From: Verrucomicrobiia bacterium
GTDB lineage: Bacteria; Verrucomicrobiota; Verrucomicrobiia; Limisphaerales; JADLHS01
Direction: 5' to 3'
Assembly (NCBI GenBank): GCA_011525685.1
Contig: WYBW01000049.1
Span: 40,280-104,279, forward strand
DNA length: 64,000 bases
Part shown: positions 1-64,000 of the stretch, piece after piece
How the letters are laid out: each line of letters starts with the position of its first letter
Position numbering within the stretch: the stretch's first letter is position 1
Translations under genes and position numbers: made by a program
The notes under the pieces: generated by a model
What the model saw: only the letters and a program-made list of their open reading frames with translations
Database searches by the model: none
Told to the model about the DNA's origin: nothing

Positions 1-89
1 GTCCGTTCAACTTATTAACCCGACCTTCCTTCGAGCCTCAATCTCCACAAGGCGCTTCACAACATAGTCTTACGGTATTTACACGACGC

Positions 90-105
90 TGGCATGGCCA
101 CTGCA
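90..105 (+). promoter_or_regulatory. Candidate sigma-54 (-24/-12) promoter TGGCATGGCCACTGCA
   Basis: GG at 91-92 and GC at 103-104 have the canonical 12-nt register of TGGCAC-N5-TTGC. It lies about 38 nt upstream of the ATG at 143. An identical 16-mer recurs at 7644-7659. Confidence 0.6.
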
Positions 106-142
106 AAATGCCTGCTGACAGAGACGAACAGCAGTTGATGAC

Positions 143-487
143 ATGAACATGATCCAAAACAAACCGAACCTCAGAGCCGTAACCCAGGGAGAGTTCGCGT
201 CGGCAGTCTTGCAGTCGGGCAAACCGGTTCTGGTGGTGTTCTTCGCGACGTGGAGCCGCCCGTGCCAGGTCTTGGAGGCCACGCTGAACGAGGTAGTGAC
301 CGCCTGCGACGGGCAAGCAGCGTTCTTAAAAATCAATGCCGACGATCACCCCGACCTCAGTCTTTGCTACGACATCCAATCCGTTCCGACGTTGCTCTAT
401 TTCGTTGGCGGACATGTGCGGGCCAGAGTCGTCGGCACGGTGTCCAAAGAAGCCATTCTCGCCAAACTGAATTTGCTCAACCCATGA
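143..487 (+). CDS. Thioredoxin-fold protein with a monothiol W-S-R-P-C site in place of W-C-G-P-C
   Basis: The 114-aa protein contains VVFFATWSRPCQVLEATL, aligning to the Trx active-site region, and the cis-Pro motif SVPTLLYF. The first (nucleophilic) Cys is replaced by Ser. Confidence 0.85.
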   Translation: MNMIQNKPNLRAVTQGEFASAVLQSGKPVLVVFFATWSRPCQVLEATLNEVVTACDGQAAFLKINADDHPDLSLCYDIQSVPTLLYFVGGHVRARVVGTVSKEAILAKLNLLNP

Positions 488-618
488 AGATACCAAATCA
501 CTCTTACCACCCAAAGGCGCTGGGCGCGCCGACTTTCGCTACAGCGGTTGCTGCGTCGCGATCCTGCCTGAGTTCCTGCCCGACTCCCCGCGCGCCCAGC
601 GCCTCTTCTTTTGCCGGT

Positions 619-722
619 GGAGCGCGGGCTTTAGCCCGCTTCAACGTCCGTAAGGCGAGAGACAATAGTCTTTCATATCTGCTGGCGTTTTGGGAGTTGA
701 AGCGGCGTGAACGCCGCGCCCC
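619..722. repeat. Palindromic repeat element, family G (GGAGCGCGGGCTTyAGCCCGCTTCAAC arms)
   Basis: The left arm at 619-645 is a roughly 75% reverse complement of the right arm at 696-722. A second copy lies at 28994-29104 and shares the internal GACAAT..CTTTCA core. Confidence 0.6.
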
Positions 723-1818
723 GCTCGCACTCGCGGTGGTCGCCGCGCTTACTGCGGCGCTGGCGTTCACCGGCTGCGAGAAGCCCGAGGCCAAAGCCCC
801 CGAGAAAAGTCTGGTGCGCACCGCGGTCGTCGAGCCGGCGGGCAATGGCCGTTCCGACAGCGAGGCGGCCTATCTCGCGGCGGTGAAGTTCGACCGCGAA
901 ACGGATCTCAATTTCAAGGTCGGCGGGATCGTGGTCCTCATTGGACCGGCCGCCAACGCGGATTGGGACGAGGCGACGCCGGTCAAGATCGGGGCGCTGC
1001 TGGCCGAGTTGAAGCAATCGGATTTTGAGAACGCGTTGAGCGCGGCGCGTGCGAAGGCGGACCTGGCCGACAAGACGCGCGAGCGTTTCCGGAAACTCCG
1101 CGAGACGGACGCCATTTCGCAGCAAGAACTCGATGTCGTCGAGGCCGAGTGGCGCACAGCGCAGGCGGCGCTGGATCAGGCGCAGCACAATCTGCGCGAC
1201 TCGCGATTGGTGGCGGACAAGAACGGCGTGATCCTGAGGCGCTACATCAACCGCGGCGTCACGGTTGCACCCGGCCAGCCGGTGCTGCGCTTCGCCGACA
1301 CGAGTCTGATGTCCGTCGAGTTGGGCCTGCCGGATCGGTTGATTGGCAAGGTGACGCCCGGCCAGGAGATTGATGTCGAGATTTCGGCGTTGGAGGGCCT
1401 GAAGCCTTTCAAGGGCACTGTTACGGAAGTCGGCGTGGCGGCGAGTGCTGAAGGCCGATTGTTCCGCGTCGTAATCAAAGTGCCGAATCCGGAAGGGCAG
1501 TTGCGTTCGGGCATGACCGCGCGCATTCGCGTCGGCGACGCGGCCGCGACGCCGGGCACAGTCACCATTCCGCTCTCGGCGCTGGTGACGCTGGTGTCCG
1601 AAGGCGGCTCGCATGGCAACCCGCAAACGCAACTCGGCGTCTTCGTCGTCCAGGACGGCAAAGTGGTGAAGCGCGCGGTGAAGACCGGCGACATCATCAA
1701 GAGTTCCATTCTCGTGACCGAAGGATTGCGGGCGGGGGAACAGGTCGTCACATCGGGAGCCAGTTTTCTTTACGACGGCGCGCCGGTCGAAGTCGCCCCC
1801 GAACTGACCACCAAGTAA
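697..1818 (+). CDS. RND efflux periplasmic adaptor (membrane fusion protein), predicted lipoprotein
   Basis: It has HlyD/MFP-like coiled-coil and beta-barrel segments (QQELDVVEAEWRTAQAALDQAQ, GQPVLRFADTSLMSVELGLPD). From the TTG at 697 the N-terminus reads KRRERRAPLALAVVAALTAALAFTGC, a signal peptide plus lipobox. The start is uncertain: an in-frame ATG at 484 is possible, and the track ORF start at 250 overlaps the trx gene. Confidence 0.8.
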   Translation: MKRRERRAPLALAVVAALTAALAFTGCEKPEAKAPEKSLVRTAVVEPAGNGRSDSEAAYLAAVKFDRETDLNFKVGGIVVLIGPAANADWDEATPVKIGALLAELKQSDFENALSAARAKADLADKTRERFRKLRETDAISQQELDVVEAEWRTAQAALDQAQHNLRDSRLVADKNGVILRRYINRGVTVAPGQPVLRFADTSLMSVELGLPDRLIGKVTPGQEIDVEISALEGLKPFKGTVTEVGVAASAEGRLFRVVIKVPNPEGQLRSGMTARIRVGDAAATPGTVTIPLSALVTLVSEGGSHGNPQTQLGVFVVQDGKVVKRAVKTGDIIKSSILVTEGLRAGEQVVTSGASFLYDGAPVEVAPELTTK

Positions 1819-1846
1819 CGCAGGATAATCCAGGAGAACCATTCCC

Positions 1847-4800
1847 ATGTCAGACCACGTTGAGAAAAAGACCGAGTCCGGTGTGGATGCGACGCCGAGC
1901 ACTTCAACCGTAGCGCAGACCTCCGAGTCTGCTGTATCGCAGGTTTCAAAACCTGCGGGCGCAACGAAGGGAGAAGCCCCCGAAAAATCTCAGCGCGATG
2001 CCGATTTGGAAATCGGCGATACAGCAGGTTTGGAAACCTGCGCTACGAAAAAGCCCGCAGCTCACGTTGAAAACAAGAAGGAGTCCGGTGGCATCGCTCA
2101 GTTCTTTGTCGAGCATCGGGAGGTGAGCTGGCTGGCGCTGATCGCCGTGCTGGTGTGGGGCGTGGTGGCCTACACCAAGCTGGGCCAGCAGGAAGACCCC
2201 ACGATTCCCCAGCGCACCGCGATGCTGGTGACGATCTTCCCCGGCGCGACCGCCTCGAAGGTCGAGGAACTGGTCGCGAAGCCGCTCGAACGCAAGATCA
2301 GCGAGCTGGATTCCATCGAGGAGATCAAGACGACGGTCCGGCCCGGCGTCGTCACGATGAACATCAAACAGCTTCCCGCGCCGAAGCCGACGATCGACCA
2401 GCAGTGGGACAAGGTCCGGTCCAAGATCGCCGAAGTGCAGTTGCCCGACGGCACGCGGCAGCCGTGGCTCAACACGGATTTTGGCAACACGATCACGCTG
2501 CTATATGCGCTGGTCAGCCCGCCAATCACCGAGGCGGAGTGCGTGGCGCGGGCCAACCTGCTGCGGGACCGCCTGGCCGACCTCCGCGCCGGAGCGCCTT
2601 CCACCCATCGCGCCGCCGTGGCGGCCTGGCTGCCCGGCATGGACGCGAAAGCCCTCGAGACGCTCCGCGGCCGGTTCGAGGTGGCAATCCAGGCGGCCGG
2701 TCTCGCCAAAGCCGTGCGCACTACTCAGGGTCACTCGTTCATCCTGGCCGACCTGGAAACCACCGCCAGCCGCGGCGATCTGGAGAAGTTCATCGCCGAG
2801 TTCACCCGAACGTTCACGGGCACCGATCGTGAACTGTATCATCCCGATTTCACCCAGCCGATCGTGTTGATGGGCGATGAAGACCCGTTGCCGCAAATCC
2901 GCGCCACGGCCCCGCCGCGTTACAGCTATCGCACGCTCGAGTTGCTGGCGCGCGATTTCGAGGACGAACTCAAGCAGGTCGAGAGCGTCGGCAAAGTCAC
3001 CAAGGTCGCCATCGTGGAGGAAGCGGTGTATCTGCTTTACTCGGACGCCGACCTGGCCGGCTACGGCCTGACGCCGGAAGGCGTGATGTTCTCGATCAAC
3101 GCGCGCAACGCGGTGATTCCCGGCGGCACAATGCGCACCGAAGGCCGCAATTTCCCCGTGCAGCTTTCCGGCGAATACAAGACCGAGAACGACATGCTCG
3201 GGACGGTGGTGGGCATGGGACGCGGCGGCGCGCCGGTGTATCTGCGCGATGTCTTCGAAGTCCGCCGGATGTATGAGTCGCCCATTTCCTACAAGGTGGA
3301 TGTGCTCGGACGCGACAATGTAGCGCAGGTTTCCAAACCTGCTGTGTCGCCGACTTCCAAGTCGGCAGCGCGTGGGAAGATCGAGCGGTCAGCGGATTTG
3401 GAAATCCGCGATACAGCAGACTTGGAAGTCCGCGCTACGACGGAAAGCTCGCCGCTCGACACGCGCCGCGCCGTCATGGTCGCCGTCGAGATGCGCGAGG
3501 GAAAGATCATCCGCCATTTCAACGAGGACGTGACGAGGTTGGTGGACCGGATGAAGGCGCGCACCCCCGAGGGCATCGAGTTTCGGGTGTTGTCCGACCA
3601 ACCCTCGGCCGTGGATCATCGCATCAAGCACTTCATGAAGTGCTTCATGGAGGCGGTGATCATCGTGATCGTCGTCGCGCTGTTCATGATGGATTGGCGC
3701 TCGGCGCTGGTGCTGGCCACCGCGATTCCCGTGGGCGTCGCCATGACGTTCGTGGGCATGCAGGTGCTGGGCATTCCCCTGCAACAAATCTCCATCGCCG
3801 CGCTCATCATCGCGCTGGGTCTGCTGGTGGACGTGCCGGTGGTCGCCTCCGATGGCATCAACCGCGAGCTGTATCGGAAGGAGCCGCGGTTGCGCGCGGC
3901 CTGGCTGGGGCCGCTGCGTCTGCGGCATCCCATGGTGTTCGGCACCCTGACCTGCGTCTTCTCGTTCCTGCCGCTGCTGATGCTCTACGGCGACAAGGGC
4001 GAGTTCATGAAGAGCATGCCGACGGTGGTGACCATGGCGCTGCTCTCGGCGTTGCTGGTGTCCAACACCTTCCTGCCGCTCATCAGCTACTACGTGCTGC
4101 GCGGGCAGAAAGGGTTCGATGAAGGCGGCGAGGTGCGTTCGTTCTTCCTGTTCGGGCTGGTGGATCGGGCGCTCCTGGCGCTGTTGCCGATCTACCAAAA
4201 GGCCCTGCGGGGCGCGCTCAAGCGACCGTATCTCGTTCTGGGCGTCGCCTACGCGGTGCTGGCGCTGGTCCTCGTCTTTGTGTTCCCGCGATTGGGCAGC
4301 CAGTTCTTCCCGCCGGCCGAGCGCAATCAACTGCTGGTGGACATCGAAACGCCTTCGAGCGATTCGCTGACCAGCACGCGCGCGGCGATGGATCAAGTGG
4401 TAACCATTATCAAGCAGCACGAGGAAGTGGCCAGCGCGGCGGTGTTCTCCGGCGGCACGGCCCCGCGTTTCTATTACAACGTCGAACCCAAGGCACCGGC
4501 CAATTACCTCGGGCAAATTCTCATCAACACGCGCCACGCGGACGAGGTGGACGGCCTGATCGTCAAACTGCGCAAGGAACTGGACTCTTCCGTGCCCGGA
4601 GTGCGCTGCGTCGTCAAGCCGCTCGAGCAAGGTCCGCCCATCAACGAACCGATCCAAATCCGCCTCAGCGGCGAGAACCTGGACAAGCTGCGCCTCCTCG
4701 CCGATCAGGTTGCGACCGAACTGCGCGCGGCGGGCGGCTATCACGTGCATGACGACCTCGGCCTGCGCATGCCCAGTCTCCAGATTGACATTGATCAGGA

Positions 4801-5707
4801 CCGCGCGAATTCACTCGGCTTGAACAACCGGCAGATTGGCGGCGTGGCCCTCTCCTCCTTTGCCGGTTTGCAGGTGACGGAACTGCGCGAAAAGGACCGG
4901 CTCATCCCCGTGTTGGTGCGCGGTCGCATCGAAGACCGCAGCGAGGTGGAGAAGATTCGCGCGCTCTACGCGCCGACGCCCGACGGGAAGAGCGTTCCCT
5001 TCGAGAGCTTCGCCAAGGTGACCGTGCAGCCCGAGTTCGTCCGGATTCCGCACTACAACCAACTTCGCACCGTCACCGTCAAGGCCTACGCGCCGTTCGG
5101 CGAACTGGCGTCGCAGGTGCTCGACCGCGCGCGCCCGGGCCTGGCGAAGATCAAACTCGAACCGGGTTACGAATTGAAGTTCGCCGGCGAGGACGAGGAA
5201 CTGCGCAAGAGCAAGGCGGAGATGATGGTCATCCTGATGGTCTGCCTGGCGCTGATCGTTGGCACGCTGGTGCTGCAATTCAAGTCGGTCGTCAAGGCGG
5301 CGACAGTCATGCTGACAGCGCCGCTGGTGCTCATCGCCTCGATCATCGGCCTCTTTGTCACCAACTCACCCTTCGGGTTCATGGCCATGCTGGCGGTGAT
5401 CAGCCTGATTGGCGTGCTCGTGTGCAACATGATCGTGCTCAGCGAACAGATCGAGCACTCGCGCGAACAGGGGCTGCCGTTGGAGGAGGCGCTGGTGAAG
5501 TCCGGCCTGTCCCGGTTGCGCCCGGTGCTGATGACGGTCCTGGCCGTGTCCGGCGGCCTGGTGCCGCTGTTCTTTGCCGGCGGCGCGCTGTGGCATCCGC
5601 TGACGGCGGTTCACATCTTCGGCCTGCTCTTCGCCCCGGTGCTGACGTTGGGGATGTTGCCGACGATGTACTATGTCTTCTGCGCCAAACTGAAGTTAAT
5701 CAAGTAA
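1847..5707 (+). CDS. RND efflux permease (AcrB/HAE-type inner-membrane pump), 1286 aa, carrying two in-frame repeat insertions
   Basis: Length, twelve hydrophobic segments in a 1+5 / 1+5 arrangement, and AcrB-like periplasmic domains. AGGAGA lies 8 nt upstream of the ATG. The gene sits between adaptor and outer-membrane factor genes. Confidence 0.95.
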   Translation: MSDHVEKKTESGVDATPSTSTVAQTSESAVSQVSKPAGATKGEAPEKSQRDADLEIGDTAGLETCATKKPAAHVENKKESGGIAQFFVEHREVSWLALIAVLVWGVVAYTKLGQQEDPTIPQRTAMLVTIFPGATASKVEELVAKPLERKISELDSIEEIKTTVRPGVVTMNIKQLPAPKPTIDQQWDKVRSKIAEVQLPDGTRQPWLNTDFGNTITLLYALVSPPITEAECVARANLLRDRLADLRAGAPSTHRAAVAAWLPGMDAKALETLRGRFEVAIQAAGLAKAVRTTQGHSFILADLETTASRGDLEKFIAEFTRTFTGTDRELYHPDFTQPIVLMGDEDPLPQIRATAPPRYSYRTLELLARDFEDELKQVESVGKVTKVAIVEEAVYLLYSDADLAGYGLTPEGVMFSINARNAVIPGGTMRTEGRNFPVQLSGEYKTENDMLGTVVGMGRGGAPVYLRDVFEVRRMYESPISYKVDVLGRDNVAQVSKPAVSPTSKSAARGKIERSADLEIRDTADLEVRATTESSPLDTRRAVMVAVEMREGKIIRHFNEDVTRLVDRMKARTPEGIEFRVLSDQPSAVDHRIKHFMKCFMEAVIIVIVVALFMMDWRSALVLATAIPVGVAMTFVGMQVLGIPLQQISIAALIIALGLLVDVPVVASDGINRELYRKEPRLRAAWLGPLRLRHPMVFGTLTCVFSFLPLLMLYGDKGEFMKSMPTVVTMALLSALLVSNTFLPLISYYVLRGQKGFDEGGEVRSFFLFGLVDRALLALLPIYQKALRGALKRPYLVLGVAYAVLALVLVFVFPRLGSQFFPPAERNQLLVDIETPSSDSLTSTRAAMDQVVTIIKQHEEVASAAVFSGGTAPRFYYNVEPKAPANYLGQILINTRHADEVDGLIVKLRKELDSSVPGVRCVVKPLEQGPPINEPIQIRLSGENLDKLRLLADQVATELRAAGGYHVHDDLGLRMPSLQIDIDQDRANSLGLNNRQIGGVALSSFAGLQVTELREKDRLIPVLVRGRIEDRSEVEKIRALYAPTPDGKSVPFESFAKVTVQPEFVRIPHYNQLRTVTVKAYAPFGELASQVLDRARPGLAKIKLEPGYELKFAGEDEELRKSKAEMMVILMVCLALIVGTLVLQFKSVVKAATVMLTAPLVLIASIIGLFVTNSPFGFMAMLAVISLIGVLVCNMIVLSEQIEHSREQGLPLEEALVKSGLSRLRPVLMTVLAVSGGLVPLFFAGGALWHPLTAVHIFGLLFAPVLTLGMLPTMYYVFCAKLKLIK
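1910..2046. repeat. Palindromic repeat element, family A (GTAGCGCAG...CTGCGCTAC termini, GGTTTGGAAACCTG-type hairpins)
   Basis: Terminal inverted repeats GTAGCGCAG / CTGCGCTAC and internal hairpins (GCCGATTTGGAAATCGGC, CAGGTTTGGAAACCTG). It lies inside the RND ORF and is translated as ..VAQTSESAVSQVSKPAG..ADLEIGDTAGLETCAT.. Confidence 0.7.
3320..3438. repeat. Palindromic repeat element, family A, second copy inside the RND pump gene
   Basis: GTAGCGCAGGTTTCCAAACCTGCTG ... CAGCAGACTTGGAAGTCCGCGCTAC. It is translated in frame as NVAQVSKPAVSPTSKSAARGKIERSADLEIRDTADLEVRAT. Confidence 0.7.
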
Positions 5708-5717
5708 TCATCACATT

Positions 5718-7169
5718 ATGCGCTCATCATTTCTGAAACTGTCGGTTGGTTGCGCCGCGCTGGCGCTGGCCGGGTGCGCCGTTGGCCCGAACTACAAACA
5801 ACCCGCGGTGAACACGCCGGCGGCGTTCCGGGGCGCGGCCAACGTTGATTCCACCAACTCGCTCGCCGACCTGCCGTGGTGGGGACTCTTCAAGGATCCG
5901 GCGCTCCAGGACTTGATCCACGTGGCCCTCACCAACAACTACGACCTGCAGATCACCCTCACGCGGGTGGATCAGGCGCGGGCGATTCAAGCGCAGGCGC
6001 GGTCGCAATTCCTGCCGCAAGTAGGCTACGGAGGTGAAGCCAATCGGGGCAAGAACGAGTATCTCGGCCTTCCCGCACCGAACGGCGGCCGAACCATGGA
6101 CAGCTACCTGGCCGGCCTCGGAGCGGTTTGGGAAATTGATCTTTGGGGCCGCGTGCGCCGGATGAGCGAAGCCGCCAAAGCCAACTTCATGGCCACGCAG
6201 GAAGGCCGGCGGGTGGTCATGACCTCGCTGGTCAGCGGCGTCGCCGCAGCCTACTTTGAGTTGCTGGAACTGGACGAGCAACTCGCCATTGCCCAGCGCA
6301 CGCGGGACTCCTACGAGCGGATGCTGAAACTGTTCTCCGACCAACATGCCGGCGGTCTGGCGTCGAAACTTGAGGTGTCCCGGGCCGAACTCGCGCTGCG
6401 TTCGGTTTCGGCCAACATCCCGGAGATTGAGCGCCAGATCGCGCTCAAAGAAAACGAAATCAACACGCTGCTGGGTCGCAACCCCGGCCCTATTGCCCGC
6501 ACCTCGACGCTGCTGGCGCAGGACTTGCCGGTCGAAATCCCGGTCGGTCTGCCGTCGAGTTTGCTGCAGCGCCGGCCCGACATCCGCGCCGCCGAGCAAC
6601 AAGTCCGGATGGCCAACGCGGAAATCGGCGTCGCCACCGCCGATTTCTTCCCGCGCATCGGTCTCACGACCTTTTACGGCGGCACCAGCACCGATCTCGA
6701 CAATCTGTTCAAGAGCGAGGCGAATGTCTGGTCCGCGGCGGCCAGCGCGGCCGGGCCGATCTTTACCGGCGGCCGGTTGACCGCCCACCGCCGGCAAGCC
6801 AAAGCCGCTTGGGAAGAAGCCAAACTGCATTACCAGCAGACCGCCCTCACCGCCTTCCGCGAGGTTTCCGATGCGCTCATCTCCCGCCGCCGGTTCGAAG
6901 AAAGCCGCAGCGAGCAAACGCAGGCCGTTGACGCCGGCCGTCAGGCTGTGGAACTGGCGACGACGCGCTTCAAAGAGGGCAAGGCGAGTTATTACGAGGT
7001 GCTCGAAGCGCAACAGCAACTCTACCCCGCCGAGAACACTCTCTCGCGCCTCGAAGTCGCCCGCCGCCTCGCCGTCATTCAACTCTACAAATCCCTCGGC
7101 GGCGGGTGGGAAACCGAGGCATCCGTGAACCCAGCCGCGCGGTCAGACGCGTCGTCTCAATCCAGGTAA
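5718..7169 (+). CDS. RND efflux outer-membrane factor lipoprotein (NodT/OprM family)
   Basis: Signal peptide with lipobox LALAGCAVGPNYKQP, typical of NodT. Two OEP-like repeats. It lies directly downstream of the pump gene. Confidence 0.9.
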   Translation: MRSSFLKLSVGCAALALAGCAVGPNYKQPAVNTPAAFRGAANVDSTNSLADLPWWGLFKDPALQDLIHVALTNNYDLQITLTRVDQARAIQAQARSQFLPQVGYGGEANRGKNEYLGLPAPNGGRTMDSYLAGLGAVWEIDLWGRVRRMSEAAKANFMATQEGRRVVMTSLVSGVAAAYFELLELDEQLAIAQRTRDSYERMLKLFSDQHAGGLASKLEVSRAELALRSVSANIPEIERQIALKENEINTLLGRNPGPIARTSTLLAQDLPVEIPVGLPSSLLQRRPDIRAAEQQVRMANAEIGVATADFFPRIGLTTFYGGTSTDLDNLFKSEANVWSAAASAAGPIFTGGRLTAHRRQAKAAWEEAKLHYQQTALTAFREVSDALISRRRFEESRSEQTQAVDAGRQAVELATTRFKEGKASYYEVLEAQQQLYPAENTLSRLEVARRLAVIQLYKSLGGGWETEASVNPAARSDASSQSR

Positions 7170-7279
7170 ACCGGAATCAAGCAGCCGTCTTCTTGAAGGG
7201 TTAAGAAACCGTCGTCGGGGATTTGGTTGTTGAGCAGAAATCCATCCCAGCGCGGCGGACGCCGCAAACACAGGTTTTA

Positions 7280-7373
7280 TGGAGTGCGGCGGGAAGCGAA
7301 GCGCCACGCCGCTTTTGGAAAAGGATGACCGGGGGAAAGCGGTGTCGCCGCTGCGCTCTGCCACCGCACTCCA
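7280..7373. repeat. Palindromic repeat element, family B (TGGAGTGCGGCGG ... CCACCGCACTCCA)
   Basis: A 94-bp element with near-perfect terminal inverted repeats. It lies in the intergenic region after the efflux operon. Confidence 0.7.
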
Positions 7374-7554
7374 AGTTTTTGGCGCGGTTCAACGAGTCTC
7401 AGCAACGACTGCTCTTGCGATTGCTCCCGGGCAAACTCCAAGAGTAATTGCGTCGCAAAAAGCGAATCGGACCGTCGGTCGTTCGTTGGTTTCATACAAC
7501 AAGAGGCTGCCAGATCGCGGACAAATAATCCGACCAAACCTGGCTCAAGTTTTT

Positions 7555-7800
7555 GTCCGTTCAACTTTTTAACCCAACCACCCTCCGGGGCCTAATCTCT
7601 GCAAGACAATTCAAAACAGGCTCTTACGGCATTTCAACCTCGTTGGCATGGCCACTGCAAAATGCCTGCTGATAGAAGCGAATAGTAGTTGATGACATGA
7701 ACACGAGCCAAAACAACTCAAGCATCCGATTCGTCGGCCAAGCCGATTTCGCGTCGGAAACCCTGCAAGTCGGACAAACCAGTTCTGGCGGTGTTCACGG
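7555..7800 (+). other. Duplicated copy of the window-start module (upstream box, sigma-54 promoter, leader hairpin, 5' end of the thioredoxin ORF)
   Basis: It aligns by eye to 1-245. GTCCGTTCAACTTwTTAACCC matches at 20/21 positions. TGGCATGGCCACTGCAAAATGCCTGCTGA is identical over 29/29 nt. The flanking and coding parts are about 70% identical. Homology ends just before the Trx active site. Confidence 0.8.
7644..7659 (+). promoter_or_regulatory. Candidate sigma-54 (-24/-12) promoter, second copy
   Basis: The 16-mer TGGCATGGCCACTGCA is identical to 90-105 and has the same spacing to the ATG at 7697. Confidence 0.6.
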
Positions 7801-8422
7801 CGAGCTACCCCCTATGACCATGAAACACACTATGACAACCACGCCTCAAACTCTAACCATTGACATCCTCACGGAAGACGGATCGCGCACGCGGTTCGTG
7901 CAGCCGGACGAGGCCAGCGCGAAAAGAACGTTGCGCCAGTTGGTGTCACCGCGGCTCTTTACTCCGCCCCTGCTTACGTTGGCTTCCGAGCACAGCACGA
8001 GCGCCATTCCCACCCGGACCATTGATGTCATCCTGGCCCACACGGCATCGCCGCCTCCGTTGCCGTTGCCCAGCGGGTGGGTGGATGCGGTTGAAGTCAC
8101 CGACGAGGCGTTGACGCCGCTTGAGACCCTGCGTGCGGCCGCCGCGGCGGAAGGCAGGCATGTGATGCTGGCGGAAGTTCATACACTGGGAGATTGGATG
8201 ATCCGCTTGAAGCTGGAAACCATCCTTCCGGCGACGATCCAGGAAGAGCGCCATCTTTGGAACCATTTTTTGGATTTACCTGCGATTCCGTTTCGTTTGC
8301 AGGCGGGCGGCCTGGGCGCCATCAATCCCGCGAATATCGTGCGCGCGACCGTTTGTCCGCCGGTTGACGGAGCCGCGGAGGCGGCGCTGTCGGCGGATTT
8401 GCTGGAAAGCCTTCGGCCCTGA
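7697..8422 (+). CDS. Uncharacterised protein A, paralog of the 10935-11615 product, with a chimeric 5' end derived from the thioredoxin gene
   Basis: The ORF is intact. Residues 1-33 (MNTSQNNSSIRFVGQADFASETLQVGQ) parallel the Trx N-terminus. An extra base near 7780 then shifts the frame relative to trx. The conserved paralog region starts near MTMKHTMTT (alternative starts at 7814, 7820 and 7832). Confidence 0.6.
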   Translation: MNTSQNNSSIRFVGQADFASETLQVGQTSSGGVHGELPPMTMKHTMTTTPQTLTIDILTEDGSRTRFVQPDEASAKRTLRQLVSPRLFTPPLLTLASEHSTSAIPTRTIDVILAHTASPPPLPLPSGWVDAVEVTDEALTPLETLRAAAAAEGRHVMLAEVHTLGDWMIRLKLETILPATIQEERHLWNHFLDLPAIPFRLQAGGLGAINPANIVRATVCPPVDGAAEAALSADLLESLRP

Positions 8423-8437
8423 AGCTGCGAGGCCAAC

Positions 8438-9097
8438 ATGAACGACATCATCGCTTTCACCATTGCCTACGGCGGATTGATCCTGTTCCTGGCCGGTTTC
8501 GCGGAGCAGAGTGGCCTGCCGTTTCCGGGATCGCTGGTCGTCATTGCGGGGGGCGCCCTCGCGGCGGGCGGGAAGTTTGATCTGCTGGCGGTCGTCGGCT
8601 GGACGGCCCTCGGCTGCATCACGGCCGACGCGATCTTGTTCGTTCTCGGAGGCCGCGGCCAGGCGCGCGTGTTCCGGGTGTTTCCCTATTTGCAAACGGT
8701 GCGGGTCAAGCTGGAGCGCGCCACACTCGCCCGGACCCTCCTGCACGGCCTGCGAATGCTCACGGTGGCGAAGTTTGTGCCCTTCGGCCAGGTCGTGGCG
8801 ATGCACGCCGGCGCGTTGCACGTGAGCCGGCGGCGCTTCCTGCTGGTGGATGCGTTCAGTGCGGTGGTTTACGCGGCGGTGTATGCCGCCTTGGGTTATG
8901 CGTTCCACGATCAATTGGAACAGGTCGTGGCCTTCCTGCACCAGCTCGGTACGGTCGCGTGGGTCGGTCTCGCGCTGCTTGCCGGAACCTACGGCGTTTA
9001 TCGTTTGCTCAAGCGCGGTCGCAAAACGGCGACCGCCAACCCCGACCATGCGGAGGAGTCCAAAGCCGAAGGAAACCTATGTCTTCCCTGTTCATAA
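8438..9097 (+). CDS. DedA/SNARE-associated family membrane protein
   Basis: The N-terminal motif FAEQSGLPFPGSLVVIAGGALA and multiple hydrophobic segments are typical of DedA. Confidence 0.85.
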   Translation: MNDIIAFTIAYGGLILFLAGFAEQSGLPFPGSLVVIAGGALAAGGKFDLLAVVGWTALGCITADAILFVLGGRGQARVFRVFPYLQTVRVKLERATLARTLLHGLRMLTVAKFVPFGQVVAMHAGALHVSRRRFLLVDAFSAVVYAAVYAALGYAFHDQLEQVVAFLHQLGTVAWVGLALLAGTYGVYRLLKRGRKTATANPDHAEESKAEGNLCLPCS

Positions 9098-9630
9098 TTT
9101 CCGCACTCTATGTTGGCGTTGTTTTTCTGTCAGGCTACGAACCTCATGACAGGGCGGATTTCGAATGTGTAACGCACTGATTCGGAGACAGCGGTATGAT
9201 CACACACCATCGAAACAACGGCCAGCAGTTCACAACGGAGCGGCGCTTGAACGTGCATCCATGGACGGAGGATTCTGAGCGACGCCGGCGCGACCATGGG
9301 AGCGACAGCGCCCCGCGCCGCCCGGGGTCCGGACGCCTGCATTGGGAGATGCTCCTGATCTGGGCCTTTGTGGTTTTCAGCTTTGCGGCGAGCTTCTTCT
9401 GCCTTTGGGCCATCTCCGCGAAATGCAATGGCGACTGGCCTCTCTGAGCTTCGCGGCGCCATTGGGAATCCTGAGTTAACCCTACCATGAATGTCCGAAG
9501 ATTCATCCCCAGGTCAGAAGCGAAGGCGAACCGACATTGTGGCCTCGCGTGCGGTCAGCGCAGCGAGCGTTGCCCTCTCAATCCGCTAATCGTCTAACCA
9601 GCACACCCAACGACTGAAAGGATTTCGTTG

Positions 9631-10047
9631 ATGTCATACTCCATAAATCCAGTTGGCGAAGACCGGTGCGTCTTCCTGTCCTACGAAGGCGAGGTGCCGG
9701 CCGTGGAGTTGTCCGCCGCCCGTTACGAGGCGGACGCCCTCTTGGACCAACGGCAATGGCACCGCCTCATCGTGGACGTCACGCAGTTGCAGTCAATGCC
9801 CCGGACGGCAGAACTGATTGACTTTGCCGGCGGGTTATCCGCGACCGTCTCCCGGGCCAGGCGGGTGGGACTGGTGGTCCGCCCCGAGCAGGACCGTCTG
9901 GCCCGGCTCATTCAAAAGGTCGCCCGCCGCGGGCGGTTGTTCCTCACCTCCTTTCTGGACCCGGCCAAGGCGATCCGTTGGGTGAAGCAATCCACACCCG
10001 CCAGGCAAAATTTGGGGAGCATCCGGAAGGAGCAACTGGCATCATGA
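9631..10047 (+). CDS. STAS/SpoIIAA-like domain protein
   Basis: The pattern is CVFLSYEGEVPAVEL...WHRLIVDVTQLQSMP...RVGLVVRPEQ...FLD. AAAGGA lies upstream of the ATG. The family assignment rests on pattern only. Confidence 0.6.
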   Translation: MSYSINPVGEDRCVFLSYEGEVPAVELSAARYEADALLDQRQWHRLIVDVTQLQSMPRTAELIDFAGGLSATVSRARRVGLVVRPEQDRLARLIQKVARRGRLFLTSFLDPAKAIRWVKQSTPARQNLGSIRKEQLAS

Positions 10048-10507
10048 CGCAGCTCACCCAAGCCTTGTCGCGGGGCAGCCAGACCCTCCTGCCCGTGACC
10101 CGATGGGAATGTGTCCGATTTGCGCCCGCAATCCAAGGGACGCGAGTCCAGTCCCCTTTTGTTTCGCCGATCTGCTTCCGGCCTCGCTCGGAAGCGCACG
10201 TCACCGAACGCGAGGTTGTATTCGGACGACGCGTCCCGTCGTTTCACCGGATCGGACGATTTCGCGCGGGTTCATGCTTCCGCGCGATCGTAAAAACACC
10301 CGCAAACTCATGACGAAATGAAAATTCGCGAGAGAAACCCATGCGGCACCGCCAAGCCAGCGACCCGCGTCCGACCGTTCCGGGCACGCGGCGAGAATTG
10401 TATCCGCCGCCTGATCGAAGCCGCCAGCGCCGCGCGGGCGGGGGCCGCTCAGATGACCTTGGGTGACTGGCGTGACCTGGAGATGGAAGTGCAACGGAGA
10501 CTCCAAC

Positions 10508-10954
10508 ATGAAATCAAAAAATCTCCAAGCTGATCCCAGGGCCTACGCACAATCCTTGAACAGGGTCCCCGTGTGCCGGCGGCGCATGGCAAACACGGAC
10601 GGGTTTCCCCCCGTGGATGTGTCCGATACGGGCGAAGAGTACTTGTTCGAGTTCGACTTGCCGGGCCTGAAGCTGGATGACCTCCAGATCAGTCGCGATG
10701 ACGCGACGCTGTATCTCGAGGGCGAGCGCCCGACCCGGCGGTGCGGCGGACAAAGTCTGCGATCCGAGCGCCCGGCCGGGGTCTTCGCGCGCCGACTGCC
10801 CCAGCCGGCGGATGCTTGCGCCGACGAGATTCACGCGATCCTGCAAGACGGAGTTTTGGAACTGCACGTTCCCCGGAGGCTGCCGCCGGATGAAAACGGC
10901 AGGTCAAACATCATCCCATTCAAGGAGACACATTATGAACACACCCACAGTTGA
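10508..10954 (+). CDS. Hsp20/alpha-crystallin small heat-shock protein
   Basis: Alpha-crystallin domain: PPVDVSDTGEEYLFEFDLPGLKLDDLQISRDDATLYLEGER...RSERPAGVFARRLPQPAD...AILQDGVLELHVPR. GGAGA lies 8 nt upstream of the ATG at 10508. An alternative start is at 10586. Confidence 0.85.
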   Translation: MKSKNLQADPRAYAQSLNRVPVCRRRMANTDGFPPVDVSDTGEEYLFEFDLPGLKLDDLQISRDDATLYLEGERPTRRCGGQSLRSERPAGVFARRLPQPADACADEIHAILQDGVLELHVPRRLPPDENGRSNIIPFKETHYEHTHS

Positions 10955-11615
10955 CATGACTGCAAACCCAATTGACCTCACTCTCGAGCTTCGTGCCGCG
11001 AACGGATCCTCGACGGAATTCTATGAGTCCGATGAGGACCGCGTCCGCGAAGCGCTCCGACTGCTGGCGGCGCCGCAGTTGTTCGCCCAGGACCACCTGC
11101 TGCTGGCCTCGCAGCACGGCGCCAGCATGATTCCATGCAAGGGCATTGACATGATCCTCGTCCGCACCTTCGCGCGCGCGCCCCTGAAATTCCCGCTGAA
11201 TCTCCCCCAGGGCCGGTTTGACATCGTGGAACGGCCGGAAGCCTGGCCGGACAAAACATCGGTGGCAACGGATGGTCCGGGTGGGCCGCCGCCCGGCCAG
11301 CCGCGCCGGCGCAGCTTGCAGGTGGAGATCCATACGCTCGGCGGCTGGACGGTCACCCTGAAAGCGGTGGCGATGATTCGCGGAAATTCCCAGGACGAGC
11401 GCCAGTTGTTCGCGCATTTGCCGGAGGTGCCGACTCTTCCCTTCCGTCTGGAGGAAGGCGGCTTCGGCCTCATCAACACCGCCAACATCATCCGTGCGCA
11501 CGCCTGGCCCAAACCCGCGGCGCTCCCCGGCATCGTGCTGCCCCTTGCCTTGCGCCGATGGACTCCGTCGCGTGTCCACAATCCGGCGAATCTCTCTGAG
11601 GTAACTTCATCATGA
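10935..11615 (+). CDS. Uncharacterised protein B, paralog of protein A, with an apparent internal duplication
   Basis: Two blocks are about 40-45% identical by eye to protein A (LASQHGASMIPCKGIDMILVRT; EIHTLGGWTVTLK...PFRLEEGGFGLINTANIIRAHAWP). AAGGAG lies 7 nt upstream. The start overlaps the hsp20 end by 20 nt. Confidence 0.7.
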   Translation: MNTPTVDMTANPIDLTLELRAANGSSTEFYESDEDRVREALRLLAAPQLFAQDHLLLASQHGASMIPCKGIDMILVRTFARAPLKFPLNLPQGRFDIVERPEAWPDKTSVATDGPGGPPPGQPRRRSLQVEIHTLGGWTVTLKAVAMIRGNSQDERQLFAHLPEVPTLPFRLEEGGFGLINTANIIRAHAWPKPAALPGIVLPLALRRWTPSRVHNPANLSEVTSS

Positions 11616-12103
11616 AAATGACCGCTCAGGAATCCCGGTATTCCGCACCGGGGAATAAATGTTTCCCCACCCGCCTGATTCGCACGTTTCTGGCGGAGGA
11701 CTCTCCCATGCTCATGGTGTTGCTGGCCAGAATCGTCTCCAAGGACGAGCGGGTTTTCATCGTTGGCTCGGCGGTGGATGGCCTCAAAGCCGTCGGCCAT
11801 GCACCAGCGCTTCATCCGGATTTGGTCATCACGGACCTGCACATGCCCGGGTTGGACGGCGCGGCAGTCACACGCCGTCTGAAACAACTGCCGAACCCAC
11901 CCATTGTTTTCGTGGTCACCGGCGACGACACCCCGGAAGCCCTCGGCAGGTGTCTGGCCGCCGGCGCCGACACATTCCTGGTGAAGACCGGGAATCTCGT
12001 CCCGCGGCTGCGCTCCGCCATCCAGGAGTTTTTTCCCGGCGATCCCGAACCAAACGACCTCGAACCCAAACACGATCGTGAAACCCTCACCACAGTCGCA
12101 TAA
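11612..12103 (+). CDS. Stand-alone CheY-like response-regulator receiver protein
   Basis: Receiver motifs: FLAEDS, the phospho-acceptor context LVITDLHMPGLDG, VVTG and FLVKT. No output domain. An ATGA overlap links it to the upstream gene. Confidence 0.85.
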   Translation: MKMTAQESRYSAPGNKCFPTRLIRTFLAEDSPMLMVLLARIVSKDERVFIVGSAVDGLKAVGHAPALHPDLVITDLHMPGLDGAAVTRRLKQLPNPPIVFVVTGDDTPEALGRCLAAGADTFLVKTGNLVPRLRSAIQEFFPGDPEPNDLEPKHDRETLTTVA

Positions 12104-12155
12104 AGCCGCGCCTGCCGCCGACGGGAACTCGAACCTCTTGGGACGCCGTGGCGAA

Positions 12156-12365
12156 ATGCACCAGACGTGCGCGCAGTGTCATGCGACCATTTTGGACGGC
12201 CAGTGGTTTTGTCGGTTGCCCGGGAACGAGCTGCCGACGTTGCTTTGTTCCTCGTCCTGCGCGCTTCGCTACTTCGACCGTTCCCACACACAAAGCAATG
12301 GCTGGGACAAGCTTTGGGACGCGCACGAACACCGGTTTGGCTCTTTCATGAAAGGAGAGTTGTGA
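12156..12365 (+). CDS. Small TRASH-type zinc-ribbon protein
   Basis: CAQC-x22-CSSSC fits the TRASH consensus C-X2-C-X19-22-C-X3-C and is followed by ALRYF. An alternative GTG start at 12078 would overlap the receiver gene. Confidence 0.6.
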   Translation: MHQTCAQCHATILDGQWFCRLPGNELPTLLCSSSCALRYFDRSHTQSNGWDKLWDAHEHRFGSFMKGEL

Positions 12366-13759
12366 TCTTGAAGCGTATTCCTTCAGTTCTAATCACTCTG
12401 CTGCTCGTCAGCGGTTGCGCCCACTATCCGCGCAACGCCCGGTTGACCAGGAGCGAGCCTGCCGCCGGCTATCGGTTTCGTCCCACCACCTCGCCCACCA
12501 ATTCCTCCGACCTGCTCCTGATGCTGGCTTTCTCCGGCGGCGGCACCCGCGCCGCCGCTTTGGCTTACGGAGTGTTGGAGGAACTGGCGCGCACGCCTTT
12601 GGGCGCGGAGGCAACCCAACACCGGATGCTCGATGAGGTGGACATCATCTCCTCCGTGTCCGGCGGCAGTTTCACCGCCGCGTACTACGCCCGGTGGGGC
12701 GACCGCATTTTCTTGGACTTCGAATCTGAGTTTCTCAAGAAGAACGTCCAGAACGCTCTGCTGCTCCGCGTTCTGTCGCCTTGGAATCAAGTCCGGCTGG
12801 CTTCGCCCAAATTCAATCGGACCGACCTGGCGGCGGAGTATTATGATCGCCGGCTGTTCCAAGGGGCGACGTATGCAGAGTTGCCGGGCGACCGTCCCTT
12901 TCTCTGTATCAATGCCACGGACACCGCCTCCGGCGCACGGTTCGAGTTCACCCAGGACCAATTCGATCTGCTGCAGTCGGACTTGGGACCATTCCCAATC
13001 GCGCGGGCGGTGGCCGCCTCCTCGGCGTTTCCCGTGCTCCTGACGCCGGTGGTTTTGAAGAACTATTCTGCTGAACATCCCCGACCTGAACCGGAGTGGA
13101 TCACCTCCATCCTGGACAGCCCAACCGCCTCCACTCGCCTCAAATATCTGGCGGCCCAGGCCCGCTCTTACGGAGACGCGGACCGACGGTTCATCCATCT
13201 GCTCGATGGCGGAATCTCCGACAATCTCGGCTTGCGGGGTGCCCTGGATCGGGTGATCGCCCGCGAACAGTTTGCCGAAATTCCCAGTGTGCCGTGGCAG
13301 CTTCCCCGCCGCGTGGCGATTGTCGTCGTCAACGCGCACAAGGACTCCGATTACGGCTGGGACTCCCAAGAAAGCCCGTTGAGCCGGGTCAAGTTGTTCA
13401 GCTCGCTCAGCCACGTGGCGGTGAGTCATTATTCCTTCGAGACCCTCGAATTGTTCCGCGAAGTCATGGCACGCCTGGGGCAGGAGTACACCGGCACGGG
13501 CGATTCCGCGCCGGCCGCAGTCGTCCCCTATGTCATCGAACTGCACTTCAATCAATTGGCCGATGCGTCCGACCGCCGCTTCTTCAATTCCGTGCCCACG
13601 ACGTTCGCGCTCCCGTCCAAGACGGTGGATCGCCTGCGTCAATTAGCCGCTCGCGAACTCGCCGATAACGCGGAATTCCGACGATTGGTCAGCGACCTCG
13701 GGGGCCAGCCAGATGCAACGAATTTACCTGCCCGCCTTTCCCCACCCACCACGGAATAA
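12362..13759 (+). CDS. Patatin-like phospholipase, predicted lipoprotein
   Basis: From the GTG at 12362 the N-terminus reads ILKRIPSVLITLLLVSGC (lipobox). Oxyanion motif FSGGGTRAAA, nucleophile elbow VSGGS, and Asp motif LLDGGISDNLG. A GTGA overlap links it to the TRASH gene. Confidence 0.85.
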   Translation: MILKRIPSVLITLLLVSGCAHYPRNARLTRSEPAAGYRFRPTTSPTNSSDLLLMLAFSGGGTRAAALAYGVLEELARTPLGAEATQHRMLDEVDIISSVSGGSFTAAYYARWGDRIFLDFESEFLKKNVQNALLLRVLSPWNQVRLASPKFNRTDLAAEYYDRRLFQGATYAELPGDRPFLCINATDTASGARFEFTQDQFDLLQSDLGPFPIARAVAASSAFPVLLTPVVLKNYSAEHPRPEPEWITSILDSPTASTRLKYLAAQARSYGDADRRFIHLLDGGISDNLGLRGALDRVIAREQFAEIPSVPWQLPRRVAIVVVNAHKDSDYGWDSQESPLSRVKLFSSLSHVAVSHYSFETLELFREVMARLGQEYTGTGDSAPAAVVPYVIELHFNQLADASDRRFFNSVPTTFALPSKTVDRLRQLAARELADNAEFRRLVSDLGGQPDATNLPARLSPPTTE

Positions 13760-13767
13760 ATCCATTT

Positions 13768-16254
13768 ATGAACCCCACCAAGATGAAGCCCAAACCGATA
13801 AAGAAAGAAGCCCTCCTCGCCCGCTACAACTGCGGGCCGGTGAAATTATCCGGCGACGGCAATGCCTTTTACGAGCGGCATCTGACCTTCGATCAAGTGC
13901 TGCGCGACACGGAAGCCACGGCGCGCGACAAGTATGAAGCCATCGCCCGTTCCGTGCGCGACGTGCTGTCGCAACGCTGGCTGAAGACCGAGCAAACCTA
14001 CCAGCAACGCAACGCCAAGCGAGTCTATTATCTCTCGATGGAGTTTCTGCTGGGGCGCTCGCTGGCGAACAACATCACCAACCTCCAGATTGATCCCGAA
14101 GTCGAACACTTCGCAAAACATCACCAACTCGATCCGCTCCAGATCATCGAACAGGAACCGGACGCCGGGCTGGGCAACGGCGGCCTCGGCCGGCTCGCCG
14201 CGTGTTTCCTCGATTCCATGGCCACGCTGAACATTCCCGGCATGGGTTACGGCTTGCGCTACGACTACGGCATCTTCCGGCAAAGCCTGCGCAATGGCTG
14301 GCAGGCCGAGCAACCCGACCACTGGCTCGCCCGGCCCGATCCGTGGGAAGTCGCCCGGCCCAACGAAGCCGTCGAGGTAAAGCTCAACGTGTCGTTCGAG
14401 ATTCGCGGCGGCGCGTTGCGGGTCGTCGAAGGCCGCCCGTCGTCGCTCATCGGCGTTCCGTATGACCGGCCCGTGGTCGGCTACGGCGGCAAGACCATCA
14501 ACACGCTGCGCCTCTGGGCCGTGAAGGCGGCGAATGACTTCGACTTCGCCCAGTTCAGCAGCGGCGATTTCGTCGGCGCGCTGGCCGAAACGCTCACCGC
14601 CGAAACTATCACGCGCGTGCTCTACCCGGACGATTCGACCGCCGAAGGCAAAGGGCTCCGCTTCCTGCAGGAATACTTCCTCGTCGCCTGCTCGCTCGCG
14701 GACCTTGTCCGCCGTTTTCGCGCCGCCGGCAACGATTGGTCCGCGCTGCCCGACAAGGTCGCCCTCCAGCTCAACGACACGCACCCGACGATGGCCGTGC
14801 CGGAATTGATGCGGCTGCTCCTGGACGAGGCGAAACTCAACTGGGACGACGCCTGGCAACTCACCCAACGCACGCTGGCCTATACGAATCACACGCTGCT
14901 GCCCGAAGCACTGGAGAAATGGCCGGTGCAATGGTTTCAAGAATTGTTGCCGCGCCAGCTTGCGATCATTTACGAAATCAACCACCGTTTTCTCAACGAC
15001 GTTCGCGCGAAGTTTCCCGGCGACGAAGCCCGCATTGCGCGGGTCAGCCTGATCGAGGAAGGCGCGCACCGGCAGGTGCGCATGGCGCACCTGGCTATCG
15101 TCGGCTCGCACAGCACCAACGGCGTGGCCGCGTTGCACTCGGAACTGCTCAAACAACGCGTCGTGCCGGATTTCGCAGCCGTGTTCCCCGAACGTTTCAA
15201 CAACAAGACCAACGGCGTCACCCCCCGCCGCTGGCTGCTGCTGGCCAATCCGCCGCTGGCCTCCGTCATCACCGAGGCCATCGGCGACGGCTGGATCACT
15301 GACCTGGCGCAGTTGGAGAAACTGAAGCCGCTCGCCAACGACAGCGCGTTCATCGCGGCGGTAGGCCAGGCGCAACGCGATACGAAGGCCCGGTTCGTCC
15401 AGTGGCTCGGCCGGCCCGGGATTGATCCCGAAAGTATTTTCGACACGCAAATCAAACGCATCCACGAATACAAACGGCAACTGCTGAACGCGCTCCACAT
15501 TGTCGTGCTTTACCATCGGCTGCGCGAGAATCCGAAGCTCGCCGTTCCGCCGCGCACGTTCTTCTTCGCCGGCAAAGCCGCGCCCGCCTACCACTTCGCC
15601 AAGCTGGTCATCAAGTTCATCAACAACGTCGCGGCCACGCTTGACAGTGATCCCGCCACCAAGGGCCGGCTCAAGGTTGTTTTCGTGCCGGACTACCGCG
15701 TGTCCGTGGCGGAATGCCTGATTCCCGCCAGCGACGTGTCCGAGCAAATCTCGACCGCCGGCTACGAAGCCAGTGGCACGAGCAACATGAAGTTCATGAT
15801 GAACGGCGCGCTCACCATCGGCACGCGCGACGGCGCCACCATCGAAATGGCCGAAGCCGCCGGCGAGGAAAACGTCTTTCTGTTCGGCCTGAATGCGGAA
15901 CAGGTCGAGGCCAGTCGCGGCTGGTATGATCCGCGTTGGCACTACGAGAACGAGCCGGAAACGCGCGCCGCGCTCGACTTGATTGCCAACAATCATTTCA
16001 GCCAAAACGAATCCGGCATCTTCTCGCCCATCCTCGATGCGCTGCTCCGGGATGGCGACCACTACCGGCATCTGGCCGATTTCACCAGTTACGCCCAGGC
16101 CCAGCAACGGATCGGGGAACTGTATGCCGACCCACCGGCCTGGACCCGCAAGGTGATCCTGAACATTGCCGCCTCCGGCCGGTTCTCCAGCGACCGCACG
16201 ATTTCTCAGTATGCCAAAGAGATTTGGAACGCTGAACCTTGTCCGATCGAATAA
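13768..16254 (+). CDS. glgP: Glycogen/maltodextrin phosphorylase
   Basis: 828 aa with hallmark GT35 segments (EPDAGLGNGGLGRLAACFLDS, TNHTLLPEALE, the PLP-site region EISTAGYEASGTSNMKFMMNG). Confidence 0.95.
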   Translation: MNPTKMKPKPIKKEALLARYNCGPVKLSGDGNAFYERHLTFDQVLRDTEATARDKYEAIARSVRDVLSQRWLKTEQTYQQRNAKRVYYLSMEFLLGRSLANNITNLQIDPEVEHFAKHHQLDPLQIIEQEPDAGLGNGGLGRLAACFLDSMATLNIPGMGYGLRYDYGIFRQSLRNGWQAEQPDHWLARPDPWEVARPNEAVEVKLNVSFEIRGGALRVVEGRPSSLIGVPYDRPVVGYGGKTINTLRLWAVKAANDFDFAQFSSGDFVGALAETLTAETITRVLYPDDSTAEGKGLRFLQEYFLVACSLADLVRRFRAAGNDWSALPDKVALQLNDTHPTMAVPELMRLLLDEAKLNWDDAWQLTQRTLAYTNHTLLPEALEKWPVQWFQELLPRQLAIIYEINHRFLNDVRAKFPGDEARIARVSLIEEGAHRQVRMAHLAIVGSHSTNGVAALHSELLKQRVVPDFAAVFPERFNNKTNGVTPRRWLLLANPPLASVITEAIGDGWITDLAQLEKLKPLANDSAFIAAVGQAQRDTKARFVQWLGRPGIDPESIFDTQIKRIHEYKRQLLNALHIVVLYHRLRENPKLAVPPRTFFFAGKAAPAYHFAKLVIKFINNVAATLDSDPATKGRLKVVFVPDYRVSVAECLIPASDVSEQISTAGYEASGTSNMKFMMNGALTIGTRDGATIEMAEAAGEENVFLFGLNAEQVEASRGWYDPRWHYENEPETRAALDLIANNHFSQNESGIFSPILDALLRDGDHYRHLADFTSYAQAQQRIGELYADPPAWTRKVILNIAASGRFSSDRTISQYAKEIWNAEPCPIE

Positions 16255-16270
16255 GAAAGCCAGCACCACC

Positions 16271-18415
16271 ATGTTCGCTGAAGGCCAGCCAGTGCCAGTG
16301 GGAGCAACGTGGACTGGGGACGGGTGGAACTTCGCCTTGTATTCCCGGCACGCGACCGGTGTGACGTTGCTGTTGTACGACGAGAAGAATTTCGTAAAGC
16401 CCGTGGCCGTGCTCAAGCTCGAGCCGCTGCAGAACAGAACCGGACGCATCTGGCATTGCTTCGTTTCGCAATCCACCGCGCCGGGCGCGCGATACTACGC
16501 TTACCGGGTCGAAGGCCCAGCCGGGGTGTTGCACCGGTTCGATGCCCAGAAGGTGTTGCTCGATCCCTTTGCCGAGCAGGTGTTCTTTCCGCCGGATTTT
16601 TCGCGTGCCGCCGCGATGCAGCCGGGCGCGAACGATGGACGTGCGCCGCTCGGTGTGTTGCCCATGAACCCGGAGTCCGAAACGCGAATTCCCGAAACCC
16701 GAAAGAAGCCCGAAATCCGAGCACCGAACCCAACTTCATCTGGCGGTTTGGAAACCTGTTCCCCGGACAGTACTCATAACCCGCCAGTTCGGCATTCGGG
16801 GTACGGATTTCTTTCGGATTTCGGTCCTCGAACTTCGGATTTCAGGTGGAAGCCGGCGGCCACCGGTGAGTTCACCCGGCTACGCCGTCCCTGGCACGAG
16901 ATCGTCGTCTATGAACTGCACGTCAAAGGCTTCACGGCCCGCGCGAACTCCGGCGTGACTCCCGAAAAACGCGGAACGTTCCTGGGCTTGATCGAAAAGA
17001 TTCCGTATCTCAAAGAACTCGGCGTGACGGTCGTCGAGTTGTTGCCGGTGCATCAGTTCGATCCGCAGGAGGGCAATTACTGGGGCTACATGACATTGAG
17101 CTTCTTTGCGCCGCATCAAGGTTACGCAGTGCAGGATGCGGCGGCGGATTTTCGCGAGATGGTGGAGGCGTTTCACGCGGCCGGGATCGAGGTGTGGCTC
17201 GACGTGGTTTACAACCACACGTGCGAAGCCGACCGGGCCGGGCCGACTTATTCGTGGCGCGGGATTGACAACAGCACTTACTACCTGCTCGAACCCGACG
17301 GGCGATACCGCAACGACAGCGGCTGCGGGAACGTGCTGCGTTGCGGGCGCGAGGCCGCGCGCCTGCTGGTCCTGGAGAGCCTGCGGCATTGGGCTGATAT
17401 CGGCGTTGACGGGTTTCGTTTTGACCTGGCCTCCGCTTTGGCGCGCGATGCGCACGGCCAGGTGCTGACGGACGAGGCTCCGATGATCAGCGAGATTACG
17501 GCGCTGGCCATGGCGGGAAAATTCCGGGCCGTGGCCGAGGCGTGGGACATCGGGACGAGTCTGTTGGGCCGGAGTTATCCGGGCTGGCTGTGGGGACAGT
17601 GGAACGGCCAATACCGCGACGACGTGCGCGCCTTTGTTCGCGGCGATCCCGGCAAGGTCGGCGCGCTGATGCGGCGGTTGTACGGCAGTGATGATCTCTT
17701 TCCTGAAGGCCCAGGCGATGTTTACCGGCCGTATCAGAGCGTCAACTTCATCACCGCGCACGACGGCTTTTGTCTCTACGATCTGGTCGCCTACAACCAC
17801 AAGCACAACGAAGCCAACGGCCATAACAACACCGACGGCTGCGACAATAACCTGAGCTGGAACTGCGGTTGGGAAGGCGACGCGGGCGCGCCGGCGGAGG
17901 TGATCACGTTGCGCCGGCAACAAGTGAAGAACTTTTTCTGCCTGCTGATGCTGTCGAACGGCACGCCGATGTTCTGCGCGGGCGACGAGTTTCTGAACAC
18001 GCAAGGCGGCAACAATAACCCGTACAATCAAGACAACGAAACCACGTGGCTGGACTGGTCGTTGCTCGAAAAGAACCGCGACATCTTTCAGTTTTTCCAG
18101 CGGATGATCGCGTTCCGCAAAGCGCACCCGGCCATTGCCAGCGGCCGGTATTGGCGCGAGGCGGTGCGGTGGTACGGAGCAACCGGCCCGGTGGATTTTG
18201 ATTCGCGCTGTCTGGCGTATTGTTTGCACGGCGCGAGCGACCTCTACGTCATGATCAACGCCTTCTGGGAGCCGGTGCGATTCCAAATTCAGCAGCCCGG
18301 CGCTTGGAACTGTTTCGTGGACACCAGCAGCCAGGATTTGGAAACGCGGGCCGTAGCTGGTTTGAATTATGAGGTTGCACCACGATCCGTCGTGGTGCTG
18401 GAGCGCGCAGCATGA
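16271..18415 (+). CDS. glgX: Glycogen debranching enzyme (GlgX/isoamylase-type GH13) with an in-frame repeat insertion
   Basis: N-terminal CBM48-like GATWTGDGWNFALYS. GH13 motifs DVVYNHT, GFRFDLA, EAWD and FITAHDGF. Confidence 0.9.
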   Translation: MFAEGQPVPVGATWTGDGWNFALYSRHATGVTLLLYDEKNFVKPVAVLKLEPLQNRTGRIWHCFVSQSTAPGARYYAYRVEGPAGVLHRFDAQKVLLDPFAEQVFFPPDFSRAAAMQPGANDGRAPLGVLPMNPESETRIPETRKKPEIRAPNPTSSGGLETCSPDSTHNPPVRHSGYGFLSDFGPRTSDFRWKPAATGEFTRLRRPWHEIVVYELHVKGFTARANSGVTPEKRGTFLGLIEKIPYLKELGVTVVELLPVHQFDPQEGNYWGYMTLSFFAPHQGYAVQDAAADFREMVEAFHAAGIEVWLDVVYNHTCEADRAGPTYSWRGIDNSTYYLLEPDGRYRNDSGCGNVLRCGREAARLLVLESLRHWADIGVDGFRFDLASALARDAHGQVLTDEAPMISEITALAMAGKFRAVAEAWDIGTSLLGRSYPGWLWGQWNGQYRDDVRAFVRGDPGKVGALMRRLYGSDDLFPEGPGDVYRPYQSVNFITAHDGFCLYDLVAYNHKHNEANGHNNTDGCDNNLSWNCGWEGDAGAPAEVITLRRQQVKNFFCLLMLSNGTPMFCAGDEFLNTQGGNNNPYNQDNETTWLDWSLLEKNRDIFQFFQRMIAFRKAHPAIASGRYWREAVRWYGATGPVDFDSRCLAYCLHGASDLYVMINAFWEPVRFQIQQPGAWNCFVDTSSQDLETRAVAGLNYEVAPRSVVVLERAA
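16686..16846. repeat. Palindromic repeat element, family C (CCGAAATCCG / CGGATTTCGG arms)
   Basis: CCCGAAACCCGAAAGAAGCCCGAAATCCGAGCACCGAAC versus GTTCGGCATTCGGGGTACGGATTTCTTTCGGATTTCGG. It is translated inside glgX as ETRKKPEIRAPNP..GYGFLSDFGPRTSDFR. Boundaries are approximate. Confidence 0.65.
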
Positions 18416-18480
18416 GTGCCCGCGCTTCCAAACGTTTGGTGGCCCGTTGTTCTTCCCACCTTGAACCACAATCCACTCCC

Positions 18481-19701
18481 ATGAAAACAAAACTGACCTT
18501 CAAGCTGTGCGCGTGTGCCGCAGTGGCAACCGTGACCTCAACCGGCTACACCCAAATTGACCCTGAGCCGCGCCAACTCCTCCAGTTGGGGGTCAACCAG
18601 TCCCTGCACAACGATGGTCCTCTCGGCGCGTACGCGTTCTATTATTGGAACCGGCCGGACGTGCCCGCCACCAACACGACGCTGCGCCTGGCCATCGCTC
18701 CGGTTTACGTGGACGCTGAACTGGGTTTCAAAGGGTTGCTGGGGGAGAACACAGACCTGGCTGTGGGCGTTTTCGGCGGCGGCTTCTTCAATAGTTACGA
18801 GGAAGTCCGGCAGGGGAATTACTACCGCGACGAATCCTTCGACGGTCACGGCGGCGGGGTCGCCCTCAGCCTCTACCACAATTTCAATCCCGGCGCGACC
18901 GTCCCGTTGAACGGAATCGTGCGCGCGAGCATGAATTACCACGTCTTCAACGATGGCTCAGATACGGCCGACACTTTCAGGCTCCCGGAAGACCAACCGT
19001 TCTACAACTTGCGCGCTGGCCTGCGCTGGGGCGGGAAAGAGCCTCTGCTCACCCCGCGATTGGCCGCCGAGCTTTCCGTCTGGTACGACCTCCAATCCCG
19101 GCCGGACTCCGGAGATTACGGCATCAGCAGTGATCGGGAACTCAACTCGACCTCGCATCGGCTCCTGGGTAGCGCGCTGCTGATCTACACGATGCCGCGC
19201 TCCGAACATTACGTCGCGCTCGGTCTGATGGGCGGGGCCGTGATCCATGCCGACCGGTTCAGTGCCTACCGCCTGGGGGGCGCGCTGCCGTTCACCTCGG
19301 AGTTCCCGCTCTTCATCCCGGGTTACTTCTATGAGGAAATCTCGGCGGAGGATTTCGGCCTGCTCTACGGCCTTTACGCGATCCCGCTGGGCGCGTCCAA
19401 GTCCTGGAGCGTCTTTGCCGGGGCCGCCACGGCGGTTGTTGATTACCTGGACGGCACCGAGCAGTCGGGCAACTGGAACTCGGGGGTCACAGGCGGCCTC
19501 AGTTGGAAGTCGAACAATCGCCGGCTGCAGGCGGTGGTCGCTTCCGGCTATGGCATAGATGCGATCCGTAGCGACGGACGCGGCGGTTACAGTGCGGCCT
19601 TCATGCTCCAATACAACTTCGGCAGGTTGACCTCTGCCTCGGACCGCGCTTTTGAGAATCTGCAGAACGCTCCCCGTCTGCCCTTCCGGTTTTCGCAGTA
19701 G
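18481..19701 (+). CDS. Putative outer-membrane beta-barrel protein (Omp85/surface-antigen-like barrel without POTRA)
   Basis: Signal peptide MKTKLTFKLCACAAVATVTSTG. Alternating aromatic/Gly-rich strands, a YRLGGALPF..PGYF segment resembling the Omp85 barrel, and a terminal AAFMLQYNF strand. Family assignment is tentative. Confidence 0.5.
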   Translation: MKTKLTFKLCACAAVATVTSTGYTQIDPEPRQLLQLGVNQSLHNDGPLGAYAFYYWNRPDVPATNTTLRLAIAPVYVDAELGFKGLLGENTDLAVGVFGGGFFNSYEEVRQGNYYRDESFDGHGGGVALSLYHNFNPGATVPLNGIVRASMNYHVFNDGSDTADTFRLPEDQPFYNLRAGLRWGGKEPLLTPRLAAELSVWYDLQSRPDSGDYGISSDRELNSTSHRLLGSALLIYTMPRSEHYVALGLMGGAVIHADRFSAYRLGGALPFTSEFPLFIPGYFYEEISAEDFGLLYGLYAIPLGASKSWSVFAGAATAVVDYLDGTEQSGNWNSGVTGGLSWKSNNRRLQAVVASGYGIDAIRSDGRGGYSAAFMLQYNFGRLTSASDRAFENLQNAPRLPFRFSQ

Positions 19702-19901
19702 CCTTCACATTTGACCGAATCACCATGAAGACCCTCCAACAAATCGCCAGCAAAACGGGCGGCGGTACGCTTTCTGGTTGAAGGTCACGACGGCGTGACG
19801 GTCACGATCAACCCACCGCAAATTGATTAGTTTCCGCTGTAGGATGGCAACCGCCAGGTTCAAGCGCGTTGCCGCGGGGCGGCGAAACGCAATGGAGTGG
19901 C

Positions 19902-20047
19902 GCGAATTGCGGCGTCGAAATTGTGGATGGTCAATGGTTTTGTAGTCTCTCCTGAAATCGCAAACCTAGGCCGCTCAGTAGCGAATTCTGCGCGCTCCGT
20001 TACTTGAATCAGTCCCAAGCGCAGAGAATTGGTGGGAATCGGAACTG
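19902..20047 (+). pseudogene. Decayed paralog of the TRASH zinc-ribbon gene
   Basis: Translation ANCGVEIVDGQWFCSLS*NRKPRPLSSEFCALRYLNQSQAQRIGG aligns with CAQCHATILDGQWFCRLPGNELPTLLCSSSCALRYFDRSHTQSNGW. It has an in-frame TGA and has lost two of the four Cys ligands. Confidence 0.45.
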
Positions 20048-20254
20048 AGACTCAGACGAGTGCGACGTGAACTTGCTCGACCTGTTAAGAGAGCATGGAC
20101 GTGGTTTCTTCCGTGTTGGGTGTGGAGATTCTATAACCAACTGTCCGGGGAGCAAGTGCGATTAGATGGTTACACGAGTTTCCTCATCCGACGGGATGAA
20201 GAGTTCGTCTCGGTTCACGTCTCGGAACAAGAATAGCAGAGATGGAGAAGGGGA

Positions 20255-21601
20255 TCACTTCTGCCGCAACATCCCGGGCATGCCGCCGCCCATGCGGGCC
20301 ATCATCTTCTGAAACTTGCCCATCTTCTTCATCATCTGCTGCATCTGGGCGAACTTGTTCAACATCGTGTTCAACTCGGTCACGCTTACGCCGCTGCCTT
20401 TGGCGATGCGGATGCGGCGCTTGGCGTTCAGGATTTGCGGGCTTTTGCGCTCCTTGGGCGTCATGCCGCAAATCATCGCTTCCATGTGCTTGAATTCCTT
20501 TTCCTGCTTCGACAAATCCTGTCCCTGCAACGCTTCCGAGCCGCCGGGCAGCATTTTCACGATGCTCTCCAGCGGACCGAGCTTTTTCATCTGGCGCAAC
20601 TGCTCAAGGAAATCTTCCAGCGTGAATTCGCCCTTGCGCATCTTCTCCTCAAGCCGCTTCGCGTCCTCCACGTCCACGGCTTCGGCGGCCTTCTCAACGA
20701 GGCTGACGACGTCGCCCATGCCGAGGATGCGCGTAGCCATGCGCTCGGGATGAAACGGCTCGAACTCGTCGAGTTTCTCGCCCACGCCGGCGAACTTGAT
20801 GGGCTTGCCCGTGACGGCTTTCATGCTCAGGGCCGCGCCACCGCGCGCGTCACCGTCGAGCTTCGTCAGGATCGAGCCCGTGATGCTCAACGCCTGATCG
20901 AAATGCGTGGCGACGTTGACGGCTTCCTGACCGGTGGCGGCGTCGAGCACGAGCAGGACCTCCTGCGGCTTCACGAGGTCGCGCAGCCGGACGAGTTCCT
21001 GAACGAGCGGTTCGTCAATCTGCAGGCGGCCGGCGGTGTCGAAGATGATTGTGTTGCGGTTGTTTGCTTTCGCAAAGTCGAGTGCCTCGCGGGCGATCCG
21101 CAAAACATCCTTCTCGCCGCGTTTGACGAAGGTGGGCAGGTCGAGCTGCTTGCCGAGGGTTTCGAGCTGGTCCATTGCCGCGGGACGATAAACGTCGGCA
21201 GCGACGAGCAACGGCTGCCGGCCTTGCTTCTGAATGAGCCGGGCCAGCTTGCCGGAGGAAGTGGTCTTGCCTGAACCGTGAAGCCCGACCATGAGGATGC
21301 AACTTGGGTTCGCGACAAGATTCAACGCCGCGTTGGTCGAGCCGAGCAGCTCCACAAGTTCGTCGTGGATGATTTTGACGATCTGCTGTCCGGGTTGGAT
21401 GCTCTGCACAACCTCCGCGCCAATGGACTTGGCTTTGACCCGCTCGATGAAGTCGCGGGCGACCTTGAAGTTCACGTCGGCTTCGAGCAGCGCCATGCGC
21501 ACGTCGCGCAAGGCGTCGCTGACGTTTGTCTCGGAGATCTTCCCGAGGCCGCGCAGGTTGCGAAACGTGTTCTGGAGCTTGCCGCTCAGACTGTCAAACA
21601 T
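20255..21601 (-). CDS. ffh: Signal recognition particle protein Ffh
   Basis: N domain, G domain (GLHGSGKTTSSGKLA, DTAGR, TKLDGD) and a Met-rich M domain at the C-terminus. Confidence 0.95.
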   Translation of the reverse strand: MFDSLSGKLQNTFRNLRGLGKISETNVSDALRDVRMALLEADVNFKVARDFIERVKAKSIGAEVVQSIQPGQQIVKIIHDELVELLGSTNAALNLVANPSCILMVGLHGSGKTTSSGKLARLIQKQGRQPLLVAADVYRPAAMDQLETLGKQLDLPTFVKRGEKDVLRIAREALDFAKANNRNTIIFDTAGRLQIDEPLVQELVRLRDLVKPQEVLLVLDAATGQEAVNVATHFDQALSITGSILTKLDGDARGGAALSMKAVTGKPIKFAGVGEKLDEFEPFHPERMATRILGMGDVVSLVEKAAEAVDVEDAKRLEEKMRKGEFTLEDFLEQLRQMKKLGPLESIVKMLPGGSEALQGQDLSKQEKEFKHMEAMICGMTPKERKSPQILNAKRRIRIAKGSGVSVTELNTMLNKFAQMQQMMKKMGKFQKMMARMGGGMPGMLRQK

Positions 21602-21629
21602 GGTTTCAGGCTAGAGTCCCGTGGGCGGA

Positions 21630-21650
21630 GTTCAAAGTTCAAAGTTCAAC
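21630..21650. repeat. Three tandem heptamers (GTTCAAA GTTCAAA GTTCAAC)
   Basis: Read directly in the 156-bp divergent ffh / ABC-F intergenic region. Confidence 0.5.
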
Positions 21651-21757
21651 GCGGCCGACCTTGCCCCTTGTCCCTCCGCCATTCTCTGTTAGCTTGCGCG
21701 CTCCGGTGAACCCGAGTTTTTGTCGGTGCTGACTTGTGCCCATCGGTTTGAAACGAA

Positions 21758-23662
21758 ATGTCCACCATCCTCAACGCCACCGAAGTCACCGTGCGCTACG
21801 GCGAACGGGCGATTCTCGACGCGGCCACGCTCGCGATTGACGAGGGGCAGCGCCTCGGCCTGGTTGGGCGCAACGGCTGCGGGAAGACAACCTTTCTGCG
21901 GCTGCTTGCGGGATTGCAGTCGCCGGATTCCGGCACGATCAGCCGGCGGCGCGAGCTGGCGGTGAGTTATCTCGCGCAGGATTTCATGCTCGATCCTACT
22001 CAGGACGTGCGCGGCAACGTGCGTGCCGGGGCGAAGTACGTGCTGGACCTCATCGCGGAGTTCGAATCGCTGCCGCATGACTCGAAACGGCACGAGGAAC
22101 TGGAGCACCGCATCCAGACGCTTGAAGGCTGGACCGTGGACCAGCGCATCGAAACCGCGCTGTCGCACCTCAACTGCCCGCCCGGCGACCGCGAAATTGC
22201 CACGCTGTCCGGCGGCGAGAAGCGCCGCGTGGCGCTGGCTCGGGCCATTGTTTCGCGCCCCGATTTCCTGATGCTGGACGAGCCCACCAACCATCTCGAC
22301 CCGGAATCCATCGAGTGGGTGGCGGAGTTTTTGGAGAACTTCGGCGGCACGTTTCTCGTGGTGACGCACGACCGGTATTTCTTGGACCGCGTCGTCACCC
22401 GCATGGTCGAGTTGTGCGACGGCAAATTCTGGTGGCACGACGGCAACTACACCGATTACCTCCTGGACAAAGCCGAACGGCAGGAAGCCGACGCGGTGAT
22501 CGAGCACAAGCGCCAGATGTTTCTCAAAAAGGAACTGGAGTGGGTGCGCACCGGTCCGCGGGCCCAACGCAGCAAGCAGAAGAACCGATTCGAGCGTTAC
22601 TACGAGGAAGCGGCAAGGGAGGGCCCGACGGTCGAGGAGGACATGGAACTGGTCATCCCGCCGCCGCCGCAACTGGGCAATCGCACCGTGGAGGTCAACA
22701 ATCTTGGCATTGAACTTGGTGGGCGGAAGTTGTTTTCCGGATTCAATTTCACGTTTGAGAATGGCAAACGCGTCGGGGTCTGCGGGCGCAACGGCCTCGG
22801 CAAAACCACGCTTCTGAAAATCATCATCGGCCGGCTTGCCCCGACGGAAGGCACCGTGAAGACCGGCCAGCTCACGATGTTCAACTACGTGGATCAGTCG
22901 CGCCTGCAAATGAATGACGAGCGGACGGTGCTGGAGGAAGCGTCCGATGGAACGGAATTCGTCCTTTGGGGCGAGTCGCGCATCTCGGTGCGCTCGTATC
23001 TGAAGCGGTTTCTCTTTGCGGACGAGCGCATCACCACGCAGGTGAAGAAACTCAGCGGCGGCGAACGCAGCCGGCTGCTGTTGGCGAAGATTCTCAAGTG
23101 CGGCGGCAACTTCCTCATCCTCGACGAACCGACCAATGACCTCGACCTGCCCACCTTGCGCGTGCTGGAGGAGGCGTTGATTGCGTTCCCGGGTGTGGTG
23201 TGTGTCGTGAGCCATGACCGGTATTTTCTGAATCGCGTTTGCACGGACATTCTCGCCTTCGAGGGCGACGGCAAGATCCATCACAGCGTCGGCGACTACG
23301 ATTATTACCTTGAGAAGAAGCAGCGCGCGGCTGTAGCGGCGTCTCGGCAGAGCGCCGCCATTCTGGCTGTAAATAAATCAGCGGCGCTCTCCCGAGCCGC
23401 CGCTACGAAGACTGCGAAGCCCCGCAAGCTCTCCTTCAAAGAACAGCGAGAGCTGGAAGGCATGGAGGCGCAAATCCTTGCGGTGGAGGAGGAAATCGCC
23501 CGCATCGAGGCCTTGTTCGTCTCCCCCGACTTCCATCGCACCCACGCAACGCAAACCAATCAACTCACCGCCCAACTCGCTGCCGCCAAAGAACAGGCAA
23601 TGCAGCTTTACGCGCGCTGGGAGGAATTGGAGGCAATCAAGACGGCGGCGGAAAAGCCGTAG
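21758..23662 (+). CDS. ABC-F family ATPase (Uup/EttA-like, two ABC domains, no TM domain)
   Basis: Two Walker A motifs (GRNGCGKTT, GRNGLGKTT), two signature motifs (LSGGEKRR, LSGGERSR) and a C-terminal coiled-coil tail. Confidence 0.9.
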   Translation: MSTILNATEVTVRYGERAILDAATLAIDEGQRLGLVGRNGCGKTTFLRLLAGLQSPDSGTISRRRELAVSYLAQDFMLDPTQDVRGNVRAGAKYVLDLIAEFESLPHDSKRHEELEHRIQTLEGWTVDQRIETALSHLNCPPGDREIATLSGGEKRRVALARAIVSRPDFLMLDEPTNHLDPESIEWVAEFLENFGGTFLVVTHDRYFLDRVVTRMVELCDGKFWWHDGNYTDYLLDKAERQEADAVIEHKRQMFLKKELEWVRTGPRAQRSKQKNRFERYYEEAAREGPTVEEDMELVIPPPPQLGNRTVEVNNLGIELGGRKLFSGFNFTFENGKRVGVCGRNGLGKTTLLKIIIGRLAPTEGTVKTGQLTMFNYVDQSRLQMNDERTVLEEASDGTEFVLWGESRISVRSYLKRFLFADERITTQVKKLSGGERSRLLLAKILKCGGNFLILDEPTNDLDLPTLRVLEEALIAFPGVVCVVSHDRYFLNRVCTDILAFEGDGKIHHSVGDYDYYLEKKQRAAVAASRQSAAILAVNKSAALSRAAATKTAKPRKLSFKEQRELEGMEAQILAVEEEIARIEALFVSPDFHRTHATQTNQLTAQLAAAKEQAMQLYARWEELEAIKTAAEKP

Positions 23663-23716
23663 CGGCACAGTTCGCGCCTTTTCATCGCTGCACTATCTCC
23701 GTAAAGTGAGCGACCT

Positions 23717-26428
23717 GTGTCCGCCACGTTATACGATCTCATTCCGCGCGAGGAGAAAACCGGCAATGATGTGCTGCTGGGGCGGTTTCTCGATTACGTG
23801 GAGGGAAGGCGGCTGCAACTTTATCCCGCCCAGGAATCCGCCATCCTGGAATTGTTCGAGGACAAGAACGTCATCCTGAACACGCCCACCGGCTCGGGCA
23901 AATCGCTCGTAGCCACGGCGCTGCATTTCGCAGCCATCGCCAGGGGCCGGCGCTCCATCTACACCTGTCCGATCAAGGCGCTGGTAAACGAGAAGTTCAT
24001 GGCGCTGTGCCGCGAGTTCGGCCCGGACAACGTCGGCCTCAGTACGGGCGATGCGTCGGTGAACCGCGACGCGCCCATCCTTTGCTGCACGGCGGAGATT
24101 CTCGCGAACATCGCCTTGCGCGAAGGCGCGGCGGCCAATGTGCAGGACGTGGTCATGGATGAATTTCATTACTACGCCGATCGGGAACGTGGCGTGGCTT
24201 GGCAGGTGCCGTTGCTGACGTTGCCGCAAACGCGCTTCCTGCTCATGTCCGCGACGCTGGGCGACACGACATTCTTCGAGGAGGAACTGACACGACTCAA
24301 CGGTCGGCCCACCTCTGCGGTGGCGTCCACGGATAGACCGGTGCCGTTGGAACATGCCTACTCGGAACTGCCGCTGGCCAAAACGCTGGAGAGTCTCGTC
24401 GCCGACGGCAAAGCCCCGGTGTATGTCGTCCACTTCACACAATTGGAAGCCGCGCAAAGCGCGCAGGATTTCACGAGCATCAATGTTTGTTCGCGGGAGG
24501 AGAAAGCCGCCATCGCCAACGCGCTCGAAGGTTTCAAGTTCAGCAGCCCCTACGGGCCGGACATCAAGAAGTGGCTGCGGCACGGCATCGGCCTGCATCA
24601 CGCCGGGCTGCTGCCGAAGTATCGCGTGTTGATCGAGCAACTCGCGCAGAAGGGTTTGCTGAAAGTTGTATGCGGCACGGACACGCTGGGCGTGGGCATC
24701 AACGTGCCGATTCGCACCGTGCTGTTCACACGGTTGTGCAAATTCGACGGGCAGAAGACCGTCATTCTGAGCGCGCGCGATTTTCATCAGATCAGCGGGC
24801 GGGCCGGGCGCAAGGGTTTTGATGATCGCGGCTGGGTCGTGGCCCAGGCGCCGGAGCACGTGATCGAGAACTTGAAGCTGGCGGAGAAAGCGGCGCGCGA
24901 TGGCAAGAAAACCGTGAAGCGCCAGCCGCCGGAAAAGAATTTCGTCAACTGGGACAAGAACACGTTTCTGCGGTTGATCGCCGCGCCGCCCGAACGGCTC
25001 ACGTCGCGTTTCCAAGTCACGCACGGAATGTTGCTGAATGTGTTAAGCCGAAATGGCGATGGTTGCCGGGCGATGCAGCAACTCATCGCGCGTTGTCACG
25101 AGACGCCGCGCCAGAAGCAGGCGCACCTCAAACGCGCGTGGCAGTTGTTCCGCTCGTTGCTGGACCGGAGGATTGTGGAGTTCATAGCCCGCCCTCACCC
25201 TGACCCTCTCCCCCAGGAGAGGGAACAGCCAGGTGCGGCTTCTGATGCTTCGTTGACTGACGTTTCAAATCCCGCGTCCGGTATTACCCAAACGCGGCAA
25301 GCGATTCTCCCTCTCCCCGGGGGAGAGGGCCGGGGTGAGGGCGAGCGCAAGTCACTGGATGGCGGCCGGAAACTTCGCGTGAACGTCGAGCTGCAGGAGG
25401 ATTTCTCCATGGACCAGGCGTTGTCGTTGTATCTGCTCGACACGATTCCACTCGTGGACCCGCAGCAACCCGATTACGCGCTGGTGCTGCTCACGCTCGT
25501 CGAGTCCATTATCGAGGACCCGGACATCATTCTGCGCAAACAACTGGACCGCGTGAAGGACCAGAAAATGGCCGAGATGAAAATGGAGGGCCTTGATTAC
25601 GACCAGCGCATGGAGGAATTGGAGAAGCTCGAATATCCAAAGCCGAACCGGGAGTTCATCTATTCCACGTTCAACGCGTTTGCGGATCGCCATCCGTGGG
25701 TCGGCCAGGAAAACATCCGCCCGAAATCCATCGCGCGGGAGATGTTTGAATCGTTCCGCTCATTTGGCGATTACATCCGCGACTACGAACTGCAACGCGC
25801 GGAGGGCGTTTTGCTCCGGCACTTGAACCGCGTTTACAAAGTGCTCACACAAAATGTTCCGGACGCCGCCAAGAACGATCAAGTGCGCGAGATGGAGCTT
25901 TATCTGGGCGCGATGATCCGGCAGGTGGATTCCAGCTTGCTCGATGAATGGGAGAAAATGCGCGACCCGAATTATCAACGGGCGGAAACAAAGGAGGTGC
26001 GTCCACCCGGCGCGGACGAAGCCGCGCAAGATGTCACGCGCGACACGAAGGCGTTTACGGCGGCGATTCGGAATCGCATCTTTGTTTTCCTGCGCGGGCT
26101 GGTTATCGGTGATTACGAGGCGGCAATTGCAAATCTCAATTCCGCGGCGGATGCCGACGCGCAGCCGTGGACGCCGGATCGTTTGCGCGCCGCGATGCAA
26201 GCTTACGAAGCCGAGCACGATCATCTGTGTCTCGACCCCAACGCGCGGAATGTGCGTCACACCTATGTCGTGCCCGCGGAGGACAAGAAGACCTGGCGCG
26301 TTCAACAAATGCTCGTGGACCCGGAAGGCGACAACGACTGGGTGGCGGAGTTCGAAGTGGACCTGGCGCAATCACGCACCCAAGGCGAACCGTTCCTGCA
26401 ACTGCGGCGCATCGGCAGTCTGGTGTGA
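23717..26428 (+). CDS. Large superfamily-2 DEAH/Ski2-like helicase with a long C-terminal domain, carrying an in-frame repeat insertion
   Basis: Motif [13 protein letters not shown], motif II DEFH, motif III SAT and motif [15 protein letters not shown] start. Confidence 0.85.
25190..25343. repeat. Palindromic repeat element, family D (CGCCCTCACCC..CCCTCTCCCCCAGGAGAGGG / CCCTCTCCCCGGGGGAGAGGG..GGGTGAGGGCG)
   Basis: 34-bp terminal inverted repeats, each itself a hairpin. It is translated inside the helicase as [15 protein letters not shown]...[14 protein letters not shown]. Confidence 0.7.
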
Positions 26429-26438
26429 TCTGCGATGG

Positions 26439-28385
26439 TCAGCCGCGATAGTGTTGGAACACTCCCGCCACCAGCAGCAGTTCGGGATGGGTTGCTGAGA
26501 GCTTGGGCAGAATCACGCGGATGCGCGAGCGATAATCGGCGAGCTTGTCCCGCAGTGGTTGCAGATCGGTTGGGTGGTCCCAGCGGAGTTTCTTGAGGTC
26601 CAACACGAGCTGGTTCTTGCTCCGGGCGAGTGATTCGCTGAGACGGTGGGCAAGTCCTTCGGCGTCGTTTGCGGACAGAGCGCCCTCCAGCCGTAGCCAA
26701 ACCTGTTGCTTCGCGTGTTGCAACTCGACTTGGACCGAAAATTCCGGTGAGGTGAACTTGCGATGGAGTTCCTCCCACGCTTCAAACGCGCTCCAGCGCT
26801 TCTCGGGCAAACGATAAGTGGTGCGGATCAATTTGGGATGCTGAAACCAATTCAGCTTCAGTGTCACCGCGGTCCACAGCGCAGCACCCACGGCCAGCAC
26901 GGACTTGAATCGCTCGTCGGCAGCAGGTCGCCCCAGTTCCGCGTGGATGCGCCGCTCCAAATCGCCAATCCAGCGGCGCACGGCAGCGTTCGGCCCGAGC
27001 AGCCGGCCCGCAAGAAACACGGGATAGGCCACGCGCAACTCGGTCGCGTAGTATTCGGCTTTGGCGCGCAGGAGCGGGTTCGGCGAATCCTTCAACTTCT
27101 GATAGCCGAGCAGCCGGGCTTCAAGCACGCGGTAAATGCTGGGGCCGAGCCGCTGAAAATCCTGCTCGAAGCACCAGGTCTGGATCGCTTCGATCTGCTC
27201 CGGCGTGAGCGTTGGATGCTTCATCATCGTGCGAAAACCATCCGCGCGCCGGTAGAACAGGTCCTTGTCGGTCGTGTAAATGTCCTGCAACAGATTCTCT
27301 TTGATGACCCGCTCGTGAAACGGCGTGCCGGGCACGGGACCGTAAATGAGAAACTGCGCCAGGGCCGGTTTGACCTTCATCAGCCCATCCAACTCCTGCG
27401 CCACCACGTCCGGCGTCTGGTAGTCGAACCCGACGATCATGGAAGTCAACACCGTGATGCCGTGCTCGCGAAACTCGGTGAGAATGTCCGCAATGGGCCG
27501 GCCCTGTTGCTTGGCGTAATTCGAGCGCGTGCCTTCGTAACCGATCCAAAAACCGTCAATGCCCATCTCCAGAATTTCTTCCACGGTGTATTGGCTGATC
27601 GCCTTGATGCTGGAGAAGGCGAAGATCGAGAGTTTCTTCCCACCTTTGATGACGCAATCGCGAAACTCCATCGCGCGCTTCTTGTTGAGCAGGAAATCCT
27701 CGTCCAGAATCAGGAACACCAGGCTGGAATCCAGGTCGAGATAACGCTCGGCGACAGCGTAAATATCCTTCCCCTCCGGCAGCAGCTTGATGTGTTTGCG
27801 CGAGAAGAAATGCGACGTGCAGCAAAAGTCGCAGCCGTTGGGACAGCCGAGTCCGGCGAAGATTTTGCCCGTGCCCGAAACCTTCCAGCCAAATATCTTC
27901 AGCCAGCTCACGATGAGCGGGTGTTTGTAGGGCATGGGGATTTCCGGTTCGCCCAGCAAGCGACGGAAGAAGGCGACGCCTTCTTCGCGGCAGATGTAAT
28001 CGCCATAAGGCTTCAGCACGTCGTCCTTGAGCACCGTGCCGTAGCCGCCGAGGACGATTTTGCTGTTCGGCGCGTATTTACGAATCAACGCCACAGCCTC
28101 CTTCATCTTGTGCATGACGGCCATGATGAAGGAAATCCCCACGTAATCGTAACCCTTCTTGAGTTCGCGGATCAGTTCAGCCTTAGACGGGTATTGCAGC
28201 ACGACGGTCGGCGCGTCTAGATTTTCCGCAATGTATTCGAGACCAAAATGGATGTTGACCGTGCGCGGGCTGAAGATGCCTTGGGCGCGCAACACCTGCC
28301 GGTAAAGGAGTTCATAACCGACGGACGGCGCATCGCCGAATTCCGGACCGAGCGGACGACAGACGCTGGTAAGAAGAATTTTCAT
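26439..28385 (-). CDS. B12-binding-domain radical SAM enzyme with a C-terminal STAS-like extension
   Basis: N-terminal cobalamin-binding-like Rossmann region (YDYVGISFIM, KIVLGGYG). Radical SAM cluster motif GCPNGCDFC. The last ~110 aa (VWLRLEGALSANDAEGLAHRL...LVLDLKKLRW) resemble a STAS domain by pattern. Confidence 0.85.
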   Translation of the reverse strand: MKILLTSVCRPLGPEFGDAPSVGYELLYRQVLRAQGIFSPRTVNIHFGLEYIAENLDAPTVVLQYPSKAELIRELKKGYDYVGISFIMAVMHKMKEAVALIRKYAPNSKIVLGGYGTVLKDDVLKPYGDYICREEGVAFFRRLLGEPEIPMPYKHPLIVSWLKIFGWKVSGTGKIFAGLGCPNGCDFCCTSHFFSRKHIKLLPEGKDIYAVAERYLDLDSSLVFLILDEDFLLNKKRAMEFRDCVIKGGKKLSIFAFSSIKAISQYTVEEILEMGIDGFWIGYEGTRSNYAKQQGRPIADILTEFREHGITVLTSMIVGFDYQTPDVVAQELDGLMKVKPALAQFLIYGPVPGTPFHERVIKENLLQDIYTTDKDLFYRRADGFRTMMKHPTLTPEQIEAIQTWCFEQDFQRLGPSIYRVLEARLLGYQKLKDSPNPLLRAKAEYYATELRVAYPVFLAGRLLGPNAAVRRWIGDLERRIHAELGRPAADERFKSVLAVGAALWTAVTLKLNWFQHPKLIRTTYRLPEKRWSAFEAWEELHRKFTSPEFSVQVELQHAKQQVWLRLEGALSANDAEGLAHRLSESLARSKNQLVLDLKKLRWDHPTDLQPLRDKLADYRSRIRVILPKLSATHPELLLVAGVFQHYRG

Positions 28386-28603
28386 ATCAACGACGGGCGC
28401 GACTGCGATGTTCCATGCAACATCACATCATCATAATTGAGCCATCCAATCTCACCGAGAGAATTACTTTGGAAAAGCTCGCCATGCGTTGTCCTGGCAG
28501 TGGCAAAAACGGTGTGGACGTGAGCCGGCAGAACTTTGTGGAGATTGAAATCGAGTCGCCGTTCCGCCATGCCGCTGCCGATGGTGAACGGGTATGGAAG
28601 GGT

Positions 28604-28987
28604 TCAGTTTGCTTTGCGCGCGGGAGAAGAATCTGCAGTTGATGCGGGCGGCGTCGGCTTCCTTGCGGGCTTGTTGATGCGGTGCGGCTTGAGTTCGGCG
28701 TAGATGGATTGCGCGAGGCCGGACTTGGCGAAACCCACGACCTTTGTGCCTTTGAATCCGAAATAATTTTCGATGTCGGCCTGGGTGTAGTGCTGCACGA
28801 CGGGGTAGTGCGCGAAATCCTTCAACACCTGGTCGCGGGTGTTCTCGGAAACATCGGTCGTGATGAGAACGAAATGCAGCCTGCCTTTGCTGCGCACCAG
28901 GGTGTCGCGGCCCACGATCAACGCACGCGCCTTGAGCGCGAACGGGAACAGGCGCTCAACGGATTTGGTTGGGGCGGAATCGCTCAT
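28604..28987 (-). CDS. L7Ae/YlxQ-like RNA-binding family protein with a basic C-terminal tail
   Basis: ALKARALIVGRDTLVRSKGRLHFVLITTDVSENT resembles the L7Ae/L30e fold signature. Assigned by pattern only. Confidence 0.6.
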   Translation of the reverse strand: MSDSAPTKSVERLFPFALKARALIVGRDTLVRSKGRLHFVLITTDVSENTRDQVLKDFAHYPVVQHYTQADIENYFGFKGTKVVGFAKSGLAQSIYAELKPHRINKPARKPTPPASTADSSPARKAN

Positions 28988-28993
28988 TCTTCA

Positions 28994-29104
28994 CATGGAG
29001 CGCGGGCTTCAGCCCGCTTCAACTTCGCAAATGGAAGGACACGGAACGATGACAATCTCACCTTTCACTCGCGCGGCGAAGCGGCATGAACGCCGCGCTC
29101 CATG
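28994..29104. repeat. Palindromic repeat element, family G, second copy
   Basis: CATGGAGCGCGGGCTTCAGCCCGCTTCAAC ... GAAGCGGCATGAACGCCGCGCTCCATG. It fills the gap between the L7Ae-like and DEAD-box genes. Confidence 0.65.
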
Positions 29105-29110
29105 AATTGC

Positions 29111-31096
29111 TTACGCCACTTTGACCTTCACTCGGTGACCCTTGATCTGGGCGCGGTTCAACTTGGCGATGATGCCGTGGACATGCTCACTCGCCACGTC
29201 CACGAACAAGTGCCGCTCGCGAACGTCCACGGTGCCGACGACTTTGCCGGGCAGACCGGTCTCGCCGGCAACGGCATTGACGATGTCAATGGGCTTGATG
29301 TCCATCGCTTCGCCGAGGTTCATCCACAGGCGCGTCTGATGTTTCGGGGTGGCCCGGCTGGGGTTGCCTTTTGCAAAAGGCTTCTTCACTTCCCGCTTTT
29401 TGTTCGCCCACGGCGGCGCTGCCTTTGAGCCAACAATTTTCCTCGGGTCGGCGTCGGGTGCATTGACAGAAGCCAGAATCTCCTCGTCTGAGTATGTCTT
29501 TTCGACGACGGGCTTGGATTCGGCCGGGGCTTTGGTCTCAACGACTGGTTTCACGTCTGACGGCGGATTGGCGGCAGGCTGCGTCAGCAATTTCGCGGGA
29601 CGAGCCGGAACGGCGCGCGGAGGGCGGCCCTCAAACCGGCGCGGGCGGTCTTCCCGTTCACGACGCTCAAAACGCGGGCCGCGGCCTTCGTAAGCCGGGC
29701 GCGCGCCGTCACGGAAGCCGCCGCGCGGAGGCCGCTCCTCGCGTTCCGGGCGTTCGTAATCTTCCGCCCGCGCCGGCTTGGCCGCAGCTTCACCGCTTTG
29801 CAATTGCGCGAGGCAGGCGGAGGCAATGTCCGTGGACGTAAAACCTTCCTCGAGCAGGCGTTCGACCAGGTGCTCCTGCTTTTTGAACTCACCGCTTTGC
29901 AGCGTCGCGCGGAGTTTGCCCATGAAAACATTCTCTCTCGCTTCCTCGACTTCGGCCTCGGTGGGCACACGGGCGCGATGAATGCGCGTGTTCGTGTAGC
30001 GCTCGATGTTGCGAATTTGGAACAGCTCGCGCCCGGACACAAATGTGATCGCCCGCCCGCTCCGGCCCACGCGCCCGGTACGCCCGATGCGATGCACGTA
30101 ATCCTCGCCATCGTAGGGCAGGTCGTAGTTGAAAACCACCTCCACGTCGTCCACGTCAATCCCGCGCGCGGCGATGTCCGTGGCGACGAGAAACTCGAGG
30201 CCGGACTTGCGGAACTTGTTCATCACGCGGTCGCGCATGGCCTGCGTCATGTCGCCGTGCAGCCGGTCGGCCAGGTAGCCGGCGGCTTCGAGATGGTCCA
30301 CCAGATCGTCCACCATGCGCTTGGTGTTGCAGAAGATGATGCCGAGTTTGAGATCGTGAATATCAATGAGCCGCGTCAGCAGCTCGATTTTGAAACGGCG
30401 GTCCACCTCGTAATAGACCTGTTCGACTGTCGGCACGGTCATCGCCTTCTGCTCGATTCGCACCTGTTGCGGAGCGCGGGAGTATTTCTCGATCAATTGC
30501 TGGATGGGGCGCGGGATCGTGGCCGAGAAGAACACCGTCTGCCGTTCCTTGGGCGTGGCCTGGAGAATCAATTCAATGTCGTCCCGGAAACCCATGTTGA
30601 GCATCACGTCCACTTCATCGAGCACGACCATCTTGATGGTTTCCAGCCGGAGCGTTCCGCGCCGCATGTGATCCATGACGCGGCCCGGCGTGCCGATGAC
30701 GATTTGCGCGCCACGCCTGAGGCCGTCGAACTGGCGCTCGTAGGATTGTCCGCCGTAAATCGGCAGCGCGTGGATGCCGCGCTTGAAGAAAGAGAGCTTG
30801 TGGATTTCCTCCGAAACCTGGATGGCCAGCTCGCGCGTCGGGCAAAGGATGAGCACCTGCACCGCGCGTTGGGCGGGGTCCACCTTTTCCACCGCCGGGA
30901 TGCCGAACGCGGCGGTCTTGCCCGAGCCGGTCTGCGATTGGCCCACGATGTCCCTGCCCTGCATCAACAGCGGAATGGCCGCGGCTTGAATGGGCGCGGC
31001 CTGCTCGAAGCCGAGCTTGTCAATGGCCTTGAGGATTTCAGCGGACAGGCCGAGTTCAGAAAATAATTTTGGCGTCATGCGGTGTCTTTGCGACAT
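29111..31096 (-). CDS. deaD: DEAD-box RNA helicase (DeaD/CsdA-like) with an Arg/Gly/Pro-rich linker and a C-terminal DbpA-type RNA-binding domain
   Basis: Q motif and SQTGSGKTAAF, motif II as DEVD, SAT and HRIGRTGR. The start is taken at the ATG at 31096 (alternative 31078). The track start at 31156 overlaps the neighbouring gene. Confidence 0.9.
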   Translation of the reverse strand: MSQRHRMTPKLFSELGLSAEILKAIDKLGFEQAAPIQAAAIPLLMQGRDIVGQSQTGSGKTAAFGIPAVEKVDPAQRAVQVLILCPTRELAIQVSEEIHKLSFFKRGIHALPIYGGQSYERQFDGLRRGAQIVIGTPGRVMDHMRRGTLRLETIKMVVLDEVDVMLNMGFRDDIELILQATPKERQTVFFSATIPRPIQQLIEKYSRAPQQVRIEQKAMTVPTVEQVYYEVDRRFKIELLTRLIDIHDLKLGIIFCNTKRMVDDLVDHLEAAGYLADRLHGDMTQAMRDRVMNKFRKSGLEFLVATDIAARGIDVDDVEVVFNYDLPYDGEDYVHRIGRTGRVGRSGRAITFVSGRELFQIRNIERYTNTRIHRARVPTEAEVEEARENVFMGKLRATLQSGEFKKQEHLVERLLEEGFTSTDIASACLAQLQSGEAAAKPARAEDYERPEREERPPRGGFRDGARPAYEGRGPRFERREREDRPRRFEGRPPRAVPARPAKLLTQPAANPPSDVKPVVETKAPAESKPVVEKTYSDEEILASVNAPDADPRKIVGSKAAPPWANKKREVKKPFAKGNPSRATPKHQTRLWMNLGEAMDIKPIDIVNAVAGETGLPGKVVGTVDVRERHLFVDVASEHVHGIIAKLNRAQIKGHRVKVKVA

Positions 31097-31130
31097 AACC
31101 AGCCTGCCAGAGCCGTGGGAGGAAGGAGAG

Positions 31131-33233
31131 TCAAATCTTGGCGAGGGTTGAAGCATCGCGGGCTACCTGAAACACCGCGAGGCAAACCTGCGCCGTGGCC
31201 GGATCATTCAGGCAAAGCGCCCCCTCCCGGATGCGCGGATGCGGCTCGCCCTCCAGGCGCAGCGGAAAACGTTGTCTCAGCGAACGGGCGCAAGCTTGAG
31301 AGTCCTCATACCCTCCGGCTCGGAGCGTGACTCGATTGAGCAGCCGAAGCGAACCATGACAGCACTGGCAGGTCTGCCGCATCAACTCCACGAGCACTCG
31401 GCCCATGGTGTAGCGGGGATTGATTTCGACGACAGGCTTGAGCCGCGGTTGGCCGGCGGCGTCGCGATAGACGAACGCATCAATGCCCACCGGACCAAGA
31501 TAGTCCGCGCGACTCAGTTCGCGCTCCAACAACGCGAAAAGTCCGGCGTAAAGCTCGAGCAAGCGGCGGGAAACATCCGGCGGCTCATGGAACTGGGCCA
31601 CAACCTTGACCGGGATGCGGGTGTGGTGGTGCGGCTCGGCCCAGTTGCCTTGGTACTGACCTTTGGCGTCGTTGAGCAGACCTGTGTAGCCGCAAACTTT
31701 CAAGCCCGCGGACGTCAGCTCGAGTTGCACGGAAAAATCCACCAACCGCTCCAGCCAGGGCTCGATCACAAGCTGCTGTCCATTCGCAAGTTTCCTGGCC
31801 ATCCAACGGCGATGTGATTCGGGCAGTTCCGGCTCAAAAAGCCGGATGGCATTGCTGCCGGCCAGACCGATGGCTTGCTTGACGACGATCTGGTGATGGC
31901 CGCGTTTGCGAATGGACGCGATGGCCTCGAGCGCCTGGTCCAGCGAATCCGCGGCCACACCCACCTCAGCCTCGGTGCAGAGCCAGTTTGGAATGGCCGA
32001 TTGCGAAGCCAGGAAATGTCTGAGCAATTCCGCGCTCCAAGCTTTGGAGTAAAGCCGGGCAATGCCGGGGTTGAATCGCCGGGCGGCGGCGCGCTCCTCG
32101 GCCGTGACATTGGCAAACAGCGGCGACAGCAATTCCGCGCTGTCCGGTGACCACGCCCACGGCCGCAGCCGGCCCAGCTTGCGTGAACCCTTGCTCTCGA
32201 TGAAGTGCCCCAACTCTACAAACTCCGGCAGCGGAAACCCCGCCTGCTTGATGCCGCTGAGAAACTCCACCGAAGGCCGGCGCTCCACCAGCACGATGTC
32301 GTCCTGACGACAAAGGAATTGCGGCAGGTTCTCCAGGTCGCGCGCGAGTTGGGCCTGATGTTTTGCGGGGTTGAAACCTTTTCCCTCGGCGAGGTGCCCT
32401 TCGGCAAACGGATTGAACACGAACACGCCGGGCGTGCGGCCTTTCGATTGCGAGTACACGTCCAGCTCCGCAATGAACTGCGGATCGAAACCGGCGGCGC
32501 GGCGGCCCTCGACGTTCAGTGAGAAACCTTTGGCGCGCTGCGGTGAGAGCGGAAATCTCAATGTGCGGCAGAACGCTTCCCAGTCGGTTTCATTCGGGTT
32601 CTTCCAGCGGCGAAACCATTTGAGGCCATAAGCCACGTGGCCGATTTCGTCGCGGTAGATTTTTTCCAGCAGTCTGGCCGTGTCCGCGTCGCCCACTTTC
32701 TCGAAGCCGCGCGCGAAGTGACGGGCGAAGTCCAGATTGGCCTGCTCGAACGTGAGGCAAAGCCCGGCCACGTAATCAATCGGATTTTCCATCGGCGCGA
32801 CACAGCGCCAGAAGTAGCCGCTCACCGGCAACTCGCCAAACCGGATGCCGCACGCTTTCATGCGCTCGACATAGAGCCGGGTGTGATCCTGCTCGTCCTT
32901 GAGCGTTTGCAGCACCCCTTTGCGGAAGGCGGCGGGCGCGTCGGGGAATTTCAAGAGCACCAGCGCCATCAATTCGGTGGCGAGCAGTTCATGGTTGGCG
33001 AAGAAATGCAGCAACCGCCCCCGCTCACGCGCTTTTTCGAGGTGATGCAGTCCGGGGAACTCCGCCCTGCCGGTGCCATGCGGCTTGAACTGAAGTTCAC
33101 CCGGCCGGCCGGGAGCGGGCGGGGTGACCAGCGCCGGGCCGGGCCGTTCGTCTGTGATTTGGTCCGGGCACTGGAGTTTCTCTTCCAGCGTGGTCGCAAA
33201 CAACACGCGCTCGGCGAATTCACGAAGTTCCAT
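31131..33233 (-). CDS. Fusion protein: N-terminal ferritin-like diiron (DUF455/MiaE-like) domain plus C-terminal ATP-grasp-like domain
   Basis: The N-terminal half has two E-x-x-H motifs (EQDH, EIGH) plus upstream Glu residues, as in diiron-carboxylate proteins. The C-terminal half has IVVKQAIGLAGSNAI, LVIEPW and VVEINPRYTMG (E-x-N), as in ATP-grasp ligases. The start is taken at MELREF (33233). Confidence 0.7.
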   Translation of the reverse strand: MELREFAERVLFATTLEEKLQCPDQITDERPGPALVTPPAPGRPGELQFKPHGTGRAEFPGLHHLEKARERGRLLHFFANHELLATELMALVLLKFPDAPAAFRKGVLQTLKDEQDHTRLYVERMKACGIRFGELPVSGYFWRCVAPMENPIDYVAGLCLTFEQANLDFARHFARGFEKVGDADTARLLEKIYRDEIGHVAYGLKWFRRWKNPNETDWEAFCRTLRFPLSPQRAKGFSLNVEGRRAAGFDPQFIAELDVYSQSKGRTPGVFVFNPFAEGHLAEGKGFNPAKHQAQLARDLENLPQFLCRQDDIVLVERRPSVEFLSGIKQAGFPLPEFVELGHFIESKGSRKLGRLRPWAWSPDSAELLSPLFANVTAEERAAARRFNPGIARLYSKAWSAELLRHFLASQSAIPNWLCTEAEVGVAADSLDQALEAIASIRKRGHHQIVVKQAIGLAGSNAIRLFEPELPESHRRWMARKLANGQQLVIEPWLERLVDFSVQLELTSAGLKVCGYTGLLNDAKGQYQGNWAEPHHHTRIPVKVVAQFHEPPDVSRRLLELYAGLFALLERELSRADYLGPVGIDAFVYRDAAGQPRLKPVVEINPRYTMGRVLVELMRQTCQCCHGSLRLLNRVTLRAGGYEDSQACARSLRQRFPLRLEGEPHPRIREGALCLNDPATAQVCLAVFQVARDASTLAKI

Positions 33234-33347
33234 ACCGCAAACCCATTGTGCCCGACCTCGCCGGAATTGGCGAGGGTGGACAGGCGAAGATTCCCTGTGC
33301 AAAATGGCGGCAGCGTGACAACTGAAACCATTTCATTCGATTCCCCG

Positions 33348-33860
33348 ATGAGCGCCGTGTTGGAGGCCTTCCCCGGCGCGCAGCGGGCCTTGTTCCGCCG
33401 GTATCACATCGGCGGTTGCAGCAGTTGCGGGTTTCAACCCACCGAGACGCTGGCCCAGGTCTGCGCGCGCAATGGCAATCTCGACGTGGCCGAAGTGCTG
33501 GCGCACATCCGGTCCAGCCATGAGCAGGACGCCAAAATCCTGATCGAGCCAAGGGAGTTGGCCGAGTGGCGGAAACAAGACCCCTCACTGCGCCTCGTGG
33601 ACGTGCGGTCGCGCGAGGAGTTTGAAGCGGTGCATATCGAGGGTTCGCGGTTGCTGTCACAGGAGGTGATGCGGCAGATCATGGGCGAGGGATCGAACAC
33701 GCGACCGTTGGTGCTGGTGGATCATCAGGGCAAAACCGGTCTCGATGCCGCCGCCTATTTCCTGGGGCACGGTTTGCAGAACGTGCGGTGTCTGCGCGGC
33801 GGCATTGACGCCTGGGCGCGCGAGGTGGACACCGGGATGCGGCGGTACAAACTCGGATAG
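33348..33860 (+). CDS. CxxC redox-disulfide-like domain fused to a rhodanese-homology domain lacking the catalytic Cys
   Basis: N-terminal YHIGGCSSCGF. Rhodanese fold (LRLVDVRSREEFEAVHIEG ... GGIDAWA), but the active-site loop reads VDHQGKTG, with Asp where Cys is expected. An alternative GTG start is at 33315. Confidence 0.75.
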   Translation: MSAVLEAFPGAQRALFRRYHIGGCSSCGFQPTETLAQVCARNGNLDVAEVLAHIRSSHEQDAKILIEPRELAEWRKQDPSLRLVDVRSREEFEAVHIEGSRLLSQEVMRQIMGEGSNTRPLVLVDHQGKTGLDAAAYFLGHGLQNVRCLRGGIDAWAREVDTGMRRYKLG

Positions 33861-33880
33861 CCTGGATATTTCATAGACCT

Positions 33881-34021
33881 CTCATTAGCACCGGGCTTCA
33901 GGCCGGTGAGCCGAGGCGAGGATGCGTTGCAGCCGCTTCAGCGGCTTACATAGCGCGTGAAAAGCCGTTGAAACGGCTCATTCCCAGCGCTTCCACCGGG
34001 CTGAAGTCCGGTGCTAATGAG
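33881..34021. repeat. Palindromic repeat element, family F (CTCATTAGCACCGGGCTTCAGGCCGGTG termini)
   Basis: 28-bp terminal inverted repeats with 2-3 mismatches at 33881-33908 and 33994-34021, plus an internal hairpin GCCGTTGAAACGGC. Confidence 0.7.
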
Positions 34022-34164
34022 AACACGCGCACCGAGTGTGAAGTGTTCGGGTGAGGAGGGTTCAATCCGGAGACTCGGCTGTCCGCTTGCGAAGCGGCTT
34101 ACCACCACGACTCGGATGACAGCGTGTCCACTGGCCAAGCTGAATTCTCAGCGGCCTCAGGGGT

Positions 34165-35610
34165 TCAGTTCGGCTCAGTCACCCGTCCGGGCGGGCGCAC
34201 GCCCCGGCCTTGGCGACCGGTCAGCGTGTCACCCAATTCGGCGCGAGCGGTTTCAGCCGAGGCCAGCAGGCGCTCGACGATTTCCGGATGCCGGGCGGCG
34301 ACGTTGGTTCGCTCCGGGATGTCGCGTTTGAGGTCGTAGAGTTCGAGTCCGGACAGCTTTGCCTGTTCGTATTTGGCCGGAATGCCGTTCTGGCCGCCGG
34401 GACGTCCGGCGAGAGTGCGGTAGCTGTGGGGCAGATAAAGTTTCCACCGGCCGTCACCGCTTGTCACCGCCTGGAGCTGGTTGTCCTGGAAGTAATAGAA
34501 GTAGGCCTCGTGCGGATTTCTTGCGCCCTTCTGTCCGGAGATCAACGGCCACACATCGCGGCCATCAATCGGGTGCGGCGGCAGTTCCGCGCCGACGAGC
34601 CGGGCCAGCGTGGGAAACAGATCAATGGACATCAACATGGCGTCGCTGGTTCTGCCGGCGGGGATTCTTCCCGGCCAGCGCATGAGACAGGGCACGCGCG
34701 TGCCGCCCTCCCAACTGGTGCCCTTGCCTTCGCGCAACGGAGCGGCGGACCCGGCGTGGTTGCCGTAACTGAGCCACGGTCCGTTGTCGCTGGTGAAAAT
34801 CACCAGCGTGCGCTCCTCGAGTCGGTGCCGCCGGAGGGCCCGGAGGATTTCACCGACGCTCCAGTCAATCTCCATGATCACATCCCCGTAAAGTCCCTGT
34901 TTGGATTTGCCCTTGAACTTGTCGCTTACGAAGAGCGGCACGTGCGGCATCGAGTGGGCGAGGTAAAAAAAGAACGGCCGGTCCTGGTTCCGCTCGATGA
35001 ACTGCACCGCGCGCTCGGTGTACCACGTCGTGAGGTTGGCCTGGGTGGTCGGGGTGACCTCGGGGTCAATCACCCGCTCGCCTTCGATCAAGGGCAGCGG
35101 CGGATAGGTGCCGGGCCGCGCCTCCGGATGGTGCGGCCACATGTCGTTCGAGTACGGCAGGCCGAAGTATTCGTCGAAACCGTGGCGTAAGGGCAGAAAC
35201 GCGGCCGGCCGGCCCAGATGCCACTTGCCCGCCATCCCGGTGACATACCCCTTCTGCTTGAGCAACTCGGCGAGGGTCACTTCTTCATCATGCAGACCGT
35301 GCCGCGCCGCCGGGCCAAGGGCGCCATGGATGCCGATGCGATTGGGATAGCATCCGGTCAACAGCGCCGCGCGCGAGGCGGAACACACCGGCTGGGCGAC
35401 GTGGAAGTTGGTGAACTTGGTGCCCTGCTTCGCCAGCCGGTCCAGGTTCGGAGTCTTGAATCCCTTTGCGCCGAACACGCCGACGTCGGCGTAACCCTGA
35501 TCGTCGGTGAAAATGATGACAATGTTCGGCAGCGAGGACGCGAGAGCGGGGGTGATGGAAACGACTGCGGCGACCAGGCAGGCCAGCAACCGGAAAGACG
35601 GCGTATTCAT
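34165..35610 (-). CDS. Secreted arylsulfatase-family (formylglycine-dependent) sulfatase
   Basis: Signal peptide, [11 protein letters not shown], and the FGly motif [11 protein letters not shown] (C-x-A-x-R). Confidence 0.9.
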
Positions 35611-35708
35611 GCCGGCAAACGTAGCAGGGGCGTCGTGGAGGCAAAAACCGATTTTGCGCGGCCGCCTCGCCGCCCGGTCTAAGTTTTTGCCACCCGGCGG
35701 ATCTCGCT

Positions 35709-35763
35709 GCGTAACGCCGACTTTCCAGTCGGCGACTGGCCGGTTGGAAAACCGGCGTTACCC
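35709..35763. repeat. Short palindromic repeat, family E (TAACGCCGACTTTCCAGTCGGCG...CCGGTTGGAAAACCGGCGTTA)
   Basis: Two adjacent hairpins bounded by TAACGCCG / CGGCGTTA. A related copy is at 56812-56863. Confidence 0.55.
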
Positions 35764-35787
35764 TCACGACTCGGTGGGCGACCTCGG

Positions 35788-36684
35788 GTGCAATTGAAAG
35801 TGACGGCCCATTGGAGTGGTGGTAGTGCTCGCGCTGCGAGCACTCCGCCCGCGCAGAGCGGGCGGAACGTCGCCGTCAGGGCAGCGCCGCCGCACGCACC
35901 GCCACGGCTCGCAGCGCAAGCCGTTCCACCCCAGCGACCACCACGTTCGATCTCACCAGCCAATCTCGCGAACATTGACTGTGCGACCAGTTCGGAGGTA
36001 AGCTTCGCCCATGCTCCACTCGACCGCGTCACCACCAGGGTGGACGCCGTGGGCACCACCACCTACGCCTGCACCGCCGGCGGGCAACTCTGGACGGAGG
36101 ATGGTCCGTTCAACAACGACACCGTGACGAACTCGTACACGTCCCGGTTGCGCACCGGCCTGGCGTTGCAACAACCCGCCGGCCTGTGGACCAACGGCTT
36201 TTGGTACGATTACGCCAATCGCCTCACCAACGTGACCTCACCCGCCGGAGTGTTCAGCTACCAGTTGGTGGGACAGGCGTCCCGCCTGTCCAAACTCACG
36301 CTCCCCAACACCAGCTACATCACGAACACCTACGACTCGGTGGCCCGCCTCACCGGCACGTGGCTCAAGAACAGCAGCCACACCACGCTCAACGCTCATC
36401 AACACACCTACAACTCCGGGAATCAGCGCACCAAACACACGCGCCCGGACAACAGCCATCTGACGTTCAGCTACGACCCCATCGGCCAGTTGACCATCGT
36501 GCGGGCGACCAACTCGGGCGGCACGCTCCTCACCGCCGCGACCAAGGGCTACGCCAACGACGCCGCCTGGAATCTCAATCGCCGCACCAACAACAGCAGC
36601 GGCTCGACGCACACGTTCAATGTTGCCCTCTTGCCGCATCATCCTTGCGCATGCCCAGGTCGCACGGCGCCCGGTTCAGGCTGA
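35788..36684 (+). pseudogene. Orphan RHS/YD-repeat fragment with no N-terminal domain, no RHS core end and no toxin tip
   Basis: YD-type repeats: GFWYDYANRLTNVTSP, TNTYDSVARLTG, TFSYDPIGQLT. The first ~70 codons are low-complexity Ala/Pro-rich with no credible start context. About 200 aa of repeats is far shorter than a functional RHS protein. Confidence 0.55.
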
Positions 36685-36728
36685 TTTTTAGTCTTTGAAG
36701 CCTTCCGCGCAGACCCTAACTTGCCCGC

Positions 36729-37415
36729 ATGAAACACGCGGGCAAAGCCCGGAAAGCCGCGCTCAAGATCCTCCTGCTGTCCCTGGCAGCGGTGCTGGCT
36801 CTCTTGCTGGTGGCCTGGCTGGCCCGGACGACGGCGGCGTTGGTCCCGGCTCTCACGGCGACTTTGGCGGTTTTGTGGGTCCTGTTCGCGGCCTTCACAA
36901 TCAACTTCTTCCGTGACCCGGAGGCCCGAGTGCCATCGGGCAAGGGTTTGGTGGTGTCCCCCGCGCATGGCACGGTGGACGTGGTGGATGAAACGACCGA
37001 GAACGAGTTCATGGGCGGCCGCTGCAAACGCATTTCCATCTTCCTGTCGGTCTTGGACGTTCACGTGCAGAACGCGCCCGTCAGCGGCAAGCTGGTGTTT
37101 CACAAACATCAAGACGGCCAGTATCTGAGCGCCACCCGGACCGATTGCGGCTCGTTCAATGAAAATGTCCTGCTCGGCATCGTCCCATCGGAGTTTCCGC
37201 AAAAGAAAATTGGCATCCGTCTGATCGCGGGATTGATCGCGCGGCGCATCGTCGTCTGGGCGGCGGCGGGCGAGGAGGTGGCGCAGGGGGAACGCATCAG
37301 CCTGGTGCAATTCGGCTCGCGCGGTGACGTTTACCTGCCGCTGGACGCCAAGCTCGAGTGCAAGCTGGGCGACAAAGTGGTCGGTGGGGAAACCGTGATT
37401 GCCACCCTCTCGTAA
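36729..37415 (+). CDS. psd: Phosphatidylserine decarboxylase (short, membrane-anchored type)
   Basis: SIFLSVLDVHVQNAPVSG and the self-cleavage region VQFGSRGD. It is followed by pssA. Confidence 0.85.
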   Translation: MKHAGKARKAALKILLLSLAAVLALLLVAWLARTTAALVPALTATLAVLWVLFAAFTINFFRDPEARVPSGKGLVVSPAHGTVDVVDETTENEFMGGRCKRISIFLSVLDVHVQNAPVSGKLVFHKHQDGQYLSATRTDCGSFNENVLLGIVPSEFPQKKIGIRLIAGLIARRIVVWAAAGEEVAQGERISLVQFGSRGDVYLPLDAKLECKLGDKVVGGETVIATLS

Positions 37416-37425
37416 GGTTCAGCCC

Positions 37426-38292
37426 ATGAGCGCCAATCCTTCGCCGACGCCACCCAATTCCGGGGCGAACGGGGACGCCCGGCTGCGGATTTACTTTCTG
37501 CCGAACCTGCTCACCGCGGGCAACCTGTTCTGCGGTTTTGTGGCGTTGACGAAGATCGTGGAAGCGGACCTGTCGCGCGGTTTCGTGGACATCCGCGTGG
37601 CCTTGGGCTTCATCCTGCTGGCCTGCATTTTTGATTTGTTCGACGGACGGGTGGCGCGGATGGGCGGCGTGGAAAGCCCCTTCGGCCGGGAGTTCGACTC
37701 GTTGGCGGACCTGATCTCCTTCGGGGTGGCGCCGGCGTTTCTGGTTTACAAGGTGGTGCTGGCGGACGTGTTCAGCAGTCATCCCCAGGTAGGTTGGTTC
37801 ATTGCCTCGGCCTACCTGCTGTGCGGCGCGTTCCGGTTGGCGCGCTTCAACTGTCTCTCGGTCATGTCCGGCGGCGGCGGCAGCAAGGAGTTTCTCGGGT
37901 TCCCGATTCCTTCGGCCGCGGGTTTGGTGGCGTCGCTCACGCTGCTGGTGATTCACCTCAACGAGAACGAGCGCACCCTGGGCGCGTGGAAATACCTGCC
38001 GGCCATCGTGCTGGTCTTCCTCTCCGCGATGATGGTCAGCACGGTGCGTTATCCGAGTTTCAAGTCGCTGGGTCTGCGCTCGACCAGCACGTTCATCAAG
38101 GCGATTGGCGCGGCATTGTTCGTGGGCTGCCTGCTCATTCTGCGCGAGAAGATTTTGTATTACGTGCTGCCGGCGTTCTTCACCCTTTATCTGATCTACG
38201 GCTTCGTGCGACCCCGCATTTCGCGGGCGTTGCGCCGCGAGATCGAGGAGGAGGACGACGAGGAGGAGAACGAGCCGGCGCCCCCCGCTTGA
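37426..38292 (+). CDS. pssA: CDP-diacylglycerol--serine O-phosphatidyltransferase
   Basis: CDP-alcohol phosphatidyltransferase motif DGRVAR-x8-G-x3-D-x3-D (DLFDGRVARMGGVESPFGREFDSLADL). An alternative start is at 37399. Confidence 0.85.
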   Translation: MSANPSPTPPNSGANGDARLRIYFLPNLLTAGNLFCGFVALTKIVEADLSRGFVDIRVALGFILLACIFDLFDGRVARMGGVESPFGREFDSLADLISFGVAPAFLVYKVVLADVFSSHPQVGWFIASAYLLCGAFRLARFNCLSVMSGGGGSKEFLGFPIPSAAGLVASLTLLVIHLNENERTLGAWKYLPAIVLVFLSAMMVSTVRYPSFKSLGLRSTSTFIKAIGAALFVGCLLILREKILYYVLPAFFTLYLIYGFVRPRISRALRREIEEEDDEEENEPAPPA

Positions 38293-38296
38293 GCGC

Positions 38297-38986
38297 ATGT
38301 TGGACCTGCCGCCCATGGTTCTCGCCGGGTTGACCGGTTTCATCAGCGGCGTGCTGCTCTGCATCCCGGTCGGCCCGGTCAACTTCACGATCATCAACGA
38401 GGGCGCCCGGCGGGGTTTCAAGTGGGCGCTCCTGATCGGCGCGGGGGCGACCACGATGGAGATCATCTATTGCGGCATCGCGTTCACCGGCTTCGCCGCG
38501 TTCTTCCAGAAAGGCTGGATCAAGGCCTCGATGGAAGTGTTCAGTTTCCTGTTCCTGATGTTTCTCGGCGTCAAGTTTCTGGTTGCCAAGACCGTCACCG
38601 CGCCGCTGCACCTGGGCCGCGCCGCCGACCGCATCGAGGAGCGCATCGAGGAAAAGCTGCACCCGCACTCGGCATTCATGACCGGCTTTGTGCGGACGCT
38701 GGCCAATCCGGGGGTGCTGCTGGGCTGGATCATTCTGGGCGCCAATTTCATCTCGCGCGGCTGGGTGGAGCCGACTTGGAACGGCAAACTCGCCTGCCTG
38801 AGCGGCGTGGCGACGGGGATTGCCCTGTGGTTCTTTGGATTGAGCTGGGCGATTTCACTGGGCCACAAAAAGATCACCGAGCCGACGATTTTGAAAATGG
38901 AACGCGGTTCGGGCGTGGTGCTGCTGGTCCTGGGTCTGGCCCACGGCGCCCACATTGCCTGGCAATTGGCGAAGCTTCGGATGTGA
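38297..38986 (+). CDS. LysE/RhtB-family amino-acid exporter
   Basis: Six hydrophobic segments and the N-terminal IPVGPVNFTIINEG motif region typical of LysE translocators. Confidence 0.75.
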   Translation: MLDLPPMVLAGLTGFISGVLLCIPVGPVNFTIINEGARRGFKWALLIGAGATTMEIIYCGIAFTGFAAFFQKGWIKASMEVFSFLFLMFLGVKFLVAKTVTAPLHLGRAADRIEERIEEKLHPHSAFMTGFVRTLANPGVLLGWIILGANFISRGWVEPTWNGKLACLSGVATGIALWFFGLSWAISLGHKKITEPTILKMERGSGVVLLVLGLAHGAHIAWQLAKLRM

Positions 38987-39014
38987 GCCACCCCGAGGCT
39001 GCCGCCGAATGGGC

Positions 39015-39632
39015 TCACGTTTTCGGGGGTTCAGACCGAAAGCGACCGCCAAGGGCCTTCTGCCACCGGCGAAGCACACCGACCACGACCGCGTCGGCGC
39101 GACGGTGAAACACACCGACCACGGAATCCCCGCGCGCGAGCGACAGCTTGAGGCTCCACACGAAGACCGTGAGGAACACCAGTTTGTTCTGCCAGCCGTC
39201 CAGCCGCCATTGGTCCTTCCAGATCCACATCGGGTCCTTGTCAAACGGACCGAAATAGAAAATGGGCCAGAGGTCCTCGGGTGACGGTCCGCGCGAGCCG
39301 ATGAAATCGCAGAAGAGATGCAGATGGAAGACGAGGAGCACGAGAATCGCCACGCGCCACCGTTGTCTTGCAAAGAGCGTGAGCAGCAGCGTGATCGCCA
39401 TCGCGCCGAAAGCGCCGTGCAGTAGGTAATGATGATACTGATGGTAGAAGTGAGTCTGTCTGCCGCCCAGCACCGGGCCGAGGATGTCGAGGACAAGCCC
39501 CAACCCGTCCACGTCAGGCAGGATGCCCGCCAGCGCGACGAGCCGGCAATCGCGCGGATTGTCGGTCGCCTTCGCGGCGATCACCCAACTGGTGAACAAA
39601 TGAGTCAGAGGCGACACGGGCTTTGAATCCAA
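39015..39632 (-). CDS. Membrane-bound metal-dependent hydrolase family protein (DUF457/YdjM-like)
   Basis: PLTHLFTSW near the N-terminus, His-rich loops (HFYHQYHHYLLHG, HLHLFCD) and several TM segments. Confidence 0.6.
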   Translation of the reverse strand: MDSKPVSPLTHLFTSWVIAAKATDNPRDCRLVALAGILPDVDGLGLVLDILGPVLGGRQTHFYHQYHHYLLHGAFGAMAITLLLTLFARQRWRVAILVLLVFHLHLFCDFIGSRGPSPEDLWPIFYFGPFDKDPMWIWKDQWRLDGWQNKLVFLTVFVWSLKLSLARGDSVVGVFHRRADAVVVGVLRRWQKALGGRFRSEPPKT

Positions 39633-39711
39633 GCATCAATGGTTGTGGTCTGTGTGTCACGGCGATTTGAGCGGTTAAAAGCGTCATGGGGCGCTTCTTC
39701 ACCGAAACACC

Positions 39712-39845
39712 GTAGCGCAGGATTCCATCCTGCTGGATCGCGGGTTTCCAACCGGCGAACCGTTGCCAGCGGCGGCGTTTGCGTGCGTTGGGTCGGTCTG
39801 CCGAGTGGAATTCGGCGATACGGCAGGTTGGGATGACTGCGCTAC
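39712..39845. repeat. Palindromic repeat element, family A, intergenic copy
   Basis: GTAGCGCAGGATTCCATCCTGCTG ... GCCGAGTGGAATTCGGCGATACGGCAGGTTGGGATGACTGCGCTAC. Confidence 0.65.
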
Positions 39846-39917
39846 CAACCAGCAGTTGCGGCGACTGGGTGGTTGCGTCCAGATGCGCTAAACATCGCGT
39901 TCGCACGGCGCTCGAGT

Positions 39918-40688
39918 TCACTTTCTCCGCAGGTCCGCCAGGAAGGGCAGTCCCTCGCGATACTTGCGCAGAGTTGCCAGATCGAGTTCCGCCCGGATGA
40001 CCCCTTCGCGGTCGCCCGCGTCCGTGATGATCTCGCCCTGGGGATCAATGATCAGCGAGCGTCCGGGATAGGCATAAAACGGATCGCTGCCGACGCGGTT
40101 GACACCCACCACATAGGCCTGGTTTTCGATGGCGCGGGCTTGCAGCAGGCGAACCCAGTGATGAATCCGCTTCTCCGGCCAGTTGGCGATCACGGTAAAA
40201 AGCTCGGGCTGATACGTCGCCGCCACCTCGCGAAAACTCTCCGGAAAGCGCAGATCGTAACAAACGAACGGCGACACCTGGCAGTCAATCCACCGGAAGG
40301 CCGTGGGCTGTTCCCCCGCCGTGTAATGGTCGGTTTCGCCACCCGGTGTGAAGGGATGCATTTTGGTATAAGTCCCGATCAATTCTCCTGCGGGTGAAAA
40401 TGCCAGCGCCTGGTTTCGCGCCCGGCCGTCGTGACCGCGCCTGGCCGCGCCGGCGATCAGGAATACGCCAAAGGCTATGGCGGTGTTGGCGAGAAATTGC
40501 TGCGTCGGCCCCTCGCCAAGCTCGGCGATGGTGTCCACATTCATGCTGAAGCCGGTGGCGAACATTTCCGGCAGAACGACGAGCGAATCTCTGGGCGGCT
40601 TGGCTTGCGCGATCAATCCGCGCACTTTCTCGAAGTTCGCCGGCTTGTTTTCCCAAGCAATGTCGAACTGAAGGGCAATGACGTTCAC
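39918..40688 (-). CDS. Carbon-nitrogen hydrolase (nitrilase superfamily)
   Basis: Catalytic-triad contexts LVVLPEMF (Glu), YTKMHPF (Lys) and FVCYDLRFPE (Cys). Confidence 0.85.
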   Translation of the reverse strand: MNVIALQFDIAWENKPANFEKVRGLIAQAKPPRDSLVVLPEMFATGFSMNVDTIAELGEGPTQQFLANTAIAFGVFLIAGAARRGHDGRARNQALAFSPAGELIGTYTKMHPFTPGGETDHYTAGEQPTAFRWIDCQVSPFVCYDLRFPESFREVAATYQPELFTVIANWPEKRIHHWVRLLQARAIENQAYVVGVNRVGSDPFYAYPGRSLIIDPQGEIITDAGDREGVIRAELDLATLRKYREGLPFLADLRRK

Positions 40689-40843
40689 GCGCCGAGGTTA
40701 GTTCGAGAGCCGGGCGGAGACGAGTTGGAAAAGGGGCAGTGGCTGTGACTCCGCAAGCCTCACACACGTGTTGAGAGATGCTCCAACGTGAGCGTCGGAA
40801 GCCGCAGGCTTGCACCTGGTTTTGCAAGTGGTACGCTCCGCGC

Positions 40844-41863
40844 ATGGAAGCCGCCGACTGGGTCAACTTGAGCGACGAGGAGTTGCTGGAGAAGCGCATC
40901 TCCCAGCTTGGCCTCCGGCTGGAAGGCAAGGAACTCCAACCGCTCGTGCAGCGGCTCTATGACGAGTTGACGCAAAAGGGCCTGATCTTTCATCCACCCT
41001 GCCACCTGGGCGACGAGTGGTTCGTGCCGGTGGGCGTGCCGGCCATTTTCATCCCGTTTTTTCTCGCGCACGAGCGGTTGCGGAAGCTCGAGCGCAAGAT
41101 GATGCTCGAGGTTGAGGGGGAAACGCCCGAGTGGTTCATGAAATTGATCCGGCACGAGGCGGCCCACGCTTATTTTTACGCCTTTCAGTTGCAGAAGAAG
41201 ACCAAGTGGCGGCGCATCTTTGGCGCGACGTCGGCGGAGGAAACGCCGCAGTTCTACCGTCCGCGCCCCTACAGCCGTTCGTTCGTGGTGCATCTGGACG
41301 ACTGGTACGCGCAGAGCCACCCCGATGAGGATTTCGCCGAGACGTTCGCCATCTGGCTGACGCCGGACCTGAACTGGCGGGAACGCTACCAGGGATGGAA
41401 GGCGCTGCAAAAACTGGAATACGTGGACGAACTGATGCGCTCGCTGGCCGGCAAGCCGCCGCTCCACCAGCCACCCTACCGCGTCGGCGACCACGACTGC
41501 CTCAACGTCAAACTCAAGACCTATTACCAGCGCAAGCGGAAACTCTACGAGGATTCGTATCCGGACTTTTACGACAATGACCTCCGGCAGTTGTTCGCCG
41601 CCGGTCCGGATGTGGAGGGCCGCGTGAAAGCGTCGGCCTATCTGCGGCATCACCGGCGGCAGTTGCGGGACGCCGTCTGCCAGTGGACCAACGAGAAGAA
41701 GTATCGCGTGAACAAACTGCTGACGCGGTTGATTGACCGCTGCGATCAACTGGATCTGCATCTCAAGGCTTACGATCCGCGGCAGAACCTGCAGGTCTCG
41801 GCCTATGTCACCACGCTGGTGATGAATTACCTGTTCACCGGCAAGTTCAAGCGGACCAAGTGA
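40844..41863 (+). CDS. Putative zinc-binding metallopeptidase (HExxH)
   Basis: The motif LIRHEAAHAYFY (HEAAH), followed by SHPDEDFAETFAIWL. The start is taken at MEAADW (40844). Confidence 0.6.
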   Translation: MEAADWVNLSDEELLEKRISQLGLRLEGKELQPLVQRLYDELTQKGLIFHPPCHLGDEWFVPVGVPAIFIPFFLAHERLRKLERKMMLEVEGETPEWFMKLIRHEAAHAYFYAFQLQKKTKWRRIFGATSAEETPQFYRPRPYSRSFVVHLDDWYAQSHPDEDFAETFAIWLTPDLNWRERYQGWKALQKLEYVDELMRSLAGKPPLHQPPYRVGDHDCLNVKLKTYYQRKRKLYEDSYPDFYDNDLRQLFAAGPDVEGRVKASAYLRHHRRQLRDAVCQWTNEKKYRVNKLLTRLIDRCDQLDLHLKAYDPRQNLQVSAYVTTLVMNYLFTGKFKRTK

Positions 41864-42888
41864 GGCTTGTGAAACGCAAACTCAAAATCCTTGCCCTGTT
41901 CGACGCGGTCGCGCCCACGACCCTCGACCAGGACCTGAGCGCCGAGCTCCAGACCGAGGATTGGAAAACCGAGGCGAGCGTGCTCAAGGCCCTTGGTGAA
42001 TTGGGTCACGCGACCGGGCATCTCGCGATCTTCGACGACCTCGATCTCTTGCGGCAGAAGTTGCAGCAGTTCGAGCCCGAGGTGATTTTCAACCTGGCCG
42101 ACCAGTTCAAGAACAACCGCGCCTTCGACCAGAACATCGTCTCCTATCTGGAATTGCACGGCGTGCCGTTCACCGGCTGCGGCTCCACCGGACTGACGCT
42201 CTGCAAGCAGAAGGGCATTTCAAAGAAAATCCTGGGCTACCATCGGATTCACGTCCCGGAGTTCACGGTGATTCCCCGCGGACGGCGCAGCGCGCGGCCC
42301 AAACGGCTCAAGTTCCCCATCGTGGTGAAACCGCTCAAGGAGGAGGCGTCCTACGGCATTTCCCAGGCCTCGTTCGTCGAGTCGGACGAGCAACTGAAGG
42401 AGCGCGTGCAGTTCATTCACGAGAAGTACGACAACGATGTGATCGCCGAGGAATACATCGAGGGGCGGGAGCTTTACGTGAGCCTTCTCGGCTATCATCG
42501 TCTGCAGGTCTTTCCCATTCGCGAGCTGGTCTTCAAGGAAGTCCCGCCCGACGAACCGAAGCTGGCCACCTACAAAGCGAAGTGGGACGAGGAATATCGC
42601 AAACGCTGGGGGTTGCAGAACCGGTTTGCCGAAGGGCTTGATCCCGCGGTCGTGCGCAAGATCGAGCAGACCTGCAAACGCATCTACCGGCTGCTGACGA
42701 TTGATGGTTACGCGCGCCTGGACCTGCGACTGACGGCCAACAACGAAATCTATTTCATCGAAGCCAATCCCAATCCGGCGCTCGCTCCCGACGAGGACTT
42801 CGCGCAGTCAGCCCTCCAGGCCGGCCTCCCTTACCCGCAGTTGATGGATCGCATCGTGCGGCTGGGGTTGAAGAGCGTGAGGGATTGA
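41860..42888 (+). CDS. ATP-grasp ligase (D-alanine--D-alanine ligase-like family)
   Basis: FPIVVKPLKEEASYGIS, IAEEYIEGRELYVSLLG and ARLDLRLTANNEIYFIEANPNP. The GTG start overlaps the peptidase stop (GTGA). Confidence 0.8.
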   Translation: MRLVKRKLKILALFDAVAPTTLDQDLSAELQTEDWKTEASVLKALGELGHATGHLAIFDDLDLLRQKLQQFEPEVIFNLADQFKNNRAFDQNIVSYLELHGVPFTGCGSTGLTLCKQKGISKKILGYHRIHVPEFTVIPRGRRSARPKRLKFPIVVKPLKEEASYGISQASFVESDEQLKERVQFIHEKYDNDVIAEEYIEGRELYVSLLGYHRLQVFPIRELVFKEVPPDEPKLATYKAKWDEEYRKRWGLQNRFAEGLDPAVVRKIEQTCKRIYRLLTIDGYARLDLRLTANNEIYFIEANPNPALAPDEDFAQSALQAGLPYPQLMDRIVRLGLKSVRD

Positions 42889-43492
42889 AGTCCCTCCGGC
42901 ACCGCCCAGCTCGGCTTGTAAAGAAACCTCCGGGAGCGATTCCGCCGCCGGCTGTTTCAGTCTCTCGAACTCCACCTTGTACACCTGGTGATTGGTGCCT
43001 ATGATCCGGTCCCACAGATTGAAATACAGGCCGTAGTTATGGCGCACGTAACGGTGGTGCATGTCGTGGTGCGTCGTGGTGTTGTGCCAGCGGGTCAGCC
43101 AGTGTTTTGCAAACCCGCGCGGCAGAATCTCCAATCCGCAATGCCCCACCACGTTCATCACCGTCATGTAGGTCAGCTCGCCCAGCAACAGGTAACGAAA
43201 GAGATGATCCGTGTAGGAAGCGCTGAACATCTTCCAGAGCGGCAGGCGGGCAATGTCCATCGCGGTCCGCATCACGGACAGGCCGTGCTCATCCCTTGGG
43301 CCGGCGGCCAACCCCCCAGATCAACCAGATCGCCAGCGCGACCAACAGCACCAGCCACCAAAGGTAACGCAACTCGCGCGCGGCGCGCTCGACGAACCCG
43401 AATGCGCTCGGGAACAGCAGCAGCAGCCCCGCCAGCACCGCCAGCAGCACCAGCAACTGGCAGCCGGCCTTCGCGCGCGGATGCAGGCTCAC
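42808..43492 (-). pseudogene. Fatty-acid hydroxylase/sterol desaturase-superfamily gene split by a frameshift in a homopolymer
   Basis: The downstream ORF ends with THHDMHHRYVRHNYGLYFNLWDRIIGT, the last His box of the family. The upstream 67-aa ORF encodes the TM N-terminus. The frames meet at a C6 run (43312-43317), and removing one base joins them. The first two His-box positions appear non-canonical. Confidence 0.5.
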
Positions 43493-44373
43493 GGCTCCGG
43501 GGTGTTCGCCGCCGGACCGAGCGGCAGCAGCAGACCGGCGCCCGGGTTATGGGGGTCGGACGGGACCACCAGCGGCGATTTCCCATTCCAGCGCTCGACG
43601 ATTTGCAGACGGAGAAATGCCGGATTCAGCTTTAATGCGTCACCGCGCACCCGGATGGCCTCGGCCTCGCCGCGCGCGCGGATGACCGCCGTCTCCGCTT
43701 CCACCTGCGTTTGCATTTGGGTGAAGCGCGCCTGGGCAGCCTGCTGCTCCGCCACCATTTTCGCCTCGATGGCCCGCTCGAGTTCCGCCGAGAGGTCAAT
43801 GTTGCGGATGACAATGTCCTCGACCCACAGGATGGCGCCGATCTTCTGTTTGGAGGCCGCGAGCGCCTGTTGTTTGATTTCCTCGCGTTCTTTGACGATC
43901 TGCTCGGCGGTCCGCAACGCCGTGACTTCCTTGATGGCTTCCTGGACGCGCGGCGCGATGAGGCTGTCGAAGGGATTGCCGGCGTATTGCCGGAAAATCT
44001 GCACGACCGAATCCTCCGGGATGCGATAAAGCACGCGCAATTCCACCGTCACCTGTTGAAGGTCCGAGGAGAAGCAGTCAGCCTTCACGCTCTCGGTTTT
44101 TTGCCGCACATCCACCGGCACGATGGTGGTGATGAAGGGAGACTTGAGGCCGAAGCCCTCGGGCAGGAACTGGTCCGCCGCCTTGCCGAGCGTGACCTTG
44201 ATGCCGCGCTGCCCGGGCTCGACCACGTAGGTCGTGGTCGAGGCCACGATGACGAGCACGAACACGAGCACGCCCGCGCCAATGAATTTGGCCAGGGCGG
44301 CGCGGCTCAGGTCACTGACGGGCAGTGCTCCGCCGCTGAACGGCGGGCGCGGATTGCGAGGAGGGGTTGGCAT
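43489..44373 (-). CDS. SPFH/band-7 (prohibitin-like) membrane protein, paralog 1
   Basis: N-terminal TM segment, an SPFH core (VEPGQRGIKVTLGK...LQQVTVELRVLYRI) and a coiled-coil AEQQAAQARF region. Confidence 0.85.
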   Translation of the reverse strand: MPTPPRNPRPPFSGGALPVSDLSRAALAKFIGAGVLVFVLVIVASTTTYVVEPGQRGIKVTLGKAADQFLPEGFGLKSPFITTIVPVDVRQKTESVKADCFSSDLQQVTVELRVLYRIPEDSVVQIFRQYAGNPFDSLIAPRVQEAIKEVTALRTAEQIVKEREEIKQQALAASKQKIGAILWVEDIVIRNIDLSAELERAIEAKMVAEQQAAQARFTQMQTQVEAETAVIRARGEAEAIRVRGDALKLNPAFLRLQIVERWNGKSPLVVPSDPHNPGAGLLLPLGPAANTPEP

Positions 44374-45184
44374 GTTCTCTTTGTTGGCGCAGGCGTTCCA
44401 GGTCCTGCATGGTCAGCACAAAATTGTCACCGCCGCCGACCACCAGGGGGGTCAGTCCGTCCCACTTGTCCACGATCTGCAATTCAATGTAGGTGGGATT
44501 TTCCTTCAACGCGTCACCCCGGATGCGGATGGACTCGGCTTCCCCTTTGGCTTTGATCACCGCCGTGTCGGCTTCGATTTGCGCGCGTTGTTGCAGAAAC
44601 TTCGACTTCGCCGCTTCCTGCTCCTGGACCATTTTGGCCTCGATGGCCTGCTCCAGTTCCTTGGTCAGGGCGATGTTCTGAATGACGATGTCCTCGACGA
44701 CCAACAACTCGCCGATCTTCCGGCGGGCCAGCTCGAGCGCGCGGGTCTTGATCTGCTCGCGATTCTTGACCACCTGCTCGGCGCTCTGGGTCGCGGTGGC
44801 TTCCTTGATGGCTTCATGCACCCGGGGGGAGACCAGATTCGCAAACGGGTCGCCATAATACTCCTGAAACAGCTTCACCACCGAGCTTTCCGGGATGCGA
44901 AACAGCACGCGCAGGTCCACCTGAATCTGTTGGAGGTCGGAGGAATAACATTCCGCCTTGTCCTCCTGGGTTTGTTGTCTGACGGAGAAGGCATGAATCG
45001 TGGTGATGAATGGCGCCTTGAAACCGAACCCCTCCGGTTTGAACGCGGGGGAAACTTTGCCCAGCGTCACCTGCACCCCGCGAAAACCGGGATGAATCAC
45101 GTAGGTTCCTGACGACGCCATGATCACCACCACGAAGATCAAAATGGCGATGCCAATCAGGCGGCTGATGTTTTGTGGATTCAT
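44312..45184 (-). CDS. SPFH/band-7 (prohibitin-like) membrane protein, paralog 2
   Basis: Same architecture. About half of the residues are identical to paralog 1 by eye. Confidence 0.85.
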   Translation of the reverse strand: MNPQNISRLIGIAILIFVVVIMASSGTYVIHPGFRGVQVTLGKVSPAFKPEGFGFKAPFITTIHAFSVRQQTQEDKAECYSSDLQQIQVDLRVLFRIPESSVVKLFQEYYGDPFANLVSPRVHEAIKEATATQSAEQVVKNREQIKTRALELARRKIGELLVVEDIVIQNIALTKELEQAIEAKMVQEQEAAKSKFLQQRAQIEADTAVIKAKGEAESIRIRGDALKENPTYIELQIVDKWDGLTPLVVGGGDNFVLTMQDLERLRQQREHANPSSQSAPAVQRRSTARQ

Positions 45185-45305
45185 GCTGTGCCGTGCGTTC
45201 GGTCCACTTTAGCCACGAAAAGGCTTGAGGCAAGCAAAACAGACCAGCCAATTGAAGGCTGCCTGTTGACGCCCGTTTGCCATGGTCCTCGGAGTCACCG
45301 GCGCC

Positions 45306-48158
45306 TCAGTGGCCGGTATCCAATGCGTGAATTGCCTGGCGCAGGCGGCGCTCGACGTGCTTCTGGCGCTCCGGCGCAAGAATTTTCCCACCGCCCACTT
45401 CCTGCACGTAAAGACTGTCAATGGCCGCGCCTTTCTCGGTGCAGATGCGCGCCGTCGAGATGTCCAACTGCAACTCCGTCAGCGTCTGCGCGATGGTGTA
45501 GAGCAGGCCGATGCGGTCCTCGGTTTCGATCTCAATCAGGGTGCGCGTCTCTGAGGCGTCGTTGTCCACAATGATGTGAGTGGGAATCCGTTCGCCGGAA
45601 TAGGCCTGGTAGAGCGGGCGAGAAAGGTTTCGGCGCGCGATCAACTCGTGGAGGTCCACGGTTTCGCCGGTCAGCACCCGCGCCAGCAACTGCTCGAACG
45701 CATCGCGTTGCGCGGGTGTGGCCGGCGTGCCGGCCACGGCGTCGGTGGCGAGGAACGTATCGAGCACGATGCCGTCGCTGCGGGTGAAGATTTCGGCGCT
45801 GAGAATGTTCAGTCCGGTGGCGCTGAGTGAGCCGGCGATTTTGCCGAACAGCCCCGCGCGATCCCAGGTGCAAACCTGCACGGCGCTGCAACCGCGATCC
45901 GGCTCGTTGCGCAAATTGATCACGGGCGCCAGCGCGCTTTCCTCCGACAGGATTTGCAGGCGCATGAAGCGATGGGCCAGGATGAGATCATCGTGAATCT
46001 CCCGCACGGTCCGGGCCTGGAAATAGCGCGGCGGCAGCGAGGCAACGTGCGCGTGGATTTCCTCGTCGTCCAGTTCGGGCGGCAGCAGGGCGCGAACCTC
46101 CTCCATGAGCGACTCGCGTTGTTTCTCGCCGGCGCGCACGAATTCCGTGGCCCCGGTGAGCAGGGGCATCGCCCGAAAATGCAGTTCCCAGAGCAGCGAG
46201 TCCTTGAAGCCGTTCCACAGTTCGTCGCTGGTGGCCCGGGCGTCCACGAACGTATGCAGGGTCAGCAGCACCAGCGCCTCGGCGGTCTGTATTTGCCGGG
46301 CAAACTGGCGGATGACGGCGGGATCATCCAGGTCGCGGCGTTGCGAAACGCTGGCCATGAGCAGGTGGTGACGGATGATCAACTGCAAGGTCTCCACCGC
46401 GGGCGCGTCCAGACCCAGGCGCCGTCCGACGCGCGCCGCCAGCCGCGCACCGGACTCGGAATGATTGCCGCGCCCGTCGGATTTGCCGGTGTCGTGCAGC
46501 AGCAGGGCCAGGTAGAGCAGCGACGGACGATCCAGACCCTGGAACAGCGGCGCGTATTTGAGGTAAGGCGCCTCCTTGGCTTCCCAGATGCGGTCCAGTT
46601 GCTCCACGCAGACCAGCGTGTGTTCATCCGCGGCGTACTGATGATAAAACTCGTGCTGCACCATGGCGGTCAGTCGGCCGAATTCCGGGAGGTATTTGCC
46701 CAGAAAATCCACTTCATGCATGGCGCGCAAGATCGGCGCCACGCTGCCCCGCTGGTTGAGGATGGTCAAAAACGTCTCCCGCACGTGCTCGTCCGCGAGA
46801 AAACTGCGATCCACGAGCGTAAGCTGATTGCGAATGAGTTGCGCCAGGTCCGGGTGCAGGCGCAGGCCGCGCTGTTGGGCGTGCAGGAAGACGCGCATCA
46901 ACCGGCGCGGCTGATCGCGAAAGACCCGGTTGGACGTGGCGTGGATTTCGCCCTCGAGAAACTTGAAACCATCCACCGGCTCGGTCACGGGCGGGCGGCC
47001 CTTGGGCAGAAACCGGCGCAGGGACAGCCTGCCCGCGGGCTGGGGCAGGAGAGCCAGGCGCTGCTCGAGGGTGCGGGTGATCAGGAAGATGCTGCGGGAA
47101 TGAAGGTACACCTCGCGCATGAAGCGCTCGATGCGCTTGCTGGGCGAGCGTTCGGTGTAGCCGAGATTGTGCGCGACAGCCGGCTGTAGATTCTTGGTCA
47201 GCGCATCGTGCTGGCGATTGACGTGATAATGCAGTTCGTTGCGCACGCGCAGCAGAAAATCGTAGGCCGTCTCGAGTTGCTTGCGCTCGCGGTCGCTTAC
47301 GAACTCGCGTTGCTGGAGATCGGCCAGCGAGCGGGTCCGGTATTTGAAGAACGCCATCCAGAGCAGGTTTTGAAAATCGCGCAAACCGCCGCAGCCATTC
47401 TTGATGTTCGGCTCCTGCATGAACGGCGAATTGCCGAACTTGGCCCGGCGCGTCGCCTGGTCCTCCACGCGCGCGGCGATGTAACGGGTTTCGTGCCCCT
47501 CCACGCAGCGGGCCACCACGGTCTTCTGGAAGCGCGCAAAGAGTTTCTCGTTGCCCACAATCAGTCGCGCCTCGATCAGCGACGTCTTGGTTTCGATGCT
47601 CCGCGGATCGGACTTGTCGTTGGCCATGGCGACACACTCGGCGATGGTGCGCACCGAGTGGCCGGGCTTGAGTCCCAGATCGAACAACGGCAGCCATACC
47701 CCGTCCATCACCTTCTCCAGCAGCGGCAGCGCGCGGGTTTGATTCGCCGCCACCTGACCTTCATGCAGGAACATCAGGTCAATGTCGCTGTGCGGATTCA
47801 ACTCCCGCCGGCCATAGCCGCCGAGGGCCACGACGGCGATGGGCGGGAACTCCCGGCGCGCCTGGTCCGAGAGCGCGTTCAACGCTGCCTCCCACAGATG
47901 TCGGATGAGATGATCGAGCAGGGCCGCGCGCGCCTGACAGATCACGATGCCGCCGGCGCCGTTCCGATGCGCCAGCTTGAGCCGGTGCGTTTCGACCTTG
48001 AGGAAACCCTGAAACCGCGCGCGTTCCTGATCAAAGACGCGGCCCGGCGGCAGCGGCAATCGCGCCGCGGCCGCCGCCTCGATCTTGTGCAACAGGTCCT
48101 GCATGGGCGCAAACAGGGTGCGGACAACGCGCGCGTGAAGCAAGCGAGGGCTGGCCAT
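45306..48158 (-). CDS. glnD: Bifunctional [protein-PII] uridylyltransferase/uridylyl-removing enzyme
   Basis: Nucleotidyltransferase motif GGYGRRELNPHSDIDLMFL, HD domain LLLHDTGKS, and two C-terminal ACT domains. The start is taken at MASPRLL (48158). The longer track ORF overlaps the sigma-factor gene. Confidence 0.9.
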   Translation of the reverse strand: MASPRLLHARVVRTLFAPMQDLLHKIEAAAAARLPLPPGRVFDQERARFQGFLKVETHRLKLAHRNGAGGIVICQARAALLDHLIRHLWEAALNALSDQARREFPPIAVVALGGYGRRELNPHSDIDLMFLHEGQVAANQTRALPLLEKVMDGVWLPLFDLGLKPGHSVRTIAECVAMANDKSDPRSIETKTSLIEARLIVGNEKLFARFQKTVVARCVEGHETRYIAARVEDQATRRAKFGNSPFMQEPNIKNGCGGLRDFQNLLWMAFFKYRTRSLADLQQREFVSDRERKQLETAYDFLLRVRNELHYHVNRQHDALTKNLQPAVAHNLGYTERSPSKRIERFMREVYLHSRSIFLITRTLEQRLALLPQPAGRLSLRRFLPKGRPPVTEPVDGFKFLEGEIHATSNRVFRDQPRRLMRVFLHAQQRGLRLHPDLAQLIRNQLTLVDRSFLADEHVRETFLTILNQRGSVAPILRAMHEVDFLGKYLPEFGRLTAMVQHEFYHQYAADEHTLVCVEQLDRIWEAKEAPYLKYAPLFQGLDRPSLLYLALLLHDTGKSDGRGNHSESGARLAARVGRRLGLDAPAVETLQLIIRHHLLMASVSQRRDLDDPAVIRQFARQIQTAEALVLLTLHTFVDARATSDELWNGFKDSLLWELHFRAMPLLTGATEFVRAGEKQRESLMEEVRALLPPELDDEEIHAHVASLPPRYFQARTVREIHDDLILAHRFMRLQILSEESALAPVINLRNEPDRGCSAVQVCTWDRAGLFGKIAGSLSATGLNILSAEIFTRSDGIVLDTFLATDAVAGTPATPAQRDAFEQLLARVLTGETVDLHELIARRNLSRPLYQAYSGERIPTHIIVDNDASETRTLIEIETEDRIGLLYTIAQTLTELQLDISTARICTEKGAAIDSLYVQEVGGGKILAPERQKHVERRLRQAIHALDTGH

Positions 48159-48197
48159 TGCGCGCAACCTTGTGCCGATTCCCTTGTTCAATAGACT

Positions 48198-48815
48198 TTG
48201 GCCGCGATGCCCGCCCATCCCGATCCCGACGCCGCCCTGATGCTCCGCGTGAAACAGGGCGACACGGCGGCTTTCACCCGATTGGTGGAAAAGTATCAGC
48301 AGCCGGTGATCAACCTGGCCTATCGCACCCTGCACGACCTCACCGAGGCGGAGGACCTGGCCCAGAACGTGTTCGTGCAGGTTTACAAATCCGCCCGCCG
48401 CTATCAGGCCTCGGCCAAGTTCTCCACCTGGCTCTTCACCATCACCCGCAACCTGTGCCTCAACGAAATCCGCCGCCGTTCCCGTCACCCGGCGGATTCC
48501 CTGGATCAGCCGCACCCGGATGCCGAGGAACAACCGCTGCACCAATTCGAAGACAAGGCCACGGCCGCGCCCCCGGAGCAACTCTTGCACGGCGAGCTGG
48601 AGGAAAAGATCGCGCGGGCGCTCACGGAATTGCCGGAAACCCAGCGCACCGCGCTGGTGCTCTGCCGCCAGGAAGACCTCAGTTACGAGGAAATCTCCGC
48701 CATTCTCGGTTGTTCTCTTTCTGCCACGAAATCGCTGATTCACCGCGGCCGGGAAACGCTCAAACTCAAACTCAAGCCCTACCTGAAAACGGGCGAGTGG
48801 GAGAGGGAGGAATGA
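48198..48815 (+). CDS. ECF (sigma-70 group 4) RNA polymerase sigma factor
   Basis: Region 2 (AEDLAQNVFVQVY, FSTWLFTITRNLCLNEIRRR) and region 4 (LPETQRTALVLCRQEDLSYEEISAILGCSLSATKSLIHRGR). Confidence 0.9.
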   Translation: MAAMPAHPDPDAALMLRVKQGDTAAFTRLVEKYQQPVINLAYRTLHDLTEAEDLAQNVFVQVYKSARRYQASAKFSTWLFTITRNLCLNEIRRRSRHPADSLDQPHPDAEEQPLHQFEDKATAAPPEQLLHGELEEKIARALTELPETQRTALVLCRQEDLSYEEISAILGCSLSATKSLIHRGRETLKLKLKPYLKTGEWEREE

Positions 48816-48859
48816 AGGCAACTTTCCCCGCCCGGCGGTGATTAACCCAGAGGTGACTT

Positions 48860-49378
48860 ATGAACCCTGATCCGCTTTACCAACGACTGTGCGAGACTGG
48901 CTGGCGGCGCAAGTTGACCGACGCCGAACAGGCCGAACTGCGCGCCCATCTCGCGCGCCATCCCGAGGCGCAGGCGGATTGGGAACTCGAAGCCGGCCTC
49001 AACGCCGGTCTGCGACGGCTGCCGGACGCGCCGGTGTCCTCCAACTTCACCACCCGGGTCTTGCAGGCCGTCGCGCTCGAAGCGGACGCGCGCCAGCGAC
49101 CGGAGCGGTGGACTCCCGCGTGGTGGTGGCGGGTGTTGATTCCCCGCGCGGCGGTGGCGGCGTTGCTGCTGGGGGCGGGCTGGTTTGGGTACGAGCGCAT
49201 CAAGGTTGAGGAATACAAGGGAATCGCCAACGGCCTGGCCGTGGTCGCCGTGGTGGCCGCTCCGCCCAGCCCCCAGGCGCTCGAGGACTTTGAAGCCATC
49301 CGCCGCCTGAATCTCGCCACGACTGCCGACGAGGAGTTGCTCGCGTTGAACGAGGAACTGCTGGCCTTGATGCCATGA
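48860..49378 (+). CDS. Putative anti-sigma factor (single TM)
   Basis: It follows the ECF sigma gene. It has an N-terminal helical region, a central TM segment (VLIPRAAVAALLLGAGWFGY) and a short C-terminal domain. Confidence 0.55.
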   Translation: MNPDPLYQRLCETGWRRKLTDAEQAELRAHLARHPEAQADWELEAGLNAGLRRLPDAPVSSNFTTRVLQAVALEADARQRPERWTPAWWWRVLIPRAAVAALLLGAGWFGYERIKVEEYKGIANGLAVVAVVAAPPSPQALEDFEAIRRLNLATTADEELLALNEELLALMP

Positions 49379-49379
49379 C

Positions 49380-50303
49380 ATGACTGCGACACGGCGCAAA
49401 TATCCTTGTTGGCTGGCCGCATTGGGCGCGATGGCGTTGCTGGCCGGAGTCCTGAGTTGCGTTGCCGCCGAGTCGTCCGGGCGGGTCGGTGTTGAAGGTG
49501 CGCGGACCAATGCCGGTCCGCCGCTGCCGACGGCGAAATCACCCGTGGATTCCTTCCGCACCCTGCTTGTGATGCCGGCCGATGAGCGGCAAAAGCTGTT
49601 GGTGACACGTCCGCCGGAAATCCGCCAGCGCATTCTGGAGAAGATCGAGGAATACCGCTCCCTCACGGCGGAAGAACGCGAGTTGCGACTTCAGGCCACC
49701 GAACTGCGCTGGTATCTGACGCCCTTGCTGAGCCTGACGGCCACCAACCGTGCCGCCCAACTGGCGCGCATCCCGCAACCAACGCGCGATCTGGTCGAGG
49801 CCCGGCTCCGACACTGGACATTGTTGCCGCCGCCGCTGCGGCAAGTCCTGCTCACCAACCAACAGGCCATGTCCTTCTTGACCGGGGGCGCTTCCACCAA
49901 TGCCGTGCCCACGCCGGCAGACGCTTTGCGGCACCGGATTCAGCAAACTGTCGAACGATTCTTTGAACTGACGGAAAAGGAGAAACAAAAAACCCTGGGC
50001 AGTTTCTCCGAAGCGGAGAGGCTGCAGATGGAAAAGACACTCGCTGCTTTTGAACAATTGACGCCCGCCCAACGCGCGCGTTGCGTCCGTTCCTTCACCA
50101 AGTTCGCCACCCTCAGCGCGGAGGAGCGCCAGGAATTCCTCAAGAACGCCGAGCGGTGGTCGCAGATGTCGCCGACGGAACGCGAGGCCTGGCGGGAACT
50201 GGTCAGCCGCGCACCCATCCTGCCGCCCCTGCCACATCCGCCTCCGCCCCGCCCGGCCCTTCCCCTCCAATCCGCCCTCCCGGTCGGCACGAACGGGCAG
50301 TAA
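49380..50303 (+). CDS. Secreted DUF3106-like repeat protein
   Basis: Signal peptide, and repeated helical motifs of the type ERQEFLKNAERWSQMSPTEREAWRELV. It is the third gene of the ECF cluster. Confidence 0.6.
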   Translation: MTATRRKYPCWLAALGAMALLAGVLSCVAAESSGRVGVEGARTNAGPPLPTAKSPVDSFRTLLVMPADERQKLLVTRPPEIRQRILEKIEEYRSLTAEERELRLQATELRWYLTPLLSLTATNRAAQLARIPQPTRDLVEARLRHWTLLPPPLRQVLLTNQQAMSFLTGGASTNAVPTPADALRHRIQQTVERFFELTEKEKQKTLGSFSEAERLQMEKTLAAFEQLTPAQRARCVRSFTKFATLSAEERQEFLKNAERWSQMSPTEREAWRELVSRAPILPPLPHPPPPRPALPLQSALPVGTNGQ

Positions 50304-50445
50304 TGGCGAGGCTGGCCCGTGAGTTGCCTTGAGCAGCAGGGGTAGAACTTGGCGGGCGCAAGACCGGCCTGTACTTCGACCGCACTCCCGGTCGTCGCCA
50401 AATTTCAAATTTCTTTCGCCTGGCACCCGCTTTACGCTGAACGCC

Positions 50446-51282
50446 GTGCATCCGATTGCGTTCAAACTCGGGCCGCTGACGATTCACTGGTACGGCGTGA
50501 TGGTGGCGCTGGCCTTTCTGGCCGGGATCTGGACGGCCAGCCGCCGGGCGCCGCGAGGCGGGCTGTCCGCGGAAAAGGTCGTGGACGCCGGCGTGTGGAT
50601 TCTGCTCGGGGCGGTGGTGGGCGCGCGCCTGCTTTACGTGGTTTCCTACTGGGATCGCACCTTCGAAAACCCGCTCTTTCCGCGCGCGCCCTGGACCGAG
50701 GTCTTCATGGTGCAACGCGGCGGGCTGGTGTTTTACGGCGGACTGATCGGCGCGTCGCTGGCCTGCATTGTTTATGCCCGCGTGCGGAAGCTGCCGCTGT
50801 GGAAGCTGGCGGATGTCTTCGCGCCCAGCATCGCGCTGGGTTATGTGTTGGGACGAATCGGTTGCCTCTTCAACGGCTGTTGTTATGGGCGGCTTTGCGA
50901 GCTGCCGTGGGCCGTGCGTTACCCGAATCAGTCCGACATCTGGCGACAACACCACGAGGCCGGACTGACGACAGCCGACGGCCCTTCGGCCCCGTTGCAT
51001 CCTACTCAGATTTACGACGCGCTCTTGAACCTGGCGCTTTACGCCGGGCTGGCCTGGTTGTTCCGGCGCAAGAAATTCGACGGCCAGGTGTTCGCGGTTT
51101 ATTTGTTGGGTTACGCGATAACGCGCTCAATCGTGGAGCTGTTCCGGGGCGATTATGGCGCGGCGCAAATTCGCGCGGGACTGACACCCGCCCATTGGAT
51201 CAGCATCGGCGTATTCCTGACGGGAGTGGTTTTCTACCTGGTTTTGCGACAGCAAGGTAACGCGACCCGTCCTACGAAATGA
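50446..51282 (+). CDS. lgt: Prolipoprotein diacylglyceryl transferase
   Basis: LTIHWYGVMVALAFLAG, GRIGCLFNGCCYG and HPTQIYDALLNL. The GTG start at 50446 is inferred. Confidence 0.85.
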   Translation: MHPIAFKLGPLTIHWYGVMVALAFLAGIWTASRRAPRGGLSAEKVVDAGVWILLGAVVGARLLYVVSYWDRTFENPLFPRAPWTEVFMVQRGGLVFYGGLIGASLACIVYARVRKLPLWKLADVFAPSIALGYVLGRIGCLFNGCCYGRLCELPWAVRYPNQSDIWRQHHEAGLTTADGPSAPLHPTQIYDALLNLALYAGLAWLFRRKKFDGQVFAVYLLGYAITRSIVELFRGDYGAAQIRAGLTPAHWISIGVFLTGVVFYLVLRQQGNATRPTK

Positions 51283-52250
51283 AGCTGGCGACATCAGCCT
51301 CGCCCTCACCCCAGCCCATTTGTCTCGTGGCCAGCCATCCGCACAACCAGCCCATCTTCCTCGCCGGCCCGACGGCGGTCGGCAAGTCCGCCGTCGCACT
51401 TGAACTCGCTCAACGCCTCGGTGGCGAAATCATTTCCGTGGACTCGATGCAAGTTTATCGCGGACTGGACATCGGCACGGCCAAGCCCTCCCGCGCCGAG
51501 CGGGCCCGTGTGCCGCATCACTTGATTGACGTGGTGGACGTGACGGAACCGTTCGACGCGGCGAAGTTTGTGGAACTGGCGCGCCGGGCGGTGGCGGAAA
51601 TCCGGTCGCGCGGCCGGGCGCCCATCTTCTGCGGCGGCACGGGGCTTTACTTCAAAGCATTCCTCGAGGGTCTGGGCGAGGCGCCACCGGCGGACCCAAG
51701 GTTGCGCGCGGAACTCGAAGCCACGCCGCTGCCAGACCTGTTGCGGGAATTGGAAAACCGCGATCCGGCCACGTTTGAAAAAATAGACCGGCAAAATTCG
51801 CGCCGGGTCATCCGCGCCATGGAGGTGATTCGGTTGACGGGCAAACCGTTTTCCACCCAGCGCGCCGACTGGTCTCACACCTCAGGCATCACGAATCCCG
51901 CTTCACGCTTCTTCTGCCTGACCCGGTCTGCCGCCGACCTGCGCGCCCGAATTGACTCTCGCGTGGACGAGATGTTCGAGCGCGGCCTGGTGGAGGAAAC
52001 CCGGCGATTGCTGGCGCGCGGCCTGGCTCAGAACAGGACGGCGATGCAGGCCCTTGGCTACCGGCAGGTGGTCGAGCATCTCCGTGGTGAGCGTTCGCTG
52101 GCCGACACGATTGAACTGGTGAAAGTCAAAACGCGCCAGTTCGCCAAACGGCAGATGACGTGGTTTCGCAAGCAACCCGGCATGAAATGGATTGAGCTTG
52201 CACCCGAGGACGAAATGCATGTTATGCTTTCCCGGTTGAGTTTGAACTGA
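51279..52250 (+). CDS. miaA: tRNA dimethylallyltransferase
   Basis: P-loop GPTAVGKSAVALELA, ISVDSMQVYRGLDIGTAKP and HHLIDV. Confidence 0.9.
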   Translation: MKLATSASPSPQPICLVASHPHNQPIFLAGPTAVGKSAVALELAQRLGGEIISVDSMQVYRGLDIGTAKPSRAERARVPHHLIDVVDVTEPFDAAKFVELARRAVAEIRSRGRAPIFCGGTGLYFKAFLEGLGEAPPADPRLRAELEATPLPDLLRELENRDPATFEKIDRQNSRRVIRAMEVIRLTGKPFSTQRADWSHTSGITNPASRFFCLTRSAADLRARIDSRVDEMFERGLVEETRRLLARGLAQNRTAMQALGYRQVVEHLRGERSLADTIELVKVKTRQFAKRQMTWFRKQPGMKWIELAPEDEMHVMLSRLSLN

Positions 52251-52251
52251 G

Positions 52252-53532
52252 TTGAAAGCGTTAATCGAAACCAGAGACACACGGACCGAGCGGGTGTTCC
52301 TCGTCGGCGTGGAATTGAAAGGGGGCAACGGATCGGACCTGCGGGATTCGCTTGATGAACTCGGCGAGCTGGCGACCACGGCGGGCGGACAAGTCGTCGG
52401 CGAAGGCACGCAGAAGATGGAATCGCCCAACGCCGCCACCTACATCGGCAAGGGCAAGGCGGACGAGTTTGCGAAGTTCTGCGCGCAGCAAGACGTGGAC
52501 ACGGTTATTTTCGACGATGAGCTTTCCCCCGCCCAGACGCGCAACCTGGAGAAGATTTTCGAGGTCAAAATCCTGGACCGCACGGCGCTCATCCTCGACA
52601 TCTTTTCGCAACGCGCCCGCACCCGCGAGGGCAAGCTGCAGATCGAACTGGCGCAACTTCAACACCTGCTGCCGCGCCTGACACGGTTCTGGGGCCACTT
52701 GTCGCGGCAAAAGGGCGGCATCGGGATGCGCGGCGGCGAAGGCGAATCCCAGTTGGAAGCCGATCGCCGCAAGGTGAGCGAGCGCATTGACCGCATCGAG
52801 CGTGACCTGGACGCGGTGCGGCGGCGACGCGAAACGCAGCGGGCGGGCCGTTTGCGGGCGCAATGGCCGCTGGCGTCCATCGTCGGCTACACCAACGCGG
52901 GCAAATCCACCTTGCTCAATCAACTCACCGGGGCGGAAGTAATGGCCAAGGACATTCTATTCGCCACGCTCGATCCGACGACGCGCCGTCTGCGCCTGCC
53001 CACGAACCAGAACATTTTGCTGACGGACACGGTGGGTTTTATCCGCAAACTGCCGCACGGCTTGGTCGAGGCGTTCAAGGCCACGCTGGAAGAAGTCGTG
53101 CAGGCGGACCTGCTGTTGCACGTGGCGGATGTGAGCCATCCGCAGGCCGACGAACAAATCGTGGCCGTGAACATGGTCTTGAACGAAATCGGTGCGGGCG
53201 AGAAGCCGACGTTGATGGTGTTCAACAAGGTGGACCGGTTGAATGGCGGCAACACCTTGATGCGCTTGCAGGAGTTGTATCCGAATTCGGTGGCCATCTC
53301 CGCCACTCAAGGCACCGGCGTCGAGGAGTTGTTGGCGGCGATTGGCAGCCAGATCCGGCCCGAGCGCGAGTTGCTGGAACTGAAGATTCCGCACGAGCAA
53401 TCCGCCGTCATCGCCCGGCTGCACGAGGTGGGGCAGGTGCTGGAGCGACGCTATCTGGCGAAAGCCACAAAGCTCAAGGCCCGCATCCCGCCACATCATC
53501 ACGCCGAGTTCGCGCAGTTTGTGGTGGACTGA
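52252..53532 (+). CDS. hflX: GTPase HflX
   Basis: HflX N-domain (ALILDIFSQRARTREGKLQIELAQL), G1 GYTNAGKSTL, G3 DTVGF and G4 NKVD. TTG start. Confidence 0.9.
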   Translation: MKALIETRDTRTERVFLVGVELKGGNGSDLRDSLDELGELATTAGGQVVGEGTQKMESPNAATYIGKGKADEFAKFCAQQDVDTVIFDDELSPAQTRNLEKIFEVKILDRTALILDIFSQRARTREGKLQIELAQLQHLLPRLTRFWGHLSRQKGGIGMRGGEGESQLEADRRKVSERIDRIERDLDAVRRRRETQRAGRLRAQWPLASIVGYTNAGKSTLLNQLTGAEVMAKDILFATLDPTTRRLRLPTNQNILLTDTVGFIRKLPHGLVEAFKATLEEVVQADLLLHVADVSHPQADEQIVAVNMVLNEIGAGEKPTLMVFNKVDRLNGGNTLMRLQELYPNSVAISATQGTGVEELLAAIGSQIRPERELLELKIPHEQSAVIARLHEVGQVLERRYLAKATKLKARIPPHHHAEFAQFVVD

Positions 53533-53749
53533 CCCGGCGCGCGGCCCAGGGCGCGGCCCAAGCCCGAGGAAGAAAGTTGCATATAGTCATTGCCAATCCC
53601 TCCGGATCCGCCATGCTGGGTGCGTCTAGGATAGCTCGTCTCTTTCAAGGCATGGGGAATCTCAGGTGAACTCAGTTCAGTGATGATTTTAGACCCGGTG
53701 TTCGGGAACAGTCTCGGAAAGTGCAGTTAGTCGGACAATAAAGCATCAC

Positions 53750-54058
53750 ATGAGCAACAAACTGTTTGTCGGAAACCTCTCCTTCAACACGACCGAAAAC
53801 GATCTGCAGGACGCGTTCGCCGCGTTCGGCACGGTCACCGAAGCGAACCTGATGATGGATCGCTCGACCAATCGCCCGCGTGGGTTCGGTTTTGTGACCA
53901 TGAGCACGGACGAAGAAGCACAAAAGGCCATTGCCGGTCTCAATGGCAAGGCCATTGACGGTCGCAGTCTCACCGTCAACGTTGCCCGCCCGCGGGAAGA
54001 GCGCACGGGCGGTGGCGGTGGGCGCGGTGGCTACGGCGGCGGCCGCAGCCGTTACTGA
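53750..54058 (+). CDS. RRM-type RNA-binding protein with a Gly/Arg-rich tail
   Basis: RNP2 LFVGNL, RNP1 RGFGFVTM and a C-terminal GGGGGRGGYGGGRSRY tail. Confidence 0.9.
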   Translation: MSNKLFVGNLSFNTTENDLQDAFAAFGTVTEANLMMDRSTNRPRGFGFVTMSTDEEAQKAIAGLNGKAIDGRSLTVNVARPREERTGGGGGRGGYGGGRSRY

Positions 54059-54079
54059 TCTTCGCACGGCCATTTGCGG

Positions 54080-54118
54080 CGGAGCCTGGCTTGACCCGGC
54101 TCCGCCCTTTTCGTTTGC
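54080..54118 (+). terminator. Rho-independent terminator candidate
   Basis: A 9-bp stem GGCGGAGCC / GGCTCCGCC with an 11-nt loop, followed by CTTTTCGTTT. It lies 22 nt after the RRM gene stop. Confidence 0.55.
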
Positions 54119-54747
54119 GCCCCGGCCCGCAAGGTGAATCCAATCCCCGGGCTGCATCGGTTCTTCCGGCGGGCAGGCCGGGCATAACCGGCCTCGCGCG
54201 ACTGTCGGCTTCGGTCACATGCCCAAGGGCCGGTCGTGTGTGGCGGCGAGCGACACACTCGCGCTCCTGCCGACGGCGCATCAACTTGCCGGCTGGAGGC
54301 AGAAACTCGGATGATCGCGCCCTCGCCTCGCGGGCTGGAGAAGGGGTTCCCGCCAGATTCTCGGCCAGACATCGCATCCAGCAGTGGCCGTGCTCGTATG
54401 ATCCGTCGGGCGCGGCCAAGAATCGTGGAAATAGTTCTCGTGCCCGATTGCTTTGGATATATGCTGGGCAGAATGAGCAATGATTTTCCCCAACGGCGGA
54501 AACCGTCTGACCGGCCGGGACCGCTGCCACCAGTTGGGCTGCCAGTGCAGGTCCAGCGCGACGGTTGCAAGTCCATGGCCTATCTTGACAAGGATGGCAG
54601 ATGGGTGGACCTGTTCACGCGCGAACCCCTCCCGCCGGGTCAGCGCGTGATTCGCACCTGAGTCGCCGGCAGCAGCTCCGAAGCGGGTTGCCGTCGGGCG
54701 ACCGCAATTTTACTGGCTTCATCCCCTGACCTGCCACAAACTGGACC

Positions 54748-54981
54748 ATGACAAAAACCAAGCGCAAAATTCGCGCGCGTGCGGTGGCCTTGGAGGCCGG
54801 GCAGGTCTGGCGAATGGCGGGGACACGACTGCAGGTGGGCTTCGTCGGCAAACTCCTGGTGCATTACAAACTCGCCAAGTCTGATGCGGTCCGGGTGCCC
54901 AATTCCGTCAGTGCGAAGACCGCCGTGGAAGAGTATCTGCGAAAGAACAAAGGCATTTTGATGCGGAAGAAAAGCGGGTAA
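54748..54981 (+). CDS. Small basic hypothetical protein (77 aa)
   Basis: An ORF with GC-rich third codon positions and no recognisable motif. Confidence 0.35.
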   Translation: MTKTKRKIRARAVALEAGQVWRMAGTRLQVGFVGKLLVHYKLAKSDAVRVPNSVSAKTAVEEYLRKNKGILMRKKSG

Positions 54982-55120
54982 TGAGATGTGGTCCTCCCCG
55001 GTTCAGCGCTTTTCGGCGGTTTGAGCCCCCGCCCCAGCCAGAGCGCTGCCCAATCTGACGCCGTTTCAGGCTTGGTTTTTTTTCATGTCCTTGGGAAGCG
55101 ACATGGATTAAATCATCGGC

Positions 55121-55831
55121 GTGCCTGCCACGCTCAGGATCAAGGACCAGCCGGCCAGCGAGCGGCCGCGCGAACGGCTTGCGGCCAAGGGGCCGGACGC
55201 CCTCTCGGACGCGGAACTGATCGCCATTCTGCTGCGCACCGGACTGCGTGGGGTCAACGCGGTCGAGATTGGCGCGCAGTTATTGAACAGGTTCGGCTCG
55301 TTGCAATCGCTGGCGCGGGCATCGGTGGATGATTTGCGGCAGGTCAAGGGCATCGGGCGCGACAAGGCGGTGACGTTGCTGGCGGCGTTCACGTTGGCGC
55401 GGAAGATGGCGGAGGAACTCCAGCGGGAATCGCCGGTGCTGGACAATCCCGAGGCCATCGTGGCGGTGCTCAAGGGGCAGAATCTGGTCAAGGACGTCGA
55501 AACCCTCCAGGTGTTGCTGCTCAACACCCGGCGCCGGCTCATTCGCGTGGAGGAGGTGCTGGACGGAACGATTGACCAGTTGCTGGTGCATCCGCGCGAA
55601 GTTTTCAAACGCGCCATCGCCGCGAACGCCGCCGCCATCGTGCTGGCGCACAATCATCCCAGCGGCGATCCCACACCCAGCGAAGCGGACATCAAGGTGA
55701 CGCGCGATCTCATCCGCGCTGGCCACCTGCTCAAGATCGAGCTGCTGGACCACATCATCCTCGGACGGGCGACGCCGGAACGGCCCAAGGACTACTCGTC
55801 GCTGCGGGAGTTGGGTTACTTCTATTCGTGA
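55121..55831 (+). CDS. radC: RadC-family JAB/MPN-domain protein
   Basis: N-terminal HhH region (ELIAILLRTG, LRQVKGIGRDKA) and the JAMM motif HNHPSGDPTPSEADIKVT. Confidence 0.9.
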   Translation: MPATLRIKDQPASERPRERLAAKGPDALSDAELIAILLRTGLRGVNAVEIGAQLLNRFGSLQSLARASVDDLRQVKGIGRDKAVTLLAAFTLARKMAEELQRESPVLDNPEAIVAVLKGQNLVKDVETLQVLLLNTRRRLIRVEEVLDGTIDQLLVHPREVFKRAIAANAAAIVLAHNHPSGDPTPSEADIKVTRDLIRAGHLLKIELLDHIILGRATPERPKDYSSLRELGYFYS

Positions 55832-55957
55832 CTGGAGACTGAGGGGTTCGGACACCCAAACACCCAAGCAGCCAATGATCCACAGTTGGGCATTTGGATG
55901 CTTGGGTGTTTGGAACCTTGGATTCCCGTGCGCGGGCCTTTAGAGTTTGCATCGCAC

Positions 55958-56758
55958 ATGATTCATCCGACTGCCATCATTCACCCGAAAGCGAGGCTCG
56001 ATGCCAGCGTGCGGGTCGGTCCTTATGCGGTGATTGACGAGGGTGTGGAGGTGGGCGCGCACTGCGTCATCGGGCCACATGTTTACGTGACAGGTTTGAC
56101 CACCATTGGCACGCACAATTGCTTTCACGCCGGCTGCGTGATGGGCGACGCGCCCCAGGACGTGAAATACACCGACGCGCCCACCGGCCTGCGCATCGGC
56201 GATCACAACCGGTTTCGCGAGCACGTCACGGTGCATCGCTCCAGCAAGCCCGGCGAATGGACGGTCATCGGCTCGCACAACTTCCTCATGGCCGGCAGCC
56301 ACGTGGCGCACAACTGCCACCTGGGCGACTACGTGATCCTGGCCAACGGCGCCCTGCTTGGCGGGCACGCGAGTGTGGCTGACGGCGCGTTCATTTCCGG
56401 CCACTGCCTGGTGCACCAATTCACACGGGTGGGGACACTGGCGATCATGCAGGGCGGGGCCGGCGTCAGCAAGGACGTGCCACCCTTCACCATCGCCATG
56501 GGTGTGAACATGATTTGCGGTTTGAACACGGTGGGCCTGCGGCGTGCCGGGCACGCGGCGGAAGCGCGCCTGGAACTGAAACAGCTTTATCACCTTTTGT
56601 TTCGGGGCGATCAAAACCTGCGTCACGCGGTCGCCGCGGCCCGCGAGAAGTTTTTCAGCGCAACGGCCCGGGAGATGATCGAGTTCGTGGCCGCAGCCAA
56701 ACGGGGTGTCTGCGCCGATGTCAGCCGCGTGAATCCGCAGGGTGACGATGCGGGTTGA
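55958..56758 (+). CDS. lpxA: Acyl-ACP--UDP-N-acetylglucosamine O-acyltransferase
   Basis: N-terminal MIHPTAIIHPKARLD, left-handed beta-helix hexapeptide repeats, and a C-terminal helical domain with GLNTVGLRRAG. Confidence 0.9.
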   Translation: MIHPTAIIHPKARLDASVRVGPYAVIDEGVEVGAHCVIGPHVYVTGLTTIGTHNCFHAGCVMGDAPQDVKYTDAPTGLRIGDHNRFREHVTVHRSSKPGEWTVIGSHNFLMAGSHVAHNCHLGDYVILANGALLGGHASVADGAFISGHCLVHQFTRVGTLAIMQGGAGVSKDVPPFTIAMGVNMICGLNTVGLRRAGHAAEARLELKQLYHLLFRGDQNLRHAVAAAREKFFSATAREMIEFVAAAKRGVCADVSRVNPQGDDAG

Positions 56759-56811
56759 GCGGGCGACGGCGAGACCCGGCAATCCGAACCGCAGGCCAGG
56801 CCCTGCGCATC

Positions 56812-56863
56812 GGTAACGCCAGCTTTCCAGTCGGCGCGTGCCGGTGGGAAAGCCTGCGTCATG
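56812..56863. repeat. Short palindromic repeat, family E, second copy
   Basis: GGTAACGCCAGCTTTCCAGTCGGCGCGTGCCGGTGGGAAAGCCTGCGTCATG closely parallels 35709-35763. Confidence 0.5.
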
Positions 56864-57001
56864 TTTTGCGGTTCAGGGGATCAAAGCGGGAGCTTCGGCT
56901 CGGAGATTTCACTTCCGGGAGGCCGGGAGAAACCCCGGCGTCGTGGTGAACAATTGGGCTTTGACGGGTGCCGGCAGTTGAAGTACGCTCGAATACCGAA
57001 G

Positions 57002-58117
57002 ATGAATAACTGCCGCCGCAACCTGACGTTACTGCTGGCCGGACTGATGGTCACGGCTGGCGGCGTGACGTCGCAGGCTCAACAGCAGCTCGGTGGCGGC
57101 AGCCGCAAGATCGAGTTTTCCGATCCCCGGGGCAGCGGCGTGGCGTCGAACCTCAATCAGATCACCAGCGAAAGGGCGGTGCTGCCATTCCTGCAGGAGG
57201 AACTTGGCAAATCATCGGAGATTTTTCGACCCCGCAGTTCGCTGCAGGGGATTGGACCGCGGCCAATCCCGCAGGCTCCATCTTCGGAAGCGAACAGCAA
57301 GCGGCTCAAGGAATTGCTCGAGAAGCAGCGGGAATGGCCGTTTCTGGAACCGTCAGATTACCAGTCCCAACAAACGATCGAGGAGATTTTTGGCATCCCG
57401 GAATACGGTCCGACCGGTGAATTGAAGGAGAAGAAAAGTCCGTTGGAGCGTTATTACGAGCGGCTCGACCGCGCCAGCAACACCGCCACCAATCGCAACC
57501 GGACTGATCCGCTGACCGGGGTCGTCAGTGTCTGGGGCAAGCAGGAGGAGGCGGGGGACCGAGAGTTCAAGGGCTTCGGAGCGGACAAAGAGTCACCCGA
57601 GGGGTTGGAAATGGAGAACCCCTTGCAGCAACTGCTCCGCGGCGGTCCGGGGAACACCACGCTGTTCCCAGACCCCACGAAGCCAGCGGGTTTCTCCGAT
57701 TCCACGGGCAATTGGACGCCGGAGTCGGTCGAACATTCCCGCGCGCAGGCGGCGCGGCTCGAGGAATACAGGCGCTTGCTGGATTTCCCCACCCTTGCGC
57801 CGCAGGCAACGCTGCCCTCCTCGCTGCCGCTTCCTGGGGTTTCGCCTTTTGACGCGTTCAAGTCCCCAACGCCCACGCCCACGGCGCCGATTTTTGGAAC
57901 TCCCCGATCACCGGACCCGTCGCCGACGATTCCATTTACACCGGGGCGGGACACGGCCAGCCCGTTTCCCACTGTGGCCGGACCGGTGGGACAACCCGCG
58001 GAGTTGCCGGAAGTATCCACGAGTTTTCGCGGTTTCTCGCCCGTCACACCGCTGCCTGAGCCGGTGCGGTCGCCCACGCCCGCTCCTGACTTCAACATTC
58101 CCAAGCGGCGGTTTTAA
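57002..58117 (+). CDS. Secreted Pro/Ser-rich hypothetical protein
   Basis: Signal peptide MNNCRRNLTLLLAGLMVTAGGVTSQA and a low-complexity Pro-rich C-terminal half. No recognisable domain. Confidence 0.55.
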   Translation: MNNCRRNLTLLLAGLMVTAGGVTSQAQQQLGGGSRKIEFSDPRGSGVASNLNQITSERAVLPFLQEELGKSSEIFRPRSSLQGIGPRPIPQAPSSEANSKRLKELLEKQREWPFLEPSDYQSQQTIEEIFGIPEYGPTGELKEKKSPLERYYERLDRASNTATNRNRTDPLTGVVSVWGKQEEAGDREFKGFGADKESPEGLEMENPLQQLLRGGPGNTTLFPDPTKPAGFSDSTGNWTPESVEHSRAQAARLEEYRRLLDFPTLAPQATLPSSLPLPGVSPFDAFKSPTPTPTAPIFGTPRSPDPSPTIPFTPGRDTASPFPTVAGPVGQPAELPEVSTSFRGFSPVTPLPEPVRSPTPAPDFNIPKRRF

Positions 58118-58132
58118 CCGCGCCTCCGGTTC

Positions 58133-59332
58133 TCAGTCCCAGTGTCGGACTGTCACCGTGGTGCCGGCGGCAAGCGTGCTGTGCGGGGGCACCTCCACCA
58201 ACCCGTTGGCGGCCGCCAACGAGCGCAAGGCGTGCGAGGCCTGCGCTCCGGCCGAAAAGACCTGGCCAGCGTCGTCCACTCGCACCCGCATGAAATGCCG
58301 CCGGTCTCCGGGATTCGCCAGCGACTCCGCAAGCACACCGGGAATGGAAGGGAGCGCAAGCTCTTTGGCGCCCTGCCAACGGCGCAACACCGGCCGCGCC
58401 AGCAGCAGAAACGTGACGAATGCCGAAACCGGATTGCCCGGCAGGCCGAACAAGAACTTGTCGTGCCATCGGCCAAAGACGAACGGTTTGCCCGGGCGGA
58501 TCGCCACTTTCCAGAACTGAAGCTGCCCGCCCAATTCCTCGAACGCGGCTTTCACAAAATCCATTTCACCCACGGAAACGCCGCCGGAGGTCAGCGCGAT
58601 GTCACACTCGGCGAAGGCAGACTGAAGGGCGCTTCGTGTTGCCTCCGGGTCGTCGGGCACCAGCGGCATGAGCTTGGGCAATCCTCCGGCCCGGCGAACG
58701 AGCGCCGCCAGGGTGAGGCGGTTGCTCTCGTAGATCTGGCCGGCGGCAAGTGGCTGGCCGGCTTCACGCAATTCCGACCCGGTGGCCAGGAGCGCCACGC
58801 GCGGTCGCCGGCCCACGCTGACGCTTTCGACACCTGTGGCGGCGAGGAGGCCGACTTTCCCGGCGTTCAGGACTTCGCCGGCCTCGGCCAGCAAGTCGCC
58901 ACGCCTCACGTCCGTGCCGCGGCGACGGACGCTTTCCCCCGGTTCAACGGCGTCGCAGACCAACACCCGGTCCGCCGCCTCAAGGCGCGTGTCCTCCTGC
59001 ATCACGACCGCATCGGCCCCGCGCGGGAGTGGCGAGCCGGTGAACAGGCGCACACACTCGCCCGGGGAGATTTCGAGGTCGCCGGATTCCCCGGCCGCAA
59101 TGCGGCCGCGCAGACTCAGACGGACGGGAGCGGCCGGTGTTGCCGTTGTCACTTCGGCCGCCCGCACCGCGTATCCATCCATGGCGGAGTTGTTAAAGGG
59201 CGGCAGATCAACCGCCGAGGTGAGCGGGCCCGCGAGAACCCGCTCAAAGGCATCGCTCAGCGCAACGGTTTCGCCCACGGGGGCAGGCAGCGCTGCAAGA
59301 ATCTGTTGGAGGGCGACTTCGAGTTCGAGCAT
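58133..59332 (-). CDS. moeA: Molybdopterin molybdenumtransferase
   Basis: LPPFNNSAMDGYAV, the MoCF-binding domain (VALLATGSEL...TSGGVSVGEMDFVK) and the C-terminal MoeA domain. Confidence 0.9.
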   Translation of the reverse strand: MLELEVALQQILAALPAPVGETVALSDAFERVLAGPLTSAVDLPPFNNSAMDGYAVRAAEVTTATPAAPVRLSLRGRIAAGESGDLEISPGECVRLFTGSPLPRGADAVVMQEDTRLEAADRVLVCDAVEPGESVRRRGTDVRRGDLLAEAGEVLNAGKVGLLAATGVESVSVGRRPRVALLATGSELREAGQPLAAGQIYESNRLTLAALVRRAGGLPKLMPLVPDDPEATRSALQSAFAECDIALTSGGVSVGEMDFVKAAFEELGGQLQFWKVAIRPGKPFVFGRWHDKFLFGLPGNPVSAFVTFLLLARPVLRRWQGAKELALPSIPGVLAESLANPGDRRHFMRVRVDDAGQVFSAGAQASHALRSLAAANGLVEVPPHSTLAAGTTVTVRHWD

Positions 59333-59429
59333 GGGTTTTGGGTTTGACCAACCGGGTAAAACGTTCCGCCACGACTGCCGGATCGAAAGTGCTTCCTACG
59401 ACTGTGCAGCAGTTGTACCGCTGGCCACC

Positions 59430-61169
59430 TCAATGGGCTGCCGTAAGGAGCAGCGTCTGTTCGAGCGTCGAGATGCCGTCGCGAGCGCGATCCAGGGCGA
59501 CCATCCGAAGCGTCCGCATGCCCTGCCCGATGGCGACCTTGGCCATCTCGCGGGTGTTGGCGCGGGCGATGATGAGTTTGCGGATTTCGTCGCTGATGGT
59601 CATGGCTTCAATGATGGCCAACCGTCCGGCGTAGCCGGAGTTCTTGCAACGTTCGCAACCGCGTCCCCGGTAGAGGGTGACGCCGTCAAACATGCTCGGA
59701 TCAATGTTAAGGTCCTGGTACATTTTGACCGGATAAGTAACCGGTTCCTTGCAATGCGAACAGATGCGCCGCATGAGGCGTTGCGCGCAGGACAGGATCA
59801 CCGAAGAGGAAATGAGGAACGGCGCGATGCCCATGTCGTCGAGGCGCGCGATGGCGCCCGGCGCGTCGTTACAGTGCATGGTGCTCAACACTTGGTGGCC
59901 GGTGAGCGCGGCTTCGATGGCAATTTCGGCGGTTTCAGTGTCGCGAATTTCCCCGATCATGATGATGTCGGGGTCCTGGCGCAGGATCGAGCGGAGGGCG
60001 TTGGCGAAGGAAAGGCCGATTTCCTTTTTGACGGGGACCTGATTGATGCCGGGGATCTGGAATTCGACCGGGTCCTCGACCGTGATGATGTTGTAGATGG
60101 GATTGTTGAGTTCGTTGAGCGCGGAGTAAAGCGTGGTGGTCTTGCCGGAACCCGTGGGGCCGGTCACCAGGATCAAACCGTGCGGTGCGTCAATGGCCCC
60201 CTTGACCTGGCGGAAGGTGTCCGGATCAAGCCCCAGCTTGTCAATGCTGGCCGAGAGATTGGTCTTGTCGAGGACGCGGAGCACGATCTTCTCGCCATGC
60301 ACGGTGGGCATGATGGACACGCGGAGGTCGTAGTCCTTGCCCGCCACGCGCACGCGCATGCGGCCGTCCTGGGGCAGCCGGCGCTCCGCGATGTCCAGGC
60401 TGCTCATGATCTTGAACCGTGAAGCGAGCGCCAGTTGCATCTGCTTGGGCGGCGGGGTGGCATCCACGAGCACGCCGTCAATGCGGTACCGCAGGCGCAG
60501 GGTCTTGTCGAACGGCTCGATATGCACGTCGCTGGCGCGGTCCTTGATGGCCTGAACCAGAATGATGTTGGCCAGTTTGATCACCGGAGCTTCTTCGCTC
60601 GACGCGGCGAGCTGGTCGAGATTGACCTCCTCGATCGCCTCCCGGACCGTCTGCACGTCTTCATCGCCTTCATCAGCTTCGCCCTTCTTCTGGGCGTCCA
60701 TGATGATGTCTTCCATGCTGCCGCCCTTGGCGGCGTCCAGGTGGTTGAGCTTGTCGAGGATCGCCTTTTCCGAGGCGATCATTGGCGAAACATCGAGCCG
60801 GGTGATGCGCTTGACGTCATCAATGGCCAGCACGTTCAGCGGGTCGGCCATCGCCAGGTAGAGCTTGTTCTCCAGGCGCGATACGGGAACGACCTTGTGA
60901 TTGTTGGCGATCTCGCGGGGCAGGAGGTCGGCCACCTCCGGCGAGATGCTGATGCGGCCAAGGTTGATGGGGGAGACGTTGAGCACGCGGCCCATCGAGA
61001 CGGTCATGTCCTGATCGCTGACGTAGGCCTTTTCCAGGACCAGCTTGATGAAGCGGGTGCCCTCCTTCTTCTGCTGCTCCATCAACTCCTCGACCTGCCG
61101 CGTGGTCAGCAGGCCGTCTTCGATCAGGGCATCCGCGATGCGCTCGCCAAATGATTTTACGGGGGGCAT
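59430..61169 (-). CDS. Type II/IV secretion-system ATPase (GspE/PilB family) with an N-terminal T2SSE_N/MshEN-like domain
   Basis: Walker A GPTGSGKTTTL, Walker B DPDIIMIGEIRD, the His box, and the tetracysteine CSHC...CERC. The start is taken at MPPVKSF (61169), immediately after the upstream gene stop. Confidence 0.9.
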   Translation of the reverse strand: MPPVKSFGERIADALIEDGLLTTRQVEELMEQQKKEGTRFIKLVLEKAYVSDQDMTVSMGRVLNVSPINLGRISISPEVADLLPREIANNHKVVPVSRLENKLYLAMADPLNVLAIDDVKRITRLDVSPMIASEKAILDKLNHLDAAKGGSMEDIIMDAQKKGEADEGDEDVQTVREAIEEVNLDQLAASSEEAPVIKLANIILVQAIKDRASDVHIEPFDKTLRLRYRIDGVLVDATPPPKQMQLALASRFKIMSSLDIAERRLPQDGRMRVRVAGKDYDLRVSIMPTVHGEKIVLRVLDKTNLSASIDKLGLDPDTFRQVKGAIDAPHGLILVTGPTGSGKTTTLYSALNELNNPIYNIITVEDPVEFQIPGINQVPVKKEIGLSFANALRSILRQDPDIIMIGEIRDTETAEIAIEAALTGHQVLSTMHCNDAPGAIARLDDMGIAPFLISSSVILSCAQRLMRRICSHCKEPVTYPVKMYQDLNIDPSMFDGVTLYRGRGCERCKNSGYAGRLAIIEAMTISDEIRKLIIARANTREMAKVAIGQGMRTLRMVALDRARDGISTLEQTLLLTAAH

Positions 61170-61171
61170 GG

Positions 61172-62020
61172 TTATCGAAACACTTTGCGGAGGTTCTTGA
61201 GCAGGTCCTCGGGCGGTACCAGATACCAGAGCAGGCGGTTGGTCGTGGCTTCGGAAAGTTCCTTGGCGGCCTGCTGGTTGAACGGGTTGGCCGTGGCCAC
61301 CATGATGGACTTGCTCATGCGGTCGAACGGCAGCACACACCAGCGCTGGCAGGTCGCCGCCGGAAACGTGCGCGCGAGATCAAGGTCCAGATCGTACTTG
61401 TCCAGCGGGATATAGGCCACGCGGGTCTTGTCGGCCAGCAGCTTGAGGGACGTCTCAGCTTGCAGGATGCCTTTGTCGGCCAGCACCTGGATGAACGGCT
61501 CGGCAATCCCGTGCGGGGGGACGGACAAATCGGGCGTGCTCCAGCAGAGATCAAAGTCGCCGGCGGTAATGACCTTGCCCTCGACGAAGATCTTGTGCAT
61601 CTGCGCCCGGCCGTCGTTGATCTCGGTCGGCACGGGCTTCCCAAAAATCTTTCGCGCGGGTTTGATGTCGGAAGCCTTGAGGATGCTGGTTTGCTCATCC
61701 AACAAAGGCTGGGCGGAGAGGTTGTTGGCCCGGCTCTCGATGTCCTTGAGCGCGGCCTGAACGTCCGGGTCCTCGGGATGGCGCTGAAGGATGGTTTCGT
61801 ACTCGAGAATGGCCGAGGAAAACTGGCCCATCTGCACGTAGGCTTCGGCGATTCGCTTGGAGGTGCCGATGACGTCGGTTTCGCGCCCGAGTTTGCTGTA
61901 AGCCTCCTTGAGAATCTCCAGCGACTGATAGTCGTGCGGCTGCGATTGAGTGATGACTTCAAACATCTCAATCGTTTGCGCCAACTGGGCTTCTTCGCTC
62001 TGTGTCAGTGTGCTTGCCAT
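61172..62020 (-). CDS. TPR-like N-terminal domain fused to a stand-alone T2SSE_N (GspE N-terminal) domain
   Basis: The N-terminal half has TPR-like helices (YQSLEILKEAYSKLGR, AEAYVQMGQFSSAILEYETILQRHPEDP). The C-terminal half has the T2SSE_N pattern (RVAYIPLDKYDLDLDLARTFP...WCVLPFDRMSKSIMVATANPFN...LWYLVPPEDLLKNLRKVF). Confidence 0.7.
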   Translation of the reverse strand: MASTLTQSEEAQLAQTIEMFEVITQSQPHDYQSLEILKEAYSKLGRETDVIGTSKRIAEAYVQMGQFSSAILEYETILQRHPEDPDVQAALKDIESRANNLSAQPLLDEQTSILKASDIKPARKIFGKPVPTEINDGRAQMHKIFVEGKVITAGDFDLCWSTPDLSVPPHGIAEPFIQVLADKGILQAETSLKLLADKTRVAYIPLDKYDLDLDLARTFPAATCQRWCVLPFDRMSKSIMVATANPFNQQAAKELSEATTNRLLWYLVPPEDLLKNLRKVFR

Positions 62021-62340
62021 CTTCGTTTTCAGCCTCCGGCCGGTGCGCGAATGGGCCGAACCACCCTGCCGGGACGACTTTACCCCAGCAATCTGCCGGC
62101 CAGTTTAGCGGCGGAATTTCCATGAATCAATCCCGCTTTCCGGCCGGACACCATCACAGGACGGAGACACGATTGTCCCATTCTTGCGCTGCCGTGGTGC
62201 TTCATGCCCGTGCGTGGTCCGCCGTTGCACCTGCCATGCCGACATCTCTTTCACAACAGATCCTCCCGAATAAATGCTTGGAATTCCGAATGGGCGCGCG
62301 CAAACTTGCGTCCGATGTGGGGAAATGCGTGAGGGCAATC

Positions 62341-63687
62341 ATGAGTGAAATGAAAACGAACCAGGGAACCACAACGAGGCGGTCGGCTTTTTCCCGCCGA
62401 TCTTTTCTCCAACGGGGTGGCGCGTTGGTCGCAGGCGCAGCGCTGCCGCAGATTCTTCCCAGCGGGGTTCTGGCGGCGGCAGGCCGGCCCGGGGCCAACG
62501 ACCGCATCGGCCTGGGCTTCATCGGCATTGGCCGCCAGGCGGAAGGATTGTTACAGCAGGTCGTGCGACTGGTGCAGGCTCGTTACGTGGCCGTGGCCGA
62601 CGTCAACCTGAACCGCGCCCGCGCCTCCGCCAAGAAGCACGACGCGGTGCCCTTCCAGGACTACCGCCGTCTGCTGGAACGCAAGGATGTGGACGCCGTC
62701 ATCACCGCCACGCCAGAACACTGGCGGTTGCTGATTTGTGTCGAGGCATGTCAGGCCGGCAAGGATGTGTATGCGGAGAAGCCGTTGTCGCTGACGATTC
62801 GCGAGGGGCGTTTGATTGTTCAGGCGGCGCGGAAGTACAACCGCGTGTTTCAAGTCGGCAGCCAGCAACGCTCGACCTGGCAGAATCACGCCGGATGCCA
62901 TCTGCTCCGCTCCGGTGCCATTGGCAAAATCACCAAGGTCATCGCTCACAACTATCCAAGCCCGTGGGAAGGCCAGTTGCCCGCCCAACCTGTGCCGGAC
63001 GGATTGGACTGGGACATGTGGTGCGGGCCGGCGCCATTGGTGCCCTACAACCAGGACCTTTACCTGCCCCGCGCCAATCCGGGCTGGCTTTCGTTCCGGC
63101 CCTACGCGGGCGGCGAAATGACGGGTTGGGGGGCGCACGGCTACGATCAGGTGCAATGGGCGTTGGGCATGGACGAGAGCGGGCCGGTGGAGATTTGGAC
63201 GGAAGGCCCAAGGTTTGACCCGCCCACCTACACGAAGTCCGAGAGCAAGGAACGCGGCGACAAAATTTGCAGCGAGCCGAAGGTTTACTTTCGCTATGCC
63301 AACGGTGTGGTCATGGAGCCCGGCGGCGCCAGCATGGGTGGCGCGATTTTCCACGGCGAAAACGGCAAGGTCACCATCCATCGCGGCGTGTGCGAATCCG
63401 ACCCGGAAGAGATCGCGATTGACGCTTTGCGCAAGCGGCCGCCGGATTTCAACGACAACCACATGAAGAACTGGCTCGATTGCATCAAGACCCGCGCCAA
63501 GCCGGTGGCCGACGTGGAAATCGGGCATCGCTCGGCGACCGTCTGCCATCTGGGCAACATCGCCCGTTGGACGGGTCGCAAACTGCGCTGGGATCCGATC
63601 AAGGAAGAGTTCGTCGGCGACCAGGAAGCCAACCAGTTTCTCGACCGCGAGCGGCGCAAACCTTGGGTGGCCCCCGAAAAAATCTAG
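62341..63687 (+). CDS. Tat-exported Gfo/Idh/MocA-family oxidoreductase
   Basis: Twin-arginine signal TRRSAFSRRSFLQRGG, Rossmann motif GLGFIGIGRQA and the EKP motif (VYAEKPL). Confidence 0.85.
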   Translation: MSEMKTNQGTTTRRSAFSRRSFLQRGGALVAGAALPQILPSGVLAAAGRPGANDRIGLGFIGIGRQAEGLLQQVVRLVQARYVAVADVNLNRARASAKKHDAVPFQDYRRLLERKDVDAVITATPEHWRLLICVEACQAGKDVYAEKPLSLTIREGRLIVQAARKYNRVFQVGSQQRSTWQNHAGCHLLRSGAIGKITKVIAHNYPSPWEGQLPAQPVPDGLDWDMWCGPAPLVPYNQDLYLPRANPGWLSFRPYAGGEMTGWGAHGYDQVQWALGMDESGPVEIWTEGPRFDPPTYTKSESKERGDKICSEPKVYFRYANGVVMEPGGASMGGAIFHGENGKVTIHRGVCESDPEEIAIDALRKRPPDFNDNHMKNWLDCIKTRAKPVADVEIGHRSATVCHLGNIARWTGRKLRWDPIKEEFVGDQEANQFLDRERRKPWVAPEKI

Positions 63688-64000
63688 GCGCCGGCGGTTC
63701 AAACGAGCGAGCAATCCCCATGAGTCACCCGAATCTCCTTGGGTTTCTGGCCTGCGACAATCCGCGGCCACGGGCGATTTGCCAGCCACTACTCTGGAAA
63801 GCTTACACAAGCGAGGTCCCCGAAGCCTTCAGGCTGCCCGTAGTGACTCGGTTGGTCGGGACCGAATGTTTGTTGGCCGGGCGACTGGTGGCCTGTGTTC
63901 TTTGAAGACTTTGAGAGGTTTCCCGGCGGCGAATGCCAGCCGGGTGGGTCAAACACATCAAACCAAGGGAAGCAACTATGTTACTGGAAGACGCGCTGGA

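Follow-up and report, generated by a model that had tools for sequence, protein, structure and literature searches.

An in-frame mobile repeat of the REP/REPIN type lies in the gene for an RND efflux pump in a member of the Verrucomicrobiia. The element, E2, occupies positions 3320..3438 (+ strand) of the analysed 64,000-nt stretch of contig (the window) and is a REPIN-like doublet of a dispersed REP family that we refer to as family A. E2 is an insertion relative to orthologous pumps, it belongs to family A, it keeps the reading frame of its host gene, and it has persisted while that gene is under purifying selection. Very probably it is a REP/REPIN element that entered a loop of the pump and is tolerated there, not needed.

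The host ORF (1847..5707, + strand) encodes a TriC/MexK-like RND inner-membrane efflux pump of 1286 aa and houses two in-frame family-A elements, E1 and E2. It matches the Pfam model ACR_tran over its full length (E = 3e-151), ACR_tran and SecD_SecF_C being the only Pfam domains in it, and its best solved relatives in PDB are TriC (6vej, E = 2.6e-125) and MexK (E = 1.7e-121). A membrane-fusion protein ORF (250..1818, + strand; Pfam HlyD_D23) and an outer-membrane factor gene (5718..7169, + strand; Pfam OEP, E = 8.9e-57) adjoin it in the pump operon, which is the tripartite arrangement of an RND pump of the HAE1 type; alignment to seven orthologs suggests that the membrane-fusion ORF as listed is probably too long at its 5' end. 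Among 393 pump homologs the modal length is 1175/1176 aa, and the length of the pump equals that of the modal ortholog plus two inserts (1286 = 1176 + 69 + 41). The 69-residue N-terminal extension and the 40 extra residues are derived from repeats and are not features of the pump. An intein or other self-removing insert was considered and rejected: Pfam identified no Hint splicing domain in the pump, and the E2 insert consists of 40 low-complexity residues encoded by the repeat. The first-pass annotation had called the pump essential-looking, a description that is unsupported and also unneeded, RND efflux pumps being usually dispensable.

E2 is a near-perfect palindrome of 119 nt that lies in frame as aa 492-531 of 1286, in agreement with the earlier proposal of a palindromic element translated inside the pump, and translation of the pump ORF across it gives ..SPISYKVDVLGRDNVAQVSKPAVSPTSKSAARGKIERSADLEIRDTADLEVRATTESSPLDTRRAVMVAVEMREG... 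It is composed of a left arm with a GTAG head and two stem-loops (3320..3366, + strand; nhmmer 56.2 bits, E ~1e-16), whose stems covary across the family, a spacer (3367..3391, + strand) to which that of the orthologous copy at locus L002 is homologous (17/25 identical), and a right arm (3392..3438, - strand; 54.6 bits) that is the REP unit of the left arm inverted. Both arms have the order GTAGCGC, hairpin, GCTGTRTCGC, hairpin, GC, and both match a profile built on 154 arms of other genomes at E ~1e-16. The window contains the 18-mer hairpin core eight times, where shuffles predict 0.07 occurrences, and the fold of E2 as single-stranded DNA (-37.3 kcal/mol, z = -5.8) was equalled by 0 of 200 shuffles. 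No Rfam family reached its gathering score anywhere in the window; E2 is thus not a known structured RNA.

The site of E2 holds a loop of only five or six residues (e.g., VDVLGR-TGENGS-LDTRR) in 91 of 119 near-full-length orthologs, and among the 119 the E2 insert is common to P0001 and P0020 only. DNA comparison with three empty-site loci (L001, L006, and L206) defines the missing block as GACAAT + E2 + G (3314..3439, + strand; 126 nt, 42 codons), which is slightly wider than the palindrome itself and lies between the codon for Arg489 and what remains of the loop (codons ACG GAA AGC TCG CCG); as insertion junctions these boundaries are approximate, and any duplication beside E2 would be obscured, the nearest empty-site orthologs being only ~84% identical and the loop fast-evolving. 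Conservation of the segment in distant orthologs had been named in advance as the sign of a native loop, and no such conservation was found. The segment could otherwise be a loop native to this lineage of pumps, or an artefact of assembly, whose likeness to the repeat is due to chance. The intact reading frame agrees with this and nothing further does, whereas the empty sites in orthologs, the match of the arms to the profile from other genomes, and the recurrence of the same insert in independent assemblies from other samples all speak against it. We regard its probability as practically negligible and consider both the native-loop and the artefact readings ruled out by the ortholog alignment and the independent assemblies.

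In alignment with MexK the E2 site falls in the gap between two strands, at residue ~279/280, a place at which MexK and TriC are 10 residues shorter than even the empty orthologs. Structure prediction had been suggested as a check for a surface loop. An AlphaFold2 run on residues 83-1282 with 73 orthologs gave a model (mean pLDDT 54.5, pTM 0.36) that is too poor for fold comparison, and only its local secondary structure and its confidence over the insert were used; the insert is modelled as coil with pLDDT <50, between strands 401-406 and 456-459. Because the model is poor overall, the description of a disordered surface loop draws mainly on sequence alignment and composition. The E2 segment is probably a disordered loop at the tip of a beta hairpin in the periplasmic porter region. 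The first-pass annotation had placed the peptide in the porter or docking region; the porter half of that claim holds (a PN2-equivalent beta hairpin) and the docking domain does not.

E2 is the second of three family-A copies counted within the 64-kb window. The first, E1 (1910..2046, + strand), lies in frame in the cytoplasmic N-terminal tail of the same pump (aa 22-67) and was found in this genome only, among 120 orthologs. A 33-nt direct duplication of 5' codons of the pump (1851..1883 and 2058..2090, both + strand; 82% identity), identified by repeat search and alignment with seven orthologous loci, bounds a 207-nt insertion (1884..2090) that contains E1. The two in-frame copies in this gene are therefore independent, as had been proposed: E1 is unique to this genome and has its own duplication, whereas E2 is common to two orthologs and has the same spacer there. 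The third copy (39712..39845, no strand assigned) is more diverged (nhmmer 30.7 and 32.4 bits for its arms) and is intergenic between two minus-strand genes.

Family A is widely dispersed. A scan of Verrucomicrobiota genomes recovered at least 118 stretches, with several MAGs contributing 6-9 loci each, and among the matches listed there are 110 paired copies versus 26 single arms. Only ~4 of the 110 paired copies, again among the matches listed, are at mid-position in a long ORF, and copies are mostly intergenic. GTAGCGC is invariant in the 154 arms, a motif that the search pattern itself required, and hairpins directly follow the GTAG head. Each arm contains two stem-loops with compensatory changes: among 113 unique arms, stem columns 11/18 are C-G in 60 and T-A in 53 with no mismatches, columns 10/19 are G-C in 65 and A-T in 43, and columns 32/45 of hairpin 2 are C-G in 52, G-C in 36, and A-T in 16. 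Doublets have a total length of 115-219 nt, with classes at ~118, 136, and 156 nt. Target-site duplications are absent, flank identity in 77 copies being that expected from shuffling for k = 1-8, and family A has no extended flank palindromes beyond chance; E1 with its 33-nt flanking duplication is the exception. The copies have lengths in each of the three residue classes modulo 3, and among 93 copies frame 1 is free of stops in 66 and frame 3 in 63, frame 2 never. The family-A element, read in three frames, accounts for many short "hypothetical proteins" of these genomes (VAQVSKPAVS.., ..WKPAL.., ..GNLRY). When a 5.8-billion protein set was searched with the E2 peptide (42 residues), the only matches were 14 short hypothetical ORFs, 45-74 aa long, and even P0001 and P0020 were missed. 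Because that search was uninformative, the frequency of family A inside real proteins was judged from the ORF context of the 110 genomic copies.

Family-A arms adjoin a Y1 transposase gene in all 80 metagenomic loci fetched as encoding relatives of one Y1 transposase, usually with a full doublet on both sides. This transposase matches the NCBIfam model for REP-associated tyrosine transposases (RAYTs), NF047646 (87.6 bits, cut-off 80), as well as Pfam Y1_Tnp (E = 1.8e-07); in PDB it is closest to TnpA-REP (4er8, E = 2.2e-07). It has a length of 240 aa, with an N-terminal extension of ~100 residues over E. coli TnpA-REP that also distinguishes family A from known REPs. A tblastn search with an approximate E. 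coli RAYT query gave one weak match (E = 0.04), and the ORF at that position was independently identified as a RAYT. No RAYT gene was found within the 64-kb window. The earlier description of a mobile repeat family is thus borne out by a dispersed REP doublet and by a RAYT gene flanked by copies in 80/80 loci, and the RAYT of family A would mobilize these REPs in trans.

We infer the following course of events. E2, a non-autonomous REP/REPIN made of two inverted GTAG-headed units that flank a variable spacer and have a pair of short stem-loops each, would have been moved in trans by an HUH/Y1 REP-associated tyrosine transposase, presumably encoded elsewhere in the genome. The element would have entered the codons for the tip of the beta hairpin in the PN2-equivalent porter region in an ancestor that this genome shares with those encoding P0001 and P0020. 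This copy would have survived because the block has a length divisible by three (126 nt) and is read in one of the element's two stop-free frames. Transcribed and translated with the pump, it would yield a hydrophilic segment of ~40 residues that is probably disordered and tolerated rather than needed. The intact 1286-codon frame, together with a start and a ribosome-binding site that are both conserved, suggests that the insert is translated; that it is disordered and neutral for the function of the pump is likewise presumed.

Comparison of the window with the L002 locus bears on how the insert evolves. Its dN (0.16-0.18) is far above that of the rest of the gene (0.037) and exceeds that of every other 47-codon window (maximum 0.144), i.e., at the protein level the insert evolves 4-5 times faster than the rest of the gene, and its dN/dS is 0.29-0.37 versus 0.12 for the rest. 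No indels separate the two, the host gene is under purifying selection in both lineages, and the L002 copy is decayed, with arms of 26 and 34 bits against 56 and 55 bits in the window copy. Given fast evolution of the insert within a gene under purifying selection, a tolerated, translated, and probably disordered loop is the best reading. The insert could instead have been co-opted, either as a useful periplasmic surface peptide or through REP hairpins in the mRNA that regulate its stability or translation. Consistent with co-option, the dN/dS of the insert is below 1 (about 0.3), so that the peptide or the DNA/RNA hairpins may be under some constraint, and the window copy retains consensus hairpins although the gene has a dS of ~0.3 from L002; this asymmetry between consensus-grade arms in the window and decayed arms in L002 is not predicted by pure neutrality. 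A role at the RNA level has also been reported for REPs that lie downstream of genes (PMC3733652). However, most orthologs function without any insert, unrelated sequences replace each other at the site, the left-arm palindrome has been lost in L002 while the gene stayed intact, and the low-complexity peptide is merely the product of the element's open frame. We therefore consider co-option improbable.

Tolerance has to be weighed as well against the history of the loop, which is filled in 28 of the 119 orthologs. At least five dispersed repeat families (A, "GVHAAS," "TRAPS," "SRREE," and "PKSE," each checked for dispersal) are found at this one loop of 5-6 codons. On a neighbour-joining tree, parsimony requires the loop to have switched between empty and filled at least 11 times and the type of insert to have changed at least 17 times. 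The tree was built from proteins only, and inter-lineage recombination could inflate these counts; passive tolerance alone is no obvious explanation for at least 11 independent gain/loss events at one loop. Nowhere else in the 1176 residues do orthologs contain insertions of 8 aa or more, the N-terminal tail excepted. P0038 and P0094 are 95% identical and have different families at the loop, and all nine members of the query's sub-clade are filled, with four different families, which fits replacement better than independent insertions. The GVHAAS-short alleles in clades that are 80% identical in DNA have the same junctions and inserts that are 87-89% identical, and four of the families have in common a G(T/G)AGC head beside a hairpin. 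All of this is consistent with a preferred landing or exchange site, to which REP-type G(T/G)AGC-headed elements are directed or at which they are swapped, by transposases or allelic recombination. Against it, single-strand hairpins at the empty sites are inconsistent (z = -2.2, +1.3, and -0.1), which leaves an insertion-target hairpin unsupported, no shared motif was identified at those sites, and junction positions vary by family. The length of this loop is already variable among RND pumps, which makes a uniquely permissive site plausible, and the only other location that is filled is the N-terminal tail, the other classic permissive place. A preferred landing or exchange site is in our view possible but rather unlikely, and it adds to the account of what E2 is without replacing it. 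Somewhat more doubtful again is that the hairpin-tip loop (aa 420-426 in the empty form) is a true landing pad where related G(T/G)AGC-headed REP families are inserted, precisely excised, and replaced by HUH transposases or allelic recombination. Family-A lengths fall in all residues modulo 3 and only some of its copies are compatible with the frame, which shows that selection filters them; the recurrence at one loop means that targeting may operate beside selection.

GTAG-tagged REPs and REPINs with their RAYTs have been described previously (Nunvar 2010; Bertels and Rainey 2011, PMC3116915; Di Nocera et al. 2013, PMC3733652). Family A resembles these systems in its GTAG head beside a stem-loop, its inverted doublets with a variable spacer, its dispersed and mostly extragenic copies (hundreds in the known systems), its lack of target duplication, and its single NF047646-type transposase gene flanked by repeats (REPtron). 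Intragenic in-frame GTAG REPs have also been reported, in largest number in the verrucomicrobium Opitutus terrae; some ORFs hold two, and the O. terrae RND "acriflavin resistance" protein Oter_1122 has a GTAG-17 dimer at aa 511-526 (PMC3733652). Family A is distinct in sequence from GTAG-17 to GTAG-20 of O. terrae: its peptides are VAQVSKPAVS and ADLEIGDTAGLETCAT rather than VGPALAAG, GTGVPPV, and GRDARAT, its arms have two stem-loops and a conserved TTCCAA centre, and its doublet, at 115-156 nt, encodes ~40 residues versus 20-30. The only parallel in that work to a hot spot for several families is a one-line mention of Xanthomonas recB, where different REPs occur at about one site (PMC3733652). 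E2 in frame is thus an instance of a REP/RPE-type event that has already been described, including in the RND pump of another verrucomicrobium. What was not expected is the site, one loop that at least five different repeat families have filled repeatedly in orthologs.

Rickettsia palindromic elements (RPEs), reportedly found in frame in protein-coding genes by Ogata et al. in 2000 and by Claverie and Ogata in 2003, are translated and are thought to occupy surface loops away from active sites. Like E1 and E2 they are palindromes of 100-150 nt in frame in functional genes, N-terminal regions included, and E2 has the defining property of an in-frame insertion in an otherwise conserved functional ORF. 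RPEs differ from family A in coming from an unrelated phylum and in being AT-rich, whereas family A is GC-rich and has a GTAG head; RPE-4 and RPE-6 belong to the CGTC-tagged class. We know of no sequence relationship between RPEs and family A and of no established cognate transposase for RPEs, whereas association with a RAYT is seen for family A. The relation is an analogy of behaviour, a likeness by description and not membership. RPEs are summarized by Di Nocera et al. (PMC3733652). Family A also resembles MITEs, which are short, non-autonomous, have terminal inverted repeats, and are sometimes within or fused to ORFs. Bacterial MITEs (e.g., Correia/NEMIS, ERIC, and Nezha) have their origin in DDE insertion sequences and duplicate their target sites. 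Because family A has no target-site duplication and is tied to an HUH/Y1 transposase, classification as a MITE was rejected.

The finding of E2 alone is mainly of value for annotation. Family A is tied to its transposase by unusually clean evidence (80/80), which makes it a biochemically testable REP-RAYT system from uncultured soil and freshwater Verrucomicrobiota. The landing pad, if true, would make this periplasmic loop hypervariable, its content being replaced at a higher rate than that at which the gene diverges, and the ortholog series is a natural experiment on REP targeting, on the precision of excision, and on the foreign sequence that an RND porter domain tolerates.

The family-A element under study, E2 (3320-3438; GTAGCGCAGGTTTCCAAACCTGCTGTGTCGCCGACTTCCAAGTCGGC, a 25-nt spacer and GCGGATTTGGAAATCCGCGATACAGCAGACTTGGAAGTCCGCGCTAC), consists of two mutually reverse-complementary arms of 47 nt, each with GTAGCGC as its head and a pair of short stem-loops centred on TTCCAA/TTGGAA, and it is enclosed in a forward-strand RND pump ORF of 1286 codons (1847-5707). 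The encoded pump matches the Pfam model ACR_tran (E = 3e-151), its closest solved relatives are TriC (6vej, E = 2.6e-125) and MexK (E = 1.7e-121), and its gene lies between genes for a membrane-fusion protein (250-1818) and an outer-membrane factor (OMF; 5718-7169). Translation of the ORF reproduced exactly the peptide given in the first-pass annotation, with E2 as pump residues 492-531 (..VDVLGRD-NVAQVSKPAVSPTSKSAARGKIERSADLEIRDTADLEVRAT-TESSPLDTRRAVMVAVEMREG..). A chance palindrome was ruled out as an account of E2 by the hairpin 18-mer, which occurs eight times in the window versus 0.07 expected, by matches of both arms to a profile built from the arms of other genomes (E ~1e-16), and by the folding of the element as single-stranded DNA (-37.3 kcal/mol, z = -5.8).

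We collected 393 pump homologs (E <= 1e-50) from the protein collection. The best 120 of these are 72-92% identical to the query and mostly 1175 or 1176 aa long, and the 1286 residues of the query equal 1176 + 69 + 41; in the alignment the 69 surplus residues correspond to E1, the first family-A copy in the same ORF (1910-2046, pump aa 22-67), with its flanks, and the 41 to E2. The loop between VDVLGR and LDTRR holds only 5-6 residues (TGENGS, TGKDGS, TSENGP) in 91 of the 119 near-full-length orthologs, and the boundaries that the first-pass annotation had left to an ortholog alignment were obtained from the DNA of these empty sites, which lack a block of 126 nt (3314-3439; GACAAT, the element and a G). 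By these comparisons E2 is an insertion, as had been proposed, and its reading as a native loop is rejected. An assembly artefact is excluded because the same insert recurs in assemblies from other samples. Among the orthologs, the family-A insert is common only to P0001 (92% identical) and P0020 (86% identical, partial), where it keeps the length seen in the query and has a homologous spacer, which argues for a single ancestral event. None of the 120 orthologs has E1, in agreement with the earlier view that one gene had received two independent in-frame copies; both are read in frame 1.

Of the 207 nt of the E1 insertion, 137 belong to the doublet and 26 and 11 to unique flanking sequence; the remaining 33 are a direct duplication of the pump's initial codons (1851-1883 and 2058-2090, 27/33 identical). 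Because family-A copies are generally without target duplication, the E1 event is unlike standard transposition, and it looks more like slippage, or like a staggered break that captured a fragment containing the repeat. Weaker loop duplications lie on both sides of the inserts in loci L005 (VGEASP..ETNAP) and L208 (SENNG..SSVENAP). As both elements are palindromic, E1 and E2 make two repeats inside one gene, namely a 53-nt inverted repeat (1994-2046 versus 3320-3372; 92% complementary, 1.27 kb apart) and a 49-nt direct repeat (2000-2048 versus 3392-3440; 86% identical), by which the first 470 codons of the pump could in principle be inverted or deleted. A third, diverged family-A copy is intergenic (39712-39845).

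A scan for the degenerate arm pattern, in one genome per species, returned at least 118 stretches, nearly all from Verrucomicrobiota MAGs (Limisphaerales, "subdivision 3", Verrucomicrobiia). Among the matches listed, several MAGs have 6-9 loci apiece, 110 paired copies and 26 single arms were defined, and strict doublets are 115-120, 134-137, or 155-156 nt long, three classes that differ solely in the spacer. The stems covary: in 113 unique arms, columns 11/18 of hairpin 1 pair as C-G (60 arms) or T-A (53 arms) and never mismatch, columns 10/19 include 65 G-C and 43 A-T pairs, and the base of hairpin 2 occurs as three pair types. Neither target-site duplications nor extended palindromes were present beyond chance in the flanks of family-A copies, and the element had no match in Rfam. 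Copy lengths represent all residues modulo 3 (29:28:20); frame 1 is stop-free in 66 and frame 3 in 63 of 93 copies, and frame 2 always has TAG at its start. Most of the copies among the matches listed are extragenic or in 5' leaders, and besides E2 and its ortholog in locus L002 only two convincing in-protein copies are among them, in a beta-propeller repeat protein (L115) and a PLP-dependent decarboxylase (L041). Some records rich in family-A copies are titled Bifidobacterium or Bifidobacteriaceae (L010, L029, L041, L057, L083), Akkermansia muciniphila (L011, L013, L036, and others), or Sulfotelmatobacter (L012, L030, and others). This GC-rich verrucomicrobial repeat is unexpected in the organisms named, and the titles are probably errors of binning or of automatic naming; we do not take them to indicate horizontal spread.

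A weak tblastn match led to an ORF in L043 whose start lies 45 nt downstream of a family-A copy; it encodes the HUH-like motif MPNHVHAIV and matches Y1_Tnp in truncated form. With the 195 available residues of this ORF we fetched 80 related metagenomic loci, and family-A arms adjoin the gene for this REP-associated tyrosine transposase (RAYT) in all 80, typically as a full doublet ~50-100 nt upstream and a second one just downstream. Tandem arrays of up to four doublets occur at some of these loci; in L161, L164/L167/L168, and L200 three to four lie upstream of the gene with a period of ~140-175 nt. A full-length RAYT of 240 aa (L131, 2501-3223) scores 87.6 bits on the NCBIfam equivalog NF047646 "REP-associated tyrosine transposase" (cut-off 80) and matches Pfam Y1_Tnp (E = 1.8e-07); it has an N-terminal extension of ~100 residues, whereas its closest solved relative, E. 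coli TnpA-REP (4er8, 165 aa), is without one. Arms flanking a RAYT gene are the REPtron arrangement that defines REP-RAYT systems, which argues that family A is of the REPIN type and that its cognate RAYT has been identified; this arrangement and the dispersed doublets support the mobile repeat family put forward in the first-pass annotation. A RAYT gene was not found within the 64-kb window. An identity as a MITE was rejected, given the lack of target-site duplication and the HUH transposase.

The loop that holds E2 is filled in 28 of 119 orthologs by mutually unrelated inserts, which we label after their encoded peptides: family A itself (VAQVSKPAVS..) in two orthologs and the partial P0020, GVHAAS (..ERGVHAAS..KRPEGRAPE, in long and short forms) in 15, PKSE (SPKSEVRSPKSE) in three or four, TRAPS (GARLSPAAAG..DTRAPS) in two, SRREE (SSRREEAP..SSPRLLR) in one, and various other peptides in several. 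The arms of the non-A inserts match dispersed copies in unrelated loci, and these are therefore repeat families too. Their heads and arms read GGAGCGC-GGCGTTCACGCC-GC (GVHAAS), GGAGCGC-GGCTGTCCCCAGCC-GC (TRAPS), GTAGCAGCCGAGGTGA (SRREE), and AAGTCCG heptamers (PKSE); a G(T/G)AGC head adjoins a hairpin in four of the five loop-filling families, hence their REP-like look.

The window has at least four distinct palindromic repeat families, including a complete GVHAAS copy (28996-29101; CATG-GAGCGCGGGCTTCAGCCCGCTTC ... GAAGCGGCATGAACGCCGCGCTC-CATG) and a single GVHAAS arm (698-724; GAAGCGGCGTGAACGCCGCGCCCCG) inside an extension of the membrane-fusion ORF. This ORF (522 aa) has an N-terminus ~140 residues longer than its orthologs (372-384 aa), the arm is translated as ..ELKRRERRAPL.. 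immediately before the lipoprotein signal, and the gene probably begins a good deal further downstream. Palindromic repeats of two other families lie at 16692-16824 and 25187-25346, one of them CCGAAATCCGA-type (the "PKSEIR" peptide family) and the other G+C-rich with CCCTCACCCTGACCCTCTCCCC arms. The OMF gene of the orthologous operon in L003 (13644-15287) encodes 547 aa versus ~482 usually, with a ~65-residue segment (..LINTGLQPGD..KPLKRLG..TGLKPGANG..) between MRSLFYK and the lipoprotein signal that looks like another repeat family, either in frame or in an over-called start.

Empty and filled orthologs are interleaved in a neighbour-joining tree, and parsimony requires no fewer than 11 switches between empty and filled and no fewer than 17 between insert types. 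Proteins as close as P0038 and P0094, or P0091 and P0104 (95% identical in both pairs), have different insert families; the query is sister to P0002 and P0003, both with GVHAAS-long, and all nine members of their sub-clade are filled, by four different families. Such recurrence could reflect selection, with the loop as a permissive site: loop length is already variable among RND pumps, and the terminal tail is the only other place affected, since insertions of eight or more residues were absent elsewhere in the pump in 120 orthologs, five of which have N-terminal tail insertions (positions 3-11). Targeting or exchange/replacement, which we think rather unlikely to be responsible, draws support from the sheer recurrence, the entirely filled sub-clade, and the GVHAAS-short alleles (identical junctions and inserts 87-89% identical in clades only 80% identical in DNA); a structural DNA target is at odds with the lack of a consistent hairpin at empty sites and with junctions that are not the same between families. 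The loops of P0065, P0070, and P0073 read TSQNGS-TLRSTA-TENGP with no repeat element between the copies; the sequence suggests that the native loop was duplicated in tandem, perhaps as a footprint after insert loss.

When an empty ortholog was aligned to the solved pumps, the site fell at MexK residue ~279/280, where the alignment has a gap flanked by two beta strands (..prmrfmge----------daiglavamkpg..), and even when empty the loop exceeds that of MexK and TriC by 10 residues. We take this region to be the equivalent of the AcrB PN2 porter subdomain; of the "porter or docking region" suggested earlier, the alignment thus points to the porter. An AlphaFold2 model, poor overall (mean pLDDT 54.5, pTM 0.36), has the insert (model residues 410-449) as coil with pLDDT < 50 between strands 401-406 and 456-459. 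The inserted peptide is hydrophilic and of low complexity, and the simplest interpretation, on weak fold evidence, is a flexible loop in the periplasm that the pump tolerates. A further ~145-residue segment (pump aa 225-371, window 2519-2959), present in 120/120 orthologs and absent from TriC and MexK, falls between TriC residues 152 and 168 and is the best-predicted part of the model (pLDDT ~80-87, helices and strands alternating); it has the look of an extra periplasmic subdomain native to this verrucomicrobial RND clade.

Outside the insert, the pump genes of the window and L002 differ with dS 0.32, dN 0.037, and dN/dS 0.12, indicating that purifying selection has acted on the gene in both lineages ever since the insertion. 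No indels occur in the insert, its dN/dS is 0.29-0.37, and its dN (0.16-0.18) exceeds that of every other 47-codon window (maximum 0.144); its constraint is relaxed, though not demonstrably zero. The E2 arms are consensus-grade (56 and 55 bits; family median 53), whereas those of the L002 copy (2544-2662) have decayed to 26 and 34 bits, with most of the left-arm head and palindrome gone. This asymmetry is a hint that homogenisation, or selection at the level of the hairpins, acted in just one of the lineages, and gene conversion from other copies, selection on hairpins, and RAYT activity differing between the lineages are all possible sources.

In 2000 Ogata et al. reportedly gave the first description of in-frame palindromic repeats in functional genes, the RPEs of Rickettsia; family A is like these in behaviour only and is therefore not filed as an RPE. 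GTAG- and CGTC-tagged REPs have been found inside ORFs in several phyla, some ORFs carry two REP insertions, Xanthomonas recB has different REPs at roughly one site, and the O. terrae "acriflavin resistance" protein Oter_1122 has a GTAG-17 dimer at aa 511-526 (Di Nocera et al. 2013, PMC3733652, the last in a supplementary table). An in-frame REP-type insert in a functional gene is thus of a kind already described. The peptides encoded by the O. terrae families differ, so family A is a different family, and it is also set apart by two stem-loops per arm and a longer RAYT. It is probable, in our judgement, that a RAYT would have mobilised the REP doublet, that the doublet would have inserted into a permissive hairpin loop of the pump, and that it would persist there as a translated, tolerated segment. 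The element itself is of modest interest; the multi-family hot spot, new in its extent and open to experimental use, is more notable.

Follow-up and report, generated by a model that had tools for sequence, protein, structure and literature searches.

The Rickettsia palindromic elements (RPEs) are the classic example of palindromic repeats that sit in frame within genes for proteins. Bacterial MITEs (Correia/NEMIS, ERIC, Nezha) are small, non-autonomous elements with long terminal inverted repeats, forming multicopy hairpins that sometimes lie in frame as well, and the cyanobacterial heptamer-repeat (STRR-type) hairpins are built of tandem heptanucleotides, in inverted arrays around a unique centre. 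Dispersed palindromes of another kind, the GTAG/CGTC-tagged REPs, are mostly extragenic, near the 3' ends of ORFs and rarely between divergent genes; they are sometimes intragenic, DnaE/DnaE2 included, and the verrucomicrobium Opitutus terrae has them in abundance (Di Nocera et al. 2013, PMC3733652). RPEs are also cited in that study.

The palindrome described here lies within glgX, the gene of an isoamylase-type debranching enzyme, in a 64-kb stretch of DNA (the window, i.e., the whole stretch that was analysed). It resembles the RPEs as a palindrome of 100-200 nt placed in frame in a housekeeping gene, at a tolerated site and in a host gene that looks functional. Its sequence and host are unrelated to theirs, however, the host being a free-living Verrucomicrobiae-like bacterium and not Rickettsia, and the family to which it is assigned below (heptad-arm hairpins) has arms made of tandem heptads and mostly intergenic copies. 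Its host and its heptad design make it implausible that the element belongs to any of RPE-1 to RPE-10, and the resemblance is functional only.

With the REPs and REPINs, the family shares dispersal, extragenic placement at 3' ends, rarity at divergent sites, an occasional intragenic copy of the dnaE type and the absence of target-site duplication. Its arms measure 60 nt and are heptad tandems, whereas REP units measure 20-40 nt, and none of the tags GTAG, CTAC, CGTC or GACG occurs in 16670-16849. True GTAG-REP-like repeats are present elsewhere in the window. The glgX element has the inverted repeats (60-nt arms), the small size (177 nt) and the non-coding composition of a MITE, but the family displays no target-site duplication and its termini are not sharply defined; to our knowledge, no autonomous IS matches the heptad-arm hairpins. 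STRR-type hairpins differ in heptad sequence and in phyla, and the comparison with them is a lead only.

A palindrome inserted in the GlgX linker

The glgX ORF (16271-18415, + strand, stop included) is intact and encodes 714 aa from its ATG at 16271 (MFAEGQ...), the stop-free frame reaching upstream to 16166. The protein has the build of GlgX/isoamylase-type enzymes (GH13 with CBM48), with an N-terminal CBM48 domain (Pfam CBM_48, PF02922, residues 9-101, E = 1.3e-16) followed by an alpha-amylase-type catalytic domain (PF00128, from residue 231, E = 4.3e-20). Its best relatives in the PDB were TreX/GlgX and plant isoamylases (TreX 2vnc, E = 2.6e-128; E. coli GlgX 2wsk, E = 1.2e-108), in alignments that ended at residue 104 and restarted at 205. 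The catalytic residues D385, E423 and D498 (motifs GFRFDLA, AEAWD and HDGF) are present, in columns that are invariant in the alignment, and the remaining invariant columns are likewise intact. A first-pass annotation of this DNA had reported an inverted repeat within a debranching-enzyme ORF; the DNA strings and the peptide that it quoted were all found in the glgX ORF (16166/16271-18415, + strand), where the WHEIVVYELHVKGFT segment was located too.

Sixty codons of this gene (180 nt, 16670-16849, + strand; residues 134-193, PESETRIPETRKK...TSDFRW), positioned between the CBM48 and catalytic domain matches, are missing from the orthologs. Among the 102 homologs having both bordering motifs, the linker from N[DA]GxAxLG to YELHVKGF counted 23-27 aa in 100, vs 86 aa in the GlgX of the window. 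Twenty-two close homologs were aligned, and the nearest ones (P0002-P0010; 80-87% identity by best local BLASTP match, 78-85% over the whole alignment) ran from LPxxxP directly into ...RLRHPWHEI. The site is empty in orthologs at the DNA level as well: blastn matches to orthologous contigs (L004-L009), with flanks 84-86% identical, ended at 16662-16670 and resumed at 16849 or later. An ortholog alignment was the test that the first-pass annotation had set for its own claim, a homologous linker in genomes without the repeat being the outcome to speak against it, and no such linker appeared. The frame-preserving repeat insertion in an enzyme gene that it had proposed was thus upheld, with an open ORF, conserved catalytic residues and orthologs devoid of the 180 nt. 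Of the extent that it gave (16686-16846), the left edge had to be moved 16 nt further left, to the break of homology at 16668-16670, with homology resuming at 16849.

The GC content by codon position (1/2/3) was 0.53/0.62/0.50 in the insert vs 0.62/0.45/0.77 in the rest of the gene (GC3 0.774). Because of this departure the insert does not look like evolved coding sequence, which speaks for a foreign, non-coding origin. Three independent Logan metagenome assemblies contained an identical 714-aa protein, with 4.4-7.2 kb of DNA around the gene 100% identical, and an assembly artefact was therefore excluded. The 180-nt segment is an insertion into glgX. An ancestral linker, deleted in the other lineages, or a chimera of assembly would be extremely improbable, since it has nothing beyond its bare possibility in its favor and has against it the short linker of 100 of the 102 homologs, the non-coding composition, the three identical assemblies and the build of the segment, which is that of an intergenic repeat family.

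The inserted segment is an imperfect palindrome, in which 60-nt arms flank a 57-nt centre (177 nt for arms and centre). The left arm (16670-16729) is made of degenerate heptads (GTCCGAA, ACGCGAA, ..CCCGAA, ACCCGAA), followed by the 11-nt unit CGAAAGAAGCC and then by ATCCGAG and CACCGAA. The centre (16730-16786) has a small stem of its own (CTGGCGG...CCGCCAG) and contains GGTTTGGAAACCTG, a string also common to GTAG-REP-like repeats of the window at 2027-2040 and 3326-3339. The right arm (16787-16846) mirrors the left one and reads TTCGGCA, TTCGGGG, TACGGAT, TTCTTTCGGAT, TTCGGTC, CTCGAAC, TTCGGAT and TTCAGG. The 11-nt unit (CGAA[A/T][C/G]AAnnC) is found in both arms, mirrored: CGAAAGAAGCC is the left copy and GGATTTCTTTCG the right one. 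Core arms of 38 nt (16692-16729 and 16787-16824) are 76% complementary, and the full-register arms (60 nt each) have an identity of about 70%, with two gaps, once one of them is reverse-complemented. As RNA, 16670-16860 folds at -77.9 kcal/mol (z = -4.1), an energy that 200 dinucleotide shuffles did not once reach. The element counts 6 and 5 heptad units, arrays of a length reached in none of 200 shuffles of the window. Of the stop codons in its other frames, a single one falls outside the centre: a TAA of the minus-strand reading, at the right arm's outer end.

In an AlphaFold2 model built on a 119-sequence alignment (pTM 0.81), residues 138-197 lacked secondary structure and scored a pLDDT of about 30-46, between flanks at 82-90; a first model built on 23 sequences, poor overall (pTM 0.44), agreed on the insert. 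According to these models the added loop of 60 residues, rich in Pro, Ser, Thr and Arg, is probably disordered. All three linker-length outliers among 103 proteins turned out to be palindromic DNA, mutually unrelated in sequence. Besides the GlgX of the window, these were P0001 (contig L004), with an 80-nt private segment (2807-2886, hairpin of -58 kcal/mol), and P0056 (L128), with a linker region of 267 nt (-147 kcal/mol). Three palindromes in one linker fit a permissive surface linker, and a target preference at this site is also conceivable.

Distribution and architecture of heptad-arm hairpins

Prokaryotic genomes, one for each species, were scanned with the pattern CCGAAATCCGA-N75-105-TCGGATTTCGG (22 fixed bases), which retrieved at least 118 loci, for a chance expectation of about one by our own arithmetic. 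Record titles among the matches listed were mostly those of Planctomycetota (58) or Verrucomicrobiota (38), i.e., 96 of 118 (81%), followed by Acidobacteriota (9, of which 7 in one MAG), other phyla related to the Planctomycetota-Verrucomicrobiota group (2) and others (11). Among these 11 other-titled loci, some, such as L077, probably reflect mis-binning or chance. The family is scarcely present in viral contigs, of which 3 matched, and carriage by phages was rejected.

Members of the family share one architecture. Their left arm consists of tandem NNNCGAA heptads (ATCCGAA in 338 units among the matches listed), then one 11-nt unit (CGAAAGAAnnC or CGAAACAAAtC) and further heptads, often degenerate; the centre is variable (7-99 nt) and is followed by a mirrored right arm (TTCGNNN). 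Spacing from CGAA to CGAA among the matches listed was 7 in 378 cases and 11 in 55. Subfamilies were genome-specific: whole elements were conserved across loci, for example in L045 (three copies), L058, L100 and L126, or between L033 and L047, and other genomes had 4-9 sampled copies each, with a heptad number that differed between copies. Within an element, mirrored heptads agreed in their variable triplet in 49% of cases, vs 34% between elements (maximum of 200 shuffles, 39%).

The glgX element is in full agreement with the family register, down to the 11-nt unit in each arm, and on this sequence architecture it is a member of the dispersed heptad-arm hairpin family. Its arms, about 70% identical, are more degenerate than is usual in the family. 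The insertion may thus be ancient, and a copy retained for so long might have taken on a function. The membership in a repeat family that had been proposed from the first reading of the window was borne out, the family being real and having members in other genomes, whereas no second copy was found in the 64-kb window by blastn-short and heptad-array scans. A heptad array at 32702-32750, considered as a second copy, was rejected as ordinary coding sequence.

Sister copies sharing the centre were sought in JGI metagenomes and not found, a 20-mer scan returning one chance match in an AT-rich contig, and no protein among 5.8 billion shared three 5-residue words with the insert peptide. Rfam gave no match at gathering score for the glgX element (top hit RRE, 11.6 bits vs a threshold of 104), and on 18 family loci it displayed rRNA and RNase P matches and no family for the repeat. 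Literature searches with heptad DNA strings, their translations and keywords returned no description of the repeat and nothing relevant but Di Nocera et al. 2013.

Gene context was assigned by a crude caller based on ORFs and GC3. It places starts too far upstream and dropped glgX itself, so that counts are approximate. By this caller, 60 copies were located between co-directional, 18 between convergent and 9 between divergent genes, with a median distance of 9.5 nt from the upstream stop codon to the element. Most family copies are intergenic and near stop codons. Judged by gene size, pairs bracketed by two elements resemble ordinary operons, and no link of the family to a transposase was seen at this level. 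Long stop-free frames spanned 19 elements, which were screened with Pfam; most of these sit just upstream of a real start, and L124, L063, L062, L111, L082 and L042 were rejected as intragenic copies for that reason.

Besides glgX, only L010 and L081 were confirmed as in-frame insertions among the 19 elements screened. In the dnaE-type polymerase of L010, about 73 extra residues separate the two parts that align with Thermus aquaticus (Taq) PolIII-alpha, whose residues 643 and 649 border the gap, and the element of L081 lies inside the GDE_C amylo-1,6-glucosidase domain of a GDE-type debrancher, directly after APLWFAV. The source of L081 is a Verrucomicrobiae chromosome, with 77% nucleotide identity to another part of the window. 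Read from the sequence, (TCCGAAA)n and its complement have zero stop codons in any frame. Element-frames were open in 383 of 750 cases (51%), and about 1 in 6 random intragenic insertions keeps the ORF (51% open, times one length in three that preserves the frame). Occasional survivors in frame occur because the heptads are stop-free in every frame.

Origin and effect of the insert

It is rather likely that a dispersed palindromic repeat inserted in the glgX linker and is tolerated there. A non-coding copy of a heptad-arm hairpin would have entered the coding sequence at the linker, short and variable, between the N-terminal CBM48 domain and the catalytic barrel. The gene would have survived through heptad arms that hold no stop codons in six frames, through an added length (180 nt) that is a multiple of three, and through a surface linker that accepts extra residues. 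The enzyme would then be made with an extra loop of 60 residues, and the insert would be a tolerated passenger and not a functional module. Translation of the insert, its route of arrival and its neutrality, the latter being assumed, are what we infer here.

The route of arrival can be approached from the ends of the elements. No target-site duplication of at least 5 bp was found, and the longest words shared by the flanks at 119 copies matched the shuffled control; the glgX site displays only an imperfect GAAsCCGGmG pair at its flanks, not convincing as a target-site duplication. This absence is easier to reconcile with hairpin or single-strand transposition, or with recombination, than with a classical cut-and-paste MITE. 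It would also suit an arrival without transposition, in which recombination or template switching drew on another heptad hairpin, or in which slippage and fold-back synthesis made the segment in place. So would the heptad number varying from copy to copy and the co-variation of mirrored heptads, which is expected from fold-back templating. The orthologs with an empty site hold no pre-existing heptads from which to expand, however, and the near-identical whole elements seen elsewhere (L045, L058, L100, L126; L033 and L047) indicate that entire elements are copied, which leaves arrival without transposition unlikely.

The same hairpin could act as RNA or DNA, its stem-loop in the mRNA (-72 to -78 kcal/mol) attenuating transcription or translation or offering a site to RNase III. 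The strength of the fold (z = -4.1) is in line with such an action, and so is the placement of copies a median of 9.5 nt after stops and less often between divergent (9) than co-directional (60) or convergent (18) genes, a placement reported for REPs thought to act on transcripts (PMC3733652). Yet the sense strand folded no better than the antisense strand, either over the family (32 vs 45, p = 0.17) or in the glgX element (-72.0 vs -75.8), no sense-specific T-tract was found 3' of the elements, no terminator or promoter signal rose above shuffles in 16000-17400, and Rfam gave no match. An intrinsic terminator was rejected, from the missing sense-specific T-tract and an unremarkable local consensus scan, and an action as RNA or DNA is considered quite improbable on the whole. 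If true, it would adjust the expression level of glgX or make the N-domain independent of the remainder, and it can coexist with a tolerated insertion. Exaptation of the insert, kept by selection for a new oligomerisation, glycogen-particle binding or partner contact, would account for extra sequence having entered one linker independently in three lineages, and for an intact frame and a sequence identical in three samples. The three linker inserts are unrelated in sequence, though, and that of the window has no coding-type codon signature, no structure in the models and no homologous peptide among the 5.8 billion proteins; moreover, the three identical copies represent the same strain and are uninformative on selection. 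Retention by selection thus appears very unlikely.

Novelty and meaning of the family

That palindromic selfish DNA can be tolerated in frame is already known, from the RPEs and from intragenic REPs. The heptad-arm hairpin family itself seems new. More tentatively, and with a probability that falls short of even, the heptad-arm hairpins may be an undescribed class of stop-codon-adjacent repeats of the Planctomycetota-Verrucomicrobiota and a few other phyla, which their stop-free units would render unusually prone to being taken up into proteins. The glgX, dnaE-type and GDE copies would then display an ongoing 'exonisation', and the GlgX linker would be a recurrent site of landing or tolerance, reached by three independent palindromes.

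A tolerated insertion of this kind would extend Rickettsia-style palindromes within enzymes to free-living Verrucomicrobiae-like bacteria, through a repeat family that is outside Rfam and the literature searched. The linker between CBM48 and the barrel of GlgX would be a natural permissive site, possibly useful in protein engineering. For annotation, the family is a warning that long low-complexity loops and many 'N-terminal extensions' in this bacterial group may be translated repeats. The stop-free heptads would provide a simple reason, at the level of the sequence, for the survival of such elements in frame.

Palindromic insertions in the GlgX linker

The linker between the CBM48 and catalytic domains of GlgX was an outlier in length in three of 103 orthologs, and all three carried palindromes there. 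In the lineage of homolog P0001, a palindromic insertion (L004, 2807-2886) added 16 aa to the linker, and in that of P0056 another one (L128, 1939-2205) added 65 aa. Both occupied the same GlgX linker as the insert of the window, while their sequences were unrelated. Two intergenic palindromes of about 110-140 nt (window 28994-29104 and 33880-34022) represented a separate, further repeat type in the window, with GGGCTTCAGCCC-type sub-hairpins resembling those of the P0056 GlgX insert.

Genomic placement of the heptad-arm hairpins

Copies of the heptad-arm hairpin family, the dispersed palindromes to which the glgX element belongs, clustered at gene ends and were scarce between divergent genes, the upstream stop codon lying at a median distance of 9.5 nt from the hairpin (about 120 copies, L010 to L127; gene contexts approximated with a crude gene caller). 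Family members were also found in frame within other housekeeping genes, namely a dnaE-type gene (L010, 402-599) and a gene for a GDE-type debranching enzyme (L081, 7294-7426); one of these two host genomes was a Verrucomicrobiae chromosome, from a relative of the organism of the window.

A 23S rRNA gene occupies positions 1-2476 of L016 on the minus strand; a heptad-arm hairpin (3153-3276) was located about 680 nt upstream of its 5' end, in the leader or spacer region of the rRNA operon. At L074 (6060-6713), from a Gemmataceae MAG, the match to the 367-position model of bacterial class A RNase P extended over 654 nt, which implies that this RNA carries large insertions.

Palindromes within other genes of the window

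The AcrB/RND-type ORF (window 1847-5707; Pfam ACR_tran, E = 3e-151) encoded 1286 aa, a large size relative to the ACR_tran profile, which counts 1021 positions and aligned as three separate stretches. It harbored GTAG-tagged REP-like palindromes (1909-2047 and 3320-3420), whose pattern GTAGCGCAGGTTTCCAAACCTGC gave four matches vs. none in shuffled sequences, and which look like additional in-frame repeat insertions. The 14-mer GGTTTGGAAACCTG was common to these repeats (2027-2040 and 3326-3339) and to the centre of the glgX element (16745-16758; blastn-short E = 0.04), which may reflect a nested or composite element, or chance.

Palindromes were also present in the ORF of an ABC-F-type ATPase (element 23333-23406, ORF 21758-23662), where it separates the second ABC domain from the C-terminal domain, and in that of a DEAD-box/DUF3516 helicase (element 25187-25346, ORF 23717-26428), in which the DUF3516 match resumed at residue 548, immediately after the palindrome. 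Intragenic palindromes seem to be numerous in the genome of this Verrucomicrobiia bacterium.

Follow-up and report, generated by a model that had tools for sequence, protein, structure and literature searches.

In the 64,000-nucleotide stretch of DNA from a Verrucomicrobiia bacterium analysed here (the window), a zinc peptidase and an ATP-grasp ligase of the Ddl clade are encoded by neighbouring genes, and a functional link between the two enzymes is strongly supported. In 71 of the 77 loci that were informative, the ligase gene followed the peptidase gene directly downstream and in the same orientation, an adjacency far beyond chance. The loci that carry the pair are labelled Verrucomicrobiota, Planctomycetota, Acidobacteriota, Nitrospirota, Myxococcota and Bdellovibrionota, and further Gemmatimonadota, Proteobacteria, Lentisphaerota, Kiritimatiellia, Binatia and Methylomirabilota; the pair spans at least 12 phylum-level lineages. 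One of the loci (L066) comes from Nitrospira sp. LAS72. Moreover, the divergence of the one protein is matched by that of the other (r = 0.98), and their mean identities outside the phylum are 45.8% and 45.4%.

An initial annotation of this DNA had read the two genes, together with a divergently transcribed gene for a C-N hydrolase, as a make-and-trim trio, and had suggested examining the co-occurrence of the three families and the conservation of the pair in other genomes. When co-occurrence was checked by locus adjacency, the part of the proposal that joins peptidase and ligase held well beyond the window, whereas the part that includes the C-N hydrolase did not. A small peptide or a storage polymer as product, which the initial annotation had also put forward, is conjecture, and conserved precursor ORFs or partners for biosynthesis or transport were not found. 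The two genes make up one ancient functional unit, which has been retained in Nitrospirota, Planctomycetota, Acidobacteriota and the predatory Bdellovibrionota as well as in Verrucomicrobiota. It is uncommon for a two-enzyme cassette without a known function to be conserved so broadly. The pair is undescribed in the literature that we searched, with a possible earlier mention in the amidoligase survey of Iyer et al. (2009).

Genomic neighbourhood of the pair

All-against-all clustering of the ORFs from 80 loci revealed no third conserved gene, and a Pfam scan of the neighbours (68 downstream, 72 upstream) gave no common family; the commonest families were HhH-GPD (5), NlpC/P60 (4, of the 68 downstream) and TonB receptors (4). 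Among the neighbours at the 80 loci there was no conserved transporter, regulator or biosynthetic partner. Searches for a plasmid homologue of the pair and for a PADLOC defence-system match were likewise negative. Five Acidobacteriota loci contain the peptidase gene without an adjoining ligase gene. At one split locus (L035), the ORF between peptidase and ligase resembles, by eye, an isocitrate dehydrogenase. The apparent ligase at another locus (L063) turned out to be a spurious low-complexity ORF.

These neighbourhoods bear on the idea of a RiPP or natural-product cassette, in which the ATP-grasp enzyme would be the maturase and the zinc peptidase the leader peptidase of a ribosomal precursor peptide. 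The combination of an ATP-grasp enzyme and a protease is indeed the core of graspetide clusters (PMC8939145). However, small ORFs of 18-90 aa within 600 nt on either side of the pair were not conserved beyond close relatives at the 80 loci, and the missing conserved transporter also speaks against such a cassette. The ligase falls within the Ddl clade rather than the graspetide/RimK clade. Moreover, the housekeeping-like conservation of the pair, with about 45% identity between phyla and co-divergence of both proteins, differs from what biosynthetic clusters show. We consider a RiPP cassette to be very improbable.

Gene coordinates and junction

As the initial annotation had described, the ORF with the HEAAH motif stops at the TGA in positions 41,861-41,863, and an ATP-grasp ORF with a match to PF07478 (E 6.5e-30) comes next on the same strand. 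The peptidase gene occupies 40,844-41,863 and the ligase gene 41,869-42,888, both on the plus strand. For the peptidase, ATG 40,844 is the favoured start, since about 100 homologues have a length of exactly 339 aa. An ATG farther upstream, at 40,778, would lengthen the ORF, but nothing was found in its favour.

Two candidate starts of the ligase lie in the junction (41,860-41,871), GTG 41,860 and GTG 41,869, leading to proteins of 342 aa and 339 aa, respectively. The first overlaps the peptidase stop (GTGA, 41,860-41,863) and is the start chosen by gene callers in identical copies of the locus. The overlap had been proposed from these letters, which are present, but as a ligase start the position is disfavoured by the relatives. 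The verrucomicrobial ligase homologues are almost all 339 aa and not 342 aa long, and their starts, located 1-12 nt past the peptidase stop, align with GTG 41,869 (VKRKLK). These lengths and starts favour the second GTG and suggest that the GTG within AAG-TGA probably arises incidentally where the last Lys codon meets the stop. In the window, the junction is likely to be a 5-nt spacer rather than a 4-nt overlap. A true 4-nt ATGA/GTGA overlap is found at 28 loci outside Verrucomicrobiota, and 62 of 72 peptidase-ligase junctions have an overlap or a gap of at most 22 nt. The tight coupling of the two genes is real.

Upstream of the peptidase gene, a divergent intergenic region of 155 nt (40,689-40,843) presumably contains the promoter region of the pair; a scan of it, uninformative in itself, gave no sigma-70-like site or terminator. 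Rfam matches at E <=1 were absent from 39,800-43,400, where a riboswitch or leader RNA was thus not found.

The zinc peptidase

The 339-aa product of the first gene matches PF15887 (Peptidase_Mx) with 28.7 bits, a marginal pass of the gathering threshold of 27, and many of its orthologues carry a precomputed match to the same family. More than 7,400 homologues, mostly of exactly 339 aa, were found, as were 2,157 clusters at 50% identity.

The HEAAH zinc-binding and catalytic motif (41,153-41,167, plus strand) comprises H104, E105 and H108 and directly follows R103; these four residues (R-HExxH) are invariant across 27 diverse orthologues. In the same alignment Y155, H159, P160, E162, D163 and E166 are invariant as well (Y-x6-ED-x-AE). 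The segment concerned, YAQSHPDEDFAE (41,306-41,341, plus strand; Y155-x6-E162-x3-E166), would provide the putative catalytic Tyr and the helix with the third zinc ligand, and its Y..ED.AE motif aligns with YAGSKPSEDIAE of 4l7a, a solved PF15887 member. The Tyr-to-Glu spacing of 7 is the same as that of Y178 and E185 in PPEP-1 and of Y728 and E735 in anthrax LF. The PPEP-1 residues E143 and Y178 are named in PDB titles. Judged by its sequence, the active-site motif, HExxH followed by Y-x6-E-x3-E, is anthrax-LF/PPEP-like.

The AF2 model of the peptidase has a pLDDT of 87.7, and the only fold neighbours found with Foldseek were 4l7a, PPEP-1/Zmp1 and anthrax LF, all of them weak (E 0.03-1, TM about 0.2-0.36; for the M34-type zincins, anthrax LF and PPEP-1, E 0.24-9 and TM 0.16-0.36). 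These three are polypeptide-cleaving zincins. PDB searches with the single sequence and with a profile yielded noise plus one weak match to 4l7a. Similarity to MtfA (M90) was not significant: hhalign against E. coli MtfA aligned only 20 columns round the HExxH, with a probability of 0.8%.

Neither a transmembrane segment nor a signal peptide was detected in the peptidase; its N-terminus is acidic, and the maximum of a 19-residue Kyte-Doolittle window is 1.44. Export signals are absent from the ligase, too. The peptidase is a cytoplasmic protein. With anthrax LF and PPEP-1 (Zmp1), the M34-type zincins, and with 4l7a it shares the HExxH helix and a later helix with Tyr-x6-Glu-x3-Glu, whereas the known members of this group are secreted toxins, surface-protein-cleaving enzymes or lipoproteins. 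It also differs from them in its pairing with a ligase and in its unique C-terminal domain. This all-helical domain (41,444-41,860, plus strand; DSSP helices spanning residues 187 to 332) is strongly basic; in 25 of 27 orthologues, roughly the final 41% of the protein has a pI of 9.2-11.2. It belongs to no known family, and searches of Pfam and the PDB gave no match. A large basic extra domain of this kind suggests a macromolecular partner.

The ligase and its active site

The closest PDB match of the ligase by sequence is DdlA (7e-21). Its AF2 model (pLDDT 86.9) has the three-domain ATP-grasp fold, and the top 50 Foldseek matches in the PDB are all Ddl or Van enzymes (TM 0.68-0.77). All nine equivalents of the ATP, Mg2+ and catalytic residues of DdlB (K97, K144, E180, E187, K215, R255, D257, E270 and N272) are present in the window ligase and are 99-100% conserved among 72 family members. 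The equivalent of K215 is K241 (100% conserved), which forms with W242 the pair at 42,580-42,585. The stretch R286-L-D288 ... E301-A-N303-P-N-P (42,715-42,777) contains the catalytic Arg and the Mg2+ ligands (R255, D257, E270 and N272 in DdlB); R286, D288, E301 and N303 are 100% conserved in the same 72 proteins. The ligase is predicted to be an active enzyme, which would activate a carboxylate as acyl phosphate and then join it to an amine.

The specificity residues are replaced. Y216 of DdlB corresponds to W242 (97% conserved), and S281 and L282, at the D-Ala2 carboxylate site, correspond to E312 (83%) and D313 (85%), encoded at 42,793-42,798. At the position of DdlB S150 the ligase has an A. 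The column at DdlB E15 holds the poorly conserved L30, in a region where the N-terminal alignment is uncertain, and for the HGxxGEDG site no conserved equivalent was aligned in the ligase family. Furthermore, the ligase stays below every curated Ddl/Van cutoff of NCBIfam/TIGRFAM, with 120.6 against 243 for PRK01372 and 114.9 against 245.65 for TIGR01205. The rebuilt D-Ala1 and D-Ala2 pockets indicate that the product would not be D-Ala-D-Ala. In thousands of genomes and metagenomes, the public annotation of the ligase is D-alanine-D-alanine ligase, with its partner peptidase listed as hypothetical; for this gene the label is probably wrong.

The public annotation would suit a role in the cell wall, where a specialised Ddl paralogue and the peptidase would remodel or recycle peptidoglycan stem peptides, either in a VanA-VanX-like way or in murein-peptide recycling. 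The ligase fold and the best matches (Ddl, VanA and VanG) point in the same direction, as do the NlpC/P60 genes downstream at 4 of 68 loci. The Ddl/Van ligases have the same fold as the ligase described here, the ATP, Mg and catalytic residues are identical, and in the Van system, too, a ligase is paired with a zinc hydrolase. However, the residues of the D-Ala1 and D-Ala2 sites are not conserved, and all Ddl/Van models score far under their curated cutoffs. A mur/dcw/fts or vanRSH context was found neither in the window nor at the 80 loci. As its partner the ligase has an LF-like zincin with an extra 140-aa basic domain, not an M15 VanX-type dipeptidase, and neither protein has an export signal. 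A cell-wall role therefore appears improbable. The initial annotation had named an ordinary Ddl paralogue as the outcome that would overturn its reading; the replaced D-Ala site residues and the scores below cutoff speak against such a paralogue.

Possible roles of the pair

Our leading reading, which is plausible and put forward tentatively, is that the pair is an ancient co-transcribed cassette in which a PF15887 zincin and a Ddl-derived amidoligase run a write/trim cycle on a shared peptide or protein. The acceptor of the ligase would be a C-terminal or side-chain carboxylate, or an amine, of a conserved polypeptide in the cytoplasm, to which at least one residue would be added. The zincin may dock on an acidic partner via its basic C-terminal domain and would then remove the added residues or expose the acceptor end. 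Such a cycle would resemble that of RimK and RimB on ribosomal protein S6, or that of tubulin tyrosine ligase and its carboxypeptidases. We infer that the substrate is shared, that it is a polypeptide and in which direction each step runs. With E312-D313, the nucleophile site of the ligase is acidic, which argues against the addition of acidic residues and is an awkward fit with the acidic-tail model suggested by the basic domain of the peptidase.

In the RimK-RimB system (with RimA; S6 polyglutamylation), the RimB protease trims the additions made by the ATP-grasp ligase RimK and also stimulates RimK (PMC11957791). There, as here, the gene of an ATP-grasp amidoligase lies beside that of a dedicated protease and both are kept as a pair; the system is cytoplasmic, its protease trims the product of the ligase and modulates the ligase, and the target is encoded elsewhere. 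The pair described here would work likewise. The two systems differ in the ligase, which is here of the Ddl clade (the best models are all Ddl) and not of the RimK clade, and in the protease, a HExxH zincin here and a retropepsin in the case of RimB. In addition, E312-D313 in the nucleophile site would be unexpected for an enzyme that adds glutamate.

Tubulin tyrosine ligase, an ATP-grasp enzyme, adds a C-terminal residue, which the HExxH-type metallopeptidase MATCAP removes. The combination of an ATP-grasp ligase with a HExxH-type metallopeptidase resembles that of our pair, whereas the tubulin system is eukaryotic and its genes are unlinked; neither of its two proteins was matched in our searches, by sequence or by fold.

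It would go further to regard the pair as a widespread, so far unrecognised bacterial writer and eraser of a post-translational modification, with a conserved cytoplasmic protein, for instance a component of the translation apparatus, as target, to which the ligase would attach an amino acid or an amine, and with the zincin, docked by its basic domain, erasing the modification or preparing the site. We regard this extension as rather unlikely. If true, more than 10 bacterial phyla, mostly uncultured or little studied, would possess a counterpart of RimK-RimB or of the tubulin tyrosination cycle.

The characterised enzymes of the Ddl clade act mainly on small molecules, and a small-molecule product is hence a serious alternative. 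The ligase would then make a dipeptide-like or acyl-amine metabolite, and the zincin would be a dedicated amidase turning over this product. We hold such a cycle to be possible, if somewhat doubtful; one example of the product would be an amino acid or a thiol peptide linked to a cationic amine (a polyamine, Lys or Orn, for instance). The nearest relatives of the ligase, by sequence as well as by fold, are all small-molecule Ddl enzymes, and with E312-D313 in place of the carboxylate-binding S281/L282 the site would be suited to a nucleophile with a positive charge. The variable neighbourhoods fit as well, since a universal metabolite does not require linked genes for its biosynthesis. The pairing of a synthetase with an amidase is also known: in glutathionylspermidine/trypanothione synthetase-amidase, an ATP-grasp synthetase and a hydrolase make and break the same amide (PMC2427367). 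Making and breaking activities are kept together in both cases, although that enzyme is a fused polypeptide with a CHAP cysteine amidase and an ATP-grasp domain of another clade. On the other hand, the fold neighbours of the peptidase (LF and PPEP-1) are endo- or oligopeptidases and not amidases or dipeptidases, its large basic extra domain points to a macromolecular partner, and no conserved transporter or regulator is found nearby.

For the write/trim reading as for a small-molecule cycle, the pair is directly testable, as both enzymes are soluble and about 340 aa long. Once identified, the substrate would point either to a new cycle of protein or peptide modification in phyla that dominate in the environment, or to a metabolite that is new and widespread. 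Reconstructions of the peptidoglycan pathway in which the ligase is scored as ddl would be corrected as well.

The neighbouring C-N hydrolase

The C-N hydrolase gene (39,918-40,688, minus strand; PF00795, E 1.1e-41) is transcribed divergently from the pair. The initial annotation was right in this arrangement, in the gap of 155 nt, measured from the peptidase start at ATG 40,844, and in the intact E-K-C triad. The triad codons are those of E41 (40,566-40,568), K109 (40,362-40,364) and C143 (40,260-40,262), in the usual contexts LPE, K and CYDLRFPE.

The same divergent arrangement occurs in the closest relative (L001) and in near-identical contigs, and it would be compatible with a system of three enzymes that make and trim one product. 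However, a homologue of the window C-N hydrolase adjoins the pair in only 1 of 80 related loci, namely L001. Any C-N hydrolase is found as upstream neighbour at 2 of 72 loci, and the other Verrucomicrobiota loci (L002-L022) are without an adjacent one. Since adjacency is confined to the closest relative, the gene lies outside the conserved module; the C-N hydrolase is an unrelated chance neighbour of the pair. The three-enzyme system is largely refuted by this lack of co-occurrence and is hardly credible. The best NCBIfam model of the C-N hydrolase, PRK10438 (175 bits, cutoff 249), is that of a housekeeping YafV-type amidohydrolase, and from its sequence the protein looks like an ordinary Nit protein of the YafV/omega-amidase type.

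Conservation of the pair

The PF15887 zinc peptidase gene (40844-41863, + strand) is followed by a Ddl-like ATP-grasp ligase gene (to 42888, +; PF07478 Dala_Dala_lig_C, E 6.5e-30). An alignment of 27 diverse peptidase orthologues, taken from a search giving 2,157 clusters at 50% identity, was used to scan GTDB with one genome per species, and the best 80 loci were retained; three were too short to judge. We found an ATP-grasp gene immediately downstream of the peptidase, on the same strand, in 71 of the 77 informative loci, and in one further locus a single gene separates the two. The pairing on which the initial annotation had staked its proposal thus recurs elsewhere. The loci are labelled Verrucomicrobiota, Planctomycetota, Acidobacteriota, Nitrospirota, Myxococcota, Bdellovibrionota, Gemmatimonadota, Gamma- and Alphaproteobacteria, Lentisphaerota, Kiritimatiellia, Binatia and Methylomirabilota. 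Five informative loci have no ligase within 2-6 kb of the peptidase, all of them from Acidobacteriota (L043, L047, L048, L063, L069). Several of these carry an opposite-strand ORF of about 750 aa upstream of the peptidase.

Within each locus, peptidase and ligase are nearly equal in their identity to the window proteins (Pearson r 0.98; means outside the phylum 45.8% and 45.4% for the two proteins), which indicates that the two genes have travelled and evolved as one unit. Among 72 junctions, a 4-nt ATGA/GTGA overlap occurs in 28, an overlap of 1 or 8 nt in four, and a spacer of 0-22 nt in 30.

In the window, the peptidase ORF (HEAAH at 41153-41167) can be read from an upstream ATG at 40778. 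Since about 100 homologues among the matches listed are exactly 339 aa long, we place its start at ATG 40844, which leaves 155 nt to the divergent C-N hydrolase gene, in agreement with the spacer first reported. The peptidase stop (TGA, 41861-41863) does share bases with GTG 41860, which gene callers chose as the ligase start in near-identical contigs. The tight juxtaposition described initially is real. The exact overlap as a true start was dropped: nearly all ligase homologues in Verrucomicrobia have 339 aa, not 342, and start at the equivalent of GTG 41869 (VKRKLK), 1-12 nt past the peptidase stop. The GTG within AAG-TGA is therefore probably incidental, and a 5-nt spacer is the likely junction here.

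Two loci deserve mention. In L025 (114-2140), a Verrucomicrobial MAG, both genes are split over several frames, and the pair could be pseudogenised or affected by assembly errors. L013, recorded as Candidatus Dormiibacterota, encodes proteins 72-74% identical to the window's, far above any other non-Verrucomicrobial locus, which suggests a mis-binned contig.

Gene neighbourhood

All three ORFs of the initial annotation are present by ORF calls and Pfam matches, including the C-N hydrolase (256 aa, 39918-40688, - strand; PF00795, E 1.1e-41) with its intact triad E41, K109 and C143 in the contexts usual for the family (LPE, K and CYDLRFPE). Among curated models it scores best with the YafV-type amidohydrolase PRK10438, where its 175 bits stay under the 249-bit cutoff. 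A homologue adjoins the peptidase only in L001, the closest relative (peptidase identity 83%), among the 80 loci, and the gene next upstream encodes a C-N hydrolase of any kind in just 2 of 72. TonB-dependent receptors appeared four times in total in the scan of upstream neighbours. Judged by gene order, the C-N hydrolase is a local neighbour and not a component of the system. We therefore dropped the amidase link, and a three-enzyme make-and-trim system is very improbable; the coupling of peptidase and ligase is the part of the proposed ligase-hydrolase system that stands.

ORF clustering across all loci revealed nothing conserved besides the pair. Pfam scans of flanking genes gave scattered, unrelated families, none of them conserved, and the loci show no conserved linkage to genes for biosynthesis, transport, regulation or a precursor. 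The small ORFs on both sides are not conserved across loci either, so that a RiPP cassette is hardly credible. Searches with Rfam around the pair in the window, with PADLOC for defence systems and for plasmid homologues of the pair returned no match.

Ligase specificity

By sequence and predicted fold, the ligase is closest to D-Ala-D-Ala ligases. Its best PDB sequence match is P. aeruginosa DdlA (7e-21), and the top 50 Foldseek matches of its AF2 model (pLDDT 86.9) are all Ddl/Van enzymes (TM 0.68-0.77, 17-24% identity). In an alignment of 72 family members with E. coli DdlB, whose numbering is used here, the ATP, Mg and catalytic residues K97, K144, E180, E187, K215, R255, D257, E270 and N272 are 99-100% conserved, and the ligase should hence be an active acyl-phosphate-forming enzyme. 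The D-Ala recognition residues are replaced: Y216 by Trp (97%), S281 by Glu (83%) and L282 by Asp (85%). S150 is Ala, and the column of E15 holds a poorly conserved Leu. Within the HGxxGEDG segment, H63 and E68 likewise correspond to other residues. The model has about 17 residues from the first strand to the first helix; this helix contains a family-specific WKTE motif with an invariant Glu (E38 in the ligase's own numbering).

All curated Ddl/Van models score well under cutoff (TIGR01205, for example, 114.9 against 245.65). With the D-Ala residues lost, this places the enzyme, as far as its sequence tells, outside the Ddl family in a functional sense despite Ddl-like chemistry. It is thus no ordinary Ddl paralog, the outcome that would have spoken against the initial proposal, and the common annotation 'D-alanine-D-alanine ligase' is unsupported. 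The same losses and the scores under cutoff make a cell-wall role of the pair improbable, more so than a small-molecule product; moreover, mur or van gene context is absent from the window and the 80 loci, and the peptidase partner is not of the VanX type, which also distinguishes the pair from VanA-VanX. Where a Ddl holds the D-Ala2 carboxylate, this ligase has acidic residues; going by this replacement only, its nucleophile may be cationic or have no free carboxylate at that position.

Peptidase fold and active site

The peptidase scores barely above the PF15887 threshold (28.7 against 27 bits). Two motifs, R103-H104-E105-x-x-H108 and Y155-x3-H159-P160-x-E162-D163-x-x-E166 (numbered from ATG 40844), are invariant in the 27 orthologues (33-51% identity). 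The PDB neighbours of its AF2 model (pLDDT 87.7) are all weak and of one kind: 4l7a, the PF15887 founder structure (E 0.03), PPEP-1/Zmp1, PPEP-3 and anthrax lethal factor (LF). In a profile search, the YAqsHPdEDFAE motif aligned to YAGSKPSEDIAE of 4l7a. PPEP-1 (Y178/E185) and LF (Y728/E735) have the same Tyr-to-Glu spacing of seven. PDB titles give E143 and Y178 as mutated catalytic residues. On the basis of fold neighbours, motif and spacing, we read the peptidase as an LF-like zincin in which Glu162 is the putative third zinc ligand and Tyr155 the putative transition-state stabiliser. When its profile was compared with that of E. coli MtfA (M90), only the HExxH helix could be aligned, without significance, and membership of neither M34 nor M90 is established.

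The peptidase lacks a signal peptide and membrane segments. Its C-terminal ~140 residues are modelled as an all-helical domain with no relatives in Pfam or the PDB. This part has a pI of 9.2-11.2 in 25 of the 27 orthologues, which points to a polyanionic partner as a candidate; the catalytic half tends to be acidic or neutral.

Possible role of the pair

Judged from their sequences, both enzymes are cytoplasmic and soluble, and their active sites are intact; the ligase is predicted to form amide bonds with ATP and the peptidase to hydrolyse peptide bonds. They are encoded in a fixed order, apparently on one message, and have stayed linked over a very long time. The core idea of a functionally coupled peptidase and ligase, the latter not an ordinary Ddl, survives, and we consider it real. 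The two enzymes would share one substrate, for which we tentatively favour a peptide or protein: the ligase would attach residues to a conserved cytoplasmic polypeptide, and the zincin would trim these or ready the acceptor. Polypeptides are what the peptidase's sole relatives cleave; the enzyme also carries a large domain of the docking type, and the conservation of the pair is housekeeping-like. Moreover, the target may be unlinked, just as the RimK target gene rpsF need not be linked. The main alternative, possible but doubtful, is that the pair makes and breaks a small-molecule amide, on the model of glutathionylspermidine or trypanothione synthetase-amidase; the ligase's descent from Ddl enzymes and its acidic nucleophile pocket fit this.

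Pairing a ligase with a hydrolase is a known design (RimK-RimB, VanA-VanX, GspS, TTL with carboxypeptidases), and both enzymes are within known superfamilies; on present evidence, the pair is unsurprising in kind. What appears new is a PF15887 zincin with a unique basic domain beside a Ddl-clade ligase with rebuilt pockets in more than ten phyla. We did not find this pairing described in full-text searches of the literature, with a mention in the Iyer 2009 amidoligase survey possible. The polypeptide reading is close to RimK-RimB, an experimentally established adjacent ATP-grasp ligase and protease acting on one product (PMC11957791), whose genes adjoin as here. This cassette of two enzymes is well defined, widely conserved and mis-annotated, and lends itself readily to testing.

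Other flanking genes

In L085 (5327-10030, Binatia), an AMP-binding enzyme and a family-2 glycosyltransferase flank the pair, with stops and starts overlapping across all four genes; the operon may have been extended in this lineage. In the window, an RHS/YD-repeat-like ORF fragment (35788-36684, +; YDxxGRL-type repeats) and two overlapping ORFs (36729-37415 and 37399-38292, +), phosphatidylserine decarboxylase- and synthase-like, were recognised by translation only. A LysE-family exporter (38297-38986, +) and a YdjM-family membrane protein (39015-39632, -) follow. On the other side, a 167-aa ORF with a TTG start (42808-43311, -) aligns with PF04116 FA_hydroxylase over the profile's C-terminal half alone (positions 64-132), and its last ~27 codons convergently overlap the 3' end of the ligase gene (42808-42888); either truncation to a remnant or a mis-called end could account for this. 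Two tandem paralogous ORFs of 294 and 290 aa (43489-45184, -), SPFH/prohibitin-like by eye, are called with starts and stops that overlap by some 60 nt. An 1171-aa ORF (45306-48821, -) resembles GlnD (PII uridylyltransferase), and its first ~230 residues look over-extended upstream of the real start.
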